DNA from: a virus
Taxonomy: Duplodnaviria; Heunggongvirae; Uroviricota; Caudoviricetes
Direction: 5' to 3' (one strand)
DNA length: 5,624 nucleotides
Virus record (IMG/VR): IMGVR_UViG_2597490238_000004
Shown here: piece by piece, positions 1-5,624 of the stretch
Layout of the letters: every line of letters starts with the position of its first letter
How positions within the stretch are numbered: the first letter of the stretch is position 1
Translations under genes and position numbers: made by a program
The notes under the pieces: generated by a model
The model's database searches: none
What the model was told of the DNA's origin: nothing
The model's input: only the letters and a program-made list of their open reading frames with translations

Positions 1-63
1 GGGATACTGTATATGTCTGGACTGTAATTGGATGAATTCTATTCAGGGCGGGTCAGGACCAAT

Positions 64-88
64 AAAAAAGCCCGCATCAGCGGGCTTT
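64..88 (-). terminator. GC-rich hairpin with flanking A/T tracts; intrinsic terminator-like, stronger for leftward (minus-strand) transcription
   Basis: Seen in sequence: A-run 64-69, stem 70-75 (gcccgc) pairing with 80-85 (gcgggc), 4-nt loop atca at 76-79, then ttt at 86-88. On the minus strand the hairpin is followed by a 6-U tract; on the plus strand by only 3 U. Confidence 0.45.
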
Positions 89-216
89 AATGTCATAGGG
101 AGTCGCGACTCCGTTGCGTATCCTTTTTTGTCTCCTCACCGTCTGGTCGGTGTCCTGCTGAGACTTATAACTTCCTGTTTTTGTTGGTGTAGTCCTTACA
201 CCGTCCAATCATGATT

Positions 217-243
217 GGCTGGCGGGAGTTGAACCCGAGTCCG
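217..243 (-). other. att-core-like sequence resembling the 3' T-arm/acceptor region of tmRNA (ssrA); putative island/prophage boundary
   Basis: Minus-strand reading GGACTCGGGTTCAACTCCCGCCAGCCA matches my recollection of the E. coli ssrA 3' region (GGACGCGGGTTCAACTCCCGCCAGC, then TCCACCA) at 23 of 24 positions up to CCAGC, then diverges (CAATCA instead of TCCACCA). Flanking sequence on the other side is not ssrA-like, so this is a partial copy, not an intact gene. Identity is from memory, not a search. Confidence 0.4.
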
Positions 244-315
244 TATTTTTATAATTAGCTGAAATAAAACGATTAATACTAACCATTTTATTCTGCGGAT
301 CTTTTGCGGCTCCTT

Positions 316-1215
316 TTATGTCTGGATGTGGTCGTCAACACATCCTCTTTTAAATACAGGCGCTTTTACCTTAGTTGGATCATCTGTTTTAAAGATTTTC
401 AATCGTTCACTGAAGAACATTACCTCAGATCCTTTGTACCGATCTTGAGCACTGTAGTTTATTCCATATACTAATGATGATGTCTTATACATAGCTTGGA
501 TCTCAGGAGTGTTATCGTAAGAAACAATCCAAGGTGTTTTAATATTATTCTGTACGACTTTTGCAACCCTAACATGATCATCATGATCATAATGGTTGAT
601 ATATAAACCTTTACCTTTTATGTAATAAGGTGGATCCAAATATGTTAATGAGTTTTGTGGCAATTGAGTAACTATTTTTTTAATGAAATCAATTGCATCC
701 ATGTTATATAAATCTATTCTGTGACGATTTTCTGATATTTTATGGATTCGAGAAATCAAATCACTCTTATTATAGCGAGCGTCAAGCTTCCATTTCCCTT
801 CTTGATTTTTACCGCCAATTACTCCACCTTTTAATATTCCAGAACGATTTGTTCTATTGAGAAAAAAGGTTGAGAAACCAATTGTTAAAAGATCATGGTC
901 TTTAGGATTATTAATTATATCTTTCTGCCTAAACCATTCATCCATTGTAACTTCTGTTCTTTCAATTAAAGAACATAATTGATCTGCATGATTTAATACA
1001 CTGTGCCAAAAAGCATAAACAGAAATATTAATATCATTAAGGATGATTTTTTCAGCTGCATTTAGATGTAACAGTTTCAATGCTAAACCAGCACCCCCAG
1101 CATATGGTTCGGCATAATGTATAGGCGAAAGATTATTTTCTTCAATAATCCGAAGCATGAAATTTGCAAGCTTGCCTTTACCGCCAGGATAGCGAAGTGG
1201 GGTGTTAAAACGCAT
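316..1215 (-). CDS. Dam-family (D12 class) N6-adenine DNA methyltransferase, 299 aa
   Basis: Translation shows the Dam-family motif set in the Dam order: N-terminal RYPGGKGK (compare Dam LKWAGGK), motif I EPYAGGAG (nt ~1087-1110), LNDINIS (compare Dam ILADINSDL), FFLNRTNRSG (compare Dam LYLNRYGYNG), and catalytic DPPY (residues 194-197, nt 625-636). GAGG sits 7 nt upstream of the ATG at 1213-1215. AT-rich codon usage. Confidence 0.85.
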   Translation of the reverse strand: MRFNTPLRYPGGKGKLANFMLRIIEENNLSPIHYAEPYAGGAGLALKLLHLNAAEKIILNDINISVYAFWHSVLNHADQLCSLIERTEVTMDEWFRQKDIINNPKDHDLLTIGFSTFFLNRTNRSGILKGGVIGGKNQEGKWKLDARYNKSDLISRIHKISENRHRIDLYNMDAIDFIKKIVTQLPQNSLTYLDPPYYIKGKGLYINHYDHDDHVRVAKVVQNNIKTPWIVSYDNTPEIQAMYKTSSLVYGINYSAQDRYKGSEVMFFSERLKIFKTDDPTKVKAPVFKRGCVDDHIQT

Positions 1216-1250
1216 ATGATACCTCTAAATGTCAGATCTAAAGTATATCA

Positions 1251-1289
1251 AAAAAAGGGCTTTATGGCCATCACATAAAACCCTTTTTT
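1251..1289 (-). terminator. Imperfect hairpin in the ATPase-MTase intergenic region; terminator/attenuator-like
   Basis: Seen in sequence: aaaaaaggg (1251-1259) pairs with cccttttttt (1281-1289), with an inner tttat/ataaa pairing (1261-1265 with 1276-1280) and one bulged c. On the minus strand it lies just after the ATPase stop (1296-1298) and is followed by a 6-T run, then the MTase RBS. AT-rich stem, so stability is uncertain. Confidence 0.35.
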
Positions 1290-1295
1290 AATCAA

Positions 1296-3029
1296 TTAGT
1301 TATCTGACAGATATGATGAGATGGTAGCAGAATCGACACCATGTCCACTTATCATAATAACTTTAAGACTCTTTATTAGTTCATTCTTGAAGCTATCCGA
1401 TTGAACAGGATTTTTCTCGACCCAATATCGATATGGGTTATCTTTAACTCTTCCTTTGACTTGGGCCTGAAATTGAGTCGTATGTGCAAAATCTTTAAAC
1501 AGTTTTCTAACTCTCCCTCCATGGTTTTTGTTAACTTTTTTATAATTATCTATAAGGATTTTTAAATCAATCGGAGCGTTACCAATCTTTAGCGTTGCAA
1601 TTATGTCTTTAGCTGTTTTCATAAAAACAGCTTTTGTAAATTTATTTTTATTTTCCCAATATGCATCATCAGGTGGTAAATTATATAAAAACTCAAAAAT
1701 CATTTGGTCTGGAGGTAAGGTGCTTGGAAGCAAACATAAGTTTTTTTCTTTTTTGGCTTTTTTTGCATTAGCACTGTTGTCGTGAACAACATCACCGTCT
1801 AAGACGATCAAGCTTTTAGCTGTAAATTCTGGTATTTTTCTTGCCATTAAGTCAAGCATGGCAGAGCAGCTAATATTTATATTTCCTAATGGATTTAATA
1901 TTTTATTTATTTTTCGATCTGTTATCAATTGTTTGAAAAAGTCGAAACCTTCTTTGTCTTCAAAATATACATTTGCCTTTGGAAGACAAATGTCATCATT
2001 AATTTTTACAGTTTCAACATGTAAATCAGCGTGGATATCTGTCCATGAAAGATTATTCTTTGTTTTAATATCTCCATATGTGTCTGTAAGATATATTGTT
2101 TTAAAGCTATCACTATCTTGTTTTGAACGATTATAGATATCCTCTATTATTAATGGAGAGTGCGAGGTCATGATTATTTGCAGATCGTATTGTTTTGCTG
2201 CTTTAGTTAGAATATTAATTAGCTCTAACTGTGCCGCAGGGAAAAGACCTGCATCGGCTTCATCAATTAACAATATTCCGCCATGATAATCAGAATAAGT
2301 TTCCTTCAATCTTTTAAATGAAAAAATTGCCTGGATTAATTGTCCAACATTATCTTCACCAACAGATACTGATTGGTGATCATAATTGTCACCATGGACA
2401 ACCATTGAATCGATAGTACCTTTTGTTGCTGTTACTGAGCTTCCATTGTTTTTTAGTAAGAGTTGGTTACTCATCATTCTGATTTCATCAGAATTTTCAT
2501 TGATGTACTGAACATCCCGTGTTGAGTAATCAGTCCTTAATGTAATAGGAAGAAGTCGTGCTAAGCTTAAAAAAATAACAGGATGAGTAACGTTTCTACT
2601 TTGGTTTTTTTCCGGTATTGAATCATTTCCCCTGACTACAGGCCTAGATTTATCTCTGTCACTGTAGCTGTATAAACCTAATGTTAGTTTTTCAAGATGT
2701 TTGTTCGATGCACCATCATAGACACTAATTTTGACGTCCATTGAACCAGGAACATCAAATTGTTCTGAAAGCCTAAAATGTTCGCTGAAAGCTGACTTGA
2801 AGCTGCCATTTGTTAATGTTTTATATTGTGTTAAATCAGTCTCAGGGTTTTTGGTAAAGTCCTTTGTAAAGCTAAATATTTGGGCGATAATGCCAAGAAT
2901 TGTGGATTTAGATGTGCCATTTTTACCACAAATAACAGTTAGGCGAGAACCAAACTCGATGTTTATATTTTTCAGTCCGCGAAACTTCACAACATTTATA
3001 TTTTTTAGTTTGGTAATTTGATTTGCCAT
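1296..3029 (-). CDS. ABC-type (OLD-family-like) ATPase with C-terminal TOPRIM-like putative nuclease domain, about 577 aa from the preferred start
   Basis: Walker A GKNGTSKST (nt 2901-2927, verified by back-translation), signature-like SVGEDNVGQ, Walker B ILLIDEAD (nt ~2256-2279), H-loop-like MTSHSP (nt ~2154-2168). C-terminal region has an acidic VYFEDKEGFD motif (E374 of the 594-aa ORF, nt ~1959-1961) and LIVLDGD (DxD, nt ~1791-1799), the spacing and pattern expected of a TOPRIM fold as in OLD/Gabija GajA-type proteins. Preferred start is the ATG at 3027-3029 (MANQITKLKNINVVKFRGL, a typical N-terminus for this ATPase family, GGAG upstream). The ORF track's start at 3080 has no RBS and would translate through a palindrome. 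Confidence 0.8.
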   Translation of the reverse strand: MANQITKLKNINVVKFRGLKNINIEFGSRLTVICGKNGTSKSTILGIIAQIFSFTKDFTKNPETDLTQYKTLTNGSFKSAFSEHFRLSEQFDVPGSMDVKISVYDGASNKHLEKLTLGLYSYSDRDKSRPVVRGNDSIPEKNQSRNVTHPVIFLSLARLLPITLRTDYSTRDVQYINENSDEIRMMSNQLLLKNNGSSVTATKGTIDSMVVHGDNYDHQSVSVGEDNVGQLIQAIFSFKRLKETYSDYHGGILLIDEADAGLFPAAQLELINILTKAAKQYDLQIIMTSHSPLIIEDIYNRSKQDSDSFKTIYLTDTYGDIKTKNNLSWTDIHADLHVETVKINDDICLPKANVYFEDKEGFDFFKQLITDRKINKILNPLGNINISCSAMLDLMARKIPEFTAKSLIVLDGDVVHDNSANAKKAKKEKNLCLLPSTLPPDQMIFEFLYNLPPDDAYWENKNKFTKAVFMKTAKDIIATLKIGNAPIDLKILIDNYKKVNKNHGGRVRKLFKDFAHTTQFQAQVKGRVKDNPYRYWVEKNPVQSDSFKNELIKSLKVIMISGHGVDSATISSYLSDN

Positions 3030-3051
3030 GTTTCTATCTTGCTCCGTAAAA

Positions 3052-3070
3052 TGGCCACAAATTGTGGCCA
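3052..3070. promoter_or_regulatory. Near-perfect palindrome TGGCCACAA-a-TTGTGGCCA between int stop and ATPase start; candidate operator or RNA hairpin
   Basis: Seen in sequence: 9-bp arms 3052-3060 and 3062-3070 are exact reverse complements around a single central base. It sits in the 58-bp gap between the int stop (3088-3090) and the preferred ATPase ATG (3029). Confidence 0.35.
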
Positions 3071-3086
3071 ATAGTTTCATGCTTGG

Positions 3087-3092
3087 ATTATA
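3087..3092 (-). promoter_or_regulatory. Candidate sigma70 -10 hexamer (TATAAT on minus strand) overlapping the int stop codon; possible cargo promoter
   Basis: Minus-strand reading of 3087-3092 is TATAAT, a perfect -10 consensus. The best -35 candidate (TTGAAG) is only 10 nt upstream, so spacing is wrong and no good -35 exists at 16-18 nt. Weak call. Confidence 0.2.
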
Positions 3093-4254
3093 TTGTTATC
3101 TTCTTCAAGCTTGTTTGTCCATCATATTCCTTCAGATATGAGCCATAGTGCCTGAAAAGCATCTCCGGCCCTTTATGCCCCATTTGAGCTGCAAGCCAAA
3201 ACAGGTTTGCTCCCCGGCTGATATGGCGGGTGGCGAATGTATGCCTGGTTTGATATGGATTTCTGTAACGAATACCTGCTTTTCGCAATGTTGGCACCCA
3301 TGCTTTTTTCCTGATTGCATCAGCACTTGCCCAGGGCTTATTGGTCTTTGGATCTTCAAAGACAGTAGCATCCTTCATGAATGTAAATGGCTTCTGATTT
3401 ATCAGCGCCAACATTGCATCTTCTGTCAGTTCAACTTTACGAGTACCGGCTTTTGTCTTTGTTCCTTTGATAACACCGACAACACTTGCGCTCTGGACAT
3501 GGGCAGTTTTTCCAACAAAGTCGATATCACGCCATCGAAGGGCACATAATTCAGAACTACGCAGGCCTGTATGTATAGCGAACCGGAACAGATTCTCCCA
3601 TTGTTTGTTTCCGGCTGCTGTTAGTAATGCATCAACTTCTGCTGGTGATAGCGGATCAACCACGTAGCTGCTTTCTGCTTCTGACTTATCACTTTGGTAG
3701 CGCGAAGCAGTTACCAACGATACGGGGTTAATTTGAAGTACCCCATCGGTTACGGCTTCATCAAGTGCTGACCGCAGGAAAGATAACTGGTTGCGAATTG
3801 TTTTTAAGGTCGTTTTCTGGCTTTGAATCCACGCTTTCAGGATTGCTGGTGTTAATTCACTTGCAGGGCAAATGTGGAGTGAGGCTAACGCACTACGGCA
3901 TTTTTTATAACCACCAATCGTAGAGGGTGAAAGTTTTCTCGTTTCGCAGATTTCAAGGTATTCGTCCAGGTACATTTTTACCGTTTTGCCTGCAGCAGCA
4001 TTACCAAAAATTTTCAAACGAGCAGAACGGGGAAAATATTCCGCATAAATGAATGTTCCCCTTTCGATCTTATTATGAATTTCGCCGAGTGTGCGCTCGG
4101 CGTATTTAATGTTCTTTGGTGTTACTTCCAGATTGGAAAGAGGCTCACGACATTTAACTCCTTTGTAGGTGAAAGTTATATTGATCGTTTCGCCCTGGCG
4201 GTGTTTCCTGATTGTTACGCCGCGCGGTAGTTTGAGCAGTTTTGTCTGGCCCAT
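3088..4254 (-). CDS. int: Tyrosine-recombinase phage integrase, 388 aa, Rac/e14-like with N-terminal arm-binding domain
   Basis: C-terminal catalytic motifs visible: ...RNPYQTRHTFATRHISRGANLFWLAAQMGHKGPEMLFRHYGSYL (R, HxxR and the catalytic Tyr in HYGSY). N-terminus MGQTKLLKLPRGVTIRKHRQGETINITFTYKGVKCREPL resembles the arm-type DNA-binding domain of Rac IntR-like integrases (from memory). GAGG 7 nt upstream of the ATG at 4252-4254. Confidence 0.9.
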   Translation of the reverse strand: MGQTKLLKLPRGVTIRKHRQGETINITFTYKGVKCREPLSNLEVTPKNIKYAERTLGEIHNKIERGTFIYAEYFPRSARLKIFGNAAAGKTVKMYLDEYLEICETRKLSPSTIGGYKKCRSALASLHICPASELTPAILKAWIQSQKTTLKTIRNQLSFLRSALDEAVTDGVLQINPVSLVTASRYQSDKSEAESSYVVDPLSPAEVDALLTAAGNKQWENLFRFAIHTGLRSSELCALRWRDIDFVGKTAHVQSASVVGVIKGTKTKAGTRKVELTEDAMLALINQKPFTFMKDATVFEDPKTNKPWASADAIRKKAWVPTLRKAGIRYRNPYQTRHTFATRHISRGANLFWLAAQMGHKGPEMLFRHYGSYLKEYDGQTSLKKITI

Positions 4255-4421
4255 TTTGCAACCTCACTAAGATCAATCCACCTCTCCTTAACGCCTTCAA
4301 CCTTTAAAACCTGAACACCTTCACGCCAAACACCGCGCTGTACACGTTTGTTTATTGCTTCAGGAGTTTCGCCAGTTTCTTTGCAATAAGTTGAGATTGG
4401 AACGCAATCGAGGTTCAGCAT
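4215..4421 (-). CDS. xis: Excisionase-like small DNA-binding protein, about 68 aa from the ATG start
   Basis: Position immediately upstream of int with its 3' end overlapping the int start, as in lambda xis-int. Size and loose resemblance to Xis-type winged-helix proteins (ETGETPEAINKRVQRGVWREG...KERWIDLSEV). The ORF track starts at a GTG (4431-4433) that lies inside the probable Shine-Dalgarno GTGGAGAA; the ATG at 4419-4421 with GGAG 7 nt upstream is the more likely start. Confidence 0.55.
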   Translation of the reverse strand: MLNLDCVPISTYCKETGETPEAINKRVQRGVWREGVQVLKVEGVKERWIDLSEVAKWARQNCSNYRAA

Positions 4422-4480
4422 ATGTTTCTCCACTTAGCCCGCTGCACACGGGCAGTAATATCAAATTCCAGTCCTGATAA

Positions 4481-4696
4481 TTAATTTTGTTCCCTGGTTG
4501 CTACCTGTTTTATTGGCCTGATGCTGTCCAGTAGCAGACGGCGACGCATGTTTGGTGCACCCCAACGGTAACCAGTCTTTTTGTCGTAGGATTCACAACG
4601 TCCGGCAACCCAGGACGTTTCAGTGGAATGTAATTTCATCCGCTTTTCACCGTCTCGGGTGATAACAATTCCTGTATGAGTTTTTATCACGCTCAT
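4481..4696 (-). CDS. Hypothetical small phage protein, 71 aa
   Basis: ORF co-oriented with its neighbours; its ATG (4694-4696) overlaps the stop of the upstream DUF551-like gene in an ATGA arrangement, suggesting translational coupling. No motif I recognise. Confidence 0.45.
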   Translation of the reverse strand: MSVIKTHTGIVITRDGEKRMKLHSTETSWVAGRCESYDKKTGYRWGAPNMRRRLLLDSIRPIKQVATREQN

Positions 4697-5055
4697 TTCT
4701 TAGTCTCTGGTGCTTTCGGCATTACTGCCCAGTGAGTGATATTGACGTTTTCAAGGTCCCCGACCTGAAATGTCCACTGCCATTCTCCGGTTTCTTTTTG
4801 TTCCCAGGTGTACCAGAGAGAACGCCAGCCAATCAGCCAGCCTTCTCCGTTAGCATCAAATAACAGAACACTTTCATTTGCTGGTGGCAGTTCAGCTGAC
4901 ACTGGTATTATTTTGTTTTCCAGTGCCGCACATTTAGCTTCAAGCGCGTCGAATTTACGTACCAGGTACTCAGCATTTGTTTCGTTCACTTTCAGATCTC
5001 GCGGTACACATTTCCCGCGAAGAAACCCTTCCATTTCGAAAACATTCATGCGCAT
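4693..5055 (-). CDS. DUF551-like prophage protein, 120 aa
   Basis: Trp-rich C-terminal half (GWLIGWRSLWYTWEQKETGEWQWTF...HWAVMP) resembles the DUF551 family common in enterobacterial lambdoid prophages (from memory). GGAG 8 nt upstream of the ATG at 5053-5055. Overlaps the upstream HD gene stop by 10 nt. Confidence 0.6.
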   Translation of the reverse strand: MRMNVFEMEGFLRGKCVPRDLKVNETNAEYLVRKFDALEAKCAALENKIIPVSAELPPANESVLLFDANGEGWLIGWRSLWYTWEQKETGEWQWTFQVGDLENVNITHWAVMPKAPETKK

Positions 5056-5582
5056 TTGCGTAACTCCGATAACTCGTTAAAACGTTCCATAAACATCCCG
5101 TAGGCGTGGCCCGGTGCCAGTGGAATCACGTTGAACATCTCTGTTGCCGGGATGCCTTCCAGTACAGGCCAGAAAGAGCCATCATCAAGCCCGAGATCAC
5201 GGCGTTCGGTTGCCAGCATGATTAGATCGGCATATTTCACAGGCGTACTCATAACCGGGGGCAACTCGTATTTCTCACGGATTACTGCGTCTATTTTTTC
5301 TTCCATCCGTTTATAGTCAGGAAGAAGGCGTTTCAGTGGTGCGGGGATGTCCTGGCAATACGCTTCTGTTGCATCATGCATTAACGCTTCAAAAGCAAAT
5401 TCCTGCGGCACCAGCTGGCTGCAAAGCACCGCATGTTGGGCGACGCTGTAGAAGTGAGAAAGATGACCGGCAAAGCGGCAGATATTTGAAAGGGAAACCG
5501 CGATATCGTTAATCACGATGTCGTCTTTATTTATCTTGTCATAGTAAAAATGCTTCCCGGAAAAAGTTTTAATAAATGACAT
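5046..5582 (-). CDS. HD-domain phosphohydrolase (YfbR-like 5'-deoxynucleotidase family), about 178 aa from the ATG start
   Basis: HD-domain metal-binding motifs visible: ...GHLSHFYSVAQHAVL... (His) and ...ALMHDATEAY... (His-Asp), with a YfbR-like DIPAPLK segment. The ORF track starts at GTG 5607-5609, but the ATG at 5580-5582 is preceded by GGAG at 6 nt spacing (GTGGAGAACAAAATG) and is the more likely start. Confidence 0.75.
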   Translation of the reverse strand: MSFIKTFSGKHFYYDKINKDDIVINDIAVSLSNICRFAGHLSHFYSVAQHAVLCSQLVPQEFAFEALMHDATEAYCQDIPAPLKRLLPDYKRMEEKIDAVIREKYELPPVMSTPVKYADLIMLATERRDLGLDDGSFWPVLEGIPATEMFNVIPLAPGHAYGMFMERFNELSELRKCA

Positions 5583-5624
5583 TTTGTTCTCCACGTATAT
5601 GCGCTGCACCGCGCTGAATTCGGG

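Follow-up and report, generated by a model that had tools for sequence, protein, structure and literature searches.

Lesions at the 3' end of ssrA that go with integrated elements have been described before. Onodera et al. (2022; PMC10107115), citing Williams (2003) and Wang (2009), list them as 'prophage excision-induced mutations', and their Table 1 gives the string CGCCAGC-CCACCA (delta-T357) for CP4-57 of E. coli K-12, CGCCAGC-----CA for Eco48X of E. coli RS218, Oi108 of O157 EDL933 and Stm27X of Salmonella LT2, a four-base gap, CCCCAGC----CCA, for Yersinia pestis, and an intact ssrA end for Ecoc48X of CFT073. Eco48X and Ecoc48X are ~48-kb ssrA elements of B2 extraintestinal E. coli, according to Williams (2003) as cited in that paper. 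Excision of CP4-57 transfers delta-T357 to ssrA and abolishes trans-translation, with ribosome rescue passing to ArfA, and the lesions from other listed bacteria also inactivate E. coli tmRNA when put into it (PMC10107115). Integration at this end of the gene has been demonstrated experimentally for Citrobacter phage phiNP, which lysogenizes E. coli K-12; its attachment site, mapped to the ssrA 3' end, is the 25-bp stretch GGTTCAACTCCCGCCAGCTCCACCA, and the gene is regenerated upon integration (PMC6456863; PMC3072379). The GenBank record of phiNP (OR565852.1) is marked circular but is in prophage coordinates, with the 25-bp ssrA core (1-25) present at both ends and therefore duplicated. The tDNA islands of the Islander collection (PMC4383910) have the same general layout, with the target regenerated at one end, a displaced direct fragment at the other and an internal tyrosine integrase.

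The element considered here does not differ from such islands in kind; its int is found at the same end as the fragment and is separated from the junction by two cargo genes. We consider it highly probable that positions 216-243 of the window, by which we mean the whole stretch of 5,624 nucleotides analysed, are the attR of a phiNP-like lambdoid prophage put into the ssrA 3' end by its tyrosine integrase. The window is laid out as follows.

1 to 215, minus strand: B' arm, the chromosomal sequence natively found 3' of ssrA (trailer and terminator), which runs to glaH past base 1; outside the prophage, as judged from the empty-site composite.
60 to 88, minus strand: intrinsic terminator belonging to the native ssrA transcription unit, AAAGCCCGCTGATGCGGGCTTT plus a run of T (terminator scan: stem from 88 to 67, 9 pairs, T tail).
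205 to 218, no strand: perfect 14-bp palindrome CCAATCATGATTGG, starting in the ssrA CCA end (read from the sequence).
216 to 217, minus strand: CA, the two bases that close the CCA end of ssrA, with TCCAC deleted between 218 and 217 (two-end alignment; intact in JJ1886).
218 to 237, minus strand: core identity block CGGGTTCAACTCCCGCCAGC, an exact ssrA match with the T-stem, the T-loop (TTCAACT, 227-233) and the beginning of the acceptor's 3' strand.
238 to 243, minus strand: ssrA-like extension within the phage P arm, CGGACT, in which T238 is phage-type and ssrA has G (prophage comparison).
244 to 315, minus strand: phage P arm, a non-coding stretch separating the core from the last cargo gene (conserved blocks).
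316 to 1215, minus strand: cargo gene 2, a D12-class DNA adenine methyltransferase (Pfam MethyltransfD12, 1.8e-19; PADLOC PD-Lambda-5_B, 2e-124, full length).
1296 to 3080, minus strand: cargo gene 1, an AAA_15/AAA_21 ATPase, RefSeq start at window 3029 (Pfam; PADLOC PtuA-, GajA- and AriA-like ATPase models).
3088 to 4254, minus strand: tyrosine integrase with an N-terminal arm-binding domain (Pfam Arm-DNA-bind_2, Phage_int_SAM_5, Phage_integrase).
4215 to 4433, minus strand: excisionase (xis) candidate (its homologue in phiNP carries the annotation xis).

On the minus strand, window 243 to 218 reads CGGACTCGGGTTCAACTCCCGCCAGC and its ssrA counterpart CGGACGCGGGTTCAACTCCCGCCAGC, an identity of 25/26 in which the sole mismatch is a T instead of G at window 238, so that an exact run of 20 nt (218-237) remains. 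The E. coli gene ends in …CGGACGCGGGTTCAACTCCCGCCAGCTCCACCA, and the exact run takes in its T-stem, its T-loop and the beginning of the acceptor's 3' strand. With up to 3 mismatches tolerated, a pattern search hit the window at this site alone and gave no hit in 200 shuffles. Exactly five bases (TCCAC, or equally CTCCA) are gone between window 218 and 217, which may be written CCAGC[TCCAC]CA; the final CA (217-216) is kept and the downstream sequence of ssrA goes on 3' of it. The stretch is a fragment and not a gene, because ARAGORN finds no tRNA or tmRNA gene in the window and the Rfam tmRNA model touches it only weakly, over 15 nt (223-237), with 12.9 bits against a gathering score of 47; the complete set of tRNA-like domain, tag reading frame and CCA end that a functional tmRNA gene requires is lacking. 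Such blanks are expected for a fragment of 26 nt and are not counted against the ssrA match. An earlier, sequence-only reading of this DNA had picked out 23 nt of the ssrA T-arm and acceptor region on the minus strand, and the resemblance proves real and slightly longer (25/26, 218-243). It had also correctly placed the fragment in the orientation of int and about 70 bp past the last cargo gene (72 bp from the methylase stop codon, 316-318), with non-ssrA sequence on its 5' side, which from window 244 onward is phage P arm. Its statement that the terminal TCCACCA is lacking holds in part, for bases are indeed missing there, but only TCCAC is gone and the final CA is retained.

The chromosomal context of the fragment is seen in complete genomes, six of which (all E. 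coli) are 100% identical to window 1-320. In MS21324 the order in the ssrA direction is smpB, ssrA, a lambdoid prophage, xis, int, the AAA ATPase, the DNA adenine methylase, the fragment and glaH-lhgO-gabDTP, and the prophage looks complete, having tail, head, terminase, lysis, Q, replication and cI/cro genes. An intact ssrA (363 nt, ending …CCAGCTCCACCA) stands at the opposite prophage end, 44,152 bp (44.15 kb) from the fragment and in direct orientation. Between the prophage ends there is an imperfect repeat of ~181 aligned bases that runs from CGGAC through the ssrA end and a further ~150 bp to the terminator hairpin and its T run; the two ends differ by scattered substitutions and a single 5-bp gap, CCAGCTCCACCAATCATG at the ssrA end against CCAGC-----CAATCATG in the window. 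We then built the predicted empty site by joining the intact ssrA to window 215->1 and further flank. Many island-free, single-copy genomes contain this composite with 100% identity over 604 nt, 936 genomes cover at least 80% of it, and window 1-215 is therefore the native trailer and terminator of ssrA. The discriminating SNPs in 1-215 are all of the chromosomal type found in empty sites and not of the phage type, and in empty-site genomes the native terminator of ssrA lies ~150 nt beyond the CCA end. Four marks of an attR in a tRNA or tmRNA gene are present: an intact target at the opposite end, a displaced direct 3' fragment, an internal tyrosine integrase and an uninterrupted site in relatives; the fifth, demonstrated integration or excision, comes from experiments on the 93%-identical integrase of phiNP (PMC6456863; PMC3072379), and the natural states of WB61 and GN4143 described below are consistent with traffic at the site.

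In these respects the sequence-only reading had anticipated the outcome well. It had proposed an attR-type duplicate and, as a check, a search for a repeat of the core about one prophage length away, and the intact ssrA does lie at the far end of a single lambdoid prophage, at a distance of 44 kb, with the ~181-base imperfect direct repeat at the ssrA end; it had put the element boundary at ~217-243 with 1-216 outside, and island-free genomes have ssrA fused to window 215->1 and on towards glaH, the junction falling exactly where the empty-site comparison predicts, at 100% identity. The alternative that it kept, an attP core in free phage DNA, fails because window 1-215 is chromosomal and runs into glaH. 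It had also allowed that 1-315 might turn out to be contiguous phage DNA, and no phage of the collection searched bears this out: in a megablast of the whole window against that collection 1-357 matches none, phiNP alone matches int-cargo, and generic lambdoid matches cover 4481-5624.

The integrase of the window is 93% identical to that of phiNP and 97% identical to that of the UTI89 ssrA prophage, and the xis-int-ATPase-methylase block has 85% DNA identity to phiNP (OR565852.1). The xis candidate (4215..4433) has no Pfam match; it overlaps the first part of int by 40 nt on the minus strand (window 4215-4254). The two phages share the ssrA 3' end as target, the P' arm of phiNP likewise contains a homologue of the ssrA trailer, and the core block 218..237 overlaps the experimentally defined 25-bp phiNP core (PMC6456863). 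They differ in that the phiNP junctions keep the full 25-bp core with TCCACCA whereas the attR of the window is without TCCAC, in that the phage-type mismatch in the P arm falls at another base (GCTGG vs ACTCGGG), and in the remainder of the prophage, which is a different lambdoid mosaic.

Where the strands were exchanged can be narrowed down by comparison with JJ1886 (ST131), whose prophage has an identical Int protein (WP_001596854.1) and shares cargo and P arm with the window, down to the phage-type T that corresponds to window 238. The JJ1886 junction, CCAGCTCCACCAAATAATG, has the core intact (TCCACCA) followed by the flank variant AAATAATG, and this variant is the native post-ssrA sequence of island-free ST131-type genomes. 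The intact core together with the lineage-native flank places the crossover 5' of the ssrA end; the phiNP mismatch sets the other limit, and the exchange therefore lies within GGTTCAACTCCCGCCAGC(TCCACCA). Within the window's genome alone, the SNPs bracket the crossover to window 192-237. T238 is common to the prophages of the window, JJ1886 and UTI89, and the ssrA of the same genomes has G. We infer that the strand-exchange site lies within the core block 218..237. The palindrome CCAATCATGATTGG is disrupted to CCAAATAATGATTGG in ST131 strains and ST131-type genomes. The junction fixes the right-hand boundary of the prophage to within 20 bp and places the methylase and ATPase cargo inside the element.

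The other end of the prophage is informative as well. The sequence beside ssrA in the lysogen differs from the native flank, and at the discriminating positions it agrees with the JJ1886 prophage arm and with phiNP; since it agrees with these and not with the native flank, the sequence adjoining ssrA is the phage P' arm. The phage accordingly arrives with an ssrA 3' end, a trailer and a terminator of its own, and the working ssrA 3' end is of phage origin. Phage P' arm (positions 4833-4990 of the locus) and chromosomal trailer and terminator (window 215-60) are ~90% homologous, and their differences in an internal hairpin are compensatory, GGAGCCGCGGCTCC in the phage and GGAGTCGCGACTCC in the chromosome, which suggests that the structure of the trailer matters.

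Two further parts of the prophage deserve a description. In the P arm, the blocks AAAAGGAGCCGCA and AAAAGATCCGCA (window 293-317, reaching 2 nt into the methylase stop codon) are kept in four otherwise diverged P arms, those of the window, UTI89, p4A and phiNP, and they are candidate sites for arm-type binding of Int or for an accessory protein. Just past the methylase stop codon, window 293-317 contains two adjacent copies of AAAAG-NN-CCGCA; a plus-strand scan reports a weak hairpin resembling a terminator in the same region. Between int and attR, the slot that corresponds to window 316-3080 is occupied by three unrelated genes in UTI89, including one for a STAS-like protein, and by one hypothetical gene in p4A; its contents being unrelated among sister prophages, it behaves as a variable defence/moron slot. 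The methylase and ATPase pair was considered as a PD-lambda-5 system and is not called as one, since PD-Lambda-5_A is absent from the best 25 PADLOC matches of the ATPase.

The 5-bp lesion itself is not tied to this prophage. UTI89 has the same lesion beside a different phiNP-like P arm with other cargo, and CAVP773, O157:H7 TW14359 and 30COLEC have it beside three unrelated element types, by which a deletion private to the six genomes identical over 1-320 is ruled out; a fragment with both the T variant and the deletion occurs in ~125 of 5,426 complete genomes (at least 99% identity). The block from the T-stem to CCAGC is perfectly kept in all lesion-bearing junctions of phiNP-like prophages and in that of the CAVP773 element. 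Other lesion states are a 4-bp deletion in 2009C-3133 and a 1-bp deletion in K-12 (pseudogene psaA) and MS20677, and all of them start after CCAGC. Both flank haplotypes, glaH-adjacent and ypjA-adjacent, show the 5-bp lesion and more than one lesion state, so that the 5-bp lesion would have either recurred or been moved by recombination. Simple slippage suffices to derive the three states from one another: CAGCTCCACCA minus T gives CAGCCCACCA, loss of one CCA repeat then gives CAGCCCA, and loss of one C gives CAGCCA. We found no prior statement of such a series linking the lesion states in the literature consulted, in which Williams (2003) is represented by the paper citing it. The lesion thus appears to track the chromosomal side rather than any one phage, which would put it 3' of the crossover; most likely it is a chromosomal-side lesion, inherited from earlier islands at the site, and no product of this phage. 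What the sequence-only reading called a 'mismatch with a simple attL/attR model' is a real anomaly, but not a sign of another type of site; it is the known 5-bp lesion of Table 1 in PMC10107115.

The window string CGCCAGC-----CA is indeed the RS218-type string of that table, with the deletion in the acceptor 3' strand right after CGCCAGC. The contrast between a lesion in RS218 and an intact end in CFT073 parallels that between the window or UTI89 and JJ1886, RS218 being compared through its tabulated string; in UTI89, a close relative, the cargo between int and attR differs from that of the window. Like the window, psaA of K-12 (b4645), at the attR of CP4-57, is a displaced 3' fragment of ssrA with the same trailer and terminator and a deletion right after CCAGC. 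Unlike the window, its lesion is of 1 nt (delta-T357), one further C is missing, and ypjA, not glaH, follows; CP4-57 is moreover a cryptic island of the P4 type, whose integrase is another one and whose identity block is shorter. The feature described here is thus an ordinary prophage junction of a kind already known, with a lesion already documented, and it adds a further example to CP4-57 and the ssrA islands catalogued by Williams without a new principle.

How such an arrangement might work can be sketched as follows. The attP would duplicate the final ~27 nt of ssrA, and behind them would come a phage homologue, ~150 bp long, of the ssrA trailer and terminator. Integration would exchange strands in the shared block CGGGTTCAACTCCCGCCAGC, most likely at the T-loop (window 227-233), where the T-stem halves (CGGG/CCCG) might act as inverted core sites, as the symmetry of the T-arm and the crossover limits suggest. 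After integration the working ssrA would consist of a chromosomal 5' part and a phage-supplied 3' end, and the original chromosomal 3' end would be displaced by 44 kb to a place beside int and the cargo, where it would be the fragment of the window. As this displaced end is defective, the only working tmRNA 3' end of the lysogen is the one that the phage supplies. The lesion would be harmless as long as the prophage is in place; excision would hand the deletion to ssrA, and the tmRNA would be inactivated by loss of the G3:U pair partner, or of the strand pairing with G1-G3, and of a proper CCA end, becoming unchargeable. Such a scheme implies an intact attP, …GGACTCGGGTTCAACTCCCGCCAGCTCCACCAATCATG…, and an emptied attB with the five bases deleted, …GGACGCGGGTTCAACTCCCGCCAGCCAATCATG…. 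By analogy with CP4-57 and with the natural case of WB61 below, we infer that excision of this prophage should yield a defective ssrA.

Two genomes may show natural states of the site related to this scheme. E. coli WB61 (NZ_CP020025.1, positions 2620-2660 of the locus), a wild-bird isolate, is island-free and its ssrA reads …GGACGCGGGTTCAACTCCCGCCAGCCAATCATG…, with the chromosomal G and the 5-bp deletion; among the best 12 matches listed from the 5,426 genomes, it is the sole full-length match of the same length to the delta-5 query. RefSeq annotates this ssrA as a tmRNA of 359 nt. From its sequence WB61 is predicted to be naturally tmRNA-defective, and its ssrA is the product expected after excision of an island across the lesion. 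In GN4143 (positions 6090-6430 of the locus), a window-type prophage with the same cargo and P arm stands in tandem with a CP4-57-like island that has its own integrase, and at the hybrid junction inside the tandem TCCACCA is intact and leads into a CP4-57-type arm; this tandem is a plausible intermediate towards the arrangement of the window. Departure of the older island would then join the phage P arm to the old decayed fragment. Alternatively, a phage entering a damaged ssrA such as that of WB61 would produce the same arrangement and at the same time repair the gene. Either of these routes, or a fresh deletion, may have given rise to the arrangement of the window.

Other explanations of the junction have to be weighed against the attR reading. 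That the stretch resembles ssrA by chance, or is a tRNA-like relic of unrelated origin, might seem to be favoured by the absence of an ARAGORN gene and the Rfam tmRNA score far below threshold, but none of 200 shuffles reproduces the match, which lines up in the same register with the longer repeat of the ssrA flank and sits at the very junction that the empty site predicts, and we give this view practically no credence; an assembly artefact is dismissed as well, with ~125 independent complete genomes having the same lesion. Next to no weight goes either to the view that the window is free phage DNA, with the stretch as attP core and 1-216 as the other phage arm. Bases 1-215 are ~90% similar to the phage-borne arm beside ssrA, and the two are easily confused by eye; however, their SNPs are of the chromosomal type, window 1-320 is found at 100% identity in six E. 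coli chromosomes and continues into glaH-lhgO-gabDTP, and in the phage collection the sole match to int-cargo is phiNP and 1-357 has none. We regard as improbable, to a lesser degree than these two, a phage-borne origin of the deletion, in which attP would be a degenerate mimic of ssrA (…CCAGC-CAATCATG…), exchange would take place downstream in the palindrome CCAATCATGATTGG, and ssrA would be wholly chromosomal and restored by excision. The crossover bracket from a single genome, 237 to 192, does include the lesion, and the palindrome resembles a possible recombinase site. Yet in JJ1886 the same integrase (WP_001596854.1) and P arm adjoin an intact TCCACCA and the native flank polymorphism of the lineage, the lesion also accompanies four other, unrelated left arms and is present in the island-free ssrA of WB61, the mapped core of phiNP is the last 25 bp of ssrA (PMC6456863), and the analogous lesion of K-12 passes to ssrA on excision (PMC10107115).

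The rival that we take most seriously, while still thinking it unlikely, accepts the junction as a true attR and supposes that the lesion cuts into the core site or overlap of the integrase, so that the prophage would be grounded, locked into the chromosome, and there would be no switch that damages ssrA. The deletion starts 9 bp from the T-loop, inside the 25-bp identity block of phiNP (PMC6456863), and if the right-hand core site or the overlap reaches into TCCAC the lesion would block excision rather than be transferred by it; furthermore, no excision product of this prophage type is seen, and the lesion-bearing junctions persist in ~125 genomes. On the other hand, WB61 shows that some element left across the same lesion, CP4-57 excises across its own delta-T lesion (PMC10107115), and the perfect conservation from the T-stem to CCAGC in the lesion junctions looks as if the functional core ended there.

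If, as we believe, the junction is an attR whose lesion lies on the chromosomal side, then in a strain with this prophage the functional 3' end of tmRNA, its trailer and its terminator are phage DNA. Curing or inducing the prophage is predicted to leave an ssrA-defective host, which bears on ribosome rescue, on phage growth and on strain engineering. One may speculate further, in a proposal that we hold doubtful, that the decayed ssrA end is a long-lived chromosomal 'hostage' that outlasts successive islands, each newcomer giving the host its sole working tmRNA 3' end, so that curing or induction would produce tmRNA-null survivors dependent on ArfA rescue. The delta-1, delta-4 and delta-5 states seen in several genera might then reflect selection for retention of the island, or a mutational hot spot linked to the recombinase, rather than neutral decay.

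What the first reader, a model, noticed from the sequence alone, without database searches (positions are those of the whole stretch)
316..3080. Candidate two-gene defence module: OLD-like ATPase/TOPRIM nuclease paired with a Dam-family methyltransferase
The two co-oriented AT-rich genes encode a protein with ABC-ATPase motifs plus a C-terminal TOPRIM-like acidic motif pair (the architecture of OLD-family and Gabija GajA-type nucleases), followed by a Dam-family D12 adenine methyltransferase. OLD-type nucleases are known as stand-alone genes (class 1), with a UvrD helicase (class 2, Gabija), or with DUF4435 (PARIS). I do not recognise an OLD-like nuclease paired with a Dam-like MTase as a named system. 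The pairing suggests a restriction-modification-like logic in which adenine methylation protects self DNA from the ATPase-nuclease, or alternatively a methylation-sensing nuclease. The location at a prophage int-att junction fits known defence hotspots. This is the strongest candidate in the window for an undescribed system.
Basis: partly seen in the sequence, partly recalled or inferred. Interest (0 to 1): 0.85.

Follow-up and report, generated by a model that had tools for sequence, protein, structure and literature searches.

The report
ATPase-nuclease paired with adenine methylase
At the edge of an E. coli prophage sit two genes, an ATP-driven nuclease-like protein and a DNA adenine methylase, that travel together across many bacterial phyla; they look like an untested cousin of the validated anti-phage system PD-lambda-5 with a different weapon attached.

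Summary
Two co-oriented, AT-rich genes lie on the minus strand beside the prophage integrase. One encodes a 577-aa ABC-type ATPase (1296-3029; the ORF extends to 3080). The other encodes a 299-aa D12 adenine methyltransferase (316-1215).

The pairing is not chance. In 80 loci from one-genome-per-species data, 78 have the MTase. The other two contigs end just after the ATPase. In 71 loci the MTase lies directly downstream on the same strand.

All ATPase motifs, the C-terminal Glu/Asp and DxD, and the MTase DPPY and AdoMet motifs are invariant down to about 35-38% identity.

"OLD-like" holds only for architecture and predicted fold. No TOPRIM HMM matches, and profile-profile comparison with the P2 Old C-terminus fails.

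PD-lambda-5 is an experimentally validated E. coli defence system whose partner is a ParB/HEPN protein. Here an ATPase/TOPRIM-like protein takes that place. In phage contigs this MTase family pairs about equally with either effector, and sometimes with both.

Best reading: a restriction-modification-like module, a new variant of a known kind. Its function is untested. Interest 0.6.

The parts
316..1215 (-). D12-class N6-adenine DNA methyltransferase, 299 aa, PD-Lambda-5_B family. AdoMet motif 'EPYAGGAG' at aa 36-43; catalytic DPPY at aa 194-197.
   Evidence: Pfam MethyltransfD12 1.8e-19. PADLOC PD-Lambda-5_B 2e-124 / 412 bits and MTase_II 1.8e-107. NCBIfam dam subfamily scores only 56.6 bits against a cutoff of 114.85. 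DPPY is invariant and the AdoMet motif invariant or nearly so (3 conservative changes in two positions) in 79 homologues.
1216..1295 (-). Intergenic spacer. It holds a 13-bp hairpin (about 1286-1254) followed by a T-run, overlapped by a TG-extended promoter-like site (TGGCCA-17-TATACT, 1270..1242), and an AGAGG ribosome-binding site before the MTase ATG.
   Evidence: Sequence read. Promoter-like site. RNA fold -18 kcal/mol, z = -4.2. Function is inferred: possible attenuation of read-through plus independent MTase expression.
2085..3029 (-). ABC/SMC-type ATPase head (aa 1-315). Walker A G35-K41-S42, Q50, signature S222-x-G224, Walker B D256-E257, H290. A beta-rich insertion at about aa 55-200 is rich in invariant Arg/His.
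1725..1997 (-). TOPRIM-like core (aa 345-435), a four-stranded alpha/beta unit. Invariant E357-D358 follow strand 1 ('NVYFEDKE'); D411-x-D413 follow strand 3 ('IVLDGDV').
1299..1724 (-). C-terminal helical region (aa 436-577), starting with the invariant 'LLP..LPPDQ.IFEFLYNL' motif. Role unknown.
   Evidence: Alignment A1. Model secondary structure. No family hit.
3030..3080 (-). Possible 17-codon N-terminal extension of the ATPase ORF. Probably untranslated leader.
   Evidence: PGAP starts the gene at 3029. Homologues start at the equivalent Met.
3088..4254 (-). Context only: prophage tyrosine integrase that marks the prophage end. The excisionase (4215-4433) lies upstream.
   Evidence: Pfam Arm-DNA-bind_2 5e-23 and Phage_integrase 3.4e-16. 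phrog_2917 excisionase 1.6e-45.

Best explanation
This is a two-gene, restriction-modification-like defence cassette carried as a low-GC 'moron' at the integrase end of a CPS-53-like prophage.

**Proposed mechanism**
- The D12 methyltransferase marks host and prophage DNA on adenine at its recognition motif.
- The upstream protein is an ABC-type ATPase fused to a divergent TOPRIM-like metal-dependent nuclease domain. It acts as an ATP-dependent effector against DNA that lacks the mark.
- This MTase family is constant while its partner varies between an ABC-ATPase/TOPRIM-like protein, a ParB/HEPN protein as in PD-lambda-5, or both. I therefore think the MTase, or its mark, supplies target discrimination and the effector is a plug-in module. 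This resembles type I/III R-M, where the restriction subunit depends on the modification subunit.

**Shown**
- Gene content, motifs and predicted fold.
- Strict co-inheritance of the two genes.
- Homology of the MTase to a validated defence component.

**Inferred**
- Nuclease activity, DNA as the substrate, protection by methylation, and anti-phage function.
For: **Co-occurrence and arrangement**
- 78 of 80 loci in different species carry the MTase. The other 2 contigs end right after the ATPase.
- These loci span Gamma- and Betaproteobacteria, Bacteroidota, Mycobacterium, Listeria, Geobacter and Acidobacteria.
- In 71 loci the MTase is directly downstream on the same strand, with a median gap of 45 bp.
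- ATPase and MTase identity matrices co-vary: Mantel r=0.78, 0 of 999 permutations as high.
- Even ATPases only 24-39% identical sit directly upstream of this MTase family in phage contigs and beside it in the P2 hotspot.

**Both proteins look enzymatically active**
- Walker A/B, Q-loop, signature motif, H-loop, E357/D358 and D411/D413 are invariant in 79 ATPases.
- DPPY is invariant and the AdoMet motif nearly so in 79 MTases.

**Link to a validated system**
- The MTase matches PD-Lambda-5_B (412 bits).
- PD-lambda-5 protects E. coli against nearly all phages tested. It had to be cloned in an mrr-deleted host, which suggests (my inference; the paper gives no reason) that its MTase methylates the genome in vivo (PMC9519451).

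**Fold evidence**
- Foldseek's best full-length matches are the OLD nuclease 6p74 and GajA.

**Location**
- Mobile-element accessory slots: int-att junctions at glaH and icd, and an ICE. GC is low.

**Expression**
- A promoter-like site and a hairpin lie in front of the MTase. This is compatible with MTase expression independent of the effector.
Against: - There are no experimental data for this pair.
- No known restriction endonuclease uses a TOPRIM fold (my own knowledge).
- The closest structural matches for the C-terminal domain, AriB and retron Eco2, cut tRNA in abortive infection rather than DNA (AriB from my own knowledge).
- The MTase specificity is unknown, and no DNA-recognition element has been shown in the ATPase.
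- Vassallo et al. themselves describe PD-lambda-5 as 'RM+Abi', not plain R-M.
Confidence: 0.5

Rival explanations
1. PARIS/PrrC-like abortive infection. The ABC ATPase holds its fused TOPRIM nuclease inactive until a phage factor triggers it, for example an anti-restriction or anti-methylase protein or a DNA mimic. The nuclease then cuts tRNA or other RNA and the infected cell stops growing. The MTase is either a first-line epigenetic component or the guarded partner.
For: - Eco2 cuts tRNA.
- PADLOC gives AriA/AriAB and PtuA hits on the ATPase head.
- PD-lambda-5 was described as 'RM+Abi'.
- Three-gene loci with ATPase, ParB/HEPN and MTase exist (L098, L099).
Against: - No DUF4435/AriB HMM hit.
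- The AriA/AriAB hits cover only short ATPase-head stretches.
- The MTase catalytic motifs are invariant or nearly so. That argues methylation itself matters, not just a protein-protein guard.
- A guard with no restriction component to guard is hard to rationalise in the two-gene form.
Confidence: 0.25
2. An addiction (post-segregational killing) module. It stabilises the prophage or ICE through the same toxin (nuclease) and antidote (methylation) logic, with little or no anti-phage role.
For: - The module is always on mobile elements or islands in the annotated examples.
- Strict co-inheritance, with no ATPase found lacking the MTase.
Against: - The homologous PD-lambda-5 gives strong, broad phage protection.
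- Addiction and defence are not mutually exclusive in R-M systems (established knowledge).
Confidence: 0.1
3. The ATPase is not a nuclease. The acidic residues bind metal for another purpose. The protein blocks replication or entry of unmethylated DNA without cleavage (BREX-like), or acts as an SMC/Rad50-like DNA clamp.
For: - No nuclease HMM matches.
- A 2025 preprint reports that OLD-containing systems showed no cleavage of model substrates in vitro.
Against: - Invariant E357/D358 and D411-x-D413 sit at the strand ends of an alpha/beta unit, which is the TOPRIM catalytic signature.
- Foldseek's top matches are OLD and GajA nucleases over the full length.
Confidence: 0.1
4. Two unrelated accessory genes that merely sit side by side: a phage Dam-like anti-restriction methylase and a stand-alone class-1-OLD-like exclusion gene.
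For: - Phages often carry orphan adenine methylases. The same prophage in JJ1886 has a second one.
- Class 1 OLD genes are single genes.
Against: - 78 of 78 testable loci across about six phyla keep both genes, and 71 keep the same order and strand.
- The two genes diverge in step.
- The linkage persists for ATPases at 24-39% identity.
Confidence: 0.05

Closest known systems
PD-lambda-5 (Vassallo et al. 2022, PMC9519451; PADLOC PD-Lambda-5_A/B)
   Same: - Same MTase family: PD-Lambda-5_B at 412 bits, about 51-52% identity to the MTases of E. coli PD-lambda-5-type loci.
- Same two-gene layout, with the effector upstream of the MTase in most loci.
- Same kind of habitat, namely prophage accessory slots and the P2 hotspot.
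   Different: - The effector differs. PD-lambda-5_A is a ParB/Srx-N plus HEPN-like protein of about 470-500 aa.
- Here it is a 577-aa ABC ATPase with a TOPRIM-like C-terminus. No PD-Lambda-5_A model appears among its top PADLOC hits.
- Only PD-lambda-5 has been tested experimentally.
Class 1 OLD nucleases (P2 Old, Thermus scotoductus OLD 6p74)
   Same: - N-terminal ABC ATPase (AAA_15/AAA_21) plus a C-terminal alpha/beta domain with a conserved Glu and DxD.
- Similar length.
- 6p74 is the best Foldseek match over the full length.
- Prophage-encoded.
   Different: - Class 1 OLD genes stand alone, whereas this one is obligately linked to an MTase.
- No OLD-like_TOPRIM Pfam hit, whereas P2 Old hits at 1.2e-17.
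- The C-terminal profiles are not alignable locally.
- The ATPase insertion is beta-rich here, rather than the dimerisation domain described for Ts OLD and GajA.
Gabija GajA (class 2 OLD)
   Same: - ATPase plus TOPRIM architecture, with Foldseek E about 1e-11.
- GajA is a sequence-specific nicking enzyme, so OLD-type proteins can be site-specific (abstract of PMC8136825).
   Different: - The partner is a UvrD-like helicase (GajB), not an MTase.
- No helicase is present at this locus.
- PADLOC GajA hits cover only about 50 residues around Walker B.
PARIS (AriA/AriB) and retron Eco2 TOPRIM effectors
   Same: - ABC ATPase combined with a TOPRIM nuclease.
   Different: - Those systems have no methyltransferase, and their nucleases cut tRNA after a phage trigger.
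- No DUF4435 or AriB HMM hit here.
Classical restriction-modification systems (type II, and NTP-dependent types I/III)
   Same: - An MTase plus a putative nuclease in one operon on mobile DNA.
- The MTase also matches a PADLOC 'Type II MTase' model (1.8e-107).
- An ATP-using effector, as in types I and III.
   Different: - The effector has no PD-(D/E)XK, HNH, GIY-YIG or PLD domain and no SF2 helicase motor.
- A TOPRIM nuclease is not among the known restriction folds (my own knowledge).
- Cognate specificity has not been shown.

Membership tests
OLD family nuclease | N-terminal ABC-type ATPase (AAA_15/AAA_21) with intact Walker A/B, Q-loop, signature motif and H-loop | tested here: met
OLD family nuclease | C-terminal domain recognised as OLD-type TOPRIM by sequence profile (Pfam PF20469) | tested here: not met
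   No Pfam hit on the full protein or on aa 320-577, even at E<=1. None in 10 distant relatives. Positive control P2 Old hits at 1.2e-17. hhalign of the C-terminal profiles gives 0.2% probability.
OLD family nuclease | TOPRIM fold with a conserved Glu after strand 1 and DxD after strand 3 | tested here: inconclusive
Gabija (class 2 OLD) | Adjacent UvrD/PcrA-like helicase GajB | tested here: not met
   The neighbours are the MTase and the integrase. In 71 of 80 loci the downstream gene is the MTase.
PARIS | AriA ATPase together with an AriB DUF4435-type TOPRIM protein, separate or fused | tested here: not met
Septu / retron type I-A PtuA | PtuA equivalog score and an adjacent PtuB HNH nuclease | tested here: not met
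   NCBIfam PtuA 65 bits against a cutoff of 500. No HNH gene nearby.
PD-lambda-5 | B component: PD-Lambda-5_B methyltransferase | tested here: met
   PDLC04018 2e-124, 412.6 bits, aa 1-282 against model positions 1-283 of 291.
PD-lambda-5 | A component: ParB/Srx-N plus HEPN-like protein (PD-Lambda-5_A) | tested here: not met
   The partner is an ABC ATPase. No PD-Lambda-5_A model appears among its 25 best PADLOC hits, all at E<=7e-12. Genuine A proteins score 5e-168 and 4e-74.
Dam subfamily of D12 methyltransferases | D12 domain, DPPY and AdoMet motifs, and NCBIfam 'dam' subfamily score | tested here: inconclusive
   The D12 domain and motifs are met. TIGR00571 scores 56.6 bits against a cutoff of 114.85. 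This is a D12-class enzyme, not demonstrably a GATC Dam. Its specificity is unknown.
Restriction-modification system | Nuclease and MTase share a recognition sequence, and methylation blocks cleavage | not testable with these tools
   This needs a methylome (SMRT or nanopore) and cleavage or transformation assays. Only operon linkage and co-divergence are shown.
MADS (methylation-associated defence system) | MAD3 ATPase equivalog within a multi-gene mad operon | tested here: not met
   NCBIfam MADS3 31 bits against a cutoff of 420. The locus has two genes only.

The most novel reading that the evidence does not exclude
A previously unclassified class of OLD-like ABC-ATPase/TOPRIM nuclease whose self/non-self decision is set by a dedicated adenine methyltransferase. 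It would be, in effect, a new ATP-dependent type of restriction-modification using a nuclease fold not known among restriction enzymes. It would belong to a wider 'MTase hub' family, with PD-lambda-5 as one branch, in which one conserved methylase plugs into interchangeable effectors (ParB/HEPN, ABC-TOPRIM, or both).
Probability: 0.4. Interest if true: 0.75.

Novelty: new variant of a known kind. Interest (0 to 1): 0.6.

Why it matters
- How OLD-type ATPase-nucleases tell foreign from self nucleic acid is still largely open. Class 1 enzymes have no known partner or trigger.
- An OLD-like protein obligately wired to a methyltransferase offers a simple, testable self-marking logic.
- The comparison also reframes PD-lambda-5. 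Its methylase is the constant element of a family whose effector is swapped between unrelated proteins.
- Standard annotation tools would miss every ATPase-type member, because they require the ParB/HEPN component.
- The module is widespread: more than 1100 ATPase homologues, about 80 species in one-per-species data, and 85 complete E. coli genomes including ST131 strains. It may act as a barrier to phage therapy and to DNA transfer in clinical lineages.

Tried and rejected
- **Pfam, NCBIfam and PADLOC scans for a TOPRIM/OLD/DUF4435 hit in the ATPase.** None found. None in 10 distant relatives of the C-terminal domain either.
- **PDB sequence searches, single sequence and profile.** Only ATPase-head matches.
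- **hhalign of the family against P2 Old.** A single sequence aligned only the Walker B region. The C-terminal profiles gave no match. Only a relaxed global alignment was colinear.
- **Idea that the locus is PD-lambda-5 itself.** Rejected, because the A component is a different protein family.
- **Idea that it is Gabija, PARIS, Septu or MADS.** Rejected on missing partners and sub-threshold scores.
- **tRNA or Rfam elements at the att side.** None found.
- **Literature searches for an OLD-like plus adenine-MTase system.** Five searches found nothing that describes it. The Xanthomonas Tn-seq paper concerns a stand-alone OLD. The DefensePredictor table of cloned units has no adenine methylase entry. 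The ST131 methylome paper mentions a putative 'M.Eco1886ORF14565P' in clade C, which may be this gene, but I could not verify that and no motif is given.
- **Limit of the literature check.** The searchable library is incomplete, so prior description elsewhere cannot be excluded.
Full report
**1. What is in the window**

All genes read on the minus strand. From high to low coordinates they are:
- a yfdR-like 5'-deoxynucleotidase (5046-5609), followed by two small phage ORFs;
- an excisionase (4215-4433, phrog_2917 1.6e-45);
- a tyrosine integrase (3088-4254);
- a 594-aa ORF (1296-3080);
- a 299-aa ORF (316-1215).

The last two genes have 30-36% GC, against 42-49% for the prophage body. The same 2.85 kb is present at 99% identity or more in 79 complete E. 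coli genomes, and at lower identity in 6 more, always on the chromosome. In JJ1886 it sits between the integrase of a CPS-53-like prophage and the host gene glaH. No tRNA or Rfam element lies in the window.

**2. The methyltransferase**

Pfam assigns MethyltransfD12 (1.8e-19). The AdoMet motif (EPYAGGAG) and the catalytic DPPY are present. DPPY is invariant and the AdoMet motif nearly so (three conservative changes in two positions) across 79 homologues.
- It scores below NCBI's cutoff for the Dam subfamily (56.6 against 114.85 bits). 'Dam-family' should therefore be read as 'D12 class'. The recognition sequence is unknown.
- The key result is the PADLOC match to PD-Lambda-5_B (2e-124, 412.6 bits, full length).
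- PD-lambda-5 is one of the 21 systems recovered by functional selection from E. coli isolates (PMC9519451). It is listed there as 'ParB/HEPN, methyltransferase' from ECOR7. It affected all but one phage tested and was cloned in an mrr-deleted host. [quoted passage not shown]

**3. The ATPase**

PGAP and all homologues start at the second ATG (3029), giving 577 aa.

*N-terminal head (about 315 residues)*
- It is an ABC/SMC-type ATPase head: Pfam AAA_15, AAA_21, AAA_23 and SMC_N.
- Walker A (G35..K41-S42), Q50, S222-x-G224, D256-E257 and H290 are invariant in 79 sequences that diverge to 38% identity.

*C-terminal region: sequence evidence*
- No Pfam, NCBIfam or PADLOC model recognises a TOPRIM in this protein.
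- Pfam found none in ten more distant relatives that share the C-terminal core.
- P2 Old, used as a positive control, hits OLD-like_TOPRIM at 1.2e-17.
- A profile-profile comparison of the two C-terminal families finds nothing (probability 0.2%).

*C-terminal region: structural evidence*
- The AlphaFold models are confident (pLDDT 88.8 full length, 90.6 for aa 320-577).
- Foldseek ranks the Thermus OLD nuclease and Gabija GajA first, with alignments spanning the whole chain (3.7e-12 to 1e-11).
They are invariant in all 79 sequences.
- A relaxed global hhalign places E357 on the Glu of Old's 'LVEGKTE' (low confidence in that stretch).

My reading is that the architecture is OLD-like and the C-terminal domain is most likely a divergent TOPRIM. 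Family membership by sequence is not met.

**4. Is the pairing real?**

I scanned one genome per species with patterns from the ATPase alignment and obtained 80 loci. They come from Gamma- and Betaproteobacteria, Bacteroidota, Mycobacterium, Listeria, Geobacter and Acidobacteria.
- tblastn finds the MTase in 78 of them. The two exceptions are contigs that end within about 100 bp after the ATPase.
- In 71 loci the MTase follows directly on the same strand, with a median gap of 45 bp between hits.
- The remaining seven have it upstream, on the opposite strand, or more than 400 bp downstream. Two of those seven look degraded.
- Pairwise identities of the two proteins co-vary (Mantel r=0.78, 0 of 999 permutations as high). 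The genes are therefore inherited as a unit.

**5. The wider family**

Starting instead from the MTase, E. coli genomes and phage contigs show that this MTase subfamily is the constant partner of different effectors.

In E. coli:
- an ICE carries a gene annotated 'ATP-dependent nuclease' plus the MTase (ATPase 55% and MTase 66% identical to the window's);
- a prophage at icd carries an AAA ATPase plus the MTase at its integrase junction;
- a P2-hotspot locus has the MTase followed by an ATPase only 26% identical;
- two loci carry genuine PD-Lambda-5_A proteins (5e-168 and 4e-74) next to MTases 52-53% identical to the window's by tblastn.

Among 31 IMG/VR contigs with an MTase at 42% identity or more:
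- 13 have an ABC-ATPase partner (4 close, 9 at 24-39% identity);
- 13 have a PD-Lambda-5_A-type partner;
- 2 have both (L098, L099);
- 3 gave no tblastn partner. One is at a contig edge. One has a ParB-N-like 370-aa ORF plus a 338-aa ORF directly upstream, which I read as a possible split A component. One has an unassigned convergent 490-aa ORF.

Every ATPase of this family found here has this MTase, whereas the MTase accepts several unrelated effectors.

**6. Mechanism**

I commit, at about 0.5, to restriction-modification-like logic.
- The MTase marks resident DNA.
- The ATPase/TOPRIM-like protein attacks unmarked incoming DNA in an ATP-dependent way.
- The MTase, or its mark, provides the discrimination, which would explain why effectors can be exchanged on a constant methylase.

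*Shown:* both enzymes' catalytic motifs are under strong constraint; the operon is conserved; the MTase is homologous to a validated defence component; the module sits in mobile-element slots. A stable hairpin with a T-run (z = -4.2) and a TG-extended promoter-like site lie in the 80-bp spacer, compatible with separate MTase expression.

*Inferred:* nuclease activity, DNA as substrate, protection by methylation, and defence function.

*Main rival (0.25):* a PARIS/PrrC-like abortive-infection effector. The closest structural relatives of the C-terminal domain (AriB, Eco2) are tRNA-cutting TOPRIMs released by phage triggers. Vassallo et al. also saw an 'Abi' element in PD-lambda-5.

*Lesser rivals:* a pure addiction module (0.1), a non-nucleolytic BREX-like blocker (0.1), and two unrelated neighbours (0.05, essentially excluded by section 4).

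**7. Comparison with known systems and novelty**

- It works like an R-M system and is built like an OLD nuclease.
- By the tests run here it is not a member of Gabija, PARIS, Septu or MADS. It is also not PD-lambda-5 as currently defined, because the A component is absent.
- It shares the B component with PD-lambda-5.
- PHROGs files the ATPase as phrog_3940, 'unknown function' (6e-201). RefSeq calls it 'AAA family ATPase', or 'ATP-dependent nuclease' for some homologues.
- Five literature searches and the DefensePredictor tables gave no description of the pair. The searchable library is incomplete.

I rate it a new variant of a known kind: an effector-swapped, ATPase/TOPRIM-type branch of the PD-lambda-5 / R-M-like family. 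It could equally be called a further genomic-context class of OLD-like proteins.

**8. Verdict**

| Item | Verdict |
|---|---|
| Observation | Confirmed |
| Real, functionally coupled module | about 0.9 |
| Defence function | about 0.75 |
| Specific mechanism | about 0.5 |
| Interest | 0.6 |

On the interpretation: the module and the R-M-like idea stand, the 'OLD TOPRIM by HMM' prediction fails, and the PD-lambda-5 link was missed. The MTase ties the locus to an already validated system, modular effector exchange is a familiar theme, and nothing here is experimentally shown. It remains well above ordinary because the pair is widespread, is uncalled by the PADLOC models tested here, and offers a direct handle on self/non-self control of OLD-like nucleases.

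Noticed in passing
window 3029-3080 (- strand): The ATPase ORF has two in-frame ATGs. PGAP and all aligned homologues start at 3029 (577 aa, 'MANQITKL').
   Followed up: yes
window 1240-1298 (- strand): The 80-bp spacer between ATPase and MTase folds into a 13-bp hairpin followed by a T-run (-18 kcal/mol, z = -4.2). It overlaps a TG-extended promoter-like site (TGGCCA-17-TATACT, 1270..1242). This may be an attenuator plus the MTase's own promoter. Most homologous loci have only about 45 bp here, so it may be specific to the enterobacterial version.
   Followed up: partly
L098 795-4882 and L099 2953-6423 (IMG/VR contigs): Three-gene versions exist in which an ABC ATPase, a PD-Lambda-5_A-like protein and the MTase sit together. 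Gene order differs between the two contigs.
   Followed up: partly
window 2430-2865 (- strand; ATPase aa about 55-200): The ABC head carries a beta-rich insertion with many invariant basic residues (R86, R129, R133, R145, H149, R158, R165; motif 'SRNxTHPVIxLSLxRLxPI'). OLD and GajA have their dimerisation domain at this position. It is a candidate DNA-binding or recognition module.
   Followed up: no
window 4215-4433 (- strand): A 72-aa ORF overlapping the integrase start is an excisionase (phrog_2917, 1.6e-45). Pfam gave no hit for it.
   Followed up: yes
window 67-88: A strong GC-rich hairpin with T-runs on both sides (AAAGCCCGCTGATGCGGGCTTT) lies about 230 bp beyond the MTase stop, in the stretch between the prophage end and host glaH. 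It is probably a bidirectional terminator insulating the host gene. The att core was not mapped.
   Followed up: no
L001 23705-24358 (JJ1886 prophage): The same prophage carries a second, unrelated 'phage N-6-adenine-methyltransferase' in its early region. The junction MTase is therefore not the phage's only methylase.
   Followed up: no
L007 (Symbiopectobacterium) and L085 (Listeria rocourtiae): In these two loci the best tblastn hits to both the ATPase and the MTase are truncated (ATPase to about aa 415, MTase to about aa 160-180). This suggests the two genes decay together, or contain frameshifts.
   Followed up: no
PMC4659465 (ST131 methylome paper): The paper mentions a putative type II MTase 'M.Eco1886ORF14565P' restricted to ST131 clade C. 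This may be the JJ1886 copy of this gene. No recognition motif is reported, and I could not confirm the identity.
   Followed up: partly

Follow-up and report, generated by a model that had tools for sequence, protein, structure and literature searches.

The 5,624-nucleotide stretch of DNA analysed here (the window) comes from a phiNP-like lambdoid prophage of E. coli and covers its integrase end; the prophage is inserted in ssrA, the tmRNA gene, at the 3' end. Between the integrase gene (int) and the att site, it carries an AT-rich cassette of two genes, encoding an OLD-like ATPase and an adenine DNA methyltransferase (MTase). The observations are likely to have one joint explanation: a cargo slot in the phiNP-like family, exchange of its contents as modules, a cassette that resembles restriction-modification (R-M) systems, and a low GC content that is a lasting trait. 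The slot would be the interval from the Int C-terminus to the arm-type Int sites. Related prophages would recombine via the conserved int body and the att core and arm, and each exchange would swap AT-rich accessory modules that bring a short Int tail with them. The composition break alone is ordinary, and AT-rich accessory genes (morons) in lambdoid prophages are textbook knowledge; the locus is noteworthy for the slot, the pairing of the cassette genes, and the lesson about low GC. The features are listed in Table 1.

Table 1. Features of the window, with positions counted from its first nucleotide.
Feature	Position	Strand	Basis
Intrinsic-terminator-like hairpin AAAGCCCGC-TGAT-GCGGGCTTT and T run	67..88	-	Lies past the core of att, on the downstream side of the cassette
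Distal att repeat (last ~25 nt of ssrA and ~70 nt of ssrA downstream sequence)	151..245	-	Alignment to the ssrA 3' end
AT-rich spacer of the att arm (25-30% GC)	246..294	.	Constant length, variable sequence across cargo variants
Putative arm-type Int sites, two tandem 11-bp motifs (GCGGATCTTTT, GCGGCTCCTTT)	295..316	+	Fixed offsets, enrichment
D12-class N6-adenine DNA methyltransferase, 299 aa, PD-Lambda-5_B family	316..1215	-	Pfam PF02086, PADLOC
OLD-like ABC ATPase with Toprim-like C-terminal domain, 577 aa	1296..3029	-	Starts of homologues and RefSeq
Perfect 19-bp palindrome TGGCCACAA-T-TTGTGGCCA, then TTTT on the - strand	3053..3071	.	Between int stop and ATPase start
Cargo-specific AT-rich Int C-terminal tail, residues 371-388 after the catalytic Tyr	3088..3145	-	GC, homology breakpoints
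Tyrosine integrase of phiNP type with N-terminal arm-binding domain, 388 aa, targets ssrA	3088..4254	-	Pfam PF12167 and PF00589
Excisionase-like ORF, overlaps the int start	4215..4433	-	Position beside int matches phiNP xis

The composition count gave 33.3% GC for positions 316-3087 and 45.9% for 3088-5624. The MTase gene and the ATPase ORF (1296-3080) have 33.4% and 33.3% GC, respectively; int has 44.7%, and the upstream phage genes have 46-48%. The sharp break beside int that the original prediction described is confirmed; its estimates by eye, 32% against 47-50% GC, were slightly generous on the high side. A likelihood scan for a single change-point peaked at 3139 (2-unit support interval 3037-3167) with a log-likelihood ratio of 40.8, against a maximum of 7.5 among 200 shuffles. 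The quantitative step near 3088 is significant; it is real and well outside chance. The codon-adaptation analysis suggested with the prediction was run against 20 flanking host genes, and the index was 0.53 in each cargo gene, compared with 0.69 +/- 0.05 in the host genes. GC3 rose from 0.24-0.26 for the cargo to 0.40 for int and 0.57 for the neighbouring chromosomal genes. The cargo proteins, which had been described as rich in Asn, Lys and Ile, contain 36% FYMINK residues, against 22-30% elsewhere.

The break had been placed exactly at the int stop codon. The step does lie near 3088; the exact placement did not hold, because the final 58 nt of int (3088-3145) already have only 32.8% GC and homology to cargo-less relatives starts again at 3106-3143. 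The adjoining segment 3146-3205 has 51.7% GC. The best boundary is thus about 58 nt within int, at 3145/3146, right after the codon of the catalytic Tyr (Tyr370, 3145-3147). The Int tail differs from one cargo variant to the next, and the tail region is the int-side recombination junction. On the att side the AT-rich tract extends across the att arm to about 243, where a second compositional break was detected (log-likelihood ratio 12.5).

The prophage is placed immediately downstream of ssrA, and its integrase type is present in 396-412 E. coli genomes. Integration of phage phiNP has been documented and its attP core, TGGTGGAGCTGGCGGGAGTTGAACC, mapped by experiment (PMC6456863). The ORF that corresponds to the excisionase-like ORF of the window is labelled 'excisionase' in one RefSeq genome (H87). 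The att-like site of the original prediction proved to be genuine: it duplicates the ssrA 3' end at a displaced position, and its alignment to the ssrA terminus in the same genome spans 98 columns and has five mismatches and a single 5-nt gap. The core (218-245) lacks five nucleotides, CTCCA, that the true tmRNA 3' end has, and 218-255 is the sole stretch shared with prophages abutting another element. A tRNA or tmRNA gene within the window was considered and rejected, and the site is read as a displaced ssrA fragment and not a gene, since ARAGORN found none and Rfam gave just a weak 15-nt tmRNA match (223-237, model positions 348-362, E 0.04).

The arm motifs beside this core were found at offsets +67 and +78 in 10 of the 11 tested loci despite differing spacers, and the remaining locus (L004) has a single exact copy at +67. 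Across 68 kb their consensus, GCGKMTCYTTT, has 7 occurrences where 0.23 are expected (about 30-fold enrichment); five of the seven are no more than about 120 bp away from an att core, and the ssrA-proximal arm holds an inverted tandem pair. IHF-like near-consensus matches were found in the spacer of some cargo variants only. The combination of a PF12167 integrase with repeated arm motifs at a fixed distance is that of a lambda-type attP, in which an arm-binding Int likewise acts with a core and tandem arm sites some 70-90 bp away over an AT-rich spacer; the motif pattern suggests that Int might bind at 295-316, a contact that is putative. Lambdoid morons, like the cargo here, are AT-rich accessory genes whose composition differs from that of the backbone. 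In lambda the int stop adjoins the P' arm, whereas here a cargo of 0.8-2.8 kb sits between int and the arm and the Int tail is exchanged along with it.

The cargo occupies the gap between the Int tail and the arm motifs, and comparison of prophages with the same integrase, as the original prediction had proposed, showed that the slot holds different cargos and not the same genes throughout. Ten prophages sharing int and the att core and arm were sampled; the nine others contain eight other cargos, which makes nine kinds with the present cassette. Position and flanks are conserved while the contents differ. All the alternative cargos are AT-rich (31-41.5% GC), and two are recognizable defence systems, AbiL (AbiLi/AbiLii) and a DarT module. 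Most prophages that share the integrase are without the present cassette, which was found in 85 E. coli genomes, every time with this int type. E. coli 042, JJ1886 and MS21324 are strains that carry it. The predicted reading as a moron or, possibly, defence hotspot therefore holds, from at least nine AT-rich cargos in the slot and this cassette in 85 of about 400 int genomes. The search with a chimeric att and int query revealed no empty int-att site, although diverged att arms would escape it; its joined matches were only to an 850-bp single-gene cargo.

Elements in ssrA are known carriers of cargo, as in the E. coli tmRNA integration hotspot #9 (Hochhauser et al. 2023, PMC10121019), and prophage hotspots generally have, as here, a fixed site, conserved flanks and many alternative, often defensive, cargos. 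What is specific to the slot described here is that it belongs to a phiNP-like lambdoid phage and runs from the Int C-terminus to the arm sites of att, and no description of it was found in the literature searched. PADLOC matched three of the nine cargos (AbiL, DarT and the PD-Lambda-5_B MTase) and had no match to a known defence system in the other six. The slot would, if the reading is true, be a hitherto unmined hotspot. It is precisely delimited, belongs to a common family of ssrA-integrating E. coli prophages and holds many unannotated cargos, and is therefore a convenient site in which to search for new defence genes, like the P2 and P4 hotspots.

The low GC had also been read as the mark of a recent horizontal insertion from a low-GC donor. 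A foreign cassette of two genes that had only lately come from such a donor (e.g. a Firmicute) and was still unameliorated could account for 33% GC, a GC3 of 0.25 and a low codon-adaptation index in a host of 51% GC, for the 99-100% identity of the cargo copies in 79 of the 85 E. coli genomes, and for the one homologue in Listeria (L111). This model is, however, highly unlikely. The closest relatives of both proteins are all from Enterobacterales (Citrobacter, Salmonella, Klebsiella and Enterobacter; 76-89% amino acid identity). The Citrobacter phage phiNP has the same int-cassette junction and the same Int tail, and its int (83% nucleotide identity) and its cassette (83-88%) are equally diverged from those of the window; yet the phiNP cassette has 34% GC. 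An AT shift of the cassette, with a mean of -11.2 points, was seen in 68 of 70 species-level loci, and cassette GC follows that of the host (r = 0.66). Every alternative cargo of the slot is AT-rich too. The AT shift, the tracking of host GC, the co-divergence with phiNP and the enterobacterial homologues together argue that low GC is a standing trait of this cargo class. Neither the recent acquisition nor the low-GC donor is supported, and low GC serves here as neither a clock nor a pointer to the donor. The cassette thus offers a clean counter-example to the equation of low GC with recency, being about 11 points lower in GC than its host in a set of 70 genomes and having diverged together with the integrase.

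The cassette is a two-gene, operon-like unit in the direction of int, with the ATPase gene first and the MTase gene second. The MTase lies within 5 kb of the ATPase in all 78 evaluable species loci, 71 of them with the same arrangement, and the pair is near-obligate. The same pair was found beside cI in prophages of P. aeruginosa, in Yersinia prophages with Q and the holin gene on either side, in an e14-like prophage flanked by intE and icd, and within an ICE; the cassette moves between slots of unrelated elements. Among isolated phages, the ATPase was found only in phiNP, a functional phage that packages the cassette. Strain GN4143 has an MTase of 98% identity but an ATPase of only 85%, a mismatch that is awkward for a matched sequence specificity.

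The MTase matched Pfam PF02086 over its full length (E 1.8e-19) and the PADLOC model PD-Lambda-5_B (PDLC04018) over residues 1-282 of 299 (E 2e-124), with a score above that of the MTases from canonical PD-lambda-5 loci; it is 53% identical to a canonical-locus MTase. Its translation contains the SAM-binding motif I (PYAGGAG) and the catalytic motif IV (DPPY), as expected of a type II R-M methylase, and with both motifs intact the enzyme is predicted to be catalytic. The REBASE entry M.Eco1886ORF14565P, a type II MTase of JJ1886 that is confined to ST131 clade C, may correspond to the cassette MTase gene.

The ATPase matched the Pfam families AAA_15, AAA_21 and SMC_N; no Pfam Toprim match was obtained. 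The Walker A, Walker B and signature motifs of the ABC-type ATPases found in OLD-family nucleases are present, and GKNGTSKS and LIDEADAG are invariant among the homologues. Profile matches in the PDB included PtuA, OLD (6p74), AriA and Rad50. Sequence similarity to the OLD family is limited to the ATPase lobes; the full-length Foldseek matches gave GajA and OLD as the best whole-protein folds. Candidate Toprim residues are the invariant E357/D358 after one strand and D411xD413 after another, and on this basis the protein might be a nuclease. A longer ATPase ORF, from 3080, was rejected as the start; most homologues (577 aa) and RefSeq begin at MANQ, which is M18 of the long ORF. Assignment as PD-Lambda-5_A was also rejected, with a BLASTP E-value of 2.5 against genuine PD-Lambda-5_A and no PADLOC match at E <= 10 for the C-terminal half.

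The cassette is probably an anti-phage system, and in the preferred explanation it would provide prophage-borne, R-M-like immunity. The methylase would mark the lysogen and prophage DNA, and the ATP-dependent Toprim nuclease would attack unmarked incoming DNA or trigger abortive infection, as proposed for PD-lambda-5; methylation-based discrimination and a defence phenotype are what the gene content suggests. PADLOC did not call the cassette as a system, and the literature searched contained no experiment on it and no description of an OLD-like ATPase and MTase pair. Alternatively, the OLD-like ATPase could sense a phage cue, as in P2 Old and PARIS, in an abortive-infection system with the methylase as regulator or antidote. 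Such a system would be in keeping with the OLD/PARIS/Septu-type architecture of the ATPase, with the description of PD-lambda-5 as a compacted 'RM+Abi' system (PMC9519451), and with the GN4143 ATPase allele having been swapped independently of the MTase; nevertheless it seems rather unlikely, given that linkage in 78 of 78 loci to a full-length MTase, its motifs I and IV intact, is classically a sign of protection by modification. A role for the phage alone is considered very unlikely. The cassette would then methylate virion DNA against host restriction or stabilize the prophage as an addiction module. Orphan adenine methylases are common on phages, and this prophage encodes two further ones; the packaging in phiNP is also compatible, and R-M modules can behave as addiction systems. 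However, roughly three quarters of the prophages with this integrase are without the cassette, the MTase is constantly paired with a nuclease-like ATPase, and the slot is elsewhere filled by AbiL and DarT. As for the gene content by itself, an Abi-type or an addiction role would also be compatible with it.

Known systems resemble the preferred R-M-like reading in part. In type II and III R-M systems, an adenine MTase is also near-obligately tied to a nuclease-like gene, but no PD-(D/E)xK, HNH or GIY-YIG endonuclease is encoded here, and the candidate nuclease is an ATP-dependent, Toprim-based one. PD-lambda-5 shares with the cassette a prophage location and the layout of an effector, a gap of about 70-80 nt and an MTase. 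Its B component (the MTase) is matched, whereas its A component, the ParB/HEPN effector with which this MTase family pairs in canonical loci, is absent and an unrelated ABC-ATPase/Toprim protein stands in its place. PD-lambda-5 defends against many phages and its cloning needed an mrr-deleted host (Vassallo et al. 2022, PMC9519451), a need that fits an active adenine methylation. The PD-lambda-5 methylase is thus seen to travel with a second, unrelated effector, which points to a modular 'methylase + effector' immunity. The predicted fold of the ATPase resembles the OLD family (P2 Old, Thermus OLD 6p74, Gabija GajA, retron Eco8 and PARIS AriA/AriB), best GajA and OLD. The contexts listed for that family are solitary (class 1), with the UvrD-like GajB (class 2), in a retron (class 3) and split AriA/AriB (class 4) (PMC10568477); the D12 MTase partner in 78 of 78 loci is outside these four, and a methylase-linked context would, if true, be the fifth for OLD-like nucleases. 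It is possible, as a tentative extension, that the OLD-like ATPase/Toprim protein and the PD-Lambda-5_B methylase form an undescribed, widespread class of ATP-dependent R-M-like systems within a modular family that pairs one methylase 'guard' with exchangeable effectors (ParB/HEPN or OLD-like), and that the slot is an unmined hotspot.

Some flanking signals were also noted. A promoter scan of the window gave no promoter-like sites beyond the shuffle expectation, and the one weak site (3121-3092) is within it. A hairpin comparable to the one downstream of the cassette follows ssrA at the opposite end of the prophage. The palindrome before the ATPase gene is kept, in imperfect form, only where the cassette is linked to int (phiNP and GN4143) and not in copies elsewhere, and the ATPase ORF of the int-linked copies has an N-terminal extension that spans it.

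This prophage carries, in a familiar type of prophage cargo slot, a methylase of PD-lambda-5 type whose effector partner is a different, OLD-like protein; this slot position was not found described in the literature searched. All seven sizeable ORFs of the window are on the minus strand, and the cassette is oriented in the direction of int (Table). The downstream gene encodes a D12-class N6-adenine methyltransferase, which matched the PADLOC model PD-Lambda-5_B over its full length (E = 2e-124) and shares 53% identity with the methylase of a canonical PD-lambda-5 locus. The upstream product (577 aa from the start at 3029) is an ABC-type ATPase, with PtuA, AriA, GajA, OLD and Rad50 among its sequence relatives. 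Alignment of 32 homologues showed invariant Walker A and Walker B motifs, and E357-D358, D411xD413 and PPDQ in the C-terminal half. The AlphaFold model was confident (pLDDT 88.9); the top whole-chain structure matches were Gabija GajA (E = 9e-12), the Thermus OLD nuclease (E = 2e-11) and the retron Eco8 effector. The ATPase is here called OLD-like, and its C-terminal half is probably a Toprim domain. None of the four genomic contexts in a review of OLD nucleases includes a methylase (PMC10568477); whereas the ATPase here has a methylase partner. In the phiNP record (OR565852.1, 5235-6320) the ATPase is annotated but the downstream methylase gene is not; at the equivalent position of the C. rodentium chromosome (locus L014, 7868-8749) a 293-aa D12 methylase has been called.

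Table. Features of the window.
Feature	Coordinates	Strand	GC (%)	Remark
Terminator-like hairpin	67-88			inside chromosomal-side arm copy
Diverged copy of ssrA-proximal phage arm	100-217			chromosomal side of att core
Third arm-type motif	116-126			inside chromosomal-side arm copy
att repeat	151-245	-		ssrA's last ~25 nt and ~70 nt downstream of ssrA
tmRNA T-arm fragment	223-237			Rfam match
Methylase gene	316-1215	-	33.4	
ATPase gene	1296-3080	-	33.3	
Palindrome	3053-3071	-		perfect, 19 bp, TGGCCACAA-T-TTGTGGCCA then TTTT; between int stop and ATPase start
Final 58 nt of int	3088-3145	-	32.8	adjoining 60 nt, 51.7% GC
Codon of Int Tyr370	3145-3147	-		presumed catalytic Tyr
Restart of int-side homology	3106-3143			with int-sharing prophages
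GC change point	3139			2-unit support interval 3037-3167
Overlap of excisionase-like ORF and int	4215-4254	-		40 nt
yfdR-like gene, RefSeq start	5582	-		27 nt inside longest ORF (to 5609)

Among 80 species-representative genomes with 78 evaluable loci, a methylase homologue was located within 5 kb of the ATPase in 78/78, and directly downstream on the same strand in 71. The pair is found in different accessory positions of unrelated elements: after int in phiNP; next to the cI-type repressor in prophages of P. aeruginosa; in Yersinia prophages, in the interval from antiterminator Q to the holin gene; in an e14-like prophage of E. coli, in the interval from intE to icd; alongside a Prim-Pol gene in an unclassified E. 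coli element; and within an ICE. In E. coli GF131 (L030, 2736-7914), an e14-like prophage at icd likewise has a distant version of the cassette (ATPase 47% identical in amino acids) in the interval separating an integrase from its att site; this cassette is convergent to intE, with an 11-nt overlap at the intE 3' end. In other E. coli prophages, methylases of the same family are found with the ParB/HEPN partner PD-Lambda-5_A, by the portal gene in a P2-like prophage and, in a lambdoid phage, downstream of Q. No similarity was detected between the ATPase and PD-Lambda-5_A. Since both pairs occur, at least two unrelated effectors are combined with one conserved methylase module. PD-lambda-5 protected against nearly all phages tested; its authors described it as compacted RM+Abi, and its cloning needed an mrr-deleted host (PMC9519451). 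This host requirement is consistent with active adenine methylation by the MTase family. No paper describing the ATPase-methylase pair was found in our literature search.

The window matched E. coli MS21324 at 100% identity and the ST131 strain JJ1886 at 99.4%. In MS21324, a 44-kb lambdoid prophage has one end directly behind ssrA (tmRNA) and the other at the window, beside glaH. Alignment of the att repeat with ssrA (98 columns) showed five mismatches and one 5-nt gap, which destroys the CCA end; ARAGORN found no gene in the window. Exactly this 25-bp ssrA core is the integration site of phiNP, a related Citrobacter phage that has been studied experimentally (PMC6456863). The predicted att-like site is therefore a genuine att site.

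Two 11-bp motifs (consensus GCGKMTCYTTT) are located at the fixed offsets +67 and +78 from the core motif GTTGAACCCG in 10 of the 11 prophage loci tested; the DarT-carrying locus L004 has a single exact copy, at +67. The 57-nt spacer is conserved in length and AT-richness (25-30% GC) but not in sequence. The exact consensus occurred seven times in 68 kb (0.23 expected), and five copies were no more than about 120 bp from an att core; an inverted tandem pair in the ssrA-proximal arm is among these. Int contains the PF12167 arm-binding domain. With its core, bendable spacer and arm-type sites, this is a lambda-type layout, in which Int would presumably bind the motifs. The last base of the second motif (316) overlaps the methylase stop codon by one base, int-side homology restarts at 3106-3143, and the Int C-terminal tail is distinct for every cargo type; thus, the cargo occupies precisely the interval from the arm sites to the catalytic core of Int.

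The int-xis segment was found in 396-412 of 5426 complete E. coli genomes; the cargo was present in 85 E. coli genomes, linked to this int in every case. Nine other prophages, sampled across the ranking, contained eight other cargos: AbiLi and AbiLii (annotated as AAA ATPase and RloB), DarT with DUF6977, a ParA-like three-gene set, three genes, one of them for a STAS-like protein, and four sets comprising one or two hypothetical proteins each. All cargos are AT-rich (31-41.5% GC vs 42-47% in the adjoining 5 kb of backbone). No empty site was recovered with a joined att-int query, a search that would overlook diverged att arms. The common ST131 form is an 850-bp single-gene cargo. Such different cargos in int-sharing prophages, the check proposed with the original prediction, support a cargo/defence hotspot; this hotspot and the cargo description are well supported and very likely correct. 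Recognisable defence genes were present in only 3/9 cargos. The other six types (cargo genes of L003, L005 and L006-L010), one- to three-gene sets with STAS-like and ParA-like proteins among them, had no match to PADLOC defence models and could have unknown functions, accessory or defensive. In L004 (4625-5941), DarT is followed by the DUF6977 protein with no recognisable DarG; PADLOC gave no match for this protein, which may be an antidote of another kind.

The predicted compositional break is real. Block 316-3087 has 33.3% GC and 3088-5624 has 45.9% (int 44.7%, four upstream phage genes 46-48%), and the likelihood scan reached a log-likelihood ratio of 40.8; whereas the top value in 200 shuffles was 7.5. 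Third-position GC rose from 0.24-0.26 in the cargo to 0.40 in int, and was 0.57 in the chromosomal genes alongside. The codon-adaptation index, calibrated on 20 neighbouring host genes, was 0.53 in both cargo genes vs 0.69 ± 0.05 in host genes, and FYMINK residues made up 36% of the cargo proteins vs 22-30% elsewhere. The break does not fall exactly at the int stop codon as proposed: the end of int is already AT-rich, so the boundary lies just past the Tyr370 codon.

A recent import from a low-GC donor, the other part of that interpretation, was not supported. The nearest ATPase and methylase relatives are all from Enterobacterales (76-89% amino-acid identity). PhiNP has the same junction, Int tail (GQTSLKKI) and palindrome, with nucleotide identities to the window of 83.3% (int), 83.4% (ATPase gene) and 87.6% (methylase gene); the rest of phiNP is only 63-70% identical. 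Because the junction is shared at equal divergence, int and cassette have long diverged together or long moved together. Cassette GC is 34% in Citrobacter, 32-35% in Yersinia and 44-53% in P. aeruginosa (flanks 60-64%); it was below flank GC in 68/70 loci (mean -11.2 points, sd 5.7) and correlated with it (r = 0.66). A persistent AT offset that follows the host is a general pattern of mobile accessory genes, and carries no information on recency. Cargo sequences are nearly identical among E. coli genomes, but so is the adjacent int in the same genomes; what spread was thus the prophage end and not just the cassette.

A defence role of the cassette is probable: the two genes form an obligate, mobile pair, and both its relatives and the slots where it sits are defensive. 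Our preferred model, held tentatively, is R-M-like: the methylase would mark self DNA, and the ATP-dependent Toprim nuclease would attack unmarked DNA. The main rival is an Abi-type sensor. In E. coli GN4143 (L026, 3073-5786) the cassette is mosaic, with the methylase gene 98.1%, the ATPase gene 84.9% and int 97.9% identical to the window, which implies recombination within the cassette. That the ATPase allele was replaced independently is a hint that specificity may lie outside the ATPase, which would favour the sensor. Imperfect versions of the palindrome are kept in phiNP and GN4143, and cassette copies elsewhere lack it upstream; candidate roles are an int terminator, an RNase III (sib-like) site and an operator. 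The terminator-like hairpin (67-88) is positioned after the att core.

The arm copy on the chromosomal side corresponds to 13832-13960 of L019, which covers the opposite end of the same prophage, and suggests remnants of earlier ssrA integrations or an attP arm mimicking the ssrA downstream region. In five loci (L002, L006, L009, L026 and L028) the prophage abuts a second integrase-bearing element at the att core, forming tandem arrays at ssrA, and sharing with the window is limited to 218-255. At the opposite prophage end just after ssrA (L019, 14749-16767), a 673-aa hypothetical gene (33.9% GC, GC3 0.28, codon index 0.51) is flanked by the ssrA-proximal att arm and the tail-fibre genes; its site resembles a second slot for AT-rich cargo in this prophage.

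Follow-up and report, generated by a model that had tools for sequence, protein, structure and literature searches.

A two-gene module on the minus strand

The window, by which we mean the whole 5,624-nucleotide stretch of viral DNA that was analysed, carries an ATPase gene whose neighbours are an integrase gene and a gene for a D12-class adenine methyltransferase. The relevant features are given below. Residues of the ATPase are numbered throughout after a 594-codon reading frame, which corresponds to RefSeq numbering plus 17.

1296 to 3029, minus strand: ABC-ATPase-TOPRIM coding sequence, 577 amino acids plus stop, with its start codon (M18) at 3027–3029
2010 to 3029, minus strand: N-terminal ABC ATPase head, SMC/Rad50/PtuA-like, residues ~18–357
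1722 to 1982, minus strand: TOPRIM core, beta1 to beta4, residues ~367–453
1299 to 1721, minus strand: C-terminal all-helical domain, residues 454–594
1216 to 1295, minus strand: 80-bp spacer between the ATPase and methylase genes
1270 to 1242, minus strand: sigma-70-like site TGGCCA-17-TG-TATACT, from a consensus scan only
316 to 1215, minus strand: D12-class N6-adenine DNA methyltransferase, 299 amino acids, with AdoMet motif EPYAGGAG and catalytic DPPY
67 to 88, minus strand: strong intrinsic-terminator-like hairpin 3' of the methylase gene, with a 9-bp stem (6 GC pairs) and a T-run

The longest open reading frame around the ATPase gene spans 1296–3080 on the minus strand and has 594 codons. 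We rejected its start, because RefSeq and all distant homologues begin at M18 (MANQ..., 577 residues). Databases currently label the protein only as an "AAA family ATPase".

An intact ABC ATPase head makes up the N-terminal half of the protein. The Walker A lysine K58 is preserved (2907–2909), a signature-like SVGEDN is present (S239), and these are joined by Walker B residues D273 and E274 (2259–2264) and the H-loop TSHSP, with H307 at 2160–2162. The head appears nearer to SMC, Rad50, and PtuA than to OLD or GajA.

The methylase matches Pfam PF02086 (1.8e-19) and, over its full length, the PADLOC model PD-Lambda-5_B (2e-124); it shares 51% identity with the methylase from a genuine PD-lambda-5 locus. 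The sigma-70-like site in the spacer could provide this gene with a promoter of its own, and the hairpin is likely to mark the end of the transcription unit, at the junction between prophage and chromosome. Carriers of the module include ST131 strains such as JJ1886. The ST131 methylome paper contains a putative JJ1886 methylase, M.Eco1886ORF14565P, for which it gives no motif and which is a candidate only for the gene in the window.

The two genes travel together. A methylase gene lies within 3 kb of the ATPase-TOPRIM gene in 78 of 80 species-level loci and in all 78 informative ones, the two exceptions being contigs that end 1 and 77 bp past the ATPase gene. These 80 loci span 42–88% identity and come from Proteobacteria, Bacteroidota, Mycobacterium, Listeria, and Acidobacteriota. 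The two genes stay adjacent whether the methylase is downstream, upstream, or divergent, and also where prophages carry the module at the integrase, cI, or lysis-Q position. Among 5426 complete E. coli genomes, the ATPase gene (at least 80% coverage) is found in 85 (~1.6%), the methylase gene (at least 95% identity) in 85, and at least 80% of the whole window in 85, as three separate tallies that were not matched genome by genome. The pair is not recognised as a system by PADLOC 2.0, and our literature searches for an ATPase-TOPRIM and adenine-methylase system found no description. The linkage brings to light a two-gene module that is strictly conserved in 80 or more species of several phyla, and its persistence across some 80 bacterial species suggests an undescribed defence pair resembling restriction-modification (RM).

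The C-terminal TOPRIM domain

A TOPRIM domain occupies residues ~367–453 of the ATPase, and its set of acidic metal-binding residues is complete: E374, D375, E377, D428, and D430. The first strand of the core, VYFED, carries E374 and D375, with E377 close by; the third, LIVLD-G-D, carries D428 and D430; and the fourth is LLP (L451-P452). An earlier note on this DNA had placed the VYFED and LIVLDGD motifs C-terminal of the H-loop and counted 54 residues from E374 to D428. Both statements are borne out, the first by the position of H307 and the second by a codon check that locates E374 at 1959–1961, D375 at 1956–1958, D428 at 1797–1799, and D430 at 1791–1793, with all acidic positions intact in the window protein. 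The segment 1776–1979 on the minus strand encodes residues 368–435 and reads KANVYFEDKEGFD...SLIVLDGDVVHDN.

The bare pattern E-x(48-60)-DxD is common by chance, being present in 75% of shuffles of the ATPase protein, and the motif alone is therefore not evidence. A stricter pattern, with a hydrophobic strand ahead of both the E and the DxD, appears in 2.6% of shuffles. We hold the motif to be real because it is conserved in homologues. All 26 homologues with at least 50% identity keep E374, D375, D428, and D430, and the same four residues together with P457 are invariant in 65 homologues with identity down to 24%, where mean column identity is 25%. The earlier note had made its TOPRIM assignment depend on conservation of the acidic residues and on a TOPRIM-like predicted fold; the acids prove invariant in both sets of homologues, and the succession of elements predicted by AF2 is b1-a-b2-a-b3-a-b4. 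This order, followed by helices and with the motifs at strand C-termini, is seen both in the model of the C-terminal region (pLDDT 86.4, pTM 0.80) and in the full-length model (pLDDT 93.6).

The TOPRIM superfamily, characterised by metal-dependent nucleotidyl transfer or cleavage, is marked by a Glu at the end of beta1 or start of alpha1, a DxD at the end of beta3, and a Gly after beta2 (Aravind, Leipe & Koonin 1998, via PMC6755086). Here, E374, towards the C-terminus of the predicted strand VYFED, is kept in 65/65 homologues. The two aspartates of the DxD, which falls where the predicted strand LIVLD ends, are likewise present in all 65, and the Gly between them in 55. Position 404, after beta2, is Gly in 52 and Ser in 12 of the 65, the window protein having Ser (S404). 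The ATPase tail is a genuine and apparently active TOPRIM nuclease domain, an assignment that gives an identity to 275 previously unannotated residues.

The all-helical domain that follows opens with the invariant P457 and then an acidic residue, D458 (1707–1709), at a position that is D or E in 65/65 homologues. Further along, R525 is kept in 58 of the 65 and K529 (1494–1496) in 63, and W553 is conserved in the helical domain of the long-form family, to which the window protein belongs. The active site of BpOLD comprises E400, E404, D455, D457, E508, and K562, with a spacing of 55 from E to DxD (PMC6755086); it is paralleled here by E374, D375/E377, D428, D430, D458, and K529, with a spacing of 54. 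In this correspondence, E404, E508, and K562 are matched by a second acid near the first Glu, an acid at the first helix after beta4, and a lysine in the helical domain. By this analogy, D458 may correspond to the metal-B ligand of OLD and K529 to its catalytic lysine. The residues pinpointed for mutation are K58, E374, D375, D428, D430, D458, and K529.

A longer sister family of IbfA and HEC-04

The tail had been described beforehand as OLD/GajA-type. The fold and active-site logic of that description stand, but family membership does not: the Pfam family OLD-like_TOPRIM (PF20469) has no match in 86 members, consisting of 21 C-terminal segments and 65 full-length proteins, with P2 Old scoring 1.2e-17 for comparison. 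The loose resemblance to DUF4435 that had also been proposed fell away, as Pfam DUF4435 (PF14491) is matched by none of the same 86 members, and membership of that family was rejected. Pfam searches of the window protein, the 21 segments, and the 65 full-length relatives returned ATPase families only, NCBIfam returned ATPase models only, and phmmer and profile hmmsearch runs against all PDB sequences gave only ATPase matches or noise (INCENP). Structure prediction with a structural search, the check that the earlier note had recommended, yielded four core strands followed by helices but a weak match to OLD, AriB, and GajA; the best Foldseek hit of the C-terminal model in the PDB has E = 0.44. 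The C-terminal profile also gave no match by hhalign to the C-terminus of P2 Old with five close relatives (P = 0.17), in a low-power test for which all relatives of P2 Old found were at least 73% identical. This failure is uninformative because an IbfA profile likewise fails against P2 Old, which points to a thin reference profile and not to absent kinship. The PADLOC ATPase-Toprim_I-B alignment extends through the TOPRIM region.

The window protein and its relatives instead form a longer sister family of IbfA and HEC-04, distinct from canonical OLD, GajA, and DUF4435 members. IbfA (plasmid R64/pUA1135) and HEC-04 are single-protein anti-phage systems that combine an ABC ATPase with a TOPRIM domain (Payne et al. 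2024 bioRxiv; PMC12111858). The decisive link is an hhalign match of the family's C-terminal profile to a profile of the IbfA family that was assembled independently (Prob 95.6%, E 1.1e-8); the motifs E/D, DGD, and LP..P[DE] are in register. The family profile reaches 87.5% against the single IbfA sequence (from NC_005014), and a profile built from long forms only gives P = 1.3e-4. BLAST does not link the two families, and a tblastn search of plasmids with the ATPase did not reach IbfA.

HEC-04 is the nearest PADLOC neighbour of the long-form family. Its model matches the isolated C-terminal segment of 7/21 and of 3/9 members (~1e-4), and it is the best PADLOC match of a second E. coli long-form variant (3.4e-22, from Walker B through DxD). 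The window ATPase scores 2e-16 as a whole protein, with the best stretch covering only residues 25–70, and its C-terminal domain alone gives no match to this model at E <= 1. IbfA itself matches at 9e-42 over positions 16–386, a strong full-length match of a kind that the window protein lacks. Defence by HEC-04 depends on K62 and on E319/D375/D377, the triple change E319A/D375A/D377A in its TOPRIM domain abolishes defence, and its authors aligned this domain to that of the DNA nuclease BpOLD (bioRxiv 10.1101/2024.01.29.577857).

Long and short proteins have in common an ABC ATPase head joined to a C-terminal TOPRIM domain with an E...DGD triad. They differ in length, the long form being ~60–80 residues longer (577 versus ~500–520 amino acids), and in the C-terminal helical domain, which is larger and of a different kind, with R525/K529/W553 here and H424/E441/H456 in IbfA. 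Furthermore, IbfA, HEC-04, and the one ~500-residue short form examined (P0184) stand alone, whereas the long form is paired with a D12 methylase.

Proposed function and comparison with known systems

We propose that the TOPRIM domain is a nuclease that depends on Mg2+/Mn2+ and works by two-metal catalysis in the manner of OLD, and that the ABC head, by binding or hydrolysing ATP, governs whether this domain can reach nucleic acid. The methylase would mark its target sites in the DNA of host and prophage, leaving unmarked incoming DNA to be nicked or cut by the ATPase-TOPRIM enzyme. As a whole, the locus is best explained, on a slight balance of probability, as a compact prophage-borne RM-like module in which an ATP-controlled TOPRIM nuclease and a D12 methylase together restrict unmarked DNA. 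We regard this function as the most likely because the long form always stands beside a single D12 m6A methyltransferase family. More tentatively, the pair may represent an unnamed, widespread RM-like system with an ATP-dependent TOPRIM restriction arm, its D12 methylase being a portable self-marking module that evolution has joined to two or more effectors of unrelated kinds (ABC-ATPase-TOPRIM in this module, ParB-N/HEPN in PD-lambda-5).

A less likely but serious alternative is a trigger-activated abortive-infection effector comparable to PARIS, Gabija, retron Eco8, and HEC-04/IbfA. The ABC head would then sense a phage protein or a nucleic-acid structure and free the TOPRIM nuclease to act on DNA indiscriminately, and the methylase would set no self/non-self mark. 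An anti-restriction DNA mimic or SSB could serve as such a trigger, and the methylase could be a first line of defence, a "guarded" component, or a damper of basal self-cleavage. The closest characterised relatives, IbfA and HEC-04, do act without a methylase, are toxic when induced, and cut cell viability; the ABC-ATPase and TOPRIM systems with known triggers are sensor-effector systems; and PD-lambda-5, with a methylase of the same family, was given the name "RM+Abi". However, a lone methylase gives no defence, which would leave nothing to "guard", and linkage to one methylase in every informative locus, across phyla and gene orders, is hard to explain without a dependence on methylation. 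The stand-alone short forms show, moreover, that the effector otherwise needs no partner. Should the system prove trigger-activated after all, it would raise the question of what an abortive-infection effector needs a methylase for.

We consider it improbable that the TOPRIM domain targets RNA as AriB (DUF4435) does, cleaving tRNA or other RNA once activated and leaving DNA methylation irrelevant to its substrate. That tRNA or RNA can be the target of OLD-like TOPRIM domains is illustrated by AriB and retron Eco2, AriB cutting tRNA and not DNA (PMC11464382), and the PADLOC NsnC model matches the C-terminal domain of one member. Against this stand the lack of DUF4435 from every member scanned, the obligate pairing with a DNA methyltransferase, which indicates DNA, and the alignment of the nearest relative, HEC-04, to a DNA nuclease. 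It is very improbable that the tail is a non-catalytic Rossmann/receiver-like domain whose acids bind Mg2+ or a phosphoryl group for regulation (CheY-type REC), or a degenerate TOPRIM serving DNA binding or oligomerisation: REC domains too have two acids after beta1 and an Asp after beta3, and the window protein has Ser in place of the canonical Gly after beta2, but a REC domain was rejected since the model, with four core strands and then helices, has no beta5 Lys and no Thr/Ser after beta4 (L451-P452). Against this whole reading, all elements of the TOPRIM set E / G(S) / DxD occur and are invariant, with each acid intact in the window protein, and in the homologous IbfA/HEC-04 proteins the triad is required for defence.

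The RM-like module that we favour resembles the OLD family in its ABC ATPase followed by a TOPRIM and a helical domain. That family includes P2 Old and T. scotoductus OLD (class 1), GajA and B. pseudomallei OLD (class 2), the retron Eco8 effector (class 3), and AriA/AriB (class 4). In contrast to these classes, the ATPase-TOPRIM protein of the window is partnered by a methylase and not by a UvrD-like helicase, a retron, or a split AriB; neither the window nor the gene tables inspected for related loci show a helicase or an RT.

PD-lambda-5, which pairs a ParB-N/HEPN protein with a D12 methyltransferase on prophages, is a validated broad defence system that its discoverers termed a compacted "RM+Abi" (Vassallo et al. 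2022), and its cloning needed an mrr-deleted host. The two systems share a methyltransferase family, and both are prophage "morons" of two genes in which the effector gene lies upstream of that for the methylase. Their effectors are unrelated, an ABC-ATPase-TOPRIM protein taking the place of PD-Lambda-5_A, and membership was rejected on this difference. PD-Lambda-5_A is not among the PADLOC matches of the window ATPase, whereas a true PD-Lambda-5_A scores 5e-168.

With classical Type II and III RM systems, the module shares a nuclease gene beside an m6A methylase gene and a mobile, horizontally spread character; an NTP-dependent nuclease partner is also found in Type I, Type III, and some Type II systems. 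The nuclease folds known from restriction enzymes are PD-(D/E)XK, HNH, GIY-YIG, PLD, and half-pipe, and TOPRIM is not known among those of the classical enzymes. The module differs from classical systems in its predicted TOPRIM nuclease fold and in having neither a specificity subunit nor a controller protein. If the nuclease reads its partner's methylation, it would bring a new catalytic fold to restriction enzymes, and different effectors would be seen to draw on a single methylase family as an interchangeable means of self-marking.

The cargo cassette and its boundaries

The window represents the end of an E. coli lambdoid prophage. Strains such as MS21324 match it at 100% identity, and ST131 JJ1886, in which glaH and the gab operon adjoin its counterpart, at 99.4%. 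Every gene lies on the minus strand, and the relevant features are as follows:

minus strand: yfdR-like and small phage genes, with an excisionase-like ORF
3088-4254, minus strand: integrase
3030-3080, minus strand: 17-codon ORF extension upstream of the annotated ATPase start
1296-3029 (longest ORF to 3080), minus strand: gene annotated 'AAA family ATPase'
1969-1993, minus strand: 11-pair hairpin ACATTTGTCTT-CCA-AAGGCAAATGT within the ATPase coding sequence, terminator-like in the scan
1242-1270, minus strand: promoter-like site with extended -10, in the 80 bp between the ATPase and methylase genes
316-1215, minus strand: gene annotated 'DNA adenine methylase'
67-88, minus strand: strong terminator-like hairpin 3' of the methylase gene

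The G+C content of the two cargo genes is 30-36%, versus 44-50% for the phage genes, or 43-50% with the integrase (window 251-3000 versus 3000-5624), a pattern typical of an acquired cargo cassette and suggestive of recent acquisition from a low-GC source. Because a promoter-like site precedes the methylase gene and a terminator-like hairpin follows it, the methylase may be expressed independently of the putative nuclease gene. The hairpin inside the ATPase gene precedes the E374 codon by a few codons, maybe by chance.

RefSeq and all distant homologues start the ATPase at M18; the real protein therefore has 577 residues, and the numbering of the earlier note, retained here, is offset by +17. 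The 17-codon extension is absent from distant homologues, and a similar one in Citrobacter homologues annotated as 595 aa is identical at about 12 of 19 positions, versus 87% for the rest of the protein. It is probably an untranslated leader ending 8 bp after the integrase stop. NCBI names are inconsistent: several homologues (among them some from Yersinia, Klebsiella oxytoca, Citrobacter amalonaticus and one E. coli) are called 'ATP-dependent nuclease', and most, including the gene in the window, only 'AAA family ATPase'.

The C-terminal domain of the ATPase

Bases 1776-1979 encode residues 368-435. The earlier note had placed E374 in VYFEDKEGFD and D428/D430 in LIVLDGD, 54 residues apart and after the H-loop, and every codon agrees. 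The E...DxD motif says little by itself: shuffling the ATPase protein yields E-x(48-60)-DxD in 75% of cases and a stricter, strand-anchored form in 2.6%. Conservation, whose absence the earlier note had named as refuting its reading, is firm at all depths sampled. E374, D375, D428 and D430 are invariant in 26 homologues at 50-87% identity. Searching 1.84 billion representative proteins with a profile of the C-terminal 277 residues gathered 464 relatives. When 65 full-length relatives were aligned (identities reaching down to 24%, columns 25% identical on average), the same four residues and P457 were the invariant C-terminal positions. Position 458 is acidic throughout (41 E, 24 D), position 404 is Gly in 52 and Ser in 12, and L451-P452 (64/65), K529 (63/65), R525 (58/65) and E377 (55/65) are retained in most relatives. 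Since Walker A K58, the signature-like SVGEDN, Walker B D273/E274 and H-loop H307 are also invariant, the ATPase head should be active, judging from its motifs.

Structure prediction agreed with the proposed TOPRIM-like fold. AlphaFold2 modeled the C-terminal domain (pLDDT 86.4, pTM 0.80) and the full protein (pLDDT 93.6) with the same order of elements: beta1 (VYFED) and a helix, beta2 followed by S404 and helices, beta3 (LIVLD-G-D) and helices, beta4 (LLP), and then an all-helical domain starting at P457-D458. The signature residues thus fall where the three TOPRIM signatures are expected, namely Glu after beta1, Gly/Ser after beta2 and DxD after beta3 (PMC6755086). The strand order and the clustering of conserved residues are inferred from the topology of these models only. 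Foldseek returned no significant match for the C-terminal model. Structural matches to OLD-type proteins were weak, and the leading fold matches apart from Foldseek were:

Fold matches to the C-terminal domain (score; aligned residues)
Retron Eco2 RT-Toprim: 6.0; 176
AriB: 5.5; 150
B. pseudomallei OLD C-terminal region: 5.5; 143
T. scotoductus OLD: 5.2; 131

Other matches were receiver-like or otherwise Rossmann-like, over about 90 aligned residues.

Sequence and profile searches of Pfam, NCBIfam and PDB matched the ATPase part only. The PADLOC model of HEC-04, a single-protein ABC-ATPase-TOPRIM anti-phage system, matched the whole protein at 2e-16 and, at about 1e-4 over model positions of about 308-406, isolated C-terminal segments of 7 of 21 long-form and 3 of 9 short-form relatives. 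HEC-04 has a homologue, IbfA, on IncI1 plasmids (PMC12111858), and IbfA from plasmid R64 matches the same model at 9e-42. We compared C-terminal profiles by hhalign, using an independently collected IbfA-family profile of 100 sequences. It aligned with the 65-sequence profile at 95.6% probability (E 1.1e-8, 108 columns); the probability was 87.5% against the single IbfA sequence, and the long-form-only profile gave P = 1.3e-4. In the alignment, E374/D375 corresponds to IbfA E318/D319 and D428/D430 to D372/D374; L451-P452 falls on the LP that ends at P414, and P457-D458 on P419-E420. Within the IbfA family, conservation is 100% for E318, D319, D372, D374 and E420 and 99% for the prolines P414 and P419. 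The authors of HEC-04 aligned its predicted TOPRIM to B. pseudomallei OLD, and its K62A and E319A/D375A/D377A mutants lost defence (bioRxiv 10.1101/2024.01.29.577857). The profile match with its paired motifs therefore ties the C-terminal domain by homology to a TOPRIM domain in which, as these mutants show, defence depends on the equivalent triad. The fold is a known one, and the domain adds a member to it.

Linkage to the methylase

Downstream of the ATPase lies a gene for a D12 N6-adenine methyltransferase whose AdoMet and DPPY motifs are intact. In a scan of long-form homologues (42-88% identity, one genome per species), 78 of 80 loci carry a homologue of this methylase within 3 kb, and in the remaining two the contigs stop 1 and 77 bp past the ATPase gene. 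These loci span Gamma- and Betaproteobacteria, Geobacter, Bacteroidota, Mycobacterium, Listeria and Acidobacteriota. The methylase mostly lies directly downstream on the same strand. In five loci it is instead upstream or on the other strand (listed as same-strand upstream in one, opposite-strand upstream in one and opposite-strand downstream in two). Pairs with the methylase upstream or divergent occur down to 32% identity, and prophage positions vary: beside the integrase, beside cI, or between lysis and Q genes. Among 5426 complete E. coli genomes, separate tallies, with genome overlap not matched, each gave 85: ATPase gene (>=80% coverage), methylase gene (>=95% identity) and >=80% of the whole window. 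P0184, a protein of ~500 aa and the sole short-form relative whose context was checked, stands alone, and no methylase adjoins IbfA on R64.

Several loci deserve mention. E. coli L65 holds a second, diverged copy at icd (L025:1976-4615) beside a different integrase in an e14-like prophage; its ATPase is 47% identical, with HEC-04 as best PADLOC match, and its methylase has about 68% nucleotide identity over the central half. A metagenomic relative at 32% identity (L022:1-5710) has a divergent pair directly beside a Type III restriction-modification mod/res pair, and is a small defence island. A Yersinia prophage (L005-L007) carries the cassette between holin/lysis genes and antiterminator Q, as well as a Mom-like gene and a 686-aa protein with a faint DNA_methylase match, so one prophage holds several DNA-modification functions.

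Proposed function and comparison with known systems

Our results support a protein that joins an intact ABC ATPase to a likewise intact TOPRIM of the IbfA/HEC-04 lineage and is obligately linked to a D12 methylase. We hypothesize that the TOPRIM acts as a two-metal nuclease under the control of the ATPase and that the methylase would supply the self mark; the pair would then be a compact module of restriction-modification type. The chief rival reading is a trigger-activated abortive effector similar to the stand-alone relatives, with the methylase in another role. An AriB-like activity, in which the domain would cleave tRNA, is less likely, as is a non-catalytic domain.

The earlier note had likened the domain to OLD/GajA-type nucleases and, loosely, to DUF4435. 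The active-site logic does appear to parallel that of B. pseudomallei OLD, where E400 and D455 ligate metal A, D457, E404 and E508 serve metal B, K562 of the helical domain completes catalysis, and the E-to-DxD spacing is 55 (PMC6755086); the candidate equivalents are E374, D428, D430, D375/E377, D458 and K529, and the spacing here is 54. Membership of the OLD, GajA or DUF4435 families is not supported by the sequence: no family member scanned matched Pfam OLD-like_TOPRIM or DUF4435, although P2 Old itself scores 1.2e-17 with OLD-like_TOPRIM. Unlike OLD-type systems, the cassette has no helicase, retron or split-nuclease partner.

PADLOC 2.0 did not recognize the cassette as a system, and the literature searched contains no description of it. 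The best PADLOC match of its methylase is PD-Lambda-5_B (2e-124). PD-lambda-5 is a validated, broad, prophage-borne system of a ParB-N/HEPN protein and a methylase of this type, termed a compacted 'RM+Abi' by its discoverers, who needed an mrr-deleted host for cloning (Vassallo et al. 2022). In the P2 hotspot of a P2-like prophage of another E. coli (L026:2078-4537), a true PD-Lambda-5_A (5e-168) adjoins a methylase 51% identical to that of the window; two unrelated effectors thus share one methylase family, and the methylase module appears to have been swapped between them. In the Q-antiterminator region of a further E. coli prophage (L027:3901-6205), the methylase lies beside a partner annotated only ParB/Srx. 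PD-lambda-5 and the cassette share the methylase family but differ in their effectors, ParB-N/HEPN versus ATPase-TOPRIM: the system described here couples an ATPase-TOPRIM resembling IbfA/HEC-04 obligately to a methylase of the PD-lambda-5 type.
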